DNA from: a bacterium (candidate division B38) B3_B38
Lineage (GTDB): Bacteria > Acidobacteriota > B3-B38 > Guanabaribacteriales > B3-B38
Direction of reading: 5' to 3'
Assembly (NCBI GenBank): GCA_005223145.1
Contig: NJBL01000004.1
Location: 1-60,670, forward strand
DNA: 60,670 nt
Positions 1 through 60,670 of the stretch are shown here, piece by piece (positions within the stretch are counted from its first letter, which is position 1; every line of letters starts with the position of its first letter). The notes beneath the pieces are model-generated. The model worked only from the letters and a program-made list of their open reading frames with translations. It did no database searches and was not told where the DNA came from. The translations under genes and the position numbers were made by a program.

Positions 1-199
1 GTCGTCTCTACCTATAGGTGTAACAATAAGCCATTTTGTATATTAACCACATTTATCGCGATTTTCAACCTCGCCATAAAATGGGGTGTTAGCCCCCCTT
101 CTATCCCCCCTCCTTTGCCAAGCAATCCCAGTTACTTGCTGTGTCGGTAAACTACGATTATAATGTCAGTGGAATAAGCTAAACAGAGTAGGTGATTAG

Positions 200-337
200 A
201 TGAAGCAATACGGACTGGAGAACATTCGCAATATCGTTTTACTTTCCCATTGTGGTGCCGGCAAGACATCACTAACTGAGGCGGTGCTGTTCACTACCGG
301 TGCCATTACTCGATTCGGCAAGGTCGATGACGGGGAC
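200..337 (+). pseudogene. fusA: Elongation factor G, N-terminal fragment only (about 45 aa), joined to unrelated sequence
   Basis: [45 protein letters not shown] matches the EF-G G1 region. Similarity stops abruptly after GKVDDG, where GC rises sharply. Probably an assembly chimera. Confidence 0.7.
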
Positions 338-633
338 GCCGAGCATCTTCTCGGCCCAGACGACCGCCTCGTCGTACGAGCCCGCCTCGACGCCCCCGCC
401 GCTCAGGTAGTTCGAGACCCCGAAGTGGATCCGGCTGCGGAGGAGCGCTGCCCGCTCCTCCTCCGTCGCGGGATGGATGCGCTGATCGCGGTCGACCGTC
501 CACGTGACCGACGGATCGAGTTCGAAGTCCTCCGCGCCCGCGATCTCCCGCACGGAGTCGCGCATGGCCTCGTGATGGTCGATCAGGAGGAAGTGGTTCT
601 TGGTCAGGCGCTTGCAGTCGCCCGCCTGGATCT

Positions 634-915
634 CCTCGAAGATGCGGATGAAAAGCTCGCCGATAGTGCGCCGCTTTTTTTCTGGATCCGTGATGCCAGA
701 TAAGGCGGTCATGAACTGATCTACCGCGTCCACAATGATCAGCTCTAAGCCCAGGTTTTCGTGCAGGGCAGTTCTCACCTGGGCAGCCTCTCCCTGGCGC
801 AGCAAGCCATTATCCACGAATACGGCCAGCAATTGGTCGCCGACGGCGCGCTGCACCATCGCAGTCGCCACGCTGGAGTCGACCCCCCCGCTGACCGCGG
901 AGAGCACCATTTCCC
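634..915 (-). pseudogene. guaA: GMP synthase internal fragment (ATP-PPase domain)
   Basis: [14 protein letters not shown]...[13 protein letters not shown]...[19 protein letters not shown] within ORF 272..946. The GATase and C-terminal domains are absent. Confidence 0.75.
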
Positions 916-1078
916 CGCCGACTTCATCGTCGAGTACATCAATCAAACACGCGGGTGGTTCTACACCCTGCTGGCCGTCTCCACCACCGTCTTTGACTCA
1001 ATTTGCTACAAGCGCTGTCTTTCTCTGGGACTCATCCTCGATGCACACGGAAAGAAGATGTCCAAATCAAAGGGGAAC
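905..1078 (+). pseudogene. ileS: Isoleucyl-tRNA synthetase internal fragment
   Basis: [21 protein letters not shown]...GLILDAHGKKMSKSKGN matches the IleRS2-type FPADFI-E-DQTRGWF...KMSKS region. Confidence 0.75.
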
Positions 1079-1654
1079 TATTATACCCTTCGCGACCTGC
1101 TGGAAGAAGGATACGAACCTTTGGCTATCCGCTATCTCCTGCTGTCCACTCATTACCGTCGACAGCTTAATTTCACCAGAGAAGGGTTGACCCAGGCTAC
1201 CCACTCCCTTAAGAATCTCGGCGATTTCCTCCTCAGGCTCCGGCAGAGCAAGCCCATTGAGGGCTACAATCAGACCTTAGGAAAGGCAACCAAAGACGCC
1301 ATAGCAGGTATGGAGCGAGCCCTGGACGACGACCTCAATATTTCGCCCGCCCTGGCATCTCTCCACCAGCTGGTGAAGGAGGTCAATATCTCGCTTGAGC
1401 GGGGGGAAGTGGGGGAGAAAAATATGAGCGAAGTGAGGGAGGTGCTGGACAAATTTGACCGGGTTACCGGGATTTTGCCCCCGGTGGAAGAGGAATCCCT
1501 CGATGAGACCGTAAGAAAGCTCATTGCCGAGCGGGAGTCAGCCCGCCGGAACAAGGAGTATCAGAAAGCCGACCTCATCAGAGAAAAGCTGCGCCGGATG
1601 GGGATAATTCTGGAAGATACCAGAGATGGGGTAAGGTGGAAAAGGGAACCATAG
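1055..1654 (+). CDS. cysS: Cysteinyl-tRNA synthetase, C-terminal half (5' part missing or replaced)
   Basis: KMSKSxGN, IRYLLLSTHYRRQLNF, ALDDDLN, and the anticodon-binding ARRNKEYQKADLIREKL...GIILEDTRDGVRWK. Confidence 0.9.
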   Translation, partial: KMSKSKGNYYTLRDLLEEGYEPLAIRYLLLSTHYRRQLNFTREGLTQATHSLKNLGDFLLRLRQSKPIEGYNQTLGKATKDAIAGMERALDDDLNISPALASLHQLVKEVNISLERGEVGEKNMSEVREVLDKFDRVTGILPPVEEESLDETVRKLIAERESARRNKEYQKADLIREKLRRMGIILEDTRDGVRWKREP

Positions 1655-1756
1655 CCCCTGAGAGCTCTCACTAGGGATAAGAGGACTTACGAGGGGTTTT
1701 TCTCATCAAGAGTTGTGAATAATGCCAACGAAACTACCGAAGCTGGGTATGAAGAT

Positions 1757-2197
1757 ATGAGGTTTCGGTGGCCTTTTACCCGAAGGTTAAGCCTTCTGAG
1801 GAGCTCCAAAGACCGCTCCCAGCTCGGTAAAAGGGGGGAGGAGGCAGCCTGTCGCTTCCTTAAAAAGAAGAAGTATAAGATTGTGGAGCGCAGCTATCGG
1901 ACTCCCCATGGAGAGATTGACATCATCGCCTACGAGCGGAAGGTTCTGGTGTTTGTGGAGGTGAAGACCAGGCGCTCGTCAGAGTACGGTCTTCCCGAGG
2001 AATCGGTAAATTGGCGCAAACAACAGCGCATTAGAAAAATCTCCCAGCATTATCTCTACCATCATAAGCTGCAGGGAGTCGATTGCCGCTACGATGTGGT
2101 GAGCATTGACCTGAGTGCCCGGGACGAAGGACGGGTCACTCTGATAAAAGATGCTTTTCAGCTTATGGACAGAGGGATTAGCGGAAACTCAATATGA
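1757..2197 (+). CDS. yraN: YraN family (UPF0102) putative endonuclease
   Basis: GKRGEEAACRFL, GEIDII, LVFVEVKTR, CRYDVV. Start taken at ATG 1757; the ORF is open from 1715. Confidence 0.9.
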   Translation: MRFRWPFTRRLSLLRSSKDRSQLGKRGEEAACRFLKKKKYKIVERSYRTPHGEIDIIAYERKVLVFVEVKTRRSSEYGLPEESVNWRKQQRIRKISQHYLYHHKLQGVDCRYDVVSIDLSARDEGRVTLIKDAFQLMDRGISGNSI

Positions 2198-2206
2198 AAT
2201 TAGGGA

Positions 2207-2235
2207 TTGACAAAGGAGCCTTATTTTGTTATATT
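2207..2235 (+). promoter_or_regulatory. Sigma70 promoter for the tRNA operon
   Basis: TTGACA-17 nt-TATATT with an extended TG, 12 nt before tRNA-Gly. Confidence 0.75.
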
Positions 2236-2247
2236 TTCTCAGGAAGA

Positions 2248-2322
<75 letters not shown>

Positions 2323-2327
2323 TCGGT

Positions 2328-2402
<75 letters not shown>

Positions 2403-2745
2403 TTTTTTATACTGATTTATTTAACTTTTTCTCCTTCCAAGAAATTAGAAGCACCGCGGATTAGGCGACGCGATCTTTGCGCCTTGGTTAAGCTTTTGAT
2501 ACTCATCAACAAGCCAAATAATGCCCACTTGAGCTCCGTCAAAGGATCAGGGACTGGAATTCCCGCTGAAAAGCAGGTTCCTTTAACATTTTCAGCAATC
2601 TGGTTGGCAAGGCTTGAGTTGAAACTCTATATCTATTATGCTAAAATGTGTTCTCTTTTAAGCGCGGGACAGGTGCTTTTAGGCAGAGATGGTGATTGAA
2701 AAGCTTATACACAATTGAGTTTTATTTTTCAAAAAGAGGATAAAA

Positions 2746-3063
2746 ATGCCTTTCATAGAGTTTAAAGGTAAAAAAGTTGAGGTGAATGAAGAGGGTTTCT
2801 TAATCAAAGCCGAAGATTGGTCCGAGGAGCTGGCGAAGGTTTTAGCCGAGGCGGAAGGGATTGACGAGTTAACTGAGGACCATTGGAAAGTAATCAATTA
2901 TATCCGACAATATTATCTTGACCATGATATCGCCCCCATGGTCAGGCTGTTATGTAAAGAAACCAGGTTCCCCCTGAGATATATTTATCAGCTCTTCACC
3001 AGCGGTCCCGCCCGGGGTGCATGCAAGCTGGCAGGGCTTCCCAAACCGGATGGCTGCGTATAG
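2746..3063 (+). CDS. dsrC: TusE/DsrC/DsvC family sulfur carrier with both C-terminal cysteines (C-X10-C)
   Basis: NEEGFL...DWSEELA...HWKVINYIR...LFTSGPARGACKLAGLPKPDGCV. Confidence 0.85.
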   Translation: MPFIEFKGKKVEVNEEGFLIKAEDWSEELAKVLAEAEGIDELTEDHWKVINYIRQYYLDHDIAPMVRLLCKETRFPLRYIYQLFTSGPARGACKLAGLPKPDGCV

Positions 3064-3076
3064 ATGGTGAACAGTT

Positions 3077-3718
3077 ATGCTGCCCTTTAGCCAGGCTCTA
3101 TCCCTGGGAGCACTCCTGTTCTGCTTTATCGCTCTCCTGTATATGCTCCTTCAGGTGCGACATCTACCCCATCAAAGAAATCTTGCCCCCCCTCGAGGAA
3201 GGGGGTGGGAAGGGGTTGTTTACGCCTATACTAAAGCTCTACTCCCCTGGGGCAAGGAGAGTTCTACCAGGCATCTGGTGAGTTACCTGGCGGGGGTGGT
3301 CTTTCATTTGAGCACCTTTTTTGCTCTGTTCCTCTTTTTTTTCTCTTTCTGGCTGAAGTCCGTTCCCACTTCTCTTAAAGCGGGAGGTTCACTGGCGCTG
3401 TGGGCTGGACTGCTCTGCGGTTTTGGTCTCCTGCTCAAGCGGATATTTACCCCTTATCTTCGTTCCTTGAGCTATCCCGATGACTATTTTTCCAATGCCA
3501 TAGTGGAAGCTTTTCTATTAGTCTGTTGGCTCAGCCTGAGGGAGGGTGAATTTCCCCCCTATTTTTACTTCATAGCGGTCATCTTCTTTTTATACCTCCC
3601 GCTGGGTAAGCTCCGCCATGCCCTTTTCTGCTTATATGCCCGGGCGGTCTGGGGAGGCTTTTTTGGCAGGCGGGGAGTGCTATCGCTTTGGGGGGTAAAG
3701 AGGACAGAGGAGAGGTAA
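3077..3718 (+). CDS. NarI/DsrM-like integral membrane cytochrome b subunit
   Basis: About 5 TM helices, GVVFH, KRIFTPYLRSLSYPDDY, LPLGKLRH. Lies between dsrC and the dsrK-like gene. Confidence 0.7.
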   Translation: MLPFSQALSLGALLFCFIALLYMLLQVRHLPHQRNLAPPRGRGWEGVVYAYTKALLPWGKESSTRHLVSYLAGVVFHLSTFFALFLFFFSFWLKSVPTSLKAGGSLALWAGLLCGFGLLLKRIFTPYLRSLSYPDDYFSNAIVEAFLLVCWLSLREGEFPPYFYFIAVIFFLYLPLGKLRHALFCLYARAVWGGFFGRRGVLSLWGVKRTEER

Positions 3719-3726
3719 CCCACTAT

Positions 3727-5061
3727 ATGGAAGCGCCCGCTAATCATAGGCTTATTCTCGAGCATCTGAAAAGGAAGATCCCCCGAAGATTAGCCATCCT
3801 GGTTAATTCCTGTGTTCACTGCGGGCTGTGCAGCGATTCCTGCCATTACTACCTGGCAGAGAACAAGAGCCGGTTTATCCCTGCCTTCAGAACCGACCGG
3901 TTATCGAGCCTTTTCCGCCGATATCATACCTGGCTGGGGAGGCTTATCCCCTTCTGGACAGGTGCCAGAGGGGTGGAGGAACTCTCCCTGAAGGAGTTTA
4001 CTGATGCGGTATTTGGCGAGTGCACTATGTGCGGGCGCTGTTCTATTAACTGTTCGGTAGGGCTGGACATCGGCTTTCTGATACGAGAGGCACGAAAGAT
4101 ACTGGTGGAGCTCAACCAGGTGCCCAGGAGCTTGCAGTCAACGGTAGATAAGGCTGTAACTACCGGCAATAATATGGCCATTAAGGAGGAAGAGCTTACA
4201 GGGACTATCCAGTGGTTGGAGGAGGAGCTGCAGCAAGAGGTGGGAGACCCCCGGGCGAAAATACCCCTCAATAAAGCTGGTGCCAGGGTTTTATACACCC
4301 TGAATCCAAGAGAGCCAAAGTTTTTTCCCCTGTCCATCATTGCCATAGCCAAGATATTTTATGCGGCGGGGGAAAACTGGACTCTCAGCAGTACCAACTT
4401 TGACGCCACTAATTATGCCTATTATTCCGGTGATGACCAGGCTGCTCGCATCATAGCAAGACGCCTGGTTGATGAGGCAGAAAAGCTGGGAGTCAATATT
4501 CTGGCAGTAACCGAGTGCGGTCATGCATATCGTTCCATCAGGTGGGAATCCCCCAACTGGCTTGGCAAGCGGTTCGGCTTCAAGGTGAAAAGCATCCTTG
4601 AGCTGATAGCCGATTACCTCAGTGAGGGTCGCATCCGGGTTGATCCCTCGGCAAACAGTGCTCCGGTTACTCTTCATGACCCTTGCAATCTCGTCCGCTA
4701 CGGTGGTGTGGTGGAGGTGCAGCGCCATATCCTGCGACAAGCGGTTAGCAACTTCGTGGAGATGCACCCCAACAGGGAGAACAACTACTGCTGCGGCGGA
4801 GGGGGAGGGCTATTGAGCATGAGCGAGTATGCAGAGCTCAGGCTCAAAGCGGGAAAAGCAAAGGTAGAACAGATTCGCCAGACAGGGGCTAAGGTGGTAG
4901 CTGCTCCCTGTCATAATTGTATTGACCAATTGATGGAGCTGAACAAGAAATATAAGTTAGGGATTGAGGCGAGGACCATAGGGGAGATTGTAGCCGATGC
5001 CCTGATTCTCCCCTCAGGACGGGTCAACCCCTCCACCGACTCTCCTTCCAAAAAAGGCTAA
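3727..5061 (+). CDS. DsrK/HdrD/HmcF-like Fe-S oxidoreductase (two 4Fe-4S motifs plus CCG domain)
   Basis: CVHCGLCSDSC, CTMCGRCSINC, ECGH, HDPC, NNYCCGGGGG, APCHNC. ATG 3727 follows GGAGAGG. Confidence 0.85.
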   Translation: MEAPANHRLILEHLKRKIPRRLAILVNSCVHCGLCSDSCHYYLAENKSRFIPAFRTDRLSSLFRRYHTWLGRLIPFWTGARGVEELSLKEFTDAVFGECTMCGRCSINCSVGLDIGFLIREARKILVELNQVPRSLQSTVDKAVTTGNNMAIKEEELTGTIQWLEEELQQEVGDPRAKIPLNKAGARVLYTLNPREPKFFPLSIIAIAKIFYAAGENWTLSSTNFDATNYAYYSGDDQAARIIARRLVDEAEKLGVNILAVTECGHAYRSIRWESPNWLGKRFGFKVKSILELIADYLSEGRIRVDPSANSAPVTLHDPCNLVRYGGVVEVQRHILRQAVSNFVEMHPNRENNYCCGGGGGLLSMSEYAELRLKAGKAKVEQIRQTGAKVVAAPCHNCIDQLMELNKKYKLGIEARTIGEIVADALILPSGRVNPSTDSPSKKG

Positions 5062-5072
5062 GAATCCTCTTA

Positions 5073-6233
5073 CTATCCCTTCTTTGTGCTGGCTATCTCT
5101 TTTACCGCATTAATGCAGTGGTCGATATGCTCTTCTGTATTGAAGGGACCGATGCTTACCCGCACTGCTCCTTCGGGCATGGTCTGCAGTTGCTCATGAA
5201 CCTTGGGCGCGCAATGGAGACCGGTGCGGGTAGCAATATTGTAATCGACATCGAGGAGGGTGCCGGCATCGATCGCCTTGTAGCTGTCGATATTAAAAGA
5301 GAGCACCGCCAGCCTGTTTTCCAGCGAGGTGCTCCCGTAGAGGGTCACTCCTTCAATCTCCATCAACCCTTTCTGGAGGCGCTCCAGCAGGGACAGCTCA
5401 TTCCGTCTGATGTTATCCACCCCCACCTTATGAAGATACTTTTGCCCGGCATTTAAGCCGGCAATACCGAGGACATTGAGAGTGCCGCATTCCAGCCGGT
5501 AGGGGTATTCCGGGAGGTGGAAGGGGTAGGCGGAGCGAACACCGGTTCCCCCCACTCGGCTTGGCTCTATCTCAATATCCTCTCCTACATAGAGCCCCCC
5601 TATCCCCGTTGGACCCATCAGGGATTTATGCCCGGTGAAGGCGACAAGGTCAATATTCATTGTCTCCACATCTATAGGTACCACCCCGGCAGTTTGAGCT
5701 GCATCAATAGCGAAGATGACCCCATGTTCACGACAGAGCCTCCCGATTTCCTCTACCGGCTGCACTGTTCCGATGACATTGGAGCCGTGGTTAATGATAA
5801 CCAGCTTGGTGTTTTTCTTGAACCTTTTCTGAAAATCATCGGGGTCAACATACCCCTGGGAGTCGAAGGGTATGTAGTCAACCTCAATCTTCCCGTCAGA
5901 GTATTTATGATGGAGCGGGCGGAGCACCGAGTTGTGCTCCAGGGTGGTGGTAATCACATGGTCTCCGGGCTTCAGAATGCCATTTATAATCATATTCAAG
6001 GAGTCGGAGGCGTTATAGGTGAAGACCAGATGCTCGTATTTCTTCCCATGAAAAAATTCAGTGAGGAGCTTTCTGGTCTCCTGAACCATCTGCTCAGCCT
6101 CCAGGCACAGGTCGTATCCCGACCGCCCGGGGTTAACACCATAATGGCGATAGAAATGGTCCATAAAATCGAGGACTTCCTTTGGCTTGGGGAATAGGGT
6201 GGCTGAATTGTCAAGGTATATTAGCTCTTTCAT
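5073..6233 (-). CDS. Cysteine desulfurase family (aminotransferase class V, SufS/CsdA-like)
   Basis: YLDNSAT, EHNSV, DAAQ, TGHK (PLP Lys), GTLN, RTGLHCA (catalytic Cys). Confidence 0.9.
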   Translation of the reverse strand: MKELIYLDNSATLFPKPKEVLDFMDHFYRHYGVNPGRSGYDLCLEAEQMVQETRKLLTEFFHGKKYEHLVFTYNASDSLNMIINGILKPGDHVITTTLEHNSVLRPLHHKYSDGKIEVDYIPFDSQGYVDPDDFQKRFKKNTKLVIINHGSNVIGTVQPVEEIGRLCREHGVIFAIDAAQTAGVVPIDVETMNIDLVAFTGHKSLMGPTGIGGLYVGEDIEIEPSRVGGTGVRSAYPFHLPEYPYRLECGTLNVLGIAGLNAGQKYLHKVGVDNIRRNELSLLERLQKGLMEIEGVTLYGSTSLENRLAVLSFNIDSYKAIDAGTLLDVDYNIATRTGLHCAPKVHEQLQTMPEGAVRVSIGPFNTEEHIDHCINAVKEIASTKKG

Positions 6234-6830
6234 AATTACATCCCCTATCTATTAATAAATAATGTCTCCTTTTCTCATGGAAGGAATTCCCCTTCCATGT
6301 TTCCCTGGAAGGCACCTGTCAAAGCAGGACATTGATTATTAGAGATGGTAACCTTGTACTCCTATCATACTCTAATCCAAAGAGGAAGACAACCCTGTTT
6401 TTTCCACCAATAGTTAGGTGCTCCTTGGCAAGAGCTTGCATAGATGGAGAGGAACTTAACCCTTCTCTGGCAGAAAAAAATTGGTCATTCTTTTAATAAA
6501 TAGCCCTTTTAGCCCTCCTCCTGAAGAGAGGCTTTGCTTACCAAAGGGGGGGGTTATTTGATGAAGTAAAGTCGGTTGCCTTGGTTCTGCTGGGCATTAT
6601 ATAATAATGTTTGCCAATAGGAGCAGGCAGATTTGCGCCTCTTAAAAACAAGTGGGGTGATAATGAGGATGAAGGGGTTAGTAGATCTAATGCCTCATTT
6701 CCAAAGAAAGAGAGAGTAAGTGCGATTTAATGGTGAGGATAAATAAGCCTTTCAAGGGAGGTAAATCGTTTATAATTGGTGTTGCCGAATAAATGTTTTT
6801 AAATCTTTTTTGCTGTAAGGAGGGATACCT

Positions 6831-8531
6831 ATGAAGGCTAAAGTCACTCGTCGCCAGTTTTTAAAATCCACCGCCCAGGCAGGGGTTCTCCTCGGCATTG
6901 TTGGGGGTAGCACCTGGGGAGGAGGTTGTGCATCTGGGAAGAGTTTCGACTTAATCATCAAGAGCGGGATGGTGGTCGATGGGATTGCAAACAAAAGCTA
7001 CCAGGCCGATGTGGGGATAATCGGGGAGCGTATTGAGGCGGTGGGCAATCTGCGAAAGGCTCAGGCTAAAACCATTCTTGATGCCACGGGACGCACAGTA
7101 TCGCCGGGATTTATTGATATCCATTCCCACACCGGCCTGGAGCTTCTGATTAATCCCAAGGCGGAGAGCAAGATAAGGCAGGGGGTTACCACCGAGCTCG
7201 GCGGTAACTGCGGTGGTTCGCCCTTCCCCTTAAAAAAAGAGCTGCAGGACGAAGAGAGGAGGTGGGCAGAGAAGGTTGGTGTGGAAATAGATTGGGTCGA
7301 TCTTGAGGGATTTTACACCCGATTAGCGAAAAATGGCATCGCAGTGAACTACGCCACCCTCGTGGGGCAGGGGACAGTCCGCAGCCGTGTTATGGAGCAG
7401 GAAAGGAGAGAACCCACCTCCGAGGAGATGGAGCAGATGAGGGCACTGGTAGCGCAGGCGATGGAGCAGGGAGCTTTTGGACTATCTACCGGTTTAGAGT
7501 ATACCCCCAGTGGCTTCGCCACCACTCCAGAAGTGATAGAGCTCTGCCGGGTGGCAGCAGAGTATGGTGGCTTCTACGCCACCCACATCCGCAGCGAAGC
7601 TAACCAGCTTTTAGAAGCGTTGGCTGAAGCTATCTTCATCGCCGAGAGGGTAGGAATCCCTCTGCAGATATCCCATCTTAAGGCAGCGGGCAAGGTCAAC
7701 TGGTGGAAGACGCCCATGGTGATTGACCTGATAGAGAGAGCTCAGCAGAGAGGTCTGGCAGTGAACGCCGACCGCTATCCTTACACCGCTTACAGCACCG
7801 GTATAACCATCTTTTTCCCTCAATGGGCGCTGGAAGGGGGGACGAAGCGGTTCATAGAGAGAATAAAAGACAGGGAGCTCCGGCAAAAGATGAGAGCGGA
7901 AACCGTAGAGCGTGTGATAGGGAACAACTCCTGGGAGAGCATTCTCATCGTCGGGATTAGCACTGAGAAGAACCGCCCGCTGGAAGGCAAGTATATAAGC
8001 GAAGCCGCAGCTGAGAGAAAGAAAGACCCTTATGAGTTCACCTGCGATTTACTAATCGAGGAGGAAGGGAATGTATCCATCGTCGGCTTCGGAATGAGCG
8101 ATGAGAACACTGAGTTTATCCTCAAGCATCCCCTGGTGATGCTCGGTTCCGATGGGTCAGCGCTTGCCCCCTATGGGCCCCTGAGTGAGGGTATCCCTCA
8201 TCCGAGAAACTACGGTGCCTTTCCTCGCTTCCTCGGATTTTATGTCCGGGAGAATAAGCTCCTCACCCTCCCCGAGGCACTAAAGAAGATAACCTCTATG
8301 CCAGCAGCTAAGATGGGGCTCAAAGACCGGGGCTCTATTCAGAAGGGAAACTTCGCCGACATAGTGATATTTGACCCTCAGACCATTTCTGGCCAGGCTA
8401 CTTATACCGACTCGGAGCAGTACCCTGTGGGCATCGATTATGTCATCGTTAATGGCAAGATAGTGGTTGACCACGGCGAGCACACCGGGGAATTGCCCGG
8501 TAAAACACTCAAAGGTGCGGGCAAGAAATAG
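6831..8531 (+). CDS. N-acyl-D-amino-acid deacylase (D-aminoacylase family amidohydrolase) with Tat signal
   Basis: TRRQFLK twin-arginine motif; PGFIDIHSH, GNCG, THIRSE, SHLK, GSDG, HPRNYGAFPR. Confidence 0.9.
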   Translation: MKAKVTRRQFLKSTAQAGVLLGIVGGSTWGGGCASGKSFDLIIKSGMVVDGIANKSYQADVGIIGERIEAVGNLRKAQAKTILDATGRTVSPGFIDIHSHTGLELLINPKAESKIRQGVTTELGGNCGGSPFPLKKELQDEERRWAEKVGVEIDWVDLEGFYTRLAKNGIAVNYATLVGQGTVRSRVMEQERREPTSEEMEQMRALVAQAMEQGAFGLSTGLEYTPSGFATTPEVIELCRVAAEYGGFYATHIRSEANQLLEALAEAIFIAERVGIPLQISHLKAAGKVNWWKTPMVIDLIERAQQRGLAVNADRYPYTAYSTGITIFFPQWALEGGTKRFIERIKDRELRQKMRAETVERVIGNNSWESILIVGISTEKNRPLEGKYISEAAAERKKDPYEFTCDLLIEEEGNVSIVGFGMSDENTEFILKHPLVMLGSDGSALAPYGPLSEGIPHPRNYGAFPRFLGFYVRENKLLTLPEALKKITSMPAAKMGLKDRGSIQKGNFADIVIFDPQTISGQATYTDSEQYPVGIDYVIVNGKIVVDHGEHTGELPGKTLKGAGKK

Positions 8532-8819
8532 CCATCGCCTGCTCGAAATTATAGTGCGAGCAGAGGACGAGGGGAGAATGATGAAGCTCATGCATCGGCA
8601 GTGCGGGATTGGGAACCTCTGGTCCGGGAATGGCGTTTCAACATAGAGAGGGAGCGAATCGAGAGGCTATGTTAAGAGATAGTCTCCTCCAGTCACCAGG
8701 GGATATGGCTTTATCATGGGGAGAGTGGATAGCAGATTTACAGAACAAAGGTCATCCCTTTATAGTCGAAAAGATCTCTTCACCTGAAGAACTTCCTTCC
8801 CTGAAGAAAGAGGAGCGAA

Positions 8820-9209
8820 ATGTTTGAGTAAGAGGAATTCCCTGAGAGAGAGGAGCAGCAACTTGATAAGAAGTGTGCCAAGGACTCCTTGTCAGCTGTC
8901 TTCTCCGGTCTTATAGTGATACTGCTGGGGGTATTGTTCTTATTGGTCGCTCAGGATTACATCTTCTGGGGGGATTGGTGGGCGTATCTGCTGGTAGGTA
9001 TTGGAGTTATTTTCCTGATAGAAGTTATAGTCCGCCAGACTCGTCCCCAATACCGGTGCCCGGTTGCGGGAAAGCTTATAGCAGCGTTGGTGCTCATTGC
9101 CATCGGCGCAGGGCATATCTATGGGTTGAGACACTGGTGGGCGTTGATAATTATCGTGGTGGGATTTGTCATCCTATTTTTGGGCTTTAAGAGGCTGGGC
9201 GGAACCTGA
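8820..9209 (+). pseudogene. LiaF/DUF5668-like 4-TM membrane protein with a premature TAA at codon 4 (or an intact CDS from TTG 8889)
   Basis: AGGAG RBS, then ATG 8820 TTT GAG TAA, in frame with GLIVILLGVLFLL...WWAYLLVGIG...WWALIIIVVG. Confidence 0.55.
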
Positions 9210-9492
9210 GGCTCTCAGTTAAACGGGAAGAGCTCAGCCTGCGGGTAGCAAGGAAAGGGTAGAATCTTACCTCCCGTATTATGCGATAGCATTGACCTCT
9301 ACCCCTTCTGAGTACCTCACCAACCCGACAGCATTGTAAAGAGCCCATATCTTTTATCTCCCTCTCATCGCTCTACTAAAATAGGCTTTAAATGAGGCTC
9401 CGATTTCCATGTATAATCTTTGTTGCATATATATCGGCTCATCTAACCTTGTCCAATACAGCGACGGAATGGAGCTGTGTTGCCTAAATTCC

Positions 9493-9521
9493 TTGACACT
9501 ATGCGAGTTCTTTGATATAAA
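9493..9521 (+). promoter_or_regulatory. Sigma70 promoter
   Basis: TTGACA-17 nt-TATAAA upstream of ORF 9599. Confidence 0.65.
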
Positions 9522-9598
9522 TTATTCATTAAAAAGATTATAAAGGTTTGAGTAGTAAGGGTTAAAAGGTCAAAAATCTACAGGGAAGAAGGTACTCA

Positions 9599-9955
9599 AT
9601 GGATTTAAAGGAAGCCGTGCTTCACTACCAGTATGGGGAGAAGATAAAGTCCGAGCTTATAATAGCGAGCAAGATGCTGGCCAGCCTGTCAACCTTCCAG
9701 ACCGAGGAGAAGTCAGGGGGGCAGAAGCTTATGAACTCCTTTTTAGAAGCCCTCCTGGGTGAGATTCGCATTGCCCAGGGTACGGTGAAGTCCAAACAAC
9801 TAACGGAAGCCGAGGCGATGGTCACCGAGTCTATCGGACGGTTAAAGATCTCGGAGTCAGCCGAAGCTCACCGCTGTATCTCCCGGGCTATATCTGCGGT
9901 TACCACCTCTCTGAATGAGGCAGCCAGAGTGCTGGAAGAGAACGCTCTGTTTTAG
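9599..9955 (+). CDS. Hypothetical helical protein
   Basis: 118-aa ORF with RBS and upstream promoter, amphipathic helical composition. Confidence 0.7.
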   Translation: MDLKEAVLHYQYGEKIKSELIIASKMLASLSTFQTEEKSGGQKLMNSFLEALLGEIRIAQGTVKSKQLTEAEAMVTESIGRLKISESAEAHRCISRAISAVTTSLNEAARVLEENALF

Positions 9956-10018
9956 GGATAGAGATAGCCATCCCTTTGAAGACTGTTACACAATTTTTCC
10001 CTCTGCGGATGAGAAGCA

Positions 10019-10723
10019 ATGAAGTTCATCATTGATAAAAAGCTCTTTGAGCTTTTCCCTGAGGCGACCATCGGGGCGGTCGTCCTTCACGAGCTTGACA
10101 ATTCGGGCACCTCTGAGGAATTGAACCAATTCTACCAGCAGATTCAAAGGGACTTTCGGCAGACTTTCCCCTTCCCCAGAATACAGGACCATCCTTCGAT
10201 CAGGCCGTGGAGGGAGGCTTTCTCCCGCCTGGGTATTTCATCCAGCAAGTTTAATAGCTCTGTTGAGGCTATGGGGAGGAGGATTTTGAAGGGGAACTAT
10301 CTTCCTTCCATAAACAATCTGGTAAATCTTTATAACGCCTTATCGATCAAGCATCTGATTCCCATTGGGGGGCATGATATAGGAACCATAAAGGGGAGTA
10401 TATACCTCTGCTTTGCCACCGGCGGGGAGAAGTTTCTTCCTATGGGTTCCCAGCAGTGGGAAACGGTCCCCTCTGGGGAGATTGTTTATAAGGATGAGCA
10501 GGAGGTTCTCACCCGCCGCTGGGTATGGAGGCAATGTGAGAAGGACAAAGTAACCCACAGCTCCCGCCAGGTATTCATACCTATTGATGTCCTGGGTGAG
10601 ATAGGTAAGGAGAAATTGGTAGAGGTGATTTCCGATTTTACCGCTCTTATACCCCGTTATCTTTCTGCCTCCACCAGCCATTACATTCTCGATGCGGATA
10701 ACCAAGAGGTGACCATGCTCTAA
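10019..10723 (+). CDS. Stand-alone B3/B4 domain protein (PheRS beta editing-domain homologue)
   Basis: WREAF, SSVEAMGRR, LPSINNLVNLYN, PIGGHD, GEIVYKD, RRWVWRQ. Confidence 0.85.
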   Translation: MKFIIDKKLFELFPEATIGAVVLHELDNSGTSEELNQFYQQIQRDFRQTFPFPRIQDHPSIRPWREAFSRLGISSSKFNSSVEAMGRRILKGNYLPSINNLVNLYNALSIKHLIPIGGHDIGTIKGSIYLCFATGGEKFLPMGSQQWETVPSGEIVYKDEQEVLTRRWVWRQCEKDKVTHSSRQVFIPIDVLGEIGKEKLVEVISDFTALIPRYLSASTSHYILDADNQEVTML

Positions 10724-10797
10724 TTTTCAAAAAGGAAAGGCCTCTTTTTTTGAAAGAGACCTTTACCATTCCTGCTTTTGCAAACAGGGGGCGAGAA

Positions 10798-13632
10798 ATG
10801 TACCTTCTAAATAAAAAGCGATTTTTACCCTTGATGTTAACCGGAGTCATGCTGGGTTTTCTTACGATTCTGGTGGCAAGCAGAGGCAACCCTGAGCAGG
10901 AGCTGGTTGTAGCCACTAAAACGCTTAAATTAGTCTTTCAGCAGTCCGAGGGGCGCTGGAGCCTCTATCAACGGAAAGGCGAGGGATGGGAAGCGGTGAT
11001 TTCCTCCGCCGCCTCTGCGCTGACCCTCGGCTCCCAGGAGGTGGTCAGCACTGTCGACCTTAAAGGAAGCTTCCAGGGGACGAAGGAAAAAGTCACCACC
11101 AGATGGGGAGAGGGTGAGCTGCTGGAGCTCAGCGCCCAGCTCCCTCACAAAAAGCTTCAGCTTAAGCTCCAGTTTATTCTTTATCAAAGATTTCCAGGGG
11201 TGACCTTCCAGCTCTCTCTCATCAATCGAGCCTCCTCCCCCTTGACTTTGAAAGTGGTGGACATGATAGAGGGTTCCCCCCCGACTGAGCTGAAGCTCGG
11301 TCCTCATCCCGGCAGCGCCAAGATGCTGATAAATGGCTATCATTCGTGGGACAAATCGGTGGTGGAGCCCATCGGAACGGGCAAAAGGCTTACCAGCTAC
11401 TGGAACACCGCTTGCTATAATCCCGCCTCAAAAGAGGGGGTAGTCCTGGGGTGGACTACTAACCTGAGCTCCACCAATACTTTGAATTTGCAGTCCAATG
11501 AGCAGGGATTGCGATTTCAGGCGAGAGCCGATTTTGGGCGCCGGCAGCTCTCCCCCGGGGAGGAGTTGGCTGCAGACCAGTTCCTCATCCTTTGCGGCAA
11601 ATCTCCCATTTCTCTGCTGGAGGAGTATGCCCGCCTCTCCTACGAGGCCACCTGGGAGAAGAGTCGCTTCGTCGCTCTTGCTACCAGGACCGAGGTCCCC
11701 ACCGGTTGGTGCTCCTGGTACTATTACTACGATAGGGTAAAGGAAGACGACATCATTGAGAATCTCAACTTCGCCGCTGTTGCCTTCAAGCCCTTTGGCT
11801 TGCAATATATCCAGATTGACGATGGCTTCCAGCAGGCAGCAGGCGACTGGGACACCAACCAGAAGTTTCCCCACGGGCACCGCTGGCTGACCGACCAGAT
11901 CCACCAGCAAGGACTGCAGGCGGGGCTGTGGGTGGCTCCTTTCGCCATTGCGGAGAAGAGCATCATTTTTAAGGAGCATCCTGACTGGCTTATTAAGGAT
12001 GAGGAGGGGAAAAGCCTCCAGGTTTGGGAAAACGAGTTCTGGGGAGGGAAGATTTACGCACTCGACCCCACCCATCCTCAGGCCCGGCAATGGCTCTACC
12101 AGCTCTTCCAGCAGGTGGTCAACGAGTGGGGATATGATTATGTGAAGATAGATTTCGTCTTCTTCGCCGCCCGGGGAGGGGTCTATCATCAGCCCCTTTC
12201 CCCAATCGAAGCCTGCCGTCTGGGACTGGAGACCATCAGGAAGGCGGTAGGGGGGCGAAGATTTATTCTCGGGTGCGGGGCACCTCTGGGCCCTTCCATA
12301 GGGGTTACAGATGGGATGCGCATAGGGCAGGATGTCTCCGCCCGCTGGGAGAGCATCCTCCCCTGCATACTGGCTACTGCCAATCGGTTCTTCTTCCACC
12401 GTCAGGTCTGGTTCAACGACCCTGACTGCCTTGTAGTCAGACCACCTCTGAGCCTCCAGCAGGCCCAGGTATGGGCTTCCATTGTCAGTCTGTCGGGGGG
12501 GATGAACCTTTTCAGCGACAGATTAATCCAGCTTCCTGAGGAGCGGATTCGCATCTTAGAGCGCACCCTCCCCGTGTACAGCGCTGCCGCCCGTCCTATT
12601 GATATGTGGGATATAGAAGAAGCAACCGCCCCCATCCTCTCTACCACCGGGAATGAGGAGCCACCCCGGACCATCCCGCTCGACCGGATATGGCTGTTTA
12701 AAAAGGGGGACGACATTGCCTGGAAGGAGCCGGAGCTGGATGTTGGGGATTGGACACCCATGCCCATCGGCATCAGGTGGGAGGACGCCGGCTACCCTGA
12801 CTATGACGGGTACGGATGGTATCGCCTTAAGTTCGCCATCCCCGAAGATTGGACACCCGGACCACTGGTACTCGAGCTGGGGAAGATTGACGATGTGGAC
12901 GCTACCTATATCAATGGTGAGCTCATCGGCACTACCGGCAAGTTCCCTCCCCAAGCAGAGCGTCGCTGGTATCAGTTTCGTCGATACAGCATCCCCCAGG
13001 AGACGGCGAATTGGGCACCTCCCAGAGAAAACCTGCTGGCTATCAGGGTCTACGATGGAGGTGGTAGTGGGGGCTTCTACCAGGTTAACCGAGGATTGCC
13101 ACCGCGGATATGGCTCTTGACGGTGGAAAAGGAATTTGAGCGGTGGTGGATAGTGGGGGTGTTTAATTTCAGTGAGGAGGAGGAGACTATTAATCTCCCA
13201 TTCTCCCGGCTTGGATTGTCAGAGAAGGAGACCTATCTCGCATTTGATTACTGGCAGGAGAAGTTTCTGGGAGAGTTCACCAGGGAGATGAAGGTCACCC
13301 TGGAGCCTGTCTCCTGCCGGGTTATTGCTGTGCATATCAAGCAGAGGATACCTCAGATAATATCTACCGACCGCCACATCACTCAGGGTGGTGTTGACCT
13401 GGAAGAGGTCGTCTGGATGCCCAAAGAGAACACCCTCCAGGGGCTGAGCACTAATCTGGCGGGAAATAGCTACACCCTCACCCTTTACCATTCTCCGCGA
13501 TATAAGTTCGCTATCGGCCAGAGTGTAGTGCCTAGCACCAGCTGGAAGGTCTCCCCTTCCATCTACAAGTTCAGGTTTAAGATTGGTAACCAGCCTGAAC
13601 TGCAGTGGAAGATAAAATTCATTACCTTTTAA
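10798..13632 (+). CDS. Alpha-galactosidase, GH36-like, with signal/anchor and an inserted jelly-roll domain
   Basis: PTGWCSWY, IQIDDGFQ, GLWVAPF, YVKIDF (nucleophile), MRIGQD, WFNDPDC. ATG 10798 preferred over TTG 10750. Confidence 0.85.
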   Translation: MYLLNKKRFLPLMLTGVMLGFLTILVASRGNPEQELVVATKTLKLVFQQSEGRWSLYQRKGEGWEAVISSAASALTLGSQEVVSTVDLKGSFQGTKEKVTTRWGEGELLELSAQLPHKKLQLKLQFILYQRFPGVTFQLSLINRASSPLTLKVVDMIEGSPPTELKLGPHPGSAKMLINGYHSWDKSVVEPIGTGKRLTSYWNTACYNPASKEGVVLGWTTNLSSTNTLNLQSNEQGLRFQARADFGRRQLSPGEELAADQFLILCGKSPISLLEEYARLSYEATWEKSRFVALATRTEVPTGWCSWYYYYDRVKEDDIIENLNFAAVAFKPFGLQYIQIDDGFQQAAGDWDTNQKFPHGHRWLTDQIHQQGLQAGLWVAPFAIAEKSIIFKEHPDWLIKDEEGKSLQVWENEFWGGKIYALDPTHPQARQWLYQLFQQVVNEWGYDYVKIDFVFFAARGGVYHQPLSPIEACRLGLETIRKAVGGRRFILGCGAPLGPSIGVTDGMRIGQDVSARWESILPCILATANRFFFHRQVWFNDPDCLVVRPPLSLQQAQVWASIVSLSGGMNLFSDRLIQLPEERIRILERTLPVYSAAARPIDMWDIEEATAPILSTTGNEEPPRTIPLDRIWLFKKGDDIAWKEPELDVGDWTPMPIGIRWEDAGYPDYDGYGWYRLKFAIPEDWTPGPLVLELGKIDDVDATYINGELIGTTGKFPPQAERRWYQFRRYSIPQETANWAPPRENLLAIRVYDGGGSGGFYQVNRGLPPRIWLLTVEKEFERWWIVGVFNFSEEEETINLPFSRLGLSEKETYLAFDYWQEKFLGEFTREMKVTLEPVSCRVIAVHIKQRIPQIISTDRHITQGGVDLEEVVWMPKENTLQGLSTNLAGNSYTLTLYHSPRYKFAIGQSVVPSTSWKVSPSIYKFRFKIGNQPELQWKIKFITF

Positions 13633-13714
13633 CCATTCTGATAGGCGGAATGTTATAAAGGAGGAGGTTTGATTTGACCCTCCTTGTTATTAAGATTATA
13701 GAGGGAGGCTGCTG

Positions 13715-16198
13715 ATGAATATCAGAACCTTGACGAGATGCATTATTCTTTTAATTCTATCCTATTTTTTATTGGCATCAGGGTGGACTGCTCCTTCGTT
13801 CAGGGATGGGGAGCTACCCCTCTCTTACCCCTGGAAGGAGGTTGTGATTGACGCGCTGGAGAGCCAGAGCTGGCACGGGATCGTCTTTGCCAGCCCCGAG
13901 CGCACCCTGTTTGCCGTCCGCTTTGCCATCTATTACCAGGGGAAGCTGTTAGATGGGCTCAATGTCTATTTTGCGGTGAGCCGAGTCGGTCCTCACGCCC
14001 CTGATGGCTCTTACTCCCTGCTGGAGATAGACCCCACGCTGGGTCTGGATGTCTCCACACCCCTGGAGGAGGCGAAGAAAACACCCCTCATTCGCCGCGA
14101 CCTAATACCCACCCCGCCATCTCCTCGGGTGCGGATAGAATGGTCACGGATAGACGAAACCACCGTAGTAGGGAGGGTCACCGCTCCCTTTGATTGTCAG
14201 GTGATGGTGGAGGCTTTCTGCCCGTGGAGCTTCCAGGGGAGCTATCGCATATCAGATGAAGGGGATGCCATCGCCGGAAGCTCTCTGGCACCTTCGCGTC
14301 GCTATGGGGATTTCGCCCTGGTGGTGGACAAACAAGCCGATGACAGCGGCACCTTCCCCAGCCTCCATACACTCTATCGGGAGGTAAAAGCAGAAGGGAA
14401 GCTCACAGACAGGGGGGGTCAGCCAGTGGCTGCTCTCGTATATCAGATGAAGGACAGGGAGGCTTTGCACTTTGCCGCCCGCATAGGGATGGACTTTCAG
14501 AGCCTCTCTTCTTCATTAAAGGGATTAACCACTGCCCGGAACATTGCCTCCATCTTAGAGGAAAAGAGAAGGAGGTATGAGGAACACCGGGTCAAAACCG
14601 AGGGGCTCTTCGCTCAGACCGCCGAATCTCTGACCAATAATCTGGGGTGGATGATTCTTTACCAACCCGATACCGGGGGGCGCTACATCCCTGCAGGTCG
14701 GCGATGGATCTTCCCCAGGCTGGACAACACCCTGGACGATTGGACTATATTTGAATGGGACAGCTTTTTCAATGCCGTTGAGTTAGCTCTTGAAGACAAG
14801 GAGATGGCTTACTCCATGCTGCGGGAGGTGCTCAACATCATGTATCCCCATGGGAACATACCCAACTGGCGTGGGGGAACCAGGGGAAGCCTCGACCGCT
14901 CCCAGCCCCCGGTGGGGAGCTACTGCACCTGGAAGGTTTATCTGCGGTGGGGCAAGGAGAAGGAGCTTCTCCAGATGGCATACCCCCGGCTTAAGAAGTG
15001 GCACAGTTGGTGGCTCAGCGATGCGGAGACAGGGAAGCCTCGTCGGGATGGGAACCAGGACGGTCTGCTGGAGTGGGGTGGCGACAAGGGGGAATTTCTC
15101 CCCTCCTGGGATGACGCCTCGGGTCTGCAGCGGGCAATGTGGGAATCGGGGATGGACGACTCCCCTTTATGGGACGATGCTACCTATGATGAGGAAAGCT
15201 GGACTATGAGGCTCAACGCCCTCGACCTTAACTGCCTCTATGCCCTCGACTCCCGCTGCCTGGCCCTGATGGCGGAAGAGCTTAACCTCCCTCAGGAAGC
15301 CGCCCATTATCGCCAGGAGTATGAAAGGCTGAAGGAGTTAATCAATACCAAAATGTGGGACCCCAGGACCGGCTTCTACTACGACCAGTACTGGGATGGC
15401 ACGCTCTCCGGGGCTAAGGCTGCTTCCTCCTTTTATCCGCTGCTGGCTGGTGTCGCTTCGCCTCAGCAAGCGGACCAGATGGTCAAGCATCTGCTTAATG
15501 AGGAGGAGTTCTGGGGGGATTATATTCTCCCCACTATATCCCGAGACCACCCCTCCTTCAACGACCAGCAATACTGGCGGGGAACCATCTGGCCCCCAAC
15601 CAACTACCTGGTGTACCAGGGGCTTAAAAATTACCGCTACGACCAGATTGCCTCGCAATACGCCGAGCGGAGTGTGCAGCTCTTTATCGGCAGCTGGCTC
15701 CGTTATCAACTGTGCCGCGAGAACTACGACTCCCGCTCCGGGGAGGGGGGCGGACGACGCTACCAGAGCTGGGGACCGCTTTTCTGCCTGGTCGGGATTG
15801 AGGAATTCATCGACTACGAGCCCTGGGGCGGGCTGCGTTTCGGTAGCTCAGGAATATCTCAAAGCAGCAAGATTTCCAATGTACCGCTGGGCAATCACCT
15901 CTACGATGTGACCATAGGGCCGCAGTTGACCGAGGTCTTCCGGGACGGGAAGCTGCTGTTCCGTGCCGATAAGGATGTGGTGGTGCGGAACTTCACCTCC
16001 CAAGAGGGCTTAGCAAAGTTCCACATCAATGCCCGCACCGCCACCAGGATTCAGCTCCCCTTTGCACCCGAAGGGAAGGAGGTAAGGATAGAGAAGGACG
16101 GAGCCAATTTCACCACCCGCAGGATAACCGGGGGAGCCATATCGCTGGAAATACCTTCGGGAAAGAGTGAATACCACTTTATCTTGCAGGATAAATAA
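13715..16198 (+). CDS. Exported (alpha/alpha)6 glycoside hydrolase, GH63/MGH1/trehalase-like
   Basis: Signal peptide; FEWDSFF, DRSQPPV, WESGMDDSP, DLNCL, YWRGTIWPPTNY, ENY. Confidence 0.8.
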   Translation: MNIRTLTRCIILLILSYFLLASGWTAPSFRDGELPLSYPWKEVVIDALESQSWHGIVFASPERTLFAVRFAIYYQGKLLDGLNVYFAVSRVGPHAPDGSYSLLEIDPTLGLDVSTPLEEAKKTPLIRRDLIPTPPSPRVRIEWSRIDETTVVGRVTAPFDCQVMVEAFCPWSFQGSYRISDEGDAIAGSSLAPSRRYGDFALVVDKQADDSGTFPSLHTLYREVKAEGKLTDRGGQPVAALVYQMKDREALHFAARIGMDFQSLSSSLKGLTTARNIASILEEKRRRYEEHRVKTEGLFAQTAESLTNNLGWMILYQPDTGGRYIPAGRRWIFPRLDNTLDDWTIFEWDSFFNAVELALEDKEMAYSMLREVLNIMYPHGNIPNWRGGTRGSLDRSQPPVGSYCTWKVYLRWGKEKELLQMAYPRLKKWHSWWLSDAETGKPRRDGNQDGLLEWGGDKGEFLPSWDDASGLQRAMWESGMDDSPLWDDATYDEESWTMRLNALDLNCLYALDSRCLALMAEELNLPQEAAHYRQEYERLKELINTKMWDPRTGFYYDQYWDGTLSGAKAASSFYPLLAGVASPQQADQMVKHLLNEEEFWGDYILPTISRDHPSFNDQQYWRGTIWPPTNYLVYQGLKNYRYDQIASQYAERSVQLFIGSWLRYQLCRENYDSRSGEGGGRRYQSWGPLFCLVGIEEFIDYEPWGGLRFGSSGISQSSKISNVPLGNHLYDVTIGPQLTEVFRDGKLLFRADKDVVVRNFTSQEGLAKFHINARTATRIQLPFAPEGKEVRIEKDGANFTTRRITGGAISLEIPSGKSEYHFILQDK

Positions 16199-16210
16199 AG
16201 AGAGGAGAGC

Positions 16211-16420
16211 ATGATGATGGGTAATCGAGCATTTATCATGCTTATTCTATTCCCATTGCTCTTTGTTATCTTTTCCAGCACTTCTGTCTTCTCACAGACG
16301 CCGCGGAACCGCTTGAAAGCAGGAGTCACCGACCCCATTTACACCACCCTGGAATCACCACCCAGTTACATCTGGGATTGCATTATCGCCCGGATGATGA
16401 TTGACCTCCAGGAAAAATGA
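16211..16420 (+). CDS. Small ORF with signal peptide, possibly a truncated exported protein
   Basis: AGGAG RBS, hydrophobic N-terminus ending SVFSQ, located in an operon gap. Confidence 0.4.
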   Translation: MMMGNRAFIMLILFPLLFVIFSSTSVFSQTPRNRLKAGVTDPIYTTLESPPSYIWDCIIARMMIDLQEK

Positions 16421-16451
16421 CGCTCCTTAACGAGATCGGAGGAGGGTATCG

Positions 16452-17678
16452 ATGAGAAGTTGCGCTATAATTCTGCTGCTCGGCTGTTTGTCTGCTCTTC
16501 TATTTGTCACGGTTGGTGCCTCCTCGTCTATCGCTCAGGAGGCTATCTCCATTACTCAGGAGGAGAGGACTCAAGAAATAGCGGAGAAGGTGCAAAGAGT
16601 AGTTACCTTCCTCAAGGGGAGGGGATTAAGCGGGCTGCTGCTTTCCACTACCGCCAACTTCGCCTGGATCACCGGCGGAGGGGACAATCATGTGGTCATT
16701 ACCAGAGAGGAGGGAGCGTGTTCAATTCTAATACTGCCCAATGGAGAGCGCTACCTGATAAGCAGCAACAGCGAAGCAGGTCGTATAATGGAGGAGGAAC
16801 TTCAGGGATTGAGCTTTCGGCTCAAGGGGTTCAAGTGGTATGAAGATAAGCTGACTCCCGATAAAAAATGGGAAATTATTAAAAGTTTGACCCGCGGGGG
16901 AAGGGTAGCTTCAGACATCCCTTACTCCGAAGCAGTAGTGCTGAAAGCTGATTTAGGGCAACTCCGCTATCCATTAACCGATAGCGAAATAAAGAAGTAC
17001 CGCTGGCTGGGGCGGGAGTGCGCTCAGGCGGTGGATAAGGTATGCCGCACCATTCAGCCGGGGATGAGCGAGAAGGAGATTGAAGCTCTCATCTCCGATG
17101 AGCTTCTCCGCCGGGGAGTTAGACCCACGGTTATATTGATCGGGGTTGATGACCGAATTTATAGCTACCGTCATGCTATTCCCACGGAGGAAAGATTACA
17201 AAAATATGCTATGATTAATATTTGTGCCCGCCGATGGGGGCTGGTCATCGCCACTACCCGCCTGGTGCATTTTGGGCCCGTGCCCCTGGAGTTAGGTCGC
17301 CGGATGAAAGCGACAGCACAGGTGGCTGCGTGCTATCTGGCTCATTCCCGGCCGGGACGCTCGGCAGCGGACATACTGAAAGCTGCTGAAGAAGCCTATG
17401 CCGATGCAGGCTATCCGGGCGAATGGGAGAGACATCATCAGGGAGGAGCTATCGGATATCAGGAGCGGGACTGGCTGGCTTATCCCGGCTCGCCAGAGGT
17501 GGTTCACTCACATCAGGCGTTTGCCTGGAACCCCACCATCACCGGGGCCAAGGTGGAGGATACCATCATCGTTTATGACGACCATATAGAGGTGCTTACC
17601 CGACTCCCCCACTGGCCCAGCATAAAGGTCGAATACGAGGGGAAGGTGTTTTTGATCCCCGATATATTGATCAGATAA
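16452..17678 (+). CDS. M24 (pita-bread fold) peptidase/creatinase-like protein with signal peptide
   Basis: Creatinase-N-like NFAWITGG; PGMSEKEI, HHQGG, WNPTITGAKVEDT. Confidence 0.8.
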   Translation: MRSCAIILLLGCLSALLFVTVGASSSIAQEAISITQEERTQEIAEKVQRVVTFLKGRGLSGLLLSTTANFAWITGGGDNHVVITREEGACSILILPNGERYLISSNSEAGRIMEEELQGLSFRLKGFKWYEDKLTPDKKWEIIKSLTRGGRVASDIPYSEAVVLKADLGQLRYPLTDSEIKKYRWLGRECAQAVDKVCRTIQPGMSEKEIEALISDELLRRGVRPTVILIGVDDRIYSYRHAIPTEERLQKYAMINICARRWGLVIATTRLVHFGPVPLELGRRMKATAQVAACYLAHSRPGRSAADILKAAEEAYADAGYPGEWERHHQGGAIGYQERDWLAYPGSPEVVHSHQAFAWNPTITGAKVEDTIIVYDDHIEVLTRLPHWPSIKVEYEGKVFLIPDILIR

Positions 17679-17681
17679 TAG

Positions 17682-18659
17682 ATGACCGAGATAAAGAGCA
17701 TAAAGATTGACACACTGGAGGGTATTCTGCTGGAGGATGATGCCCTGAGACTGGTGCTCTTGCCACAGTTAGGAGGGAAAGTCATCTCCCTCATATACAA
17801 GCCTACGGGGAAGGAGCTTCTGTTCAGGGTACCTCATGCTGAATATCGAATACCTCGTTGGGGGAAACCCTTTGTTCGCTATGACACCGGCGGCTGGGAT
17901 GAGTGCTTCCCCACCATTGCCCCGTGCCTTTACCCCGAAGGGATATGGAAAGGTACCCCCTTGCCCGACCATGGGGCTCTGTGGTCAATCCCCTGGCATT
18001 GCCAGCTATCTCCCTACGAAGTCTATCTGGCGGCAAAATGCATGACCCTCCCCTTTCTCTTCCGCAAAAGGATTCGCCTGGAGCCTAAGGGAAGGGTGAG
18101 GGTGAGCTATGAGGTGGAGAATCTGTGCGGGGAGCCCCTTATATTCCTCTGGGCAGCTCATCTGCTCCTGCGCATTACTGACGACTGGGAGATTCTCCTT
18201 CCCCAAGAAGTTGATTATCTGAGGTTGAACTGGTCTAAGGGGGAGAGGCTGGGGAAGCCGGGAGATAGAGTCGACTGGCCCGTTGCCATAGATAGTGAAG
18301 GAAGAGAAGCTCCCCTGCACACCGGGTTTTCCCCTGCGGCTGACTATGCCGATAAGCTCTTCACCCCACGGTTGTCGGTGGGGGCTGGAGGGATGTGGAA
18401 CAAAAGGACAGGGGAGTCCCTTGTTCTCAACTTCCCTGCCGATTTGGTACCCTTTATAGGGCTGTGGCTCTGTCAGGGGGGGTATCCTGAAGACCGGGAG
18501 CCAAAGCACTTTACCGCAGGGATAGAGCCCTCCACCGGCGCACCCGACAGCCTGGAGGTGGCATACAAATGGGGGGAGTATGCCCGGGTGGGGGCACGCA
18601 GCCGCTACCGCTGGTGGCTGGAGCTCAATGCAGCCCAGGGGGAAAAACCCCGGCTATAA
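17682..18659 (+). CDS. Galactose mutarotase-like / aldose 1-epimerase family protein
   Basis: LPQLGGKVISL, GGWDECFPT, PDHG, WAAH, GIEP. Confidence 0.75.
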   Translation: MTEIKSIKIDTLEGILLEDDALRLVLLPQLGGKVISLIYKPTGKELLFRVPHAEYRIPRWGKPFVRYDTGGWDECFPTIAPCLYPEGIWKGTPLPDHGALWSIPWHCQLSPYEVYLAAKCMTLPFLFRKRIRLEPKGRVRVSYEVENLCGEPLIFLWAAHLLLRITDDWEILLPQEVDYLRLNWSKGERLGKPGDRVDWPVAIDSEGREAPLHTGFSPAADYADKLFTPRLSVGAGGMWNKRTGESLVLNFPADLVPFIGLWLCQGGYPEDREPKHFTAGIEPSTGAPDSLEVAYKWGEYARVGARSRYRWWLELNAAQGEKPRL

Positions 18660-18832
18660 TGGAAATGGGCGGAGATGAGCCTCAGCTCAGCCTAAAGAAT
18701 CCGCTAAGGTACGTCTGAAAATAATGCAGAAAAATAATCAATTCAATCAGGTGAAATAAAAGTGTATTATTAAGCTGGAATCTCGCATGAGTATTAAAGC
18801 GAAAGCAGAGCTCAAAAGAGAAAGAAAGTGGT

Positions 18833-20053
18833 ATGTTAGATAGAATTCCAGGCTATGTGTGGACCTTTGTGGCTCTTGTGTCAGGCATCTTATTAGGCGG
18901 TTTTTTCCCGGAGCTTCTCAACCCGGTCGCTTCAGGGACCAAAGCTCTTATCAGGTTTATTGTTGCCATAGTGCCCATTCTGATTTTTTTTGCCTTAAGT
19001 CCTGCGATTGCAACTCTGGTAAAGCGAGGGCTGGCAGGTAAGTTTGCAGGCTCAGTGATATTGTGGTTTGTGGCTACTTCTGCCGTTGCCGGCTTATGGG
19101 GAGTGATAGCCTCATCGTTCATTTTTGGCATACCTTTTTCATCGAAATTCTCAAGTATCTCTTCTGAGATAATGAATATGTTTCAAAGGCTCGGCCAGGG
19201 AGGAGCCTCGATGCCCCTCCTTTCCATTGTCGGAGCTGTAGCAGCGGGGTTCATAGCAGTATGGATTGAACCACTCTACAAATTCTTTAGCATTATTCAA
19301 AAAGGCATTGCCAGGGCAGGGCGTACCATTGCCTATGCGATGATTCCGCTTTTGTTGTGTTTTGGGGTGACCATTGGGGTAAATTTCGGCGCCCGCTTAG
19401 GTATGGGGCACTATATTACCATGGGTTTGTATGCATTTATATTATGTTTTGTGTGGTGGCTGTTCTATGTGTTTATCATCATTAAGGCTGTGGCAAAGCA
19501 GCCAGTAGGTAAGGTGCTTAAAGAATACTTTGTTCCCACTGGTCTTATTGCGGCGGGCACTTGCTCTTCAATGGCGACTCTTCCGGTCAATTTAATCAAT
19601 GCAAAAAACTACGGTGTTCGTGACGAAATCGCTGACTTCGTTATTCCGTTTGGCGCTGTCTTCAATATGGATGGCAGCGCCCTGGCTTATATAGCATTTG
19701 CACCTTTTATAATTTCATATATTTATCATTTTGAAGTTAGTTGGACAATAATGTTTATAGCATGGCCTGCTCATGTGCTGTTTACCATTGCCGCTCCGGG
19801 ACTCCCTGCACCTGTGGGGACAGCGCTGTGGAGCTCTACATTATTTACTTCTATGATTGGTTTAGAGGACCCCGCCAGAGCAACGGTCATAGCCACCTGG
19901 TTAGCTCTATGTGGAGGTTTTCCTGATATGTTTATAACCGCCGATAATAGTACGGGAGATGGCTTTTCGGCAATAACTTTTAACCATTTTTTTGATAGAT
20001 TTTTTAAGCAAAAAAGTAAGAAAACCGCTCAAGAAATTATAGCAGCTAATTGA
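18833..20053 (+). CDS. Dicarboxylate/amino acid:cation symporter (DAACS) family
   Basis: Multi-TM; TCSSMATLP, FVIPFGAVFNMDGSAL, DMFIT..N.TGD. Confidence 0.85.
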   Translation: MLDRIPGYVWTFVALVSGILLGGFFPELLNPVASGTKALIRFIVAIVPILIFFALSPAIATLVKRGLAGKFAGSVILWFVATSAVAGLWGVIASSFIFGIPFSSKFSSISSEIMNMFQRLGQGGASMPLLSIVGAVAAGFIAVWIEPLYKFFSIIQKGIARAGRTIAYAMIPLLLCFGVTIGVNFGARLGMGHYITMGLYAFILCFVWWLFYVFIIIKAVAKQPVGKVLKEYFVPTGLIAAGTCSSMATLPVNLINAKNYGVRDEIADFVIPFGAVFNMDGSALAYIAFAPFIISYIYHFEVSWTIMFIAWPAHVLFTIAAPGLPAPVGTALWSSTLFTSMIGLEDPARATVIATWLALCGGFPDMFITADNSTGDGFSAITFNHFFDRFFKQKSKKTAQEIIAAN

Positions 20054-20101
20054 TATAATGAGAGATGCAAAAATACACTTGGTAGAAAAGGTGGATAGAA
20101 G

Positions 20102-21700
20102 ATGAAAGTTCATGTGGTAGATTATCTGATTATAGCCATCTACTTCATCTTTGTTCTGGGGGTCGGCTTCGCTCTGAGGAAAAGGGTGCGCACCAGTGAG
20201 GATTTCTTCCTTTCGGGGAGGTCTATTCCCAGTTGGATAACAGGACTGGCTTTTATGGCGGCTAATCTGGGGGCACTGGAGGTGATGGGAATGGTCGCCA
20301 ATGGCGCTAAATATGGGATGCTTACTAATCATTTCTACTGGATAGGCGCCATACCGGCTATGCTTTTTGTGGGGATATTTATGATGCCCTTTTACTACGG
20401 CAGCCGGGTGAAGAGTGTCCCCGAATACCTCAAGCTTCGGTTCAACGAAGCCACCCGCGGGGTCAACGCCATCTCCTTCGCTATTCTTACCGTGCTGATG
20501 TCGGGCATCAATATATATGCCATGGCGCTGGTATTCAAGCTGATGCTTAACTGGTCGATGGATATGAGCATTATTCTTTCCGCGGGGGTGGTGCTGGTAT
20601 ATATCTTTTTCGGGGGCTTGACCTCCTCCATCTATAATGAGGTGCTGCAGTTTTTTCTCATCGTTCTGGGGCTTCTTCCGCTGGCTATTCTGGGATTGAT
20701 GAATGCCGGAGGATTCAGTGGGCTGGCTGCTCGTCTGCCAGAGGGGTTCCTTCACACCTGGTCCACACTGGCCAAAGCCAGCCACAACCCTATGGGGATC
20801 GAATGGATGGGTATGGTGATGGGGTTGGGGTTTGTCTTATCCTTTGGCTACTGGTGCACTGATTACCTGGTCATCCAGCGTGCCCTGGCAGCCCGTGACA
20901 TGACTGCTGCCCGCAACACACCACTGATAGCGGCTGTCCCCAAAATGCTCTTCCCCTTTCTGGTTACCCTGCCGGGTCTGCTGGCCGTTGCCCTCATCCC
21001 TAAAGCTCTGGAAGGGAATTATAACCTCGCCCTGCCGCTGATGCTTCAGCGCTACTACCCGAGCGGGCTGCTGGGGGTGGGGCTGACCGCTCTGTTAGCC
21101 AGTTTTATGTCGGGTATGGCGGGCAATGTCACTGCTTTTAATACTGTGTGGACTTACGACATTTACCAGTCCTACATCCGACCCCGGGCTACCGACCAGC
21201 ATTACCTGTGGATGGGGAAGATGACGACCATCGTAGGAGTGCTCATAAGCGTAGCTACTGCTTATATTGTTATGCGTTTCAGCAACCTGATGGATTATAT
21301 GCAGCTGCTGTTTTCCTTCTTTAATGCACCCCTGTTTGCTACCTTTTTGCTGGGGATGTTCTGGAAGCGAGCGACTCCCTGGGGGGCATTCAGCGGTCTG
21401 GTCAGCGGCACCCTGGCTGCCGTGGGGCACTATCTCCTTACAGTAATCGAGGTGTTGCAGTACCCGAGCGAGATGGCGGGGAACTTCTATCGGGCTATCT
21501 ACGCCTGGTCAATCTGTTTCGGGGTGACTATTGTGGTGAGCTTTTTCACCAAACCGAGGAAGGAAAAGGAGCTGGTGGGACTGGTGTATTCGCTGACCCC
21601 AAGGATAAGGAGAGAAGGGGTGCCCTGGTATAAGCGCCCCCTCTTTTTGGCAATTGTGATTGGTGCCCTGACCATAATCCTCAATATTATCTTCTGGTAA
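20102..21700 (+). CDS. Sodium:solute symporter (SGLT-like, probable galactose/sugar uptake)
   Basis: DFFLSGRS, PEYLKLRF, GYWCTDYLVIQRALAA, ALLASFMS, WTYDIY, LGMFWKR. Confidence 0.9.
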   Translation: MKVHVVDYLIIAIYFIFVLGVGFALRKRVRTSEDFFLSGRSIPSWITGLAFMAANLGALEVMGMVANGAKYGMLTNHFYWIGAIPAMLFVGIFMMPFYYGSRVKSVPEYLKLRFNEATRGVNAISFAILTVLMSGINIYAMALVFKLMLNWSMDMSIILSAGVVLVYIFFGGLTSSIYNEVLQFFLIVLGLLPLAILGLMNAGGFSGLAARLPEGFLHTWSTLAKASHNPMGIEWMGMVMGLGFVLSFGYWCTDYLVIQRALAARDMTAARNTPLIAAVPKMLFPFLVTLPGLLAVALIPKALEGNYNLALPLMLQRYYPSGLLGVGLTALLASFMSGMAGNVTAFNTVWTYDIYQSYIRPRATDQHYLWMGKMTTIVGVLISVATAYIVMRFSNLMDYMQLLFSFFNAPLFATFLLGMFWKRATPWGAFSGLVSGTLAAVGHYLLTVIEVLQYPSEMAGNFYRAIYAWSICFGVTIVVSFFTKPRKEKELVGLVYSLTPRIRREGVPWYKRPLFLAIVIGALTIILNIIFW

Positions 21701-21712
21701 GGAGAGTCTTCT

Positions 21713-21940
21713 ATGCGCAAGGAGAAAAAAGGGGAGCAACCCGGACGGTTCCTTGATGTCCGCATTCCCATTGGGTTGATATTTACCCTTTTCGGCTCCA
21801 TTATGGTGGTATATGGTCTGTGGGGCAGCAAGGAGATATACCACAGGTCTCTGAACATCAATATCAATCTCTGGTGGGGATTGCTCTTTCTGCTATTCGG
21901 TGGGGTAATGCTCATCCTCAGTCGGAGAGGGTCATCCTGA
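21713..21940 (+). CDS. Small 2-TM membrane protein associated with the SSS transporter
   Basis: LDVRIPIGLIF...NINLWWG, two hydrophobic helices, directly after the SSS gene. Confidence 0.75.
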   Translation: MRKEKKGEQPGRFLDVRIPIGLIFTLFGSIMVVYGLWGSKEIYHRSLNININLWWGLLFLLFGGVMLILSRRGSS

Positions 21941-21995
21941 AGGGTTTATTGCTTTTATTCCCATCAAATCAAAGCCTGAATAAGGAGGATTATCT

Positions 21996-23162
21996 TTGAG
22001 CAATCTGATATCGGGGGTCAAGAAAAGTTTCGGAGAGCTCTTCAGCTGTGACCCTGCGGTGGTGGTCAGGGCTCCGGGGAGGGTGAACCTCATAGGTGAG
22101 CATACGGATTACAACGATGGGTTTGTGATACCGGTAGCTATTGATAGGTTCATCGCCATGGCAGCCAGCAAAAGCGAGGGGGAGGAGGTAGAGCTTCATT
22201 CCCTTGATTACACTTCATCCGTCCGCTTCCCTCTCTCCCATATTGAATATGACCACCAAAATCAATGGTCCAACTACTTCAAGGGGGTGGCTTACCTCCT
22301 TCGCCAGGAGGGGTATAAAGTGGGCGGGTGCCGGGTGGTATTGAAAGGGGATATTCCCCAGGGAGCCGGGCTCAGCTCCTCAGCTGCCCTTGAGGTAGCC
22401 TCGGCTCTGACCCTCAAAAGCCTGTTTGCTCTCCCTTTGGCTGATAAGGAGCTGATAAGGCTGTGTCAGAGGGCGGAGAACGAGTTCGTGGGTGTCAGGT
22501 GCGGTATAATGGACCAGTTTGTCTCCTGTTTAGCCCGCCAGGGGAGCGCCCTCTTCCTCGATTGCCGGGAGCTGAGCTATCGGAATATCCCCTTTTCAGA
22601 TGAGTTCCGGGTGATGATATGCAATACTATGGTGCGGCGGGAGTTAGCCAATTCTCAGTACAACATCCGCAGAGGGGAGTGCGAAGAGGGGGTGCGCATC
22701 CTTGCTCAAAAACTGCCCGGAATAAAAGCTCTGCGGGATGTCTCCCTGGAGGACTTCCTTCAGCACCAACACCTCCTCCCCCCGGTGGTGGCGAAAAGGT
22801 GCCGTCATGTGATAAGGGAAAACCAGCGGGTGCTGGAAGGGACGGAGATGCTGAAGAAAGGGGATATGCTTACCTTTGGCAGGCTGATGCACCTCTCCCA
22901 TTACAGCCTGAAGGAAGACTATGAGGTGAGCTGCGCGGAGCTGGACTGCATGGTGGAGTTAGCCGAGAGCACCGAAGGGGTGGTGGGTGCCCGGATGACC
23001 GGGGCGGGGTTTGGGGGATGCACGGTGAATATTGTGCAGAGAGATAAAGCTGAGGAAGCCCAGAGGAGCATCTCCTCCCGCTATAAGAAAGAAATGGAAG
23101 TCGAGCCAGAGATTTACCTATCATCTCCGGCTGAAGGGGCTCTGGAGGAGCTGTTCCATTGA
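21996..23162 (+). CDS. galK: Galactokinase
   Basis: APGRVNLIGEHTDYN, PQGAGLSSSAA, CGIMDQ, GARMTGAGFGG. Confidence 0.95.
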   Translation: MSNLISGVKKSFGELFSCDPAVVVRAPGRVNLIGEHTDYNDGFVIPVAIDRFIAMAASKSEGEEVELHSLDYTSSVRFPLSHIEYDHQNQWSNYFKGVAYLLRQEGYKVGGCRVVLKGDIPQGAGLSSSAALEVASALTLKSLFALPLADKELIRLCQRAENEFVGVRCGIMDQFVSCLARQGSALFLDCRELSYRNIPFSDEFRVMICNTMVRRELANSQYNIRRGECEEGVRILAQKLPGIKALRDVSLEDFLQHQHLLPPVVAKRCRHVIRENQRVLEGTEMLKKGDMLTFGRLMHLSHYSLKEDYEVSCAELDCMVELAESTEGVVGARMTGAGFGGCTVNIVQRDKAEEAQRSISSRYKKEMEVEPEIYLSSPAEGALEELFH

Positions 23163-23453
23163 GGAATTGGATGTCATTCTGTCCGCTTTCTTTAAAATAG
23201 CAACAATAGAAAAGGAAGAGACCTCCTATCCCACATTTAGACCATCTTCTCTTTTAGTGAAGGTAACCTCACACTTCTCCCTCGCTCTTAAAAAGCCGCC
23301 AGGGAGGACATAGCAGAGAATAGCATCCTCGACTTCCCATAATAATATTTTTCTCCCGATGGGCTTTTATATTTAACTTTTTTGTTTACAAAAAGGTCTA
23401 AATAAGATAGACTATAACACTTTAAAAAGGGGATATTCCTAAGGAGAGGGGAT

Positions 23454-25757
23454 TTGACAGACCGATTTTTGCAGTATCTCCTCAAGGTGGTTGTTTGCTC
23501 CTTATCCCTTTTCACTCTGTTTCCTTTAGTCCTCCTTGCGCAAACGGTATATCGAGGTGATAAGGGGGAGCTGAAGATTCAAGCGGTAAAGGTCTCCATC
23601 CCTCCCAAGATCGATGGAGTGCTCGAGGACCCAGCCTGGCAGCAGGCGGCTCAACTGACCGGCTTTTACGAGACCCGCCCCGGGGAGAATGTTCCTCCTC
23701 CGGTTAAAACTATCGCCTACATAGCTTACGACGACAAGAACCTCTACTTCGCCTTCAAAGCCTATGACCCCAAGCCCCAGTCTATTCGGGCGACCATGAC
23801 TGACCGGGACAATATTTGGGGGGACGATCATGTGGGGATTGAGCTGGATACCTTCAACGACCAGCGTCGGGCTTTTCAGTTTCAGCTTAACCCTTTTGGG
23901 ATTCAGGCAGATTCCATCACATCCGGACGCCGTGGAGGTCATGGTGGTTGGGGACACGGAGGGAGCACCTTTGATGCCATCTGGCATTCAGCCGGGAGGA
24001 TAACCGAGGATGGCTGGGAGGTAGAAGCCGCCATACCCTTCAAGAGCCTCCGCTTCCAGAACAAGCCGGAGCAGACCTGGGGGATAAACCTGGTGCGGCA
24101 ATATCCCCGGGAGAAAGAAAGGAGCTTCAACTACACCCGCATCGATTGGCATAACGAGTGCTACCTCTGCCAGGAAGCGAGCCTGGTGGGACTTAACGGG
24201 ATCAAGCCCTCCCGCAACATAGAGTTCATCCCCTATATGACCGCCATTCAGAACGGTGCCCTGAGCGACTCCGAGGACTACTACTCCCCTTTCGTTAACG
24301 AAAAGGTGGACGCAGATGCTGGAATAGATTTCAGATACGGTCTTACTCCCAATTTGTCCCTCAACTTCGCCTTCAATCCCGACTTCAATCAGGTGGAAGC
24401 CGATGTCGACAAGCTCGATGTCAACCTTCGCTATGCTTTGAGCTTTCCCGAGAAGAGACCCTTCTTCCTCGAGGGTGCTGACTATTTCAACACCTCTATT
24501 AATGCTGTTTACACCCGCTCCATAGTAGATCCCAGGTATGGGATAAAACTGACCGGCAAGGAGGGAAATCATACCATCGGCTTTTTCAGCGCCTATGATG
24601 AGGCGACCTCCGCCATTCTGCCCGACGCCGAGTCGAGCGAAAACATCTTTCTGGGAAAAGGAGCGTTGTATAACATCTTCCGCTACAAGAGAGACATGGG
24701 GGAGAACTCCTTTTTAGGCTTTCTGCTGACCGATAAGGAGTTTGAGGCGGCTTACAATCGGGTGCTGGGATTTGATGGGAGCTTCCGGCTGGGGAAGGTT
24801 CACCGCTTCAATTTTCAGGCTCTCCGCTCCTACACCCAGGAACTGGAGGCCACCTTTCTCTCGGAGGAGTTAGATGGGGAGAAATACGCTGATAACGCCC
24901 TTGAGATGAGATTTTCTCGCAGCACACGGCGTTGGTCTTATAATTTCAGTTACAGCGACTATGGAGAGGACTTCAAGGCCGATACTGGGTTCATGCGTCG
25001 GGTAGATACCCGGAGATTCTCCTCTCGTACCGGCTACAACTTTTACCCCCAGGATAGCATTGTAGTGAACTGGGGGCCCTCTTTCTCCTTCTCCCGCACA
25101 TACAATCACCAGGAGGAGCTGACCGACGAGGATATTGAGGCGGGGATAGACTTCGATATCAAAGGGCAAATTGGAATTAACATTAATCTTTCAAAGTCAT
25201 TTGAGCTGTACGAGGACAATCCATTCAGGCTGCGCTCCTTTTCTTTGCATATGCGGGGAGAACCCAGCAAGAGATTTTCCTTCTTCTCCCGCTTTAGTAT
25301 TGGAGATGGGATAGATTACAACAGCCTCCGCCAGGCAAAGAGAGCCTCCGCCAGTGTTAATATGACCCTGAAGCCTCTCTCCCAGCTTGTCTTTGACTTC
25401 AGCACCAGCCGGCAGGACTTCAACACTGAAGAGGGAAGCGAGATATTCACCGCTCAAACCTTCCGTCTGAAAACTGTCTATCAGTTCAGCCCCCGGTTTT
25501 TCATCCGCTACATCTTCCAATATAGATTTGTTAACCGCAACCCCCTGGAGTTCTTCTATGAGGATGAGGATGAAGATGAGGAGGAGGTAATCCCCTGGGA
25601 GGAGCGCTTTGACTCCTGCTTTCTGGTCAGCTACAAGATAAATCCTCAGACTGTCTTCTTCTTCGGTTACAATGACTCCTTCTTTAACCCTCTGGAGCAG
25701 TTTTACCATACTGGACGGACTTTTTTCGTCAAAATGAGTTACAACTTCCGCCTCTAA
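23454..25757 (+). CDS. CBM9-like plus DUF5916 domain protein (probable outer-membrane beta-barrel)
   Basis: Signal peptide; PPKIDGVLED, YDDKNLYF, DTFNDQR, IPFKSLRF, NPDFNQVEAD, PEKRPFFLEG; aromatic C-terminus SYNFRL. Confidence 0.8.
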   Translation: MTDRFLQYLLKVVVCSLSLFTLFPLVLLAQTVYRGDKGELKIQAVKVSIPPKIDGVLEDPAWQQAAQLTGFYETRPGENVPPPVKTIAYIAYDDKNLYFAFKAYDPKPQSIRATMTDRDNIWGDDHVGIELDTFNDQRRAFQFQLNPFGIQADSITSGRRGGHGGWGHGGSTFDAIWHSAGRITEDGWEVEAAIPFKSLRFQNKPEQTWGINLVRQYPREKERSFNYTRIDWHNECYLCQEASLVGLNGIKPSRNIEFIPYMTAIQNGALSDSEDYYSPFVNEKVDADAGIDFRYGLTPNLSLNFAFNPDFNQVEADVDKLDVNLRYALSFPEKRPFFLEGADYFNTSINAVYTRSIVDPRYGIKLTGKEGNHTIGFFSAYDEATSAILPDAESSENIFLGKGALYNIFRYKRDMGENSFLGFLLTDKEFEAAYNRVLGFDGSFRLGKVHRFNFQALRSYTQELEATFLSEELDGEKYADNALEMRFSRSTRRWSYNFSYSDYGEDFKADTGFMRRVDTRRFSSRTGYNFYPQDSIVVNWGPSFSFSRTYNHQEELTDEDIEAGIDFDIKGQIGININLSKSFELYEDNPFRLRSFSLHMRGEPSKRFSFFSRFSIGDGIDYNSLRQAKRASASVNMTLKPLSQLVFDFSTSRQDFNTEEGSEIFTAQTFRLKTVYQFSPRFFIRYIFQYRFVNRNPLEFFYEDEDEDEEEVIPWEERFDSCFLVSYKINPQTVFFFGYNDSFFNPLEQFYHTGRTFFVKMSYNFRL

Positions 25758-25764
25758 AGCAAGC

Positions 25765-27195
25765 CTAAGAGGATTGCAGGTTAACTATCAGCAGTCGTAG
25801 TTCGGTCATCTCCTTAATAGCGTACTTCAGCCCCTCGCGTCCCATGCCCGAATCCTTCACTCCACCATAGGGCATGTGGTCAATACGCCAGGTGGGAATA
25901 TCATTGATCAGTATCCCCCCGACCTCTATCTCATCAAAGGCATAAAAAATGGATTTGACATCCTTGGTGAACACTCCCGCCTGCAGACCGTAGACCGAGT
26001 CGTTGACCTTAGCGACCGCTTCCGTGAAGTCCTTATAAGGGGCAAGGAGCACCACCGGACCAAACACCTCCCGGCAGCTTATCCTGAGGCTGGGGTCCAC
26101 ATCGGACAACACCGTGGGCTGAATCATCCTCCCATCCCGCTCACCTCCTGTAAGGAGGGTTGCGCCATGGTTCCGCGCTTCTTCAATCCACTCCATGATA
26201 CGGTCTGCGGCTCCGTCATCAATCACCGGACCGGAGAGAGTCCCTTCATCCCGGGGGTCTCCTGTTTTAATCTCCCTAACCTTTGTCAGAAATTTCTCCT
26301 GGAAGGCGGGGTAGACCTCCTCCTGCACATAAACCCTCTGCACCGATATACATATCTGACCGGCAAAGCTAAACCCACCGGTCACACAGCGTTCGGCGGC
26401 ATAGTCGAGGTCGGCATCTTTATGGACGATGACTCCGGCGTTTCCACCAAGCTCCAGCAGGGTGCGCTTTTTTCCCGCCATTCCCTTGAGCCGCCAGCCT
26501 ACATCAGAGCTTCCGGTGAAGGTCAATAGCTTGAACCTACCGTCAACTGCCATCTTTTCCGCCAGCGCGGGGCGGCAGGGGAGCACGCTGAGCGCCGGAG
26601 GAGGGAAGCCCGCTTCCAGCACTATCTCCGCCAGAATCAGGGCGGTGAGGGGCGTGGCGGAGGAGGGCTTGAGAACTATGGAGTTGCCCGAGGCGATGCA
26701 GGGAGCCATCTTATGGGCAATGAGATTGAGGGGGAAATTGAAGGGGGATATAGCAATCACGGGACCAAGAGGGTAGCGGCGGGTTATGGAGACCCGGTTC
26801 AGTCCACGGGGATGCAGGTCCAGGGGTATGAGCTCCCCCCCTATGCGCTTAGCCTCTTCGGCTCCTATCTGAAAGGTGTTGACGGCGCGGGAGACCTCCG
26901 CCCGTGCCTGGCTGATCGGTTTGCCCGCCTCAAAGCATATGGTGCGGGCTAACTCCTCCTTCCGCTTTTCAATCCCCGAAGAGACCTTACCCAGGATTTC
27001 TGCCCTCTGAAAGAGAGGGAGCTTTCTGGTTGTCTCCCATGCCTTTACCGCGGTGGTGGTTGCTACCTCGATGTCATCAGCTGTTGCCCTGTAGACTGCC
27101 CCCACCACTTCGCCGTTATAGGGATTTAAAACTTCCATCTCCTCTGAAGAGATACGCCATTTCCCACCTACAAGGAACTTACGCTTATCAGCCAT
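25765..27195 (-). CDS. Aldehyde dehydrogenase (lactaldehyde DH/GAPN-like)
   Basis: SPFNFP, KPSS, FTGS, LELGGN, GQICIS, EVFGP, PYGGVKDSG. Confidence 0.92.
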   Translation of the reverse strand: MADKRKFLVGGKWRISSEEMEVLNPYNGEVVGAVYRATADDIEVATTTAVKAWETTRKLPLFQRAEILGKVSSGIEKRKEELARTICFEAGKPISQARAEVSRAVNTFQIGAEEAKRIGGELIPLDLHPRGLNRVSITRRYPLGPVIAISPFNFPLNLIAHKMAPCIASGNSIVLKPSSATPLTALILAEIVLEAGFPPPALSVLPCRPALAEKMAVDGRFKLLTFTGSSDVGWRLKGMAGKKRTLLELGGNAGVIVHKDADLDYAAERCVTGGFSFAGQICISVQRVYVQEEVYPAFQEKFLTKVREIKTGDPRDEGTLSGPVIDDGAADRIMEWIEEARNHGATLLTGGERDGRMIQPTVLSDVDPSLRISCREVFGPVVLLAPYKDFTEAVAKVNDSVYGLQAGVFTKDVKSIFYAFDEIEVGGILINDIPTWRIDHMPYGGVKDSGMGREGLKYAIKEMTELRLLIVNLQSS

Positions 27196-27530
27196 TTTTC
27201 ACTACCTCCTGTTAGTGATGGTGATGATCTTCACTCCAGCAGAAAGGGAGATACCTCCATTCTTAGAACATACTCCTATTATCATAGCATAATTTCCGCT
27301 ATCTACCGCAAGGGAGGATGATAATCCAAAAGGTCTTTTGATTTTCAAAAATTACTTAGACACTGGGGATTGTTTGTGGTATATTTATTCTCCAAATTAG
27401 CTTAATTTGGCAATTTGCAAATAGTAGCATATATGAGATGCGGGATTCAGCATTTTTTCAGGGAGGCAGAAGTGGCAGTTAAGACCGAAGTGTCAGGAGC
27501 ATCATGCTATATGATAATAAAGGCGGGAGA

Positions 27531-28169
27531 ATGAAACTCATATACCTTGTCCGTCATGCTGAAACCGAGTGGAACAAGGAGAGAAGATACCAGGGGGGTC
27601 AGGATATCCCCCTCAGCAATACTGGAGTTGAGCAAGCCAGACAGCTTGCCGAGCGATTGAGGAAGGTTAAGTTCGACCTGGTTTACTCCAGCTCTCTGCA
27701 GCGTGCCCGCCAGACGGCGGAGATTATCATAGAGGGTAATTCTCCTCCCATAATCTTAGAGCCGGCATTCAGGGAGATTAACCATGGACTGTGGGAAGGT
27801 TTGCGGGTGAAAGAGATAACCGAGCGCTTCCCCCGGGAATTCCGCTTCTGGAAAGAGAAGCCCCACCTGGCCAAAATGCCCCAGGGAGAGAGCCTGCATG
27901 ACTTACGGCAGCGGGTGGTTCCCCGCTTCCTCGATCTGGCCGCTCAAGAGAAGTGGAAGAGGATATTGATTGTTGGTCATGGGGGGGTGAACCGGGTTAT
28001 TCTAATGCACTGCCTGAAAATGGAGCTGAGGGATTACTGGAAGCTTATCCAGAACAGCACCTGCGTGAACCTGATTGACAAAACCTCGCAGGGATTCCAG
28101 GTGAAGATTATAAACGACTTAAGCCACCTGGAGACTCCCCCGCCCAGCGGCTACCCCCATTTTCAGTAA
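27531..28169 (+). CDS. Histidine phosphatase family (CobC/PspA/phosphoglycerate mutase-like)
   Basis: LVRHAETEWN, SSLQRARQTA, GLWEG, VGHGG. Confidence 0.88.
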   Translation: MKLIYLVRHAETEWNKERRYQGGQDIPLSNTGVEQARQLAERLRKVKFDLVYSSSLQRARQTAEIIIEGNSPPIILEPAFREINHGLWEGLRVKEITERFPREFRFWKEKPHLAKMPQGESLHDLRQRVVPRFLDLAAQEKWKRILIVGHGGVNRVILMHCLKMELRDYWKLIQNSTCVNLIDKTSQGFQVKIINDLSHLETPPPSGYPHFQ

Positions 28170-28248
28170 GAAAAAATCTCCTTTTGCTACCCGAAGTCAC
28201 TTGCTTCCTTTGAACTTGGAAGGAGAGATTTTGTAACTCCTATTTATC

Positions 28249-28278
28249 TTGACAGAAAGGGAATGCTTATGATATGAT
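28249..28278 (+). promoter_or_regulatory. Sigma70 promoter for the TCA operon
   Basis: TTGACA-18 nt-TATGAT with an extended TG. Confidence 0.55.
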
Positions 28279-28376
28279 TACAAGCTTTTAAAGAGGTTTT
28301 TATCTTTCCTCTGCAACTTAGACTTTACTTCAACATATAAAGGTCTTATTAAATCTATTAGCAAGGAGAAGGTCTT

Positions 28377-29639
28377 ATGGGCAAGACGCTTGCAGAAAAA
28401 ATCATCGGTGAGCATGTGGGTCGAGAGGTTGTTGCCGGGGAGATAGTGGTAACGCCGGTCGATGTCTGCCTGGTGCAGGATGGAACTGGACCATTGGCCA
28501 TAAACCAGCTGCGAAAGATAAACCTTGAAAAAGCAGCTAACCCCCAGCAGACGGTGCTTTTTATCGACCATGCCTCTCCCAGTCCCCGCAAGGAATTGGC
28601 CAACGACCACATCGCCCTGCGTCAGTTCGCCCGGAAGACAGACTGCTATGTCTCCGAGGTAGGCGATGGAGTCTGCCATCAGGTGATTAACGAATACTAT
28701 ACGAGACCGGGGGATATTGTCATCGGAGCCGACTCTCACACCTGCACCTCGGGGGCTTTAGGAGCTTTGGGCACAGGAATGGGTTCTACCGATGTGGCTA
28801 TCGGTATCGCTCTGGGGAAGACCTGGCTGAGGGTTCCAGAGAGCTATCGTTTTGTGGTGTATGGTCGCTTCCAGCCGGGGGTATATGCCAAAGACCTCAT
28901 CCTCCATATTATAGGTATGCTTGGAGCCGATGGGGCTACTTATAAGTCAATGGAGTTCTGTGGTGAGACTATCGAAAATATGGAGATGAGTGAGCGGCTC
29001 ACTATGTCCAATATGGCAGTGGAAGCTGGGGCGAAGTGCGGCATTATTTTTTCGGATAAAAAGACCAGGGCTTATTTAATAGCGCATGGACGCGGCAAAA
29101 GCTATCGTGAGTTGAGGGCGGACGAGGATGCCACCTATGAGCGGACCTATGAGGTAAATGCCAGCAAGATTCTGCCCACCATATCCTTTCCCCACACAGT
29201 GGACAACACCAGAAACATCGAGCACAAGGACTGTCAGGATGTCAAAATAGACCAGGTCTATATCGGCACCTGCACCAATGGAAGACTGGAAGACCTACGC
29301 ATAGCTGCACAGATCTTAAAAGGGAAGCAAAGACATCCCGGCACCCGCCTCATAGTAGTCCCGGCTTCCCGAAGTGTCTATCAGCAGGCTCTGGAGGAGG
29401 GGACCCTGGCTATCCTCAACGGAGCGGGGGCATCCATCCAGAGCCCCGGATGCGGTCCCTGTGTGGGCATTCACCAGGGAGTGTTAGGGGATGGAGAGGC
29501 GTGCCTGTCAACCCAGAACCGGAACTTCAAGGGGAGGATGGGCAACCCCAATGCCTTCATCTATCTGGCATCCCCGGCCACAGCGGCGGCAACCGCTCTT
29601 AAGGGGAAAATCGCCGACCCAAGAGAGGTGATAGGATGA
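28377..29639 (+). CDS. LeuC/HacA-type hydro-lyase large subunit (archaeal-type IPM isomerase/homoaconitase family), possibly a TCA aconitase
   Basis: IDH, GADSHT, GTCTNGR, PGCGPCVG, STQNRNFKGRMG. Confidence 0.9.
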   Translation: MGKTLAEKIIGEHVGREVVAGEIVVTPVDVCLVQDGTGPLAINQLRKINLEKAANPQQTVLFIDHASPSPRKELANDHIALRQFARKTDCYVSEVGDGVCHQVINEYYTRPGDIVIGADSHTCTSGALGALGTGMGSTDVAIGIALGKTWLRVPESYRFVVYGRFQPGVYAKDLILHIIGMLGADGATYKSMEFCGETIENMEMSERLTMSNMAVEAGAKCGIIFSDKKTRAYLIAHGRGKSYRELRADEDATYERTYEVNASKILPTISFPHTVDNTRNIEHKDCQDVKIDQVYIGTCTNGRLEDLRIAAQILKGKQRHPGTRLIVVPASRSVYQQALEEGTLAILNGAGASIQSPGCGPCVGIHQGVLGDGEACLSTQNRNFKGRMGNPNAFIYLASPATAAATALKGKIADPREVIG

Positions 29640-30139
29640 CTGCGATGAGAGGGAAGGCTTGGAAGTTTGGTGATAGCATAAGCACCGACCACATCGCCCC
29701 GGGGAGGCTTTTTCACCTTCGCTCAAACCTGCCCGAGTTAGCCAAACATGTTCTGGAGGATGCTCGACCAGAGTTTGCCTCCAGTATGGCACCCGGGGAC
29801 TTTGTGGTGGGAGGAGGGAATTTCGGACTCGGCTCCAGCCGTGAGCATGCCCCTACCATAATCAAGATAGCCGGGGTTAGCGCGGTATTAGCTAAATCTT
29901 TTGCCCGCATCTTTTTCCGCAACTGCATCAATGTGGGGCTGCCTGCTATCATATGCGACACCGATAAGATCGACGAAGGGGATGAGCTGGAAGTAGACCT
30001 ATCGCGAGGAAAGGTGATCAATCGCACCAAAAAGATAGAGCTGAGCTTTCCCCCTTTGCCACCGGTGATGACTAAAATTCTCCAGGAAGGAGGATTAGCC
30101 AACTATATCCACAAGCATGGCGACTTTAGATTGAAATGA
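29636..30139 (+). CDS. LeuD/HacB-type hydro-lyase small subunit
   Basis: GDSISTDHIAPG, NFGLGSSREHA, SFARIFFRNCINVGLP. ATGA overlap with the large subunit. Confidence 0.9.
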   Translation: MTAMRGKAWKFGDSISTDHIAPGRLFHLRSNLPELAKHVLEDARPEFASSMAPGDFVVGGGNFGLGSSREHAPTIIKIAGVSAVLAKSFARIFFRNCINVGLPAIICDTDKIDEGDELEVDLSRGKVINRTKKIELSFPPLPPVMTKILQEGGLANYIHKHGDFRLK

Positions 30140-30186
30140 AAAAAGAAAATTATTAACCTTCAGCTAAAGGTAATAGGGAGGTGTAA

Positions 30187-31440
30187 ATGGTTAACTTTGA
30201 TAAATTAACTATCCCCAAGGAAGGGAGTAAAATAGAGGTAGAGGATGGGAAGCTGAAGGTGCCTGATGAGCCCATCATCCCCTTTATTGAAGGGGATGGA
30301 GTGGGACCAGATATCTGGGCCGCTGCCAAGAGGGTGCTTGATGCCGCAGTGGAGAAGGCTTATCGGGGAAAGAGAAGGATTGTGTGGTTGGAGATGTTTG
30401 CCGGGGATAAAGGGCAAAAGGTCTACGGTGAGGTTCTTCCGCATGACACCTTCGAGGCTATTCGGCACTTCGTTGTTGCCATCAAGGGTCCTCTGACCAC
30501 CCCCATAGCCGGGGGCTATCGGAGCCTCAATGTCACCCTGAGGCAGACCCTCAACCTTTATGCCTGCGTGCGACCGGTTCGCTACTTCAAAGGGGTACCC
30601 AGCCCGGTGAAACACCCCGAGCGGATGAATATGCTTATTTTCAGGGAGAACACCGAGGATGTTTACGCCGGGATAGAGTGGGCAGAAGGCACCCCCGAGG
30701 TGAAAAAAATCATCCAGTTCCTCAATAAGGAGATGGGGTGCTCCATCAAGGAGGATTCCGGAATCGGCATCAAGCCCATCAGTGAGAGGGCTACCAAGAG
30801 CCTGGTGCGAAAAGCTATTCGCTATGCTATTGACAGGAAGCTCCCCAGCGTTACTCTGGTTCATAAGGGGAATATTATGAAGTACACCGAAGGAGCTTTC
30901 CGCGACTGGGGATATGAGGTAGCCAGGGAGGAGTTCGGGGACTACACCGTTACCGAAAGCGAGCTGACCGAAAAATATGGTGGGGAACTACCCCCTGGCA
31001 AGTTTGTTATCAAAGATAGGGTAGCTGACTCCATGCTCCAGCAGATTCTCACCCGCACAGCTGAATACAGCGTCATAGCCCTGCCGAATCTCAACGGTGA
31101 CTACCTTTCCGATGCTTGCGCTGCCCAGGTGGGAGGGCTTGGTCTGGCTCCAGGAGCCAATATAGGGGACTACATAGCCCTCTTTGAGGCCACCCATGGT
31201 ACTGCTCCCAAGTATGCGGGGCTCGATAAGGTAAACCCGAGCTCCCTCACCCTCTCCGGGGTGATGATGTTAGAATATATGGGCTGGCAGGAAGCAGCCG
31301 ATATCATCGTCAAAGCCATAGAAAAAGCCATCTTGGCGAAAACTGTCACCTACGACCTGGAGCGGCTGATGGAGGGTGCCACCAAGCTGAAGTGCTCGGA
31401 GTTTGGCACTGCTATCATTAGCCACATGGAGGGGAGTTAA
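30187..31440 (+). CDS. icd: Isocitrate dehydrogenase (NADP, E. coli-type dimeric)
   Basis: [58 protein letters not shown]. Confidence 0.96.
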
Positions 31441-31545
31441 GGGGAGACAATCGAAAGCTTCCCTTTTGATCAGCTCGGGGGAGGATGGATAAAAAGATAA
31501 TTGCTCCTCCCTCGTTAAATTATCTATGCTATAAGGAGGTAGAGA

Positions 31546-32484
31546 ATGCCTAAAAGATATAAAATCGGATTAATTGGTGGAGGGCAAATCGGGGGGATTT
31601 TAGCCCTGATGATTGCCCAAAGAGAGCTTGGTGATGCCTTAGTAGTCGATATTCCTCAGAAGGAGGGATTAGCTAAGGGGAAGACTCTTGACATTATGGA
31701 GATGACCCCTCACTACGGCACCGATGTCAATCTTTCGGGCACCAGCGATTTTTCTCAGCTAAAAGGCTGCGATGTTATCATAATTACTGCCGGCGTTCCC
31801 CGCAGACCCGGAATGACCCGTGAAGACCTCCTCGATGTGAACCTTAAAATCATTACCAGCGTAGCCGAGAATATCAAGAAGCACTGCCCCGATGCGTTCA
31901 ACATCGTTCTCACTAACCCCTTAGATGCCATGGTCTACGCCTTTTACAAACTGACCGGCTTCCCCAAAAACCGGGTAATAGGGATGGCGGGTGCTCTTGA
32001 TACCGGACGCTTCAGGGCCTTTGTTGCTATGGAGACCGGTTACTCCGTTGAGGATATCACTGCCCCGGTTATGGGAGGGCATGGACCCACTATGGTACCC
32101 CTTTACAGGCTGGCTACCGTGGGGGGTGTTCCCCTTACCGAGATTCTCTCCCAGGAGAAGATCGACGCCATCGTGCAACGGACCCGGCAGGCAGGCACTG
32201 AGATTGTCAAACTGCTGGCTAACGGTAGCGCCTACTTCAGCCCCGCCGCCTCAGCCCTGGAGATGGCAGAATCTTATCTGAAGGACAAGAAGCGGATCAT
32301 CCCCTGCTCAGCCCTCTGCGAAGGGGAGTATGGCGTCCAGGGATACTTTATAGGCGTGCCCACGGTCATCGGAGCAGGAGGCGTGGAGAAGATTTTGGAG
32401 ATAAAGCTCACCCCGCAGGAGAAGGAAGCCTTACAGGAAACGCTGGAGGCGGTCAAAAAAGCGGTGGCGGATACCAAGCTCTAA
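31546..32484 (+). CDS. mdh: Malate dehydrogenase (LDH-like)
   Basis: GGGQIG, TAGVPRRPGMTREDL, TNPLD, LDTGRF, GGHG. Confidence 0.93.
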   Translation: MPKRYKIGLIGGGQIGGILALMIAQRELGDALVVDIPQKEGLAKGKTLDIMEMTPHYGTDVNLSGTSDFSQLKGCDVIIITAGVPRRPGMTREDLLDVNLKIITSVAENIKKHCPDAFNIVLTNPLDAMVYAFYKLTGFPKNRVIGMAGALDTGRFRAFVAMETGYSVEDITAPVMGGHGPTMVPLYRLATVGGVPLTEILSQEKIDAIVQRTRQAGTEIVKLLANGSAYFSPAASALEMAESYLKDKKRIIPCSALCEGEYGVQGYFIGVPTVIGAGGVEKILEIKLTPQEKEALQETLEAVKKAVADTKL

Positions 32485-32596
32485 AAGGGGCTGAAGCCTA
32501 CTACTTGATAACTTAACAATCCATTGAAGAGGGGGTTAAAATTACCCCTGCCCTTTTGTCTGGCAAAAGGGTCAATTTTCAAATAAAGGAGGGAGT

Positions 32597-33439
32597 ATGC
32601 GAGAGATTGAAGCCAAAACCATTACCGAAGCGGTCAAAAAGCTTTGCATAGATGCCTGCTATTATCTTAATGACGAGATTCTTGATGCGTTTCGAAAGTG
32701 CAAGGAGAAGGAAGAATCTCCCGTTGCGGTGGATATCTTAAGCCAGCTGGAGGAGAACGCCAGGATTTCCCGGGAAGGTCAGTTTCCCCTCTGCCAGGAT
32801 ACCGGCTTTGCGGTATTATTTGTGGAGCTGGGCGCCGATGTGGTGATAAAAGGAGGAACCCTCCCCGAGGCTATCAATGAAGGGGTGCGGCAGGGCTACA
32901 CCGAGGGGTATCTGCGCAAATCGATTGTCTCCGACCCCCTTGAGAGGAAGAATACCGGTGACAACACCCCAGCTGCCTTACACTTAGAGATTGTCCCTGG
33001 TGATAAGCTGAAGATAACCATCCTCCCCAAAGGGGGAGGGAGCGAGAATATGAGCGAGGTGCGGATGCTCAAGCCAGCCGATGGAGCTAAGGGGGTGATC
33101 GACTTCGTGCTGGAAAGGGTGAGTAAGGCAGGACCCAATCCCTGCCCACCGATTGTGGTAGGGGTGGGGATTGGAGGCACCTTTGAGATGGCCGCTCTTA
33201 TAGCCAAGAAAGCCCTGCTCAGGCCCCTGGGAAGCCGCAATCCCAAGCCCCATCTGGCGGCTATCGAGGAGGAGCTTATAGAGAGGATCAACCACATGGG
33301 GATCGGTCCTCAGGGATTCGGCGGTCGTTGCACTGCGCTGGCAGTCCATGTGGAGGCTTACCCCTGTCATATCGCCAGCCTTCCAGCGGCGGTAAACATT
33401 GAGTGCCACTCTCATCGGCACAAAGAGATAGTTTTGTAG
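32597..33439 (+). CDS. fumA: Class I fumarate hydratase, alpha subunit
   Basis: CQDTG, GYLRKS, KGGGSEN, NPCPP, CHIASLP, C-terminal CHSHRH. Confidence 0.9.
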   Translation: MREIEAKTITEAVKKLCIDACYYLNDEILDAFRKCKEKEESPVAVDILSQLEENARISREGQFPLCQDTGFAVLFVELGADVVIKGGTLPEAINEGVRQGYTEGYLRKSIVSDPLERKNTGDNTPAALHLEIVPGDKLKITILPKGGGSENMSEVRMLKPADGAKGVIDFVLERVSKAGPNPCPPIVVGVGIGGTFEMAALIAKKALLRPLGSRNPKPHLAAIEEELIERINHMGIGPQGFGGRCTALAVHVEAYPCHIASLPAAVNIECHSHRHKEIVL

Positions 33440-33518
33440 GGAGGAGCCTCCGTATTCTGAGGCAAAGGGGCTTTCAGCCCATAAGGAAAACCATTATGGC
33501 AGAGAAAAGGAGTTATCT

Positions 33519-34070
33519 ATGGCAGAAGTAAAACTTAGCGCTCCCCTTACCGACAAAGATGTAGAGTCTTTGAATATAGGGGATAAAGTATTGATTACTG
33601 GTTCCATCCTTGTGGGCAGAGATTCTGCTCACAAACGATTAATAGACCTGCTGGATGCCGGCAAACCCCTCCCCGTTGACCTTAAGGGTCAGGTAATCTA
33701 CTACGCAGGACCATCTCCGGCTCGTCCCGGAAACCCCGTTGGCTCGGCTGGTCCCACCACCAGCGGAAGGATAGACCCTTACGCCCCCAGGCTACTCGCC
33801 CTGGGGCTGAAGGGAATGATTGGCAAGGGGTCCCGCTCAGCCGAGGTGATCGAAGCCTGCAAGAAGTATAAAGCGGTCTACCTGGCTGCTGTAGGAGGTG
33901 CCGCAGCTCTGATTGCCAAAAGCATCAAAAAAGCAGAGGTGATTGCTTATCCCGAGCTGGGACCCGAAGCCCTCAGGTGGATGGAGGTGGAGAATTTCCC
34001 CGCTATTGTGGTCAATGATACTAAGGGAAACGACCTCTATGTGGAGGGGCGTTCCCAGTATCAGAGATGA
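33519..34070 (+). CDS. fumB: Class I fumarate hydratase, beta subunit
   Basis: GRDSAHKR, GPTTSGR, IGKG, ELGPEA. Confidence 0.9.
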   Translation: MAEVKLSAPLTDKDVESLNIGDKVLITGSILVGRDSAHKRLIDLLDAGKPLPVDLKGQVIYYAGPSPARPGNPVGSAGPTTSGRIDPYAPRLLALGLKGMIGKGSRSAEVIEACKKYKAVYLAAVGGAAALIAKSIKKAEVIAYPELGPEALRWMEVENFPAIVVNDTKGNDLYVEGRSQYQR

Positions 34071-34154
34071 GGGGGTATTTTCCACTTCACTTTGAGGGTA
34101 ACGGCATTAATGGGACAACCACAACCGAGAGTAGTCTAAGGAGGTGTTGGATAT

Positions 34155-34496
34155 ATGTTTTATAGATGGCATGTGGGAACAGTGGCCTGGGTTCTCCACC
34201 GTCTATCCGGGGCTTTGATTGTATTCTATCTGGTGCTCCATATCTGGGTTATGAGCTTCCTGCAGAAGGGCCCGGAGAGCTTCAACCGGGTTATGCATCT
34301 GCTGGAAAACCCCCTGTTTAAGCTTCTGGAGATAGGGCTCCTGGGAGTGGTAATTTATCACAGCCTGAACGGGATACGGTTGGTCATTCTGGACCTCGGA
34401 TATGGAATGGCACACCAGAAGAAGATGTTCTGGGCGGTGGTCGTAGTAGGGATTGTCATTTTTGTTCTGGGAGCCGTACCCCTTTACCCCTTCTGA
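34155..34496 (+). CDS. sdhC: Succinate dehydrogenase cytochrome b556 subunit
   Basis: LHRLSG, YHSLNGIRL, 3 TM helices. Confidence 0.9.
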   Translation: MFYRWHVGTVAWVLHRLSGALIVFYLVLHIWVMSFLQKGPESFNRVMHLLENPLFKLLEIGLLGVVIYHSLNGIRLVILDLGYGMAHQKKMFWAVVVVGIVIFVLGAVPLYPF

Positions 34497-34520
34497 GTTG
34501 GGGAGAATGAGGAGTAAGCT

Positions 34521-34886
34521 ATGAGTAACAGAAAGCTCTATATAGCCGGAGGGGGCTGGAGCTGGCTTTTCCAGCGCCTCAGCGGGGTCTATATTCTGGC
34601 AATCATCATCATCCATTTCTGGTTCATCCATTATGCTGGCAATGGGGAGCTAACCTACCAGAATATAGCTACCAGGTTAGCTACCCCCTTCTGGAAGACG
34701 CTTGATGTAAGTTTTCTGGTTTTGGCCCTTTACCATGGCTTGAACGGGATGTGGGCGATAACCCAGGACTGGATTAAGAGAGACGGATGGCGGATGCTGA
34801 TTTACGCCGTCATTGTGGTCGTTGCCTTAGTTTTTGGAGTGCTGGGATTGATCACCGTTATCAGCTTTAAACCAGAAATATTGTGA
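34521..34886 (+). CDS. sdhD: Succinate dehydrogenase membrane anchor subunit
   Basis: [19 protein letters not shown], 3 TM helices. Confidence 0.88.
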
Positions 34887-34900
34887 AGAGGGAGAGAGCT

Positions 34901-36610
34901 ATGATACACCACCAACACGACATCGTCATCATAGGGGCGGGATTAGCCGGGTTGCGAGCAGCTCTGGAGACCAGCCGGGTGGCAGATACAGCCTTGCTGA
35001 CTAAGGTCTATCCCAGCCGCTCACATTCAGGCGGTGCTCAGGGAGGGATAGCGGCTTCACTGGCTAATGAGAGCGACGACAACTGGGAACTCCATATGTT
35101 CGACACGGTGAAAGGGAGCGACTACTTAGGGGACCAGGATGCCATTGAGATACTGGTGAAGGAGGCTCCCGCTACTGTCATTGAGTTGGAGCATATGGGG
35201 GTCCCCTTCAGCCGTAACGCTAATGGGACCATTGCCCAGCGGCGCTTCGGTGGTCACTCTCGCCCGAGGGCTTGCTATGCCTCCGATTATACCGGTCATG
35301 TCATCCTCCATACTTTGTATGAGCAGGGAGTCAAGCAGGGGGTTGAAGTCTACTCCGAGTTCTATGTGGTAAGTCTTATTATGAACAAGGGGAACTGCTG
35401 CGGAGTGGTTGCCCTCGATATCCTCAGTGGGGAACTGCACCTCTTCCACAGTAAGGCTGTTATGTTCGCTACCGGTGGTTATGGTAGGGCTTACAAGATA
35501 ACCTCTAATGCCCATGCCAATACCGGCGATGGTTTGAGCATTGTCTATCGGGTTGACATCCCCATAGAGGATATGGAGTTCGTCCAGTTCCATCCCACCG
35601 GTCTCTACAAGCATGGAATCCTCGTTACTGAGGGTGCCCGGGGAGAGGGGGGCTATCTTCTCAATAAGGACGGCGAGAGGTTTATGAAAAACTATGCCCC
35701 CGAGAAGATGGAGCTCGCCCCCCGGGATTTGACCTCCCGTGCCATGCAAACAGAGATGAACGAGGGGAGAGGAATAGAGGGTAAGGACTATATCCACATT
35801 GACCTGAGGCATTTGGGCGCAGCGAAAATTTTGGAACGCCTCCCCCAGATCCATGAGTTAGCCCTAAATTTTGTTGGGGTGGACTGCACCAAGGAACCAA
35901 TCCCCATCCAGCCCACCGCCCATTACTCCATGGGGGGCATTCCTACCGATAACCATGGGCAGGTGGTCATTGATAAGGATAATACCCCTGTTAAGGGGCT
36001 TTATGCTGCCGGGGAGTGCGCTTGCGTTTCGGTTCATGGGGGGAACAGGCTGGGGACCAACTCCCTGCTGGAGGCTACCCTCTTCGGGCAGCGGGCAGGA
36101 GAGGCGATGGCGGAGCTCGTCCAGCGAGAGAAGGAATTCACCCCGCTGCCAGAGAATCCAGCCCAGCCAGCCGAGAAGGAGATTGCCACCATTTTGGAAA
36201 ACGAGGGGAAGGAGTCGGTGGCTCAAATCAGGGAAGAGCTCCAGGTCTCTATGACTGATAACTGCGGTATCTTCCGCGACGAAAAGAAGCTTAAGAAGGA
36301 GCTGGAGATTGTCAAGAGCCTGCAGGAGCGCTATAAGCACATCCATATAGATGACAAAGGAATGCGATGCAATACCGATCTGATGGAGGCTCTGGAGTTG
36401 GGGCATTTGCTTGACTTCGCCGAAGTGATTGTGGCTGGTGCCTTAAATCGTACAGAAAGTCGGGGCTCTCACTACCGCATCGACTACCCCAAGAGAGACG
36501 ATGAGAATTGGCTGAAGCATACCCTGGCGTATAGAACCGATAAGGGCCCACGTTTCGATTACAAGAAGGTGGTTATCACCAGGTATCAGCCCACTGAAAG
36601 GAAGTATTAG
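34901..36610 (+). CDS. sdhA: Succinate dehydrogenase/fumarate reductase flavoprotein subunit
   Basis: [16 protein letters not shown] (covalent FAD His), [32 protein letters not shown]. Confidence 0.95.
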
Positions 36611-36624
36611 GGAGGAAGAAGACC

Positions 36625-37326
36625 ATGGAGATAACCTTCAAGATATTGAGGTTTGACCCTGATAAGAATAAGAAACCCTATTACCGAAAATATACCGTGA
36701 AAGTCGAGCCCGGCATGACGGTGCTTGATGGCTTGAACGAGATCAAGTGGAGGCAGGATGGAACTCTCGCTTACCGCCGCTCCTGCCGCAGCGCCATCTG
36801 CGGTTCCTGCGCTATGACCATTAACGGGGTGAATAGATTGGCTTGCAATAGCCAGATTCTCGCCCTGAAGAGGAAGACTGTTGTTGTAGAACCCTTGCGA
36901 CGCTTTCCCATAATCAAAGACCTGATTGTCGATATGGACCCCTTCTTTGAGAAGATGTCCATCATCAAGCCCTATCTGATCACGCATTCCCCTGCTGGGC
37001 TACGGGAGAGGCTTCAAAGCCCCGAAGAGCGGAAACTCCTCGATGAGCCGGTGACTTGCATCTTATGTGGTGCGTGCACCTCTTCCTGCCCCTCTTACTG
37101 GTATAACAAGAATTACCTCGGTCCTGCTTCCCTGTTCAAAGCCTACCGCTTTGTCTTCGACAGTCGTGATGAAGGGACAGAGGAGAGGTTAAGGATAATC
37201 AGCGACCGGGATGGGCTGTGGCGATGCCACTCCATATTCAACTGTGTGGAGGCATGCCCCAAGTCTTTGAATCCTACCTATGCCATAGCGGAGCTGAAGA
37301 AGAAGATAGTTACTACCAAGCTGTAA
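36625..37326 (+). CDS. sdhB: Succinate dehydrogenase iron-sulfur subunit
   Basis: SCRSAICGSC, CILCGACTSSCP, CHSIFNCVEACP. Confidence 0.95.
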   Translation: MEITFKILRFDPDKNKKPYYRKYTVKVEPGMTVLDGLNEIKWRQDGTLAYRRSCRSAICGSCAMTINGVNRLACNSQILALKRKTVVVEPLRRFPIIKDLIVDMDPFFEKMSIIKPYLITHSPAGLRERLQSPEERKLLDEPVTCILCGACTSSCPSYWYNKNYLGPASLFKAYRFVFDSRDEGTEERLRIISDRDGLWRCHSIFNCVEACPKSLNPTYAIAELKKKIVTTKL

Positions 37327-37414
37327 GCATAAGGGAATTGGTTGTTGATTTCCCCTTAAGCCCCCAAAGCTGAAGGGGGCAACACACTTATATTAAGGGG
37401 GGAAGTCTATAGCT

Positions 37415-37849
37415 GTGGAGCAAACCCTTACTATTATCAAGCCCGATGGTGTTGCCCGTGGGCTTACCGGGAGAATTCTGGAGGCTCTGGAAAACGAAGG
37501 GATGAAGATAGTGGGGACGAAGATGGTCCAGTTGACCAAAAGAGGTGCAGAGGGGTTTTATCAGGTCCATCGGCATCAACCTTTCTTCGACAGCCTTACT
37601 ACGTATATGTCTTCGGGACCGGTGGTATTAGCAGTTCTGGAAGGGGAAGGGATTATTGAGCGATTGCGTCAGCTTATGGGGGCAACCGATCCCCAAAAGG
37701 CAGCTCCCGGAACTCTTCGCCACCGCTACGGGCTTTCCATCCAGGAAAATGTGATCCATGGCTCCGACTCTCTCGATACCGCCCGGTGGGAGATTGCCTA
37801 TTTCTTCAGCCAGATGGAAATCCACAGCCGCCCCTTGAATTCCGGCTGA
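37415..37849 (+). CDS. ndk: Nucleoside diphosphate kinase
   Basis: TLTIIKPDG, MGATDP, NVIHGSDS. Confidence 0.95.
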   Translation: MEQTLTIIKPDGVARGLTGRILEALENEGMKIVGTKMVQLTKRGAEGFYQVHRHQPFFDSLTTYMSSGPVVLAVLEGEGIIERLRQLMGATDPQKAAPGTLRHRYGLSIQENVIHGSDSLDTARWEIAYFFSQMEIHSRPLNSG

Positions 37850-37852
37850 GAT

Positions 37853-38983
37853 ATGAGCGAGGTTTTATCCTATTTCCGGCAGAACAGGGAGAGGATTGTT
37901 GAGCTGCTGGAGGAGCTGGTAAAACTGGAGTCTCCCAGCTTGCACAAGCCCTCCTGCGATAAGCTGGCCATCTTCCTGTGGGACCAGTTTACCTCTTCGG
38001 GAATCGAGGCCACCATTCTGGAACAACAGAAGGTGGGAAGCTTCCTCCGGGTGGAGTTCGGTCAGGGTGAGGAGCAAATTCTTGTTCTCTGCCACATGGA
38101 CACTGTCTGGTCTTTGGGAGAGGTGAGGCGGCGCCCCGTTAAACGCCAGGGAGAGAAACTCTATGGACCGGGGGCGTATGATATGAAGGGGGGCATCTGC
38201 CTGGGTCTGTTTAGCCTCAAAGCAATAAAGGAGCTGGAGCTTAGTCTTAATAAAAGGGTGGTCATCATCATTAACTCTGACGAGGAGATCGGAAGCCACT
38301 TCTCCCGCCCCCTAATAGAAGCCGAAGCCAAGTCGAGCAAAGCAGTGCTCTGCCTGGAGCCAGCAATTCCGGGTGGGAAGCTCAAGACTTCGCGCAAGGG
38401 GGTCGGCGTTTTCACTCTCAGAATCAAGGGGAGGGCAGCTCACACCGCGGGCGATTATAAGCAAGGTGTAAGTGCTATTCATGAATTAGCCCATCATATA
38501 TTGAAAATTCATAAGCTTTCTGACCCTCGTCGGGGCTTAACCCTTAATGTGGGAAGGGTAGAAGGCGGAACCTTATCCAATGTGGTCGCCGCCACCAGTG
38601 AGGCGGAGATCGACCTCCGCTTTATTGACCCTGCCGATGGGGAGAAGGTTGTCAACCAGCTCTATAATTTAAGACCGATATTGCCGGGCATTAGCCTGGA
38701 GGTATCGGGGGCTATAAACCGCCCTCCTTTGTTGCCCACCCCTCAGAACCAGAGCCTTTTCAGAAGGGCACAGGAAATAGCTTTGAGTGAGCTTAACCTT
38801 CAGCTGGAGGCGGGTATGAGCGGTGGGGGGAGTGATGCCAATTTCACCTCAGCCCTCGGCATCCCTACTCTGGATGGACTGGGGGTTGATGGAGATGGAG
38901 CACATTCGGTGGATGAGTTTGTCCTGCTTCCCAGTCTTGTTGAGCGGGGAGCACTCCTCACAGAGCTTCTTGTCAAACTGTAA
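37853..38983 (+). CDS. M20 family metallopeptidase (glutamate carboxypeptidase-like)
   Basis: HMDTV, GPGAYDMKGG, SDEEIGS, GGGSDAN, GAHS. Confidence 0.9.
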   Translation: MSEVLSYFRQNRERIVELLEELVKLESPSLHKPSCDKLAIFLWDQFTSSGIEATILEQQKVGSFLRVEFGQGEEQILVLCHMDTVWSLGEVRRRPVKRQGEKLYGPGAYDMKGGICLGLFSLKAIKELELSLNKRVVIIINSDEEIGSHFSRPLIEAEAKSSKAVLCLEPAIPGGKLKTSRKGVGVFTLRIKGRAAHTAGDYKQGVSAIHELAHHILKIHKLSDPRRGLTLNVGRVEGGTLSNVVAATSEAEIDLRFIDPADGEKVVNQLYNLRPILPGISLEVSGAINRPPLLPTPQNQSLFRRAQEIALSELNLQLEAGMSGGGSDANFTSALGIPTLDGLGVDGDGAHSVDEFVLLPSLVERGALLTELLVKL

Positions 38984-39100
38984 AATCCGCTTCTATTTTT
39001 TCGTACTTTTCGCCTCTACCCGAACAGAGGAGCCAGCCAGGCAACATTTTTGGTTTAGCAAAGGCATATGAGCAGGTTTTGGCTGATGGTCAGGTGAGGA

Positions 39101-40294
39101 TTATTTTATGAGCTTAGCTGAGGAGCTGATCTTCTTATTATACATTGCCTGATATTTCTTGAGGTTCGACTTCGCCTGGGTGAGGTGAGGGTCAATCTGC
39201 AGGGCTTTTTGCGCCTCAAGAATAGCTTCCTCGTATTTCCCCTGCTGAAAATAGACCATTCCTAATAGGTTATGTGGTTCAGCATATTCCCTATTCAATC
39301 TTGCCGATCTTCGAAAGTGCTTAATAGCCTCGGGGTAGTCTTTTTTATAATAATAGACAAGTCCTATAGCATAGTGGGTGTAAGGGTTATTCTTCTTTAA
39401 TTTGAGCGCTTTTTTCAGATTTTCTATCGCCTTAACATATTCCCCCTTGAGGTAGTAAACATTGCCCAGATTGCTGTAAGGGGCGGAGAGTTTGGAGTCT
39501 AAGAGTATGGCTCTTTTATACTGAGCGATGGCGAGGTCGTAAAGCCTCCTTCTCTGGTAGGCGATTCCCAGATTGTTGAATGCCTTGGCAAAGGTCGGCT
39601 TAATTCTGATGGCAGTTCTATACAATTTAATATCGATTTGAGAGTCTAAGTCTTCGGAAGAGAGGTCGATCTGGTAGCTGTAAAGAACTCCTTGAGAGTT
39701 GATGAAATTAGCCAGAGCTTCCAGGTCGTCAATCACCTTATAGAATTTATAACCGATACGAGGGTGCTCGGCAAAATCTATTAGAGTTATCTTGGCGTTG
39801 ATCTCTATTCCGGCACAGATATGGCCACTATTCACTACCAGCTCCCCTTCCCGTTTTAGTTTGCTGACCTCGGTTACATCCACATAATAGACAGGAAGTC
39901 CTACCGATCGTGCCATGCCGATGAAGAGGTTGGTGTAGGCTATGCAGTTTGCCTCCCCTTCTACAAACACCTCTATGGCGTTAAGGGCTTTGTATTCGTT
40001 ATATTTCACATCCAGCTTTTTTCTATCAATGATAGCTCGCACCAATGCGTTTACCTTGCCTTTCTCGTAATAATAGGGTCCGGCTGCTTCTCGAGCGTAT
40101 TCCTTTATCTCATCGGTTATGTAAAAAGGAACCATCGTTTTGGAGACTTCTGCATCTACAATTCTCTTCTGCAGGACGGCAACCAGCTCGTCTTCGGTAT
40201 AAATGATCTTTGGGGAATTGGTAATACAGCCACTTAAAACTGCCAATAATAGAAGGGGGAGGAAAAATCTGGAAAAGGATTTGTTTTTCATCAT
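39101..40294 (-). CDS. Lipoprotein with a transglutaminase-like domain and C-terminal TPR repeats
   Basis: Lipobox LSGC; NCIAYTNLF...GHIC...IDF putative Cys-His-Asp triad; repeated AFNNLG/PYSNLG/PHNLLG TPR motifs. Confidence 0.8.
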   Translation of the reverse strand: MMKNKSFSRFFLPLLLLAVLSGCITNSPKIIYTEDELVAVLQKRIVDAEVSKTMVPFYITDEIKEYAREAAGPYYYEKGKVNALVRAIIDRKKLDVKYNEYKALNAIEVFVEGEANCIAYTNLFIGMARSVGLPVYYVDVTEVSKLKREGELVVNSGHICAGIEINAKITLIDFAEHPRIGYKFYKVIDDLEALANFINSQGVLYSYQIDLSSEDLDSQIDIKLYRTAIRIKPTFAKAFNNLGIAYQRRRLYDLAIAQYKRAILLDSKLSAPYSNLGNVYYLKGEYVKAIENLKKALKLKKNNPYTHYAIGLVYYYKKDYPEAIKHFRRSARLNREYAEPHNLLGMVYFQQGKYEEAILEAQKALQIDPHLTQAKSNLKKYQAMYNKKISSSAKLIK

Positions 40295-40798
40295 AAACTT
40301 ACTGAGCAGTTTTGGGTTACAACAATATGTCCTATTTAAATGTTATTAATTTCCCTTTACCCAAAACTGTGTTTTATCTTACACAATAGAGATTTTTTGC
40401 ACTCTTTTTCTTATAATGTTTATATTTAAATTATATACTTTATTATAGATAAAAACAAGCCTTAATATCAAAAAGTTCTTCCCAGAGGGAGGGTGATACT
40501 TAATTGGGAGGGTATATCTTATTTTCCGAAGTGACTTTGAGGAATCTCTTGGGGTTAATCCTGCTGGCTCTCTATTATTGGTTAGAGGTTGGGTTAACTT
40601 TAGCACAAGGGGAAAGATTGTTCATCTATTCATAGGCTCCAACCGGGCGCTAAAGCCTACTGCAGAAGATAAGGTGGCAGAGTTTTTGAGGTTTAACACT
40701 TATTAGGGGATAGCGGCAAAATGGTGGGTGCAGAGAGGGGGTCTTCCTTTCCTCTTCTACTCCAAGAGGAAACCTATTTTCTCCCGCCCCGATAACTT

Positions 40799-41998
40799 CT
40801 ATCTCTTTTCCCTGATAAAGGTGGGAACATCAAACTTGTCTTCCAGTGGTCTGTTGGCGTTGGCTCCCCCTTGATGATTCTCCAGCTCCTTATTGAGGGA
40901 TTTTCCCCTTCGGTAGAAGCTGTTGGAAAGGGAGATGGTCTGGGAGGAATGGTAGCGATCAAACTTGATCATCTTCTCCTCCAGGTCGCCCTCCAACTCC
41001 CTATTCTCCCTTTCGAATCCGGTGGCGATGACGGTTAATTTGATCTCATCCTTCATATCCTCATCTATTACCGCTCCAAGGATGATGTTGGCATCCTCGT
41101 GAGCTGTCTCATAGATGAGGGTGGAGGATTCTTTGACCTCGTGGAGGGTTAAGTCTGTCCCTCCGGTGATGTTGATCAACACCCCTTTAGCACCCTCAAT
41201 GGATATATCTTCCAGCAAAGGGCTTGAGATAGCTCTGCGAGCAGCCTCTATGGACTTGTTTTCCCCCTGGGCGATTCCGGTCCCCATAATTGCCATCCCC
41301 ATACCCGCCATTACAGCTTCTACATCGGCGAAGTCGAGGTTTATCAGACCCGGGACATTAACCAGGTCGGAGATTCCCTGAACTCCTTGGCGCAGGATGT
41401 CGTCGGCAATGAGAAAGGCATCGGTGAAGGAGGTATCTCTTCCTGCGGTGGACAAAAGCTTATCGTTGGGTATGGCGATGACCGTGTCTACACACTCCCT
41501 TAACTCCCTCAATCCCAGCTCCGCCTGAAGGTATCTCCGCCTTCCCTCAAAGAAGAAGGGCATGGTAACAATGGATACGGTTAAAGCCCCCAGTTCCACC
41601 GCCAGGCTGGCAATGACGGGGGAAGCCCCGGTCCCGGTGCCTCCTCCTAACCCGGCAGTGATGAAGACCATATCTGCCCCTTCCAGCAATTCTATTATCT
41701 TCTCGGTGTCTTCAAGGGCAGCCTGTTTTCCAATCTCCGGATTAGAGCCCGCACCCCTACCCTTGGTCAATTTGCTCCCTATCTGAAGCCTGATGGGCGC
41801 CTGGGATAACTTCAGAGCCTGAGCATCGGTATTGACGGCCATGAATTCAACCCCGGTGAGTTTGGAGAAGATCATGCGATTGATGCCGTTGACTCCTCCT
41901 CCTCCTACCCCGATTACCTTGATCTTGGCTCCACAGGAGTACTTTTCGTCGAGGGAGAAGTTTATCTTTCTTCCTTTATGGTTCTGAGCATCTGCCAT
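40799..41998 (-). CDS. ftsZ: Cell division protein FtsZ
   Basis: [29 protein letters not shown]-terminal DVPTFIR. Confidence 0.97.
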
Positions 41999-42036
41999 TT
42001 ATTGCCTCCTTGTCTAAAAGGCTTGATTATCCTTTT

Positions 42037-43272
42037 TTAAATGATACCGGCCAACCAACGGCGGAGTTTGGTGGTGGTTCTGTCCCACAGGCCAAGGGAG
42101 GCAACCTGCCAACTCTCTCTGGCTACCTTGTTTCGATAAGGATACAGAAGCAGTCCCACAGCGGTGGAATAGATGGGATTGTTGACCACTTCCTTTAATC
42201 CCCCTATTCCCATTGGTGAGCCGATTCTCACCGGCAGATTGAAGAGCTCCTCGGCAGCTTCTGCTATCCCTGTCAGATTGGAGCCCCCACCGGTTAGGAC
42301 GACCCCCGAGTTGAGGTTTTTCCCGTAACCCCCCTTTCTAATCTCTTCATAAACGAGGTTGAGTATCTCTTTTGCTCGCGGCTGAATAATCTCGCACAGC
42401 AGGCTTCTGGGAAGGATGCGGGGCTTCAATCCACCCATACCGGGAACTTCAATAGTCTCATCCTCTTCTACCATTGCCGGTGAAACGCAACCATATTTTC
42501 TCTTGATATTCTCTGCTTCTGGTATTGGGGTTCTAAGACCGACTGCAATGTCGTTGGTGAAATAGTCTCCCCCTAAAGGAAGCACCCCCGTATGCCAGAT
42601 GTTCCCTTTCTTGAAAACCGATAGATTGGTTGTTCCTCCTCCTATATCAATCAGAGCTACGCCGAGCTCCCTCTCGTCGGGGGGCAGAACAGCCTCACTG
42701 CAGGCCAGGTGCTGTAAGATGGTATCTATAACCTCCACCCCCGCTTTGTTGACGCAGGCTACTATGTTCTGGATGGAGGAGATCATCCCAGTGATGAGGT
42801 GGACACATACCTCTATGCGGGCGCCGTAGATTCCGGTGGGATCGACAATCCCATCCTGCCCGTCGATGATGAACTCTTGAGGAAGGAGATGAATAATGGT
42901 TCTGTCTGCTGGAATGGATATGGCACGAGCAGCATCGATTACCCGATAGATATCCTCTTTTCTGACCTCACGAGTCTTGCTGCCGACTGCAATCGCCCCT
43001 CTGCTGTTAATACCCTTGATATGCGCTCCAGCAACTCCCACATAGGCAGATTCGATGTTGACCCCTGCCATTAACTCCGCTTCCTCAATAGCTCTTTTGA
43101 CCGAGTTGACCGCCTCCTCCAGGTCGATGATTACCCCCTTTTTCAGACCTTTCGACTCGCTCTGCCCTATTCCTATCAGCTCCAGCTCATCGGCTTCGTT
43201 GGCTTCACCTATGAGCACACAGGTCTTGGTGGTGCCGATATCTATACCAGCCAGATGTCTCCCTTTTTTCAT
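42037..43272 (-). CDS. ftsA: Cell division protein FtsA
   Basis: GIDIGTTK, DIGGGTT, VLTGGG. Confidence 0.96.
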   Translation of the reverse strand: MKKGRHLAGIDIGTTKTCVLIGEANEADELELIGIGQSESKGLKKGVIIDLEEAVNSVKRAIEEAELMAGVNIESAYVGVAGAHIKGINSRGAIAVGSKTREVRKEDIYRVIDAARAISIPADRTIIHLLPQEFIIDGQDGIVDPTGIYGARIEVCVHLITGMISSIQNIVACVNKAGVEVIDTILQHLACSEAVLPPDERELGVALIDIGGGTTNLSVFKKGNIWHTGVLPLGGDYFTNDIAVGLRTPIPEAENIKRKYGCVSPAMVEEDETIEVPGMGGLKPRILPRSLLCEIIQPRAKEILNLVYEEIRKGGYGKNLNSGVVLTGGGSNLTGIAEAAEELFNLPVRIGSPMGIGGLKEVVNNPIYSTAVGLLLYPYRNKVARESWQVASLGLWDRTTTKLRRWLAGII

Positions 43273-43282
43273 CCTCTCCTGC

Positions 43283-44116
43283 TCACCTCCTTTCCTGTTT
43301 AGTCTTAATTACAATCTGGTCAGCGAATTTCAAATCTATATATTCTATGTTCTCATATTTCCCTTTTATGCCCGCCATTACAAAACTAAGTTTCTTCCAA
43401 TTATCCAGGAAGTCATCCGCTAATAATTTAATAGGAACCGGACACCCTTTGAACAGAACTTGCAAAGAGGGAGATTCCGAGATTTCTATTAAGGTTATAT
43501 CAGACAGCAAATCAGGCTCCCTTCTTGCCAGCAGGTTAATGAAACGGACGGAGTCCACAATCCCCTTTTTCCACTGATTGAGTGATAGGTCTTGGCGTCC
43601 CGAGATTAAAGGTAGGGAGAGATGCCGATAAGGGGGTCCATATCGGTCGATGAATATCGCCCCCTCGCTTATCAGATAGATTTGATCCCGATAGTTGACC
43701 ATAGCCACTGGCTTCTCCTCATGGACCACCACCGTAATGGTGGAGGGGAGTAGCCTCTTTACAGTACTGCGGTTCAACCAGGGATGGCTCTCCACTCTCC
43801 TCTGAATGTCAGAGAGTTTGACAGAAAATATGTTCTTGCCCTTGAGGGCATCAATGGTGTCCCTTATGGATTTTTCCGAAGCGAAGTGATTTCCCGTAAC
43901 CACAATAGATGAGATGTTGAACCTGGGGGCGTGAGTTGCATATTGATATCCAGCCCTGCCAAGATATAGCATTCCTCCAAGAACCATCAGGCTGAGGAGG
44001 ACCTTCATAGCCAGGCGGACCCTCTTTTTGCTAGACTTTCTCAAGGGTCTCTTTCTTGGTCTCCGCAGATAGTAGCCTTCGCTGTGTTGATACTCCTCTT
44101 CCTTTCCTCTCACCAT
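43283..44116 (-). CDS. ftsQ: Cell division protein FtsQ/DivIB
   Basis: Basic N-terminus, TM helix, POTRA-like region (KRLLPSTITV), YIDLKF; position before ftsA. Confidence 0.85.
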   Translation of the reverse strand: MVRGKEEEYQHSEGYYLRRPRKRPLRKSSKKRVRLAMKVLLSLMVLGGMLYLGRAGYQYATHAPRFNISSIVVTGNHFASEKSIRDTIDALKGKNIFSVKLSDIQRRVESHPWLNRSTVKRLLPSTITVVVHEEKPVAMVNYRDQIYLISEGAIFIDRYGPPYRHLSLPLISGRQDLSLNQWKKGIVDSVRFINLLARREPDLLSDITLIEISESPSLQVLFKGCPVPIKLLADDFLDNWKKLSFVMAGIKGKYENIEYIDLKFADQIVIKTKQERR

Positions 44117-45021
44117 ATAATAACCTCTTCTTCCAGCTCTACCCTCAAAGCCTTATAGACTCTTTCCTTAATAAGCTCTATTAAAGCCAGTACTTCCTTA
44201 GCAGTGGAACTGTGCCGATTGATAATAAAATTGCCATGCTTTTTAGAGACCACCGCGCCCCCAAAAGCGAGACCTTTCAGTCCCAGCGCGTCGATCAGGT
44301 GACCGGCAGAAATTCCTGGAGGATTCTTGAAGATGCAACCCGCTGTTTTCTGCCCTATAGGCTGCCTTTCCCTCCGGAGTTTCTGGAGATAGGATATCTC
44401 TTTCTGTATCTTCCAGGACGAGGAGGGCTTGAGGATTATCGTTGCACTCAATATAACTTCATCTTTTTCCAGCGAGGTGCTCCTGTAAGCAAAGCCGATC
44501 TCCGATTTTTTTCGCTTGATAATCCCTTTACCAGGAGAGAAGAGAGTTACCTCGGAGACAACCTCCTCCATGGAACCCCCAAAGGAGCTGGCGTTGAGCT
44601 TTACCGCTCCCCCTACGCTTCCCGGTATACCGACAGCAAACTCTATCCCGCTGAGCCCCTTAGCCGCCGCCTCCCGGACGAGTCTGCTGAGGGGATAACC
44701 CGAGGCAACCTTTACGGTATTGCCGGAAAAGCTCGGAGCCGTTGGGAGCTTGGTCAGGCTGATGACGATATCCTTCACCCCCTCATCGCGAACAATAAGA
44801 TTAGTCCCTCTCCCCAGGATGCGCCAGGGGAGGTTCTCTCCGGCGAGCTCGTTAAGTAGCCCCTCCAGGCTTCTAGTCTCCTTGGGCAGCAGCAAAAAGG
44901 GTGCTGCTCCCCCGATGCCGATGGAAGTGTAATCCGCCAGCAGGGGCTGGCTAAGGACCTCGCAGTGGAAGTCTCTTCCCATCTGCATCACAGTTTCTTG
45001 CTTAAAGAGGCTCCTCTTCAT
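44110..45021 (-). CDS. murB: UDP-N-acetylenolpyruvoylglucosamine reductase
   Basis: GRGTNL, GIPGSVGG, FAYR, AGCIFKNP, KHGNFIIN, LEEEV. Start taken at ATG 45021. Confidence 0.93.
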   Translation of the reverse strand: MKRSLFKQETVMQMGRDFHCEVLSQPLLADYTSIGIGGAAPFLLLPKETRSLEGLLNELAGENLPWRILGRGTNLIVRDEGVKDIVISLTKLPTAPSFSGNTVKVASGYPLSRLVREAAAKGLSGIEFAVGIPGSVGGAVKLNASSFGGSMEEVVSEVTLFSPGKGIIKRKKSEIGFAYRSTSLEKDEVILSATIILKPSSSWKIQKEISYLQKLRRERQPIGQKTAGCIFKNPPGISAGHLIDALGLKGLAFGGAVVSKKHGNFIINRHSSTAKEVLALIELIKERVYKALRVELEEEVIIW

Positions 45022-45038
45022 CGCCAAATTCTCCGATG

Positions 45039-46421
45039 TCACCTCTTTTGGCTCGTTTTCATAAGCTGTAAGAAGGCTTCGCCAACCTTCCATACATCCC
45101 CCGCCCCCAGGGTCAGGAGGGTGTCTCCAGGTTGGGCGACCTCTTTCAGGTAATCCGGTATATCCATCAGTTCTTTTATAAAGACCACCTTTTTATGACC
45201 GAAGCTCTTTATCGCCTGAGCGACGAGCTCTCCATTGACCCCCTCTATGGGGTCTTCTCCGGCGGGGTAGATTTCGGTTACCAGCAGGAGGTCAGCCTGG
45301 TAAAATGAGCGGGCGAACTCCTGGAGGAGGTGCTTTGTCCGGCTATACCGATGGGGCTGAAAAATGACCACCATCCTTCGGTTCCAGCAGGTTTTCAGAG
45401 TGTTCAGGGTGACCTGGATTTCGGTAGGGTGATGCCCATAATCGTCAATCACCATTATGTCGTTAAGGGTTCCCTTCAGCTGTAACCTTCGTTCGGTCCC
45501 CTGGAACTCCTTCAGAGCTTTTCTGATGGTGGGGAAGTCTACATTCAGGTCAAGGGCAACCCCTATGACTGCCAGAGAGTTCAGCACATTGTGTTCTCCT
45601 GGCATGTTGAGCCTGATCTGTCCCAATCTATCCCCTTTGAAAGTGACCTCAAAATCGGAGTGGAACCCCTCCATTTGAAGCTCGGTGGCTACCAGGTCAG
45701 CCTGACTGCAAAATCCGTAGGTTATAATACGCCGTTCTATCTTGGGAATAATGCTCTGTATATTTGGCTGGTCGAGGCAAAGGATGATCGTTCCGTAAAA
45801 GGGGACTTTGTTGACAAAGTCTACAAAAGCCTCCTTGATGTCTTCCAGGTCTTGGTAGTGGTCGAGATGCTCTCGGTCTATGGAGGTGACCACTGCCATT
45901 GTGGGAGAGATTTTGAGAAAGGTCCGGTCGCTCTCGTCCACCTCGGCTACCAGTATCTCTCCCTGTCCCAGACGGGCGTGTCGGCTGGGAACCATCAGCC
46001 TGCCCCCCACAACATAAGTAGGGTCCAGACCCGCCTCGTCCAATACCATGGCCACCATTGCCGTGGTGGAGGTCTTGCCATGGGCTCCGGCTATGGCGAT
46101 GCTGAACTTCATCCGCATCAGCTCTGCCAGCATCTCCGCCCGGGGGATCACCGGTATCTTGCACCGCTTCGCCTCCTGCAGCTCAACATTATCGTTTCGT
46201 ACCGCTGAGGAATAAACAACCACATCGGCTCCGGAGATGTGGTTGGAATCATGACCCTTGTATATCTTTACCCCCAGCTTTTGCAGATGGCGGGTGAGTT
46301 TCGATTCTACCAGGTCGGAACCCGAAATCTGATAGTTCATATTGAGGAGCACCTCGGCTATGCCGCTCATGCCGATGCCCCCGATGCCTACAAAATGGAT
46401 ATGATTAAACTTCCTTATCAC
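45039..46421 (-). CDS. murC: UDP-N-acetylmuramate--L-alanine ligase
   Basis: GIGGIGMSG, GAHGKTST, EVDESD, DDYGHHPTE, FQPHRYSR. Confidence 0.96.
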   Translation of the reverse strand: MIRKFNHIHFVGIGGIGMSGIAEVLLNMNYQISGSDLVESKLTRHLQKLGVKIYKGHDSNHISGADVVVYSSAVRNDNVELQEAKRCKIPVIPRAEMLAELMRMKFSIAIAGAHGKTSTTAMVAMVLDEAGLDPTYVVGGRLMVPSRHARLGQGEILVAEVDESDRTFLKISPTMAVVTSIDREHLDHYQDLEDIKEAFVDFVNKVPFYGTIILCLDQPNIQSIIPKIERRIITYGFCSQADLVATELQMEGFHSDFEVTFKGDRLGQIRLNMPGEHNVLNSLAVIGVALDLNVDFPTIRKALKEFQGTERRLQLKGTLNDIMVIDDYGHHPTEIQVTLNTLKTCWNRRMVVIFQPHRYSRTKHLLQEFARSFYQADLLLVTEIYPAGEDPIEGVNGELVAQAIKSFGHKKVVFIKELMDIPDYLKEVAQPGDTLLTLGAGDVWKVGEAFLQLMKTSQKR

Positions 46422-47557
46422 TGTATCTCCTTGTCTAAGGAGCGATGAATAGACTCGTTTCCCATAATTTCCAAAGCCAGATTGGCAATCACCTCTGCCG
46501 CTTCCTTTTGTCCTAATTGATGGCTGCTGTACTCTATCTGTTGCAGGCGGGAGGGGTTCTTCATAAGGGAGATTATCTGCTCGGCCAGCAGCCTGCCGCT
46601 GAGCTCTGTTTCCTCAATAACAATAGCAGCTCCCGGGCTTGCCAGGCTTCGGGCATTGCGAAGCTGGTGCCCCCCCGCTGAGGCGGCAATTGGTATGAGA
46701 ATAGAGGCTTTGCCAGCCGCGGTGAGCTCAGCAATGGTGGTAGCCCCCGAGCGGCAGACGACCAGGTCTGCCTTATCAAAGTGAGGAATAATGTCATAGA
46801 TATAAGGTTCTATGCTGGCTTTGAATCCCATCTTTTGGTAGGCTTCAGCTACATTTTGGTGGTCTCTTTCACCTGTCTGGTGAACAATCTGCATTAACGG
46901 GCGATAGTCTTTGAGATAGGGTAAAGCCTCCACCATATTTTTATTTATAATATGAGCTCCTTGAGAGCCGCCAAAAATAAGGAGGTGGAAGCGCCCCTTT
47001 TCTTTCATCCCCCTTTTTATTCGATAGAAGCCCGGACGCACCGGGTTTCCTGTTACCACTGTCTTGCCTTTGAGATATCTCCTGGTCTCCTCAAAGGAGA
47101 CCGCGCTTATTCTGGCAAATCGAGACAGAATTCGATTGGTAATTCCAGGGAAGACATTCTGTTCTTGAATCATGGTGGGGAAACCCAGCAGCGCTGCCAG
47201 AAGAATCAGCGGACCCGAGGCATACCCGCCCACTCCGATAGACAGGTGCGGTCGGAAGCGCACAAGAAGCCACAGGGATTGTATCATGGCCAGAGGGAGG
47301 TGAAGGAGACTTTTTAGCCTCTCGGTGGTCGATTTTCTGGCTAAACCGCTCACATAAAGGGAGCGATGGGAAATACCCTCTCGGGCGAGTATCCTCCGGT
47401 CCAGGCTCGCCCGGGAACCCACGAAGATGATACGGAGGTTGGGGTCCTTTTTCAGCAATTTTTTGGCCACCGCTATGCCAGGGTAGATGTGTCCTCCGGT
47501 GCCACCTCCGGCTATGATGACCCTCCTCTGTTGGGCTTTTCTCTTTTTTACCCTCAT
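46418..47557 (-). CDS. murG: Lipid II GlcNAc transferase
   Basis: GGGTGGH, GGYAS, EQN, GNPVR, GGSQGA, RSGA. Confidence 0.96.
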   Translation of the reverse strand: MRVKKRKAQQRRVIIAGGGTGGHIYPGIAVAKKLLKKDPNLRIIFVGSRASLDRRILAREGISHRSLYVSGLARKSTTERLKSLLHLPLAMIQSLWLLVRFRPHLSIGVGGYASGPLILLAALLGFPTMIQEQNVFPGITNRILSRFARISAVSFEETRRYLKGKTVVTGNPVRPGFYRIKRGMKEKGRFHLLIFGGSQGAHIINKNMVEALPYLKDYRPLMQIVHQTGERDHQNVAEAYQKMGFKASIEPYIYDIIPHFDKADLVVCRSGATTIAELTAAGKASILIPIAASAGGHQLRNARSLASPGAAIVIEETELSGRLLAEQIISLMKNPSRLQQIEYSSHQLGQKEAAEVIANLALEIMGNESIHRSLDKEIQ

Positions 47558-47567
47558 TCTCCTGTTT

Positions 47568-48659
47568 TCAAGATGAATATTGCGAAATGTTAAGTAAGAT
47601 TCCTACCGCTATAAGACTTACAATAAGTGCCGACCCTCCATAGCTGATGAAAGGTAGCGGAAGCCCCTTGGTGGGCAGCAGGGTTAGGGTAACACTGATG
47701 TTTATCAGGGCTTGCAAGATTATCATAAGGGTCAACCCTGCTGCCAGGAAGGTGCCAAAGTGGTCGGGCGCCTTAACTGCCGCTCTTGTCCCTCTTGCCA
47801 TAAAGATGCCGAAAGCCACAACCGCCAGTGAGGCTCCAATTAATCCCAGCTCTTCTCCAATAACAGAGTAGATGAAATCAGTGTGAGGAGCAGGGAGATA
47901 GAAGAGCTTCTGCGTGCTCTGACCAACGCCCAGACCGCTGACACCTCCGCTGGCAATGGCAATCAGGGATTGAATGGGCTGGAAGCCGTAACCCAGAGGG
48001 TCCTTCCACGGATTGACGAAAGCCAGAAGTCTCTCCCAGCGGTAAGGGACTCTGACAATAAGCCAGTAAAACAGAAGGGAAGCAGAGAGAAAGATTCCTC
48101 CCAGGTATTTCCAGTTCACCCCGGCAATGAACATCATCACCACAGCAATGAGCACTACGAAGATGGCGGTTCCCAGGTCTGGCTGCTTCATAATTAAAAT
48201 CACTAACGTTCCTACCACTGCCAGGAGGGGGAAGACGGTCTGATAGGCATTGTTAAGCTTCTCTCTGTTTCGGTCCAGATAGAAAGCCAGAAATATCACC
48301 AGACAGAGCTTAGCCAGCTCGGAAGGCTGAAAGGAAAAGCCCCTCCATCGGAGCCATCGACTGAAGCCCTGGGCGGGACTTGCTACCGCCAGGTAAGCCA
48401 GCATTCCCAGTGATAGAGCCAGCAAGGTATAGACGATGAAAGGCTTTTTGAAAATGCGGTAGTTGGTATTCAGCAGCAACATCATCAACAGGAGCCCGAT
48501 GGCCATACTTACAATCTGCTTGATGAGAAAATAAGAGGTGCTGTGGAAGTGCTCCAGGGCAACGGCAGCGGAGGCACTGTAGACCATCCCTATGCCGAAC
48601 AGCACCAGTATGATGACCACGCAGAAGAGAACCTTGTCGGGAGAAAGCTTCTTAGGCAT
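47568..48659 (-). CDS. ftsW: SEDS peptidoglycan glycosyltransferase FtsW
   Basis: FQPSELAK, QPDLGT, HTDFI, EELG, PTKGLPLPFISYGGS. Confidence 0.95.
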   Translation of the reverse strand: MPKKLSPDKVLFCVVIILVLFGIGMVYSASAAVALEHFHSTSYFLIKQIVSMAIGLLLMMLLLNTNYRIFKKPFIVYTLLALSLGMLAYLAVASPAQGFSRWLRWRGFSFQPSELAKLCLVIFLAFYLDRNREKLNNAYQTVFPLLAVVGTLVILIMKQPDLGTAIFVVLIAVVMMFIAGVNWKYLGGIFLSASLLFYWLIVRVPYRWERLLAFVNPWKDPLGYGFQPIQSLIAIASGGVSGLGVGQSTQKLFYLPAPHTDFIYSVIGEELGLIGASLAVVAFGIFMARGTRAAVKAPDHFGTFLAAGLTLMIILQALINISVTLTLLPTKGLPLPFISYGGSALIVSLIAVGILLNISQYSS

Positions 48660-50052
48660 TCCGCTCCCTATGCTTCAATCTGTTTACCTCTTGTTTAAAA
48701 ATCCTTCCCCGCTCCTCAAAATTGGCGAACATATCAAAGCTTGTGCAGCCAGGCGCCAGCAGAAAAACATCGCCCGCCTCCCCACGGGAGAAGCCGGTCT
48801 CCACCGCCTGCCTCATATCCCCGCAGGGGAGCAGGGGAGCAGCCCCCCCGAGTGAGGCGGTAATTTTCTCCCTGGCTTCTCCTATAACCAGAATGAGTTT
48901 CACCCTCTCTCTGATCAGCTCCCTGAGTCGGGTGAAATCTCCCCCTTTATCCCTTCCACCCAGAAGGAGGATAATGTTGCCCGGGAAGCTCTCCAGCGAT
49001 TTATAAACTGCTCCAATGTTGGTAGCTTTGGAATCGTTGTAAAATGCTATCCTCTTGATGGTGGTCACATACTCCAGCCGGTGCTCCAACCCTCGGAAGC
49101 TCCTCAGGGCATCCCCGATGATACGGGGCTCAACCCCGCAGAGTATCCCCGCAGCGGCAGCTGCCATGGCATTTTCCAGATTATGGCTTCCTCGGATTCC
49201 TATCTCATCTGTTCTGATGATTTCTCCATTCTGGCGATTTTGGCACATCATGAGGTCTCCCCTGAGGAAGATACCTCTGCCCTCCAGCTTCTTCTGTCGG
49301 CTGAAGAGAAATTTATTCAAAGGGAGCCTCTTTATCAGGGGTTGTGATTGAGGGTCGTCAGCGTTGAGAATAGCGTAGTCATCGTCAGTCTGATTCTTAA
49401 AAATCCTCTCCTTCGCCCGGATGTAATCTCCGAAACTGGGATAGCGGTCCAGGTGGTCGGGAGTGATGTTCAGCAGAAGACTGATATGAGGGCGAAAGGC
49501 GACGATACTCTCCAGCTGGAAGCTGCTCAGCTCAACCACATAGTAATCTATCTCCTTGCGAGCTACCACCCCGCAGAGGGGATTACCTATATTTCCTGCC
49601 ACTACGGCTCTATAGCCACCCCGGTTGAGGACATCTCCAATGAGGGTAGCGGTTGTGCTTTTGCCGTTGGAGCCGGTGACTCCGATTATCGTCCCCTTGA
49701 GGAAGTGGTAAGCCAGCTCCACCTCGCTGATAACCGGAATTCCCCTCCTAATCGCCTCCTGCAGTGGCTCAATTGTCAGGGGAACCCCGGGGCTCAATAT
49801 AATAAGCTCAGAGCCCAGGAAGGTCTCCAGCCGGTGCCCTCCAGTCTCCACTTCACCCCCTTTATTCCGTACTAGGCTCAAGGAGCTTTCCAGCTCGGCT
49901 TCGGGTTTGGTGTCGGTGAGGGTCACCATTGCCCTGTACTTCATCAGGAGCTCAGCTGCCGCCTCACCGCTGCGAGCTGCTCCCACCACCAACACCTTTT
50001 TCCCTCTCAAGTCCGAAGCCTCAATTTTGATTTTTTTCCCTTCCAGGCTCAT
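48652..50052 (-). CDS. murD: UDP-MurNAc-L-Ala--D-Glu ligase
   Basis: GSNGKSTT, ELSSFQL, DHLDRY, NDSKATN, GGRDKG. Confidence 0.96.
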   Translation of the reverse strand: MSLEGKKIKIEASDLRGKKVLVVGAARSGEAAAELLMKYRAMVTLTDTKPEAELESSLSLVRNKGGEVETGGHRLETFLGSELIILSPGVPLTIEPLQEAIRRGIPVISEVELAYHFLKGTIIGVTGSNGKSTTATLIGDVLNRGGYRAVVAGNIGNPLCGVVARKEIDYYVVELSSFQLESIVAFRPHISLLLNITPDHLDRYPSFGDYIRAKERIFKNQTDDDYAILNADDPQSQPLIKRLPLNKFLFSRQKKLEGRGIFLRGDLMMCQNRQNGEIIRTDEIGIRGSHNLENAMAAAAAGILCGVEPRIIGDALRSFRGLEHRLEYVTTIKRIAFYNDSKATNIGAVYKSLESFPGNIILLLGGRDKGGDFTRLRELIRERVKLILVIGEAREKITASLGGAAPLLPCGDMRQAVETGFSRGEAGDVFLLAPGCTSFDMFANFEERGRIFKQEVNRLKHRERNA

Positions 50053-50055
50053 CGC

Positions 50056-51144
50056 TTACCTCAACTTGAGGGTGCTCAGACTCAGGAGCGCAAAGATTAT
50101 GGCGATAATCAGGAAGCGGGTGATAATCTTAGACTCCTTCCAGCCCAGAAGCTCAAAATGATGATGCAGAGGAGCCATTTTAAACACTCTTTTGCCATAA
50201 AAGCGGAAGGATATGACCTGAATAATGACCGAGAGGGCTTCGATGACAAACAGCCCCCCCACCAGGAGGAGGAGGATTTCCTGCTTTATCAAGACGGCAA
50301 CGGTCCCCATAGCCCCTCCTAAAGCCAGAGAGCCCACATCCCCCATAAATATCTGAGCAGGATGACAGTTAAACCAGAGGAAGCCGAGTGCTGCCCCCAC
50401 AATTCCACCGCAGAATACGGTCAGCTCTCCCACTCCACGGACATTGGTTACATTGAGGTAGTCAGCAACTATCGCATGGCCTGCCACATAAGCGAGGATG
50501 GCATAGGTAGCCGAGGCGATTAATACCGACCCGATTGCCAATCCATCCAGTCCATCGGTCATATTGACCGCATTGCTTGCTCCCACGATAACCGCGATCA
50601 CTAAAGGGACATAAAGCCAACCCAGGTCGGGGGTTAGCGTCTTAAAGAAGGGGAAGCTCAATTCGGCTGTATACATCCCCTTACTTATCAGCAATTCAAG
50701 GATAACAGCGACCGCTCCTCCAATAGCTATCTGGCAGAGGAGTTTTGTCTTTATGGTCAGTCCTCGGGAACGGGAGCGCCGCAGTTTCAGGTAGTCGTCC
50801 ACAAAACCCAAAAGGCCAAAGAAAATGGTGACCAGAATCAAAATCCATATAAATATGTTCTTGACATCTGCCCACAGGAGGGTAGGCACCACAATGGCTG
50901 TGATAATTATGAGCCCACCCATAGTGGGGGTTCCCTCTTTTCCCCGATGGGTCTCGGGAACAACATCCCTGATGGTCTGTTTTATCTGAAACTCTTTTAA
51001 TTTGCGGATCAGCCAGGGACCCATGGCAAAGCTTATTATCATTGCGGTCAGGGTGGCCAAGGCGGCGCGAAAAGTGATATACCTGAAGACATTAAAGGGA
51101 GAGATATATTCATGCAGAGAATAAAGGAGATAATAGAGCATCAA
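50056..51144 (-). CDS. mraY: Phospho-N-acetylmuramoyl-pentapeptide transferase
   Basis: GTPTMGG, DDYLK, NAVNMTDGLDGL, FMGDVGS, MAPLHHHFE. Confidence 0.97.
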   Translation of the reverse strand: MMLYYLLYSLHEYISPFNVFRYITFRAALATLTAMIISFAMGPWLIRKLKEFQIKQTIRDVVPETHRGKEGTPTMGGLIIITAIVVPTLLWADVKNIFIWILILVTIFFGLLGFVDDYLKLRRSRSRGLTIKTKLLCQIAIGGAVAVILELLISKGMYTAELSFPFFKTLTPDLGWLYVPLVIAVIVGASNAVNMTDGLDGLAIGSVLIASATYAILAYVAGHAIVADYLNVTNVRGVGELTVFCGGIVGAALGFLWFNCHPAQIFMGDVGSLALGGAMGTVAVLIKQEILLLLVGGLFVIEALSVIIQVISFRFYGKRVFKMAPLHHHFELLGWKESKIITRFLIIAIIFALLSLSTLKLR

Positions 51145-52550
51145 TCTCCCTCCAGGTTAAAGTGTTTTTTGAGATATTCCACAATCAGCTCCATTTTCAT
51201 CGCCCTGGAGCCTTTGACCAATATCAGATCCTTCTCCCTGATTAATGAGGACAAAAAGGGACCTACCTGCGAAGAGTCCGGGAAGTGGACCAAGGAGGCG
51301 GGGGGCATCCCTGCTTTTTGTGCCTCTTCAAGAGATTTTCGAGAGAGGTTTCCCACCCCGATTAAAAGGTCAATCCCTCCATTCCCTATCAATCTGCCAG
51401 CCTCCCGATGGGCTTCCTCGCTCCACTCCCCCAGTTCCAACATATCGCCGCTGATGACTATCTTGCGACCTTTGGTGGTCAAGGATTTAAAATAGTCAAG
51501 GACCAGCTCAAGGGCTCTGGGATTAGAGTTGTAAGAATCGTCAATAAGGGTAAACCCCTCCTTGAACCGAAGCACCCGGCTGCGCATGGGCATCCCCTTA
51601 TATCGGGCAAGCCTCTCCCTGATGGCAGCGAGAGGCACCTTGAAATAACATGCCACAGCAATGGCAGCCAGAGCATTGTAAAGGTTATAAAGACCGACAA
51701 GAGGAATGAAGAGCTTCTCTTCCTCTCCCTTATTGACCACCACTGTAAAGCTCCCCCCTTCCAGCTCCTTCCAGGCTATATCCTTCCCCATAATGTCGCT
51801 GCTGTTTTTAATGCCGAAGGGTATTATCTTTCCCTTAAAACGAGCCATAGCCTTCGCCGTCCAGGGGTCATCGCTGTTGACAATAGCTACCCTTTCTCCG
51901 CTTAGACTCTCCAGTAGCTTTCCCTTTTCCACAGCGATTTCCTCTACCGAGGAGAAGAACTCCATATGGACCGGGTTGACATTGGTGATAACTCCCACAT
52001 TTGGCTGGGCAATCTTTATTAGCTTCTCCATCTCTCCCGGCTCGCTTATCCCCATTTCGCCCACAAAGACCTCGTCCTTCTCCTCCAGGCTAAGCATCCC
52101 TAAGGGGAGCCCGTAGAGGTTGTTGTAATTGCCGGGGGTTCTCTTTACTTTGTAATCTCCCCGGAGGAGGGCGAAGATTATCTCCTTGGTGGTGGTCTTG
52201 CCAGAGCTTCCCGTTACACCAACTACTTCAACTTTCCATTTGCGGCGGAAGTGGGTAGCCAGCTCCATCAGCGCCTGATGCGTGTTGCGGACCATAATGA
52301 GATTTGCACTTATTAGCTCCCGAGGAAGCTCAACTTCTCTGCTTATAATCGCCCCCTTAGCCCCTCGCCGAAGGGCTTCGGCGACGAATTGGTGCCCATC
52401 GTGGTGGGCTCCCTGGATGGCAAAAAAGAGGTCGCCCGGCTTGAGAGTCCTGGAATCGATGGAGTAGCTGGCGAGCCAGATGGAGCTGTCCCCTGATATC
52501 AGTTTCCCCTTCGCTACTTCTACTATCTCCCCAATCTGAACAACAGCCAT
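51141..52550 (-). CDS. murF: UDP-MurNAc-tripeptide--D-Ala-D-Ala ligase
   Basis: GSSGKTTTKE, DDSYNSNP, GDMLELG, KGSR. Confidence 0.95.
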   Translation of the reverse strand: MAVVQIGEIVEVAKGKLISGDSSIWLASYSIDSRTLKPGDLFFAIQGAHHDGHQFVAEALRRGAKGAIISREVELPRELISANLIMVRNTHQALMELATHFRRKWKVEVVGVTGSSGKTTTKEIIFALLRGDYKVKRTPGNYNNLYGLPLGMLSLEEKDEVFVGEMGISEPGEMEKLIKIAQPNVGVITNVNPVHMEFFSSVEEIAVEKGKLLESLSGERVAIVNSDDPWTAKAMARFKGKIIPFGIKNSSDIMGKDIAWKELEGGSFTVVVNKGEEEKLFIPLVGLYNLYNALAAIAVACYFKVPLAAIRERLARYKGMPMRSRVLRFKEGFTLIDDSYNSNPRALELVLDYFKSLTTKGRKIVISGDMLELGEWSEEAHREAGRLIGNGGIDLLIGVGNLSRKSLEEAQKAGMPPASLVHFPDSSQVGPFLSSLIREKDLILVKGSRAMKMELIVEYLKKHFNLEGD

Positions 52551-52553
52551 GGG

Positions 52554-54035
52554 TTAACTTCCCCTTTTCTTTGAGATGAACTGCCGGGCGACCTCCCGGT
52601 CGTCAAAAGGGATAACCTTATCCCCTATAATCTGATACCTCTCGTGCCCCTTGCCTGCGATCAACACTGTATCCCCGGGGCGGGCTTCCTCTATGGCTTT
52701 CTTGATAGCCTCTTTCCGGTCGGGGATGACCAGGTGGGCTCCTTTTCTCACCCCCACGCTTTCGATCCCCACCTCTATCTCTCTTATTATCTGCAAAGGA
52801 TCTTCAGTGCGGGGGTTATCAGAGGTCACCATGGCTATATCGCTTAATTTCACCGCATGCGCTCCCATGAGTGGTCTTTTGCTGGGATCCCTGTCCCCAC
52901 CGCAGCCGAAAACGGTGATGACTCTCCCTTTGGCGACCTCCCTTACGCTTTCCAACAGGTTCTTCAGGGCATCGTCGGTATGGGCATAATCGACAATGAC
53001 GGTGAAATCCTGTCCTTCATCCAGCTGTTCGAACCTTCCAGGTATGGGGCTGACTCGGGCAATCCCCCGGGAGATGCCAGATAGGGGGATGCCCGCTGCC
53101 ATACCCACCCCCACGGCGGCTAATATATTGGATAGATTCCCCCTACCTATCAAAGGGGAGCTGACCTTCAGTTTCCCTTTAGGGGTTTTTATTGTTGCCT
53201 TAAGACCTTTCAGAGAGAACCGATAGCTTTCAACGGTAACATCAGCCGGGGGTTGCCACCCATAGGTTATGCTCCTGACTTTCAAGCCCCGCTGTAGCTC
53301 CTTCCCCTTGGGGTCGTCAAGGTTTATAACCGCTACCCCCACCTTTTTGTTTTCTAAGTATTCGAAGAGTTTCCTTTTGGAGGAGAAATACCTCTCCATG
53401 CTTAAGTGAAAATCTAAATGGTCCCGAGTAAGATTGGTAAACACCGCCACATCGAAATCGCAGCCGTAAACCCGCTCCATATCCAGCGAGTGAGAGGAGA
53501 CCTCTATCACACATGCCAGACAGTCGTTTTCTACCATCTCTGCCAGGTAGCGGTTGATGTCGGGAGCTTCGGGGGTGGTTCGCTCTGCTTCCACCAGGCG
53601 TTCGCCGATCCGATAGTCTATGGTACCTAACCGTCCTATCTTTCTCCCCCCTTGCTGGAAGATCGATTCTACCAGATAGGTCACCGTGGTCTTCCCATTG
53701 GTGCCGGTTACTCCAATGAGATACAGCCTCCGGCTCGGCTGATTGTAGAAGTTGCCGCTTATGATAGCCAGTGCCCCCCGGGCATTATCCACTATTGCCC
53801 AGCTCAGCTTTGACCCTATGGGGATAGCTTTCTGCTCGGATACAATGGCTACCGCTCCTCGCTCAATAGCTTCCGGTATGAAGTCGTTGCCATCGAAGTT
53901 ATCCCCTCGGATTGCTACAAAAAGGTGCCCTTTGCCAACCTTTCGAGAATCATAGCTTATCCCCTCTATGGAGATATCAAGATTCCCCGCTAAATGGAAG
54001 CAGGGAACACCTTTTAGCAGCTCCTCTAATATCAT
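52554..54035 (-). CDS. murE: UDP-MurNAc-dipeptide--meso-DAP ligase
   Basis: GTNGKTT, EVSSH, DHLDFH, DYAHT, DNPR (mDAP-specific motif), AGKGHE. Confidence 0.96.
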   Translation of the reverse strand: MILEELLKGVPCFHLAGNLDISIEGISYDSRKVGKGHLFVAIRGDNFDGNDFIPEAIERGAVAIVSEQKAIPIGSKLSWAIVDNARGALAIISGNFYNQPSRRLYLIGVTGTNGKTTVTYLVESIFQQGGRKIGRLGTIDYRIGERLVEAERTTPEAPDINRYLAEMVENDCLACVIEVSSHSLDMERVYGCDFDVAVFTNLTRDHLDFHLSMERYFSSKRKLFEYLENKKVGVAVINLDDPKGKELQRGLKVRSITYGWQPPADVTVESYRFSLKGLKATIKTPKGKLKVSSPLIGRGNLSNILAAVGVGMAAGIPLSGISRGIARVSPIPGRFEQLDEGQDFTVIVDYAHTDDALKNLLESVREVAKGRVITVFGCGGDRDPSKRPLMGAHAVKLSDIAMVTSDNPRTEDPLQIIREIEVGIESVGVRKGAHLVIPDRKEAIKKAIEEARPGDTVLIAGKGHERYQIIGDKVIPFDDREVARQFISKKRGS

Positions 54036-55816
54036 CTTTTCTCTTCTTGAGGGCTATTTGACCACTCGACCCCTTCCCTCTCTCTCCCTGCCAGGATATT
54101 AGTAGCCACCAGGTGGGTCTGGTCCCTCTGACGAGGAGGTATGCGGAGATATTTGACTAATTGTTGGGCAATCTCCTTGAACAGGGGGGCGGCTACCTCT
54201 CCACCGTAATAGCTTCCTTGAGGCTCGTCAATTACTACAATCATGGCTATCACCGGGTCATTTGCAGGGAGGAACCCGATGAAAGAGGCGACATATTTAT
54301 CAGGCCCATAGCGTTGGGCAACGGGGTCAAACTTTTGGGCAGTCCCCGTCTTGCCGGCTATTATATAACCAGGAAGTTTAGCAGCAGTGCCTGTCCCCCT
54401 TTCTACCACCGCTATCATTATGTTAAGGAGCTGTTGAGCTGTCTGGGGGGAGATTATCCGGCGCACAGGTGAGGGGGAGAACTCATTGAGTAGCTCCCCC
54501 CGGCGGGAGAGGACCTTTTTAACTACCCGGGGCTTCATCACATACCCCTCATTGGCAATAGCGGAAGCGATAGTTAGCAATTGCAGAGGAGTGACGCATA
54601 TCTCCTGCCCGATGGATATGGAACCAACGGATACCCCTGACCATTTTCTAAAAGGAAGAACTATCCCCCCGCTCTCACCGGGAAGGTCAATTCTGGTCTT
54701 CTTTCCGAAGCCGTAGCGCTGGACATGATGGTAGAGCTTCTGTTTTCCTATTCTGCTGCCGATAATGATGGCGCCGACATTGCTTGAATATTCTATTATC
54801 TGTTTGGTGGAAAGGACCCCATAAGGTTTATGGTCCCTTATATAAGAGCCCGCCACCTCAATCCCTCCCTCACCGCAATAGAAATGGTCGTCAAGCCCTA
54901 CCACCTTCTCCTCTAACGCCATGGCCAAGAGCAGGATTTTGAAGGTTGAGCCTGGCTCGTAGATATCGGTGACCGCCCTGTTTCTCCAGGAACTTTCAGA
55001 GTAGCGGGCGAAATTATTGGGATCGTAATCAGGCTGGTTGGCTATGGCAAGGACCTCCCCGCTGCGGGGATTCATTATCACCACGCTCCCCCCCTTTGCC
55101 CCGGTGGTGCGCACTGTCTCTGCCAGCTCCTTTTCGGCGATGTACTGGATTATGGCGTCGATGTTCACCACGATGTCGTTGCCTGAGGTAGCCTCCTTGC
55201 GGGTGATCCCTTCTGGGAGAAAGTCTCTCCTTTTCGCATCAATAAGGGTGAGCTCCATACCGGACTCCCCCCTTATCTCCCGGTCGTAGAGATGCTCCAG
55301 GCCGTTCAGTCCCTGACTGTCTACTCCTGCAAAGCCTATCACATGCGAGGCGAGCTTCCCCTGGGGATAATACCTCTTGTCCTCTTTGAGAAACCCTATG
55401 CCAGGTAGCTTCAGCTCCCTTATCTGCTGGGTGGGCTCGGGCTCTACTTTTCTCTCTATCCACACGAAGCTCTTATTACTGCGGAGACGCTTTTCCAGGA
55501 TGGACCGCTTTACAGGAAGCACCTTTGCCAATTTCGACGCTGTCTGTGAGGGATTGGTGACTTCGGTGGGGAGGGCATAGATGGAGGTCATCTCCACATT
55601 GACCGCCAGCTCCTTCCCGTTGCGGTCGTAGATGCGCCCCCGCTTGGGATTGAGCTTTATGGTCCGTTCCCTCTGGATTTTCCCCCTCTGGGCTAATCTG
55701 TCACGCTGGTAGACCTGCAAAGAAACCAATCTCCACAATATCAGTCCCATCCAGATAAAGACAACCAGTATCAGGAGGGAGATTCTTATGTATGTCTTTC
55801 TTTTAACAAGGTTCAT
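54032..55816 (-). CDS. ftsI: Class B penicillin-binding protein (FtsI/PBP3)
   Basis: RGRIYDR, RYYP, EPGSTFK (SxxK), SSN, KTGTA. Confidence 0.93.
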   Translation of the reverse strand: MNLVKRKTYIRISLLILVVFIWMGLILWRLVSLQVYQRDRLAQRGKIQRERTIKLNPKRGRIYDRNGKELAVNVEMTSIYALPTEVTNPSQTASKLAKVLPVKRSILEKRLRSNKSFVWIERKVEPEPTQQIRELKLPGIGFLKEDKRYYPQGKLASHVIGFAGVDSQGLNGLEHLYDREIRGESGMELTLIDAKRRDFLPEGITRKEATSGNDIVVNIDAIIQYIAEKELAETVRTTGAKGGSVVIMNPRSGEVLAIANQPDYDPNNFARYSESSWRNRAVTDIYEPGSTFKILLLAMALEEKVVGLDDHFYCGEGGIEVAGSYIRDHKPYGVLSTKQIIEYSSNVGAIIIGSRIGKQKLYHHVQRYGFGKKTRIDLPGESGGIVLPFRKWSGVSVGSISIGQEICVTPLQLLTIASAIANEGYVMKPRVVKKVLSRRGELLNEFSPSPVRRIISPQTAQQLLNIMIAVVERGTGTAAKLPGYIIAGKTGTAQKFDPVAQRYGPDKYVASFIGFLPANDPVIAMIVVIDEPQGSYYGGEVAAPLFKEIAQQLVKYLRIPPRQRDQTHLVATNILAGREREGVEWSNSPQEEKR

Positions 55817-56175
55817 TTTTTATTCTCGGTATCCACGATTATGACTTGACTCTCTGCGGGTTCCTTCATATGGAGCCTCTCCCTGGCTATCCTTTCAATC
55901 CTGGCGGGAGACGAGAGGGAATCCTTCTCCAGCCGGAGGCGTTTGTTGGTTTCTAACAGCTCCTTCTGCAGCTTCTTCTGGTCGTTTATCTTATAGCCGT
56001 AATTGAGAGCTTCCATCTGGAACCAGAGGTAAAAAAGAAAAAACATCAGCACCAGAAGCCCCAGCAGGAGGAATTTGGTCATGTCCCTCTTCCGCCGGGT
56101 ATCTTTTTCTTTCACCACCGGGAGGTTGTAAACATAGTGGTTCATGGCTGGCATCTCTTGGGGTGTGTTCCGCAT
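55813..56175 (-). CDS. ftsL: Cell division protein FtsL
   Basis: Single TM helix plus coiled coil, LSSPARIERIA; lies between rsmH and ftsI. Confidence 0.85.
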   Translation of the reverse strand: MRNTPQEMPAMNHYVYNLPVVKEKDTRRKRDMTKFLLLGLLVLMFFLFYLWFQMEALNYGYKINDQKKLQKELLETNKRLRLEKDSLSSPARIERIARERLHMKEPAESQVIIVDTENKK

Positions 56176-56199
56176 CGGACTAAGCCTTAAGCCCCCGGG

Positions 56200-57138
56200 C
56201 TAAACCCTTTCTCCCACCCTTAGCCTGGCACTGCGACACGATGGGTTCTCCTCTATCTCTTCCGGAGATGGTCGTATAGGCTTGGATGTAAGGAGTCTGA
56301 GTATTTTCTTTGTGCCACAGCGACACTCGGGAAGCGAAGGGGGGCAAATGCAACGCCCGGTCAAGCTCCGGAAAGCCTCTTTCACTATCCTGTCCTCCAG
56401 GGAGTGATAACTCAGAATGACAAATCTGCCCCCCTTCGCTAACTGGGGAGCGGAGCTGAGGATAAACTCCCTCAGCCCTTCCAGTTCTCTATTTACCGCA
56501 ATCCGCAGCGCCTGAAAGGTTCTGGTCGCCGGATGTATGCGGTAAGGGGGAGAGGTGGGCACCACCCTGGTTATGATGTCCCGGAGCTCTGAGGTGCGGC
56601 TTATTTTCTTCTTCTTCCGATGCTGGACAATGGCTCTGGCAATCCTGTTTGCCCACCTCTCCTCCCCAAATTTATGTATTATCCTTGCCAGCTCTCCCTG
56701 AGAGCGGCGGTTTATCAGCTCCTCGGCGGTCTCTCCACTGCTGGCATCAAACCGCATGTCAAGGGGTCCGTCTGCCATAAAGCTGAACCCCCTGCGGGGG
56801 GAGGCTAACTGGTAAGACGAGAGTCCGAGGTCAACCAGGACCCCATCCACCTGAGCGATCTTCTTGGCCATAAGAATCTCTGGCAGTTGCCTGAAGTCGG
56901 CAGCCAAAAGCTCTCTCCTACCGAAAAAGCTCTTCAGCCTCTCTTCGGCGATGGCAAGCACTTGCTTATCCTTATCCACACCTATTAGCCTCCCCCCGGG
57001 GGACAGAAGGTTTAAAATGCCTTCGCTGTGCCCTCCTTCTCCTACCGTGCAGTCAACATATAGACCATCCCCCTTCCAGACCAGAAGCTCCAGCACCTTT
57101 TCCAATAACACTGGATGATGGACCGCCTGGTCAAACAT
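56200..57138 (-). CDS. rsmH: 16S rRNA m4C1402 methyltransferase
   Basis: HHPVL, DCTVGEGGHS, DLGLSSYQL, PLDMR, HPATRTFQALRI, SYHSLEDR. Confidence 0.97.
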   Translation of the reverse strand: MFDQAVHHPVLLEKVLELLVWKGDGLYVDCTVGEGGHSEGILNLLSPGGRLIGVDKDKQVLAIAEERLKSFFGRRELLAADFRQLPEILMAKKIAQVDGVLVDLGLSSYQLASPRRGFSFMADGPLDMRFDASSGETAEELINRRSQGELARIIHKFGEERWANRIARAIVQHRKKKKISRTSELRDIITRVVPTSPPYRIHPATRTFQALRIAVNRELEGLREFILSSAPQLAKGGRFVILSYHSLEDRIVKEAFRSLTGRCICPPSLPECRCGTKKILRLLTSKPIRPSPEEIEENPSCRSARLRVGERV

Positions 57139-57191
57139 AGGTGACTTTCCTCCTGGATAGGGGATTATAACCTGACTTTTCGTCCCAGCTA

Positions 57192-57632
57192 TTAGATGTT
57201 CAGCTCAGCCAGACGAGTCATATCTTTCTCGGTAAGGGGATGGGCTTTAATGTGCTCCTCATAGCGCTTCTTGTTCCACACCTCCAGATGCTTGACACTA
57301 CCGAGCACCGCCACTTCTCCATCCATCTGGGCACTCTCCCTCAGAAGCGTGTGGATCAGCACCCGACCCTGCTTGTCCATGGCCGTCATCTGACCGAAGT
57401 AGTTGGTGCGACTGAGGAACTTTATCCTCACCGGTTCCATGGAGGGCAGCCTGGCTATCCTTCTCATCAGCTCCATCCAGACCTCCCGGGGATAAATCAG
57501 CACATTATCCCCGCTGAGACTGGTCACATAGAGCTCGGTGCCGTACTCCTTCTCAATGAGCTGCCGAAAGGCAGTGGGGATTTTTATCCTCCCCTTATCG
57601 TCTACCTTGGTGGGAAAATTACCCGTGAGCAT
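57192..57632 (-). CDS. mraZ: MraZ transcriptional regulator, paralogue 1 (proximal)
   Basis: Two DxxGR motifs (DDKGRIKIP, DKQGRVLI), LEVWN. Confidence 0.9.
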   Translation of the reverse strand: MLTGNFPTKVDDKGRIKIPTAFRQLIEKEYGTELYVTSLSGDNVLIYPREVWMELMRRIARLPSMEPVRIKFLSRTNYFGQMTAMDKQGRVLIHTLLRESAQMDGEVAVLGSVKHLEVWNKKRYEEHIKAHPLTEKDMTRLAELNI

Positions 57633-57691
57633 TAACCCTTCTCCCTTAACAAGTCTATTCCAGCAAGCAGGAAAGCGAAATCAGGGACGAA

Positions 57692-57743
57692 AGTCCACTT
57701 TAGTCCACCAACAATGTTAGTATATCTTTTCCCCCTTTGTCAA
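57692..57743 (-). promoter_or_regulatory. Putative promoter of the proximal mraZ with GTGGACT direct repeats at 10-bp period
   Basis: Minus strand TTGACA-18 nt-TAACAT followed by GTGGACTAAA GTGGACT (AGTCCAC at 57692 and 57702 on +). Confidence 0.55.
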
Positions 57744-57841
57744 GAGAAAATATTCATTTAATTGAATCTATTATCTCCTCTCTTTCTCTGTTGAGAAGGT
57801 CAAAGGGTCCCCGTTTTTCGATGCAGGGGCAAGAGCTGCGC

Positions 57842-58288
57842 TCAGGGCTTCTGGCTGAGCTCCAATAGCTGGGCAGAGAAGCTGTCCATTAGGGATTTGG
57901 AATCTGCCAGGAACTTCTCCCATCGCTCCTTGTTCCATATCTCTATGCGGTTGGAGACCCCGATGATGACCACCTCCTTGTCAAACTGGGCGTACTCCCG
58001 TAAATGCAAGGGGATAAGGATTCTCCCTTGCTTATCCAATGTGCACTCGCTGGCGCCTGAGTAAAAGAACCTCATGAAGTTGAGGACTTTCTCTTTGAGG
58101 ATGGAGAGCTGCTGGAGTCTCTCTTTGAGCAGGTCCCATTCAACTGCCGGGAAAGCCACCAGACAGAGGTCGAAGTTGGTCACTATCAGCCGGTCGTCAA
58201 AATGGGACTGAAGCACCTCCCTGAAGGACGGCGGGATGTTGACCCTCCCCTTGGAATCGATCCTATATATATACTTCCCTTTGAACAT
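57842..58288 (-). CDS. mraZ: MraZ transcriptional regulator, paralogue 2 (distal)
   Basis: MFKG...IDSKGRVNIP, LDKQGRILIP, IEIWN. Confidence 0.93.
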   Translation of the reverse strand: MFKGKYIYRIDSKGRVNIPPSFREVLQSHFDDRLIVTNFDLCLVAFPAVEWDLLKERLQQLSILKEKVLNFMRFFYSGASECTLDKQGRILIPLHLREYAQFDKEVVIIGVSNRIEIWNKERWEKFLADSKSLMDSFSAQLLELSQKP

Positions 58289-58343
58289 AAAGGAGAACCC
58301 CCTGTAATGATGTAATCCGCATTACCAGCCTCAATTCATATCT

Positions 58344-58430
58344 CCCACTTTTCCCCACTCAAGCTCCATAGTACCCTTTCCCGCACCCCTTGTCAAGCAT
58401 TTTTTTATAAAATCTCCACATTTTTCCCAC
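58344..58430 (-). promoter_or_regulatory. Promoter of the distal mraZ with GTGGG MraZ-type boxes
   Basis: Minus strand TTGACA (58396-58391)-17 nt-TACTAT (58373-58368). ATGGA/GTGGG/GTGGG at 10-bp period (58364, 58354, 58344), plus GTGGG/GTGGA at 58426/58415. Confidence 0.7.
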
Positions 58431-58491
58431 TTCCGGCGCCCATTATGGTGAAAATGGTCAAGCCGCCGCCCCCTTCAGCACCTCTTTCGGC

Positions 58492-58520
58492 TTGCATATC
58501 CCTTTCGCTCAGGCTATAAT
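58492..58520 (+). promoter_or_regulatory. Sigma70 promoter of ychF, divergent from mraZ
   Basis: TTGCAT-17 nt-TATAAT. Confidence 0.65.
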
Positions 58521-58613
58521 GGAGGAAAATAAATGCCGAAAGCCGGGGTTACCTGAGGGGAGGCGGACTATTTTCTGTAATCCCCGCGGTCATTTCGGCA
58601 GAGGGAGGCAGCC

Positions 58614-59699
58614 ATGAAGATGGGAATACTCGGCTTCCCCAAGGTGGGGAAGACCACCCTGTTTAACCTCCTCACCAGCTCGCAGGTGGTCACCACCAAA
58701 TACTCCTCCGGGCTGGTGGAGCCGAATGTAGGCATCATCAATGTCCCCGAACCGCGCCTGGAGAAGCTCACCGAGCTCTTCCAGCCCCAGCGCACCATAC
58801 TTGCCCAGATAGAGTATATTGATATTATGGGAGCGGCGGGCGGTGAGCTGAGGAAGAGCGCCTATTTAGCCAGTCTGCGACTGGCAGATGCCCTGACGCA
58901 TATGGTGCGTGCCTATGAGGATAAGGAGATAGTCCACAGCGAGGGGGAGATTGAACCCCGGCGGGATGCCGCCCGGATGGATGCCGAGCTGATCTTAGCC
59001 GACCTCATGGTGCTGGAGGGACGACTGGAGAGTCTGGAGCAGACCATGAAGAAGGTCAAGAGCAAGGAGGATGAGCAGGAGCACGCACTGCTGCTGCGGT
59101 GCAAGGAAGCCCTGGAGAAGGAGACCCCGCTGCGGGAGGTGGAGTTCTCACCCGAGGAGGAGAAGATGCTGCGGGGGTTCGGCTTCCTCAGCGAGAAGCC
59201 GCTGCTGATTGTGGTCAACCTGGGGGAGGACGACCTCGCGCATTACGACGATTACCTCAAGCACTTCGGGCTGCAGGAGTGGACGGGGAAGAGGAGGGTG
59301 GCGCTGTGTCCGGTCAGCGGCAAGCTGGAGATGGAGCTGTCGCAACTGGAGGATGAGGAGCGGGGGGAGTTCATGAAGGAGATGGGGGTCAAGGAGCTCA
59401 GCACCGAGCGGATAATCCGCACCTCCTACCGCCTGCTGGAGCTGGTCTCGTTTTTCACCTACGCCGGGGAGGAGGTCAAGGCGTGGACCATAAAGCAGGG
59501 CACCTCGGCGCTGAGAGCCGCCGGGCAGATTCACACCGACATTGAACGCGGATTCATCCGGGCGGAGGTGATTCCCTACGACGAGCTGATCGCCCTCGGC
59601 TCCCTGAGCGAAGCCCGCCAGAAAGGTCTCCTGCGATTAGAAGGGAAAACCTACCAGGTCCAGGACGGCGATGTTATTTACTTTCGGTTTAGTACTTAA
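58614..59699 (+). CDS. ychF: YchF/OLA1 family ribosome-binding ATPase
   Basis: GFPKVGKTTLFN, KPLLIVVNLGE (NxxE), FFT..EEVKAWTI, AAGQIHTDIERGFIRAEV, RLEGKTYQVQDGDVIYFRF. Confidence 0.93.
   Translation: MKMGILGFPKVGKTTLFNLLTSSQVVTTKYSSGLVEPNVGIINVPEPRLEKLTELFQPQRTILAQIEYIDIMGAAGGELRKSAYLASLRLADALTHMVRAYEDKEIVHSEGEIEPRRDAARMDAELILADLMVLEGRLESLEQTMKKVKSKEDEQEHALLLRCKEALEKETPLREVEFSPEEEKMLRGFGFLSEKPLLIVVNLGEDDLAHYDDYLKHFGLQEWTGKRRVALCPVSGKLEMELSQLEDEERGEFMKEMGVKELSTERIIRTSYRLLELVSFFTYAGEEVKAWTIKQGTSALRAAGQIHTDIERGFIRAEVIPYDELIALGSLSEARQKGLLRLEGKTYQVQDGDVIYFRFST
59628..59699 (+). repeat. Copy 1 of the ychF 3'-terminal 72 nt (the copy currently in use)
   Basis: Encodes LLRLEGKTYQVQDGDVIYFRFST-stop; 57/72 nt identical to 60396..60467. 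Confidence 0.9.
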
Positions 59700-59726
59700 T
59701 AGAAATACATGTAAGCATAAATTAAA

Positions 59727-60281
59727 ATGGCAGATTGGCTCTCATTAGTTGGTTTAATTCCCTTAATTGACAGGATAAGGAAAAGACCAAAACTTGAAAT
59801 AACTCCTAAACATGAGAAGTCCCATTTTTATCAAAAATATCAATTTAACGAATTAACTGGGAAAATAGGAAAGCCAATTGGCACTGTATTGGAATTTTGT
59901 CTTACTATCGAAAATAAGGGTAGGGGAGAAGCTAAAGTGAAACAATTCGATATAAAGATTAAGGATATAGATAAAAACTATATAGATATAAAACATATTG
60001 AGCTCATCAAGAAGAGAGGAAGAAACTCAGAATTTAGAACAATACCAAAATTTAGAACAAGCAAAGGATGGCAACTTATAAGCCCACCTAAGGAAATATT
60101 GGTAAAAGATAGTTACATAATAAGGATAGCAGCTGATGACCGAACCCATGAGGGATATTTATATTTCCCTAGAGAGGATAATATTCCGGAAAATAAAGAA
60201 CAAATTGAATGTATTTTAAGACTTAAATATGGTAGAAAAAAAACTGAGGCAAAATTCAATTTAACTAGAAAGGATTGTTAG
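59727..60281 (+). CDS. AT-rich, Lys-rich hypothetical protein (islet cargo)
   Basis: 184-aa ORF with sharply lower GC than ychF, lying between the two ychF-end copies. Confidence 0.75.
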   Translation: MADWLSLVGLIPLIDRIRKRPKLEITPKHEKSHFYQKYQFNELTGKIGKPIGTVLEFCLTIENKGRGEAKVKQFDIKIKDIDKNYIDIKHIELIKKRGRNSEFRTIPKFRTSKGWQLISPPKEILVKDSYIIRIAADDRTHEGYLYFPREDNIPENKEQIECILRLKYGRKKTEAKFNLTRKDC

Positions 60282-60395
60282 CCATATTATTAAGTAAGCC
60301 TTACATTTTTATTAATATTTCGAGGAATTGGGGGAGGGTTATATCGGAGAAAAGCTCCGGTCAGCTCACTAAATGGAGTCTTCTTGCAATGCGAG

Positions 60396-60467
60396 CTGCT
60401 GCGGCTGGAGGGGAAGACATACCAGGTGCAGGATGGCGATGTCATCTACTTCCGGTTTAGCACATGA
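60396..60467 (+). repeat. Copy 2 of the ychF 3' end (displaced gene fragment, attR-like)
   Basis: CTG CTG CGG CTG GAG GGG AAG ACA TAC CAG GTG CAG GAT GGC GAT GTC ATC TAC TTC CGG TTT AGC ACA TGA gives the same peptide as the ychF C-terminus. Confidence 0.9.
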
Positions 60468-60526
60468 GGATAATTTCCACAAATTATTGAAATATTTTTT
60501 GGTTTGAAATTATATTTTGGTTGAAA

Positions 60527-60670
60527 ATGGTGATAGAAATAAGGTCAGAAGACGAGCTAAGAAAAAAAATCATAGAGTATTTAAAAGCAGATGAAGAAGT
60601 TATCAATGTTGATGATAGATGCAGTGGCATTGAATTTGGTGCTGATATCACATTTGAAAAACCTGATTAT
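60527..60670 (+). CDS. AT-rich ORF truncated by the window end, possible restriction-endonuclease-like N-terminus
   Basis: Open frame MVIEIRSEDELRKKIIEYLKADEEVINVDDRCSGIEFGADITFEKPDY... Confidence 0.55.
   Translation, partial: MVIEIRSEDELRKKIIEYLKADEEVINVDDRCSGIEFGADITFEKPDY

What the first reader, a model, noticed from the sequence alone, without database searches (positions are those of the whole stretch)
59628..60467. Synonymously recoded duplicate of the ychF 3' end flanks a one-gene islet: possible cassette-accretion system
Seen: 59628-59699 and 60396-60467 both encode LLRLEGKTYQVQDGDVIYFRFST-stop but differ at 15 of 72 nt, every change synonymous (including TAA/TGA). Between them is only an AT-rich 184-aa ORF and a spacer of about 115 nt, with no integrase. 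Another AT-rich ORF starts 59 nt after copy 2. Established: elements integrating into the 3' end of a coding gene carry a replacement end and displace the original. Inference: both copies were under protein-level selection, so each has served as a functional ychF end. The unit [ychF tail + cargo gene], about 770 bp, may be a minimal non-autonomous cassette, with successive cassettes stacking behind ychF and expressed by read-through. That would be an integron-like array using a coding sequence as its recombination site.
Basis: partly seen in the sequence, partly recalled or inferred. Interest (0 to 1): 0.82.

Follow-up and report, generated by a model that had tools for sequence, protein, structure and literature searches.

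The report
Displaced ychF gene end at hotspot
A housekeeping GTPase gene (ychF) is followed by one small foreign-looking gene and then a second, silently re-spelled copy of its own last 23 codons, which most likely marks strain-to-strain DNA exchange at a variable spot and not a new cassette system.

Summary
59628-59699 and 60396-60467 encode the same 23 residues plus stop and differ at 15 of 72 nt, none changing a residue. Random changes do not give this: 0 of 200,000 trials with 15 changes.

It is not a misassembly. Contigs of two other public data sets carry the same order, tail, small gene, spacer, tail.

The cassette-array reading is not borne out.
- Only two copies exist in the 2.25-Mb assembly, whose contig ends 203 nt after copy 2.
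- No recombinase lies in the contig.
- A relative (L022) has the same small gene directly behind ychF with one tail only.
- The gene's non-coding flanks are about as diverged as ychF.
- A distant genome of the phylum (G265) has a free-standing ychF end with another left border.

DNA behind ychF differs between strains from the stop codon on.

Best reading (0.42): a ychF end displaced or trapped by homology-anchored plus illegitimate recombination at a hotspot of small AT-rich genes. Rival (0.3): an integrase-less remnant of site-specific integration (CIME-like). A true stacking array: about 0.1.

The parts
58614..59699 (+). ychF (361 aa), intact, ends in tail copy 1
   Evidence: Pfam YchF-GTPase_C 3.7e-34 and MMR_HSR1 3.4e-8. 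94% nt identity to G002, 84% to L021 and L022.
59628..59699 (+). Tail copy 1: the last 23 codons plus TAA, in use as the ychF end. GC3 is 0.50 against 0.83 for the gene body.
   Evidence: Its first 19 nt equal the G002 tail. pS to the L022 tail is 0.67.
59700..59726 (+). Intergenic stretch, homologous to L022 (17 of 27 nt), with a weak promoter-like match at 59700-59728
59727..60281 (+). ORF184: a small AT-rich gene of unknown function, modelled as an N-terminal helix plus a beta-sandwich
   Evidence: 10 proteins in the family, all metagenomic. No Pfam, PADLOC or PHROGs match. Model pLDDT 68.6, no PDB match at E <= 0.001. Homologue directly behind ychF in L022.
60282..60395 (+). Spacer of 114 nt. 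It is homologous to the DNA behind the L022 gene up to 60393, 2 nt before copy 2.
   Evidence: Local alignment score 42 against 21 +/- 3 (max 31) in 300 shuffles; 72 of 114 nt identical. No Rfam match, no terminator-like site.
60396..60467 (+). Tail copy 2: a free-standing ychF end (23 codons plus TGA), GC3 0.75, closest to the tails of L021 and L022
   Evidence: 65 of 72 nt identical to L021 and to L022, pS 0.30 to L022. No ychF similarity upstream of it.
60487..60516 (+). Promoter-like site (10 of 12) ahead of the next ORF
   Evidence: a consensus match only
60527..60670 (+). Start of the next AT-rich ORF (ORFX), cut by the contig end
   Evidence: One full-length homologue, P0011, 151 aa, 88% identical. 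No Pfam, PADLOC or PHROGs match. Atlas lead to small Mrr_cat-like nucleases, score 0.94, family on 11-22% of members.

Best explanation
The DNA directly behind ychF is a strain-variable hotspot filled with small AT-rich genes. ORF184 with its flanks (module M) is a long-standing occupant of that spot in this clade.

The second tail is a by-product of exchange between strains. A DNA fragment that began inside the ychF of another lineage was joined on one side by homology and on the other by an illegitimate join. As a result one ychF end stays on the gene and another lies free behind M, in front of the next variable gene. No dedicated recombinase and no cassette-specific site are needed.

The silent differences are the divergence that the two ends built up as working gene ends in two lineages before they were brought together.

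Shown: the structure, its recurrence, the hotspot, and the mosaic divergence. Inferred: the kind of join, and which of the two ends came in from outside.
For: (1) Variability starts at the stop codon. L021 and L022 agree through the tail and are unrelated right after it. In four public runs many different sequences follow 59694-59701 and 60462-60473 (table 7).

(2) L022 carries an ORF184 homologue directly behind ychF with one tail. Homology with G000 runs from ychF through the spacer to 60393.

(3) M's non-coding flanks are 63% identical between G000 and L022 (17 of 27 and 72 of 114 nt). ychF synonymous sites are 54-58% identical (pS 0.42-0.46). This fits co-divergence at the locus. The ORF body is younger (codons 21-184, pS 0.15-0.18) and its first 20 codons are unrelated (pS 0.92), so the region is a recombination mosaic.

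(4) ychF itself is mosaic between G000 and G002: 0.89-0.91 identity in some 90-nt windows, 0.97-1.0 in others.

(5) Copy 2 is nearer to the L021 and L022 tails (7 of 72 differences each) than copy 1 is (12 and 16). Copy 1 matches the same-genus G002 at 30 of 33 nt. So the end in use looks native and the free one imported.

(6) No recombinase is at hand. PF00589 has 4 hits in G000, none on C51, and one of them sits next to a tRNA. PF00239 and PF07508 have 0 hits.

(7) G265, in another family of the phylum, has intact ychF, two signalling genes, then the last 74 codons of ychF free-standing. These share 205 of 225 nt and 71 of 74 aa with the gene's own end, and the stop is lost. There is no integrase between, and the left border is at codon 283.

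(8) The same kind of history, with homology-facilitated illegitimate recombination as the proposed join, is in print for T6SS effector and Rhs loci (PMC5361080, passages read).
Against: - The tails are extremely diverged (pS 0.85), more than ychF between G000 and L022 (0.44). With 16.5 synonymous sites the test is weak, but it fits an element-borne, AT-shifted replacement end at least as well.
- The AT shift of copy 1 starts at about codon 337, next to the left border of the repeat (codon 339), as a site-specific crossover there would give.
- Tail, M, tail is seen with M variants whose ORFs are only 68-72% identical (X3 contig, matched to P0005 only by its equal length, 3625 nt). Yet copy 2 in G000 shows no decay. 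This is easier if the structure is remade repeatedly than if it is old.
- I found no clear microhomology at the spacer/copy 2 join.
- ychF is a named integration site of pipolins that carry large serine recombinases in another phylum (10.1101/2024.05.22.595293, passages read).
- The far side of the locus is not assembled.
Confidence: 0.42

Rival explanations
1. M is an integrase-less remnant or satellite of an element that integrates site-specifically into the ychF 3' end and carries a replacement end (CIME-like). Copy 1 is attL, made of the gene plus the element-borne end. Copy 2 is attR, holding the displaced native end. A recombinase acting in trans, perhaps on the unassembled DNA behind copy 2, would move it, and further elements could add on in tandem.
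For: - The anatomy is the classical one: a direct repeat of the gene end around AT-rich cargo, with the gene kept intact.
- Copy 1 is AT-shifted like the cargo: 10 of the 15 differences are A or T in copy 1 against G or C in copy 2.
- The shift starts beside the repeat border.
- The tails are too diverged (no identical run longer than 8 nt) for RecA-type crossover between them.
- The 33 nt of the G002 tail equal copy 1 at nt 1-19 and copy 2 at nt 20-33, apart from one letter at the contig tip. An empty or excised site with its crossover in the shared GGGAA would look like this.
- Contigs break inside tails in G002, X15, X3 and X1.
- CIMEs of 1.2-13 kb and gene-less microCIMEs of 130-220 bp stacked at the 3' ends of rpmG, rpsI, fda and rplL are described (PMC7563491, passages read).
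Against: - No recombinase could be linked.
- L022 has M with a single, native-type tail, and L021 has other cargo behind the same tail, so there cargo changed without change of the tail.
- The first tail on the X15 contig, which is 95% identical overall, is shifted to copy 2 letters at five or more sites. Crossover or conversion points therefore vary (table 3).
- M's flanks diverge like ychF.
- The G002 pattern is also what 90% baseline divergence gives: 3 differences in 33 nt.
- In S. salivarius CIMEs lie farthest from the target gene (PMC7563491); here the integrase-less unit is nearest.
- G265 has another border.
Confidence: 0.3
2. A true cassette-accretion array. Units of one tail plus one cargo gene stack behind ychF, and the coding tail itself is the recombination site, as attC is in integrons.
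For: The one visible unit is compact (768 nt). It recurs in three data sets with different DNA behind copy 2. Another small AT-rich gene with its own promoter-like site follows copy 2. The contig ends before a third tail could be seen.
Against: - No third copy in 2.25 Mb at 93% completeness, and none on C4.
- None of the 98 fetched loci with a tail hit, other than G000, has two hits.
- Neither L022 nor L021 has a tail behind its cargo.
- No free-standing tail other than the window's own was found among called proteins of 30-98 aa: 7 hits, of which 6 are ychF fragments.
- No integron-type integrase and no folded attC-like site was seen.
Confidence: 0.1
3. An assembly artefact: two strains' versions of the ychF end merged into one contig.
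For: The genome is a metagenome bin of 102 contigs. The contig stops 203 nt after copy 2. Strain variants are plentiful at this place.
Against: - A 24.9-kb contig of run X15, about 95% identical and so another strain, covers 58600-60460 in one piece.
- A 3.6-kb contig of run X3, from another study, runs from inside copy 1 through the gene, spacer and copy 2 into other DNA (table 8).
- The two copies share no word longer than 8 nt, so an assembler could not fold them together.
Confidence: 0.03

Closest known systems
C-terminal displacement at Rhs, CDI and T6SS effector loci (sequential displacement; homology-facilitated illegitimate recombination proposed)
   Same: A conserved gene keeps a working 3' end while another 3' end lies orphaned downstream together with small accessory genes. 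No recombinase gene is present, the locus is a mosaic between strains, and new DNA is anchored by homology in the conserved gene (PMC5361080, passages read).
   Different: There the displaced ends encode different toxin tips and the retained genes are immunity genes. Here the two ends encode the same peptide of a housekeeping GTPase, so the duplication has no evident use. The order of arrival is not settled here.
CIMEs and microCIMEs with tandem accretion at the 3' ends of rpsI, rpmG, fda and rplL in streptococci
   Same: Integrase-less units flanked by direct repeats of the end of a housekeeping gene, able to stand in tandem with other elements (PMC7563491, passages read).
   Different: Those are defined by att sites of known ICE or IME integrases and were detected beside such elements. 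They lie farthest from the target gene. Here no integrase or partner element is seen, and the unit lies next to the gene.
Insertion with long target duplication (restriction-modification units in Helicobacter, Haemophilus and others)
   Same: Small defence-type gene units without mobility genes, flanked by direct repeats longer than 30 bp, some overlapping the 3' end of a gene, mostly in naturally competent species (PMC2853133, passages read).
   Different: The repeats tabulated in the passages I read are 93-100% identical, because they are copies of one target. Here identity is 79% with only silent differences, so the two copies come from two lineages.
Pipolins with large serine recombinases integrated at ychF
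   Same: ychF is the target gene (10.1101/2024.05.22.595293, passages read).
   Different: Those are large elements with a piPolB polymerase and a recombinase, in Actinomycetota. Neither serine-recombinase family was found in G000. I did not search for piPolB.
Integron cassette arrays
   Same: The idea of small promoterless units added one behind another.
   Different: No IntI, no attI or attC, and no more than one unit seen.

Membership tests
Integron or integron-like cassette array | Integron-type tyrosine recombinase next to the array | tested here: not met
   PF00589 has 4 hits in G000, none on contig C51. I did not test whether any of the four is of the IntI type. DNA beyond 60670 is not assembled.
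Integron or integron-like cassette array | Several cassettes, each ending in the same kind of recombination site | tested here: not met
   Two tail copies only in the assembly. One unit is visible. The contig end limits the test.
CIME / ICE-IME accretion at a gene's 3' end | Unit flanked by direct repeats that include the 3' end of the target gene, with the gene kept intact | tested here: met
CIME / ICE-IME accretion at a gene's 3' end | Repeats are att sites of an identifiable integrase, with a related autonomous element in tandem or in relatives | tested here: not met
   No linked integrase in G000. I saw none in the ORF lists of the 4.6 kb and 5.2 kb behind ychF in L021 and L022, where only three ORFs were scanned against Pfam. 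The DNA behind copy 2 is unknown.
CIME / ICE-IME accretion at a gene's 3' end | Fixed crossover position (a shared core) in independent copies | tested here: inconclusive
   The G002 tail fits a crossover at nt 15-19. The first tail on the X15 contig differs from G000 at five or more sites, toward copy 2 letters. The table is cut (306 rows not shown).
C-terminal displacement by homology-facilitated illegitimate recombination | An intact conserved gene plus an orphaned copy of its 3' end downstream, with a sharp loss of homology at the orphan's 5' border | tested here: met
   (1 of 30 upstream codons matches); one search shows the same in G265.
C-terminal displacement by homology-facilitated illegitimate recombination | Signs of homologous exchange in the anchor gene and in the neighbouring DNA | tested here: met
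   Mosaic identity in ychF. Breaks in synonymous divergence inside ORF184.
C-terminal displacement by homology-facilitated illegitimate recombination | Microhomology of a few nt at the illegitimate join | tested here: inconclusive
   The join lies at 60393-60396. Without the parental sequences no microhomology can be assigned.
Insertion with long target duplication | Near-identical long direct repeats derived from one target sequence | tested here: not met
   57 of 72 nt identical, and pS 0.85.

The most novel reading that the evidence does not exclude
M is a roughly 770-bp, one-gene, recombinase-less mobile unit that carries its own silently re-spelled copy of the last 23 codons of an essential-type GTPase gene. 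It uses that coding stretch as its attachment site. It is moved by a recombinase encoded elsewhere, and such units add up one after another behind ychF. The re-spelling would keep the repeats too unlike for host recombination to delete the unit.
Probability: 0.1. Interest if true: 0.75.

Novelty: new member of a known kind. Interest (0 to 1): 0.35.

Why it matters
The case is a clean natural example of how a conserved gene end gets copied and left behind when variable DNA is swapped next to it. The all-silent pattern of differences dates the two ends to separate working lives.

It marks the 3' side of ychF as a hotspot for small, unknown, possibly defence-type genes in an uncultured marine-sediment lineage. 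With G265 it shows that free-standing ychF ends arise more than once in the phylum.

If the minority reading holds (a tail-targeted, recombinase-less one-gene unit), it would be one of the smallest mobile units with a coding attachment site. The present data do not require that.

Tried and rejected
**Searches that found nothing**
- Further tail copies. tblastn of the 23-aa peptide on G000 gave two full hits. The next best (C78, 12 aa) has no tail continuation. A hit on C11 beside an integrase is the N-terminus of an unrelated small ORF, and that integrase abuts a tRNA.
- ORF184 relatives. None by the search for related loci in genome contigs or viral contigs. None in phage records. None in 300 other genomes of the phylum. 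So the contexts of eight of the nine other family members could not be read; only that of P0004, on L022, could.
- Function of ORF184 and ORFX. No Pfam, PADLOC or PHROGs match. Foldseek against PDB gave only generic beta-sandwiches above E 0.001. The Atlas gave unnamed clusters for ORF184.
- Rfam, terminators and repeats in 58300-60670. No RNA family and no terminator-like site. A 17-nt, 76% inverted repeat around ORF184 (I6) I take as chance in AT-rich DNA; it is not visible in L022.

**Leads dropped**
- Right flank of the locus. The L022 GGT gene has an 86% orthologue on G000 contig C4, which has AT-rich ends. The link to C51 is only a guess.
- G265 against G364. Only ychF is shared, so that comparison does not tell which end is native there.
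- An earlier idea of mine, that copy 1 came in as a whole with M from an L022-like donor. I dropped it because copy 2, not copy 1, is L022-like.
- An apparent divergence break at codon 60 of ORF184. It proved to come from the first 20 codons alone.

**Limits of the run data**
- All runs are assembled contigs, no raw reads. No run holds more than 0.34 of the sampled words.
- The difference table was cut (306 rows not shown), so the state of copy 2 in X3 and X15 is unknown. Whether the X15 7.9-kb contig truly follows M is uncertain, because the two contigs overlap by only 30 nt inside the tail.
- Parts of the stretch without cover in X2 and X3 say nothing.
- Supplementary files of the papers were not opened.
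Full report
**What is there**

The window is the whole 60,670-nt contig C51 of a 2.25-Mb, 102-contig genome bin (G000, GC 0.495).

- ychF (58614-59699, 361 aa; Pfam YchF-GTPase_C and MMR_HSR1) lies next to the division-cluster genes rsmH and two mraZ copies on the other strand.
- Its last 23 codons plus stop (59628-59699) recur at 60396-60467.
- The two stretches differ at 15 of 72 nt and no residue changes.
- Between them are 27 nt, a 184-aa ORF (59727-60281), and a 114-nt spacer.
- 59 nt after the second copy another ORF starts. The contig ends 203 nt after copy 2.
- GC falls from about 0.6 in ychF to about 0.3 behind it.

**Is it more than chance, and is it real DNA?**

Only 24% of single changes in this stretch are synonymous. 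In 200,000 trials, 15 random changes never left the peptide intact, and 8 changes did so at 1.5e-5. By Nei-Gojobori counting, 14 of 16.5 synonymous sites differ and 0 of 52.5 non-synonymous sites. So the differences arose while both stretches were under selection as protein ends. They did not arise by drift after an in-place duplication.

The structure is not a strain-merging artefact. In public run X15 a 24.9-kb contig, about 95% identical, covers 58600-60460 in one piece. In run X3, from another study, a 3.6-kb contig runs from inside copy 1 through a variant of the ORF, the spacer and copy 2 into other DNA (table 8). The two copies share no word longer than 8 nt.

**How many copies?**

Two. 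tblastn of the peptide on the whole bin gave the two full hits and nothing else that holds up. A scan for duplicated C-terminal 22-mers within 20 kb gave 22 hits, and only ychF was a perfect one. Of 98 fetched loci with a tail hit, only G000 has two. Among called proteins of 30-98 aa in the large protein collection, the only free-standing tail is the window's own; the other six hits are ychF fragments. The DNA beyond 60670 is missing, so a third copy cannot be excluded.

**Relatives**

- G002 (same genus, ychF 94% identical in nt) has a contig that ends inside the tail. Its 33 readable tail nt equal copy 1 at nt 1-19 and copy 2 at nt 20-33, apart from one letter at the tip that makes a TAG.
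- L021 and L022, two metagenome contigs with ychF at 85-86% amino-acid identity, have one tail each. These tails are nearer to copy 2 (7 of 72 differences each) than to copy 1 (16 and 12).
- L021 and L022 agree through the tail and become unrelated right after the stop codon. L021 continues with an AT-rich 417-aa ORF. L022 continues with a 193-aa homologue of ORF184 and then a 124-aa ORF.
- In four public runs many different sequences follow the tails (table 7).
- One contig of X2 joins a relative's ychF straight to a copy 2-type tail (table 5).

The DNA behind ychF is therefore a strain-variable spot, and the variation begins at the stop codon.

**The module M (ORF184 and its flanks)**

The ORF belongs to a family of 10 proteins, all from metagenomes and 52-81% identical. 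It was not found in species-representative genomes, viral contigs, phage records, or 300 other genomes of the phylum. It matches no Pfam, PADLOC or PHROGs family. The model shows an N-terminal helix and a beta-sandwich (pLDDT 68.6) with no specific structural match. It does not look like a recombinase.

Between G000 and L022, homology runs from ychF through the ORF and the spacer up to 60393, 2 nt before copy 2. Divergence is uneven:

| Segment | G000 against L022 |
|---|---|
| ychF | pS 0.42-0.46 |
| Intergenic stretch | 17 of 27 nt identical |
| ORF, first 20 codons | pS 0.92 |
| ORF, codons 21-184 | pS 0.15-0.18 |
| Spacer | 72 of 114 nt identical |

 I read this as follows. The locus, flanks included, is about as old as the split of the two lineages, and the ORF body was exchanged later. 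Strong AT bias lowers the ceiling of pS in the ORF, so the contrast is somewhat overstated.

**Which tail is native?**

- Copy 1 is joined to a ychF whose last 230 nt are at the usual 0.90-0.93 identity to G002. It shares 30 of 33 nt with the G002 tail.
- Copy 2 is closer to L021 and L022 (pS 0.30 against 0.67 for copy 1).
- This favours copy 1 as the native end of this genus and copy 2 as an end brought in from an L022-like lineage together with the DNA behind it.
- The counts are small, and the reverse is not excluded. In that case copy 1 is an AT-shifted end carried by M and copy 2 is the displaced native end. In its favour, 10 of the 15 differences are A or T in copy 1 against G or C in copy 2. 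The shift begins at about codon 337, beside the repeat border.

**Recombinases**

G000 has four PF00589 matches, none on C51. One sits beside a tRNA gene. PF00239 and PF07508 gave no match, and the same search gave matches in 12 (PF00239) and 2 (PF07508) of 14 control genomes. The bin is 93% complete.

**A second case in the phylum**

In 401 sampled genomes, 28 had two matches to the last 100 residues of YchF. I followed all 28 up.

- Most are full-length paralogues.
- Two are frameshifted copies (G356, G340).
- One is a contig-edge fragment (G152).
- One is a clear parallel, G265. There intact ychF is followed by a 1004-aa hybrid histidine kinase and a 383-aa response-regulator kinase. Then, 4.5 kb downstream, come the last 74 codons of ychF. 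They share 71 of 74 residues and 205 of 225 nt with the gene's own end, the stop codon is lost, and homology is lost sharply before codon 283.

G265 has no integrase between the copies and host-like GC. The border differs from that in G000, so the two cases do not share one fixed site.

**Mechanism**

Four readings remain.

(a) A homology-anchored exchange with an illegitimate join at the other side. It either traps an incoming ychF end behind M or displaces the resident one. This is the mechanism proposed in print for orphaned 3' ends at T6SS effector and Rhs loci (PMC5361080, passages). It needs no recombinase and fits the mosaic divergence, the single tail in L022, the unchanged tail in front of different cargo in L021 and L022, and G265. 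Confidence 0.42.

(b) Site-specific integration with a replacement end, of which M is an integrase-less remnant like the CIMEs at rpsI, rpmG, fda and rplL (PMC7563491, passages). It fits the anatomy, the AT shift of copy 1, the very high tail divergence, the contig breaks inside tails, and the fact that ychF can serve as an integration site (10.1101/2024.05.22.595293, passages). It lacks a recombinase, and a fixed crossover is not shown. Confidence 0.3.

(c) A stacking array with the coding tail as its site, about 0.1.

(d) An artefact, about 0.03.

The remainder is for histories I have not thought of. A simple in-place "insertion with long target duplication" (PMC2853133, passages) is excluded by the 79% identity with silent changes only.

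**Known or new**

Orphaned gene ends beside variable DNA, and integrase-less units flanked by repeats of a gene's 3' end, are both described. The particular features here are:
- a housekeeping GTPase as the gene concerned;
- two ends that encode the same peptide yet differ at nearly every silent site;
- a one-gene unit between them that recurs in three data sets.

I file it as a new member of a known kind. Interest is moderate. It would rise if complete loci showed more than two tails or a dedicated recombinase.

**Limits**

The runs were contigs, not reads, and part of the difference table was cut. The papers were read as passages found by term search, not in full, and their supplements were not opened. 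The tallies include unpublished genomes (G027, G050, G151), and may too. No specific claim rests on them.

Noticed in passing
window 57192-57632 and 57842-58288 (minus strand): Two tandem mraZ genes (Pfam MraZ, 1.7e-18 and 4.1e-32) lie upstream of rsmH (56200-57138). A doubled mraZ at the head of the division cluster is unusual.
   Followed up: partly
L112 (G265:C25:12000-23000), 3877-4413 and 8657-9727, minus strand: A second free-standing ychF 3' end in another family of the phylum: the last 74 codons, 71 of 74 aa identical, stop lost, 4.5 kb behind intact ychF. Two two-component signalling genes lie between, with no integrase.
   Followed up: partly
L002 (G002:C8), last 33 nt: The same-genus genome's contig stops inside the ychF tail. 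Its last letters turn CAG into TAG, which may be a tip error or a real variant. The tail is copy 1-like for 19 nt, then copy 2-like.
   Followed up: partly
L022 4481-5977: An open frame joins the first 332 or so residues of a gamma-glutamyltranspeptidase (86% to G000 contig C4) to the C-terminal part of the S9 peptidase seen whole in L021. This is either a deletion fusion or a chimeric contig.
   Followed up: no
window 58614-59699 against L002: ychF identity between G000 and G002 is mosaic: 0.89-0.91 at nt 136-450 and 856-1000, and 0.97-1.0 at nt 451-850. This indicates recent exchange inside the gene.
   Followed up: no
G000 contigs C4, C11, C14, C46, C56, C58, C61, C70, C71, C77, C86 and others: 21 of 102 contigs, C51 among them, have an end with GC below 0.38 in a genome of GC 0.495. 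AT-rich variable DNA seems to break this assembly often.
   Followed up: no
window 60527-60670; L022 1636-2010: The genes that follow M in G000 and in L022 are unrelated in sequence. By my reading of their motifs, both look like small PD-(D/E)XK nucleases. For the G000 one there is an Atlas lead to Mrr_cat-like proteins (0.94). For the L022 one there are only weak Pfam hits.
   Followed up: partly
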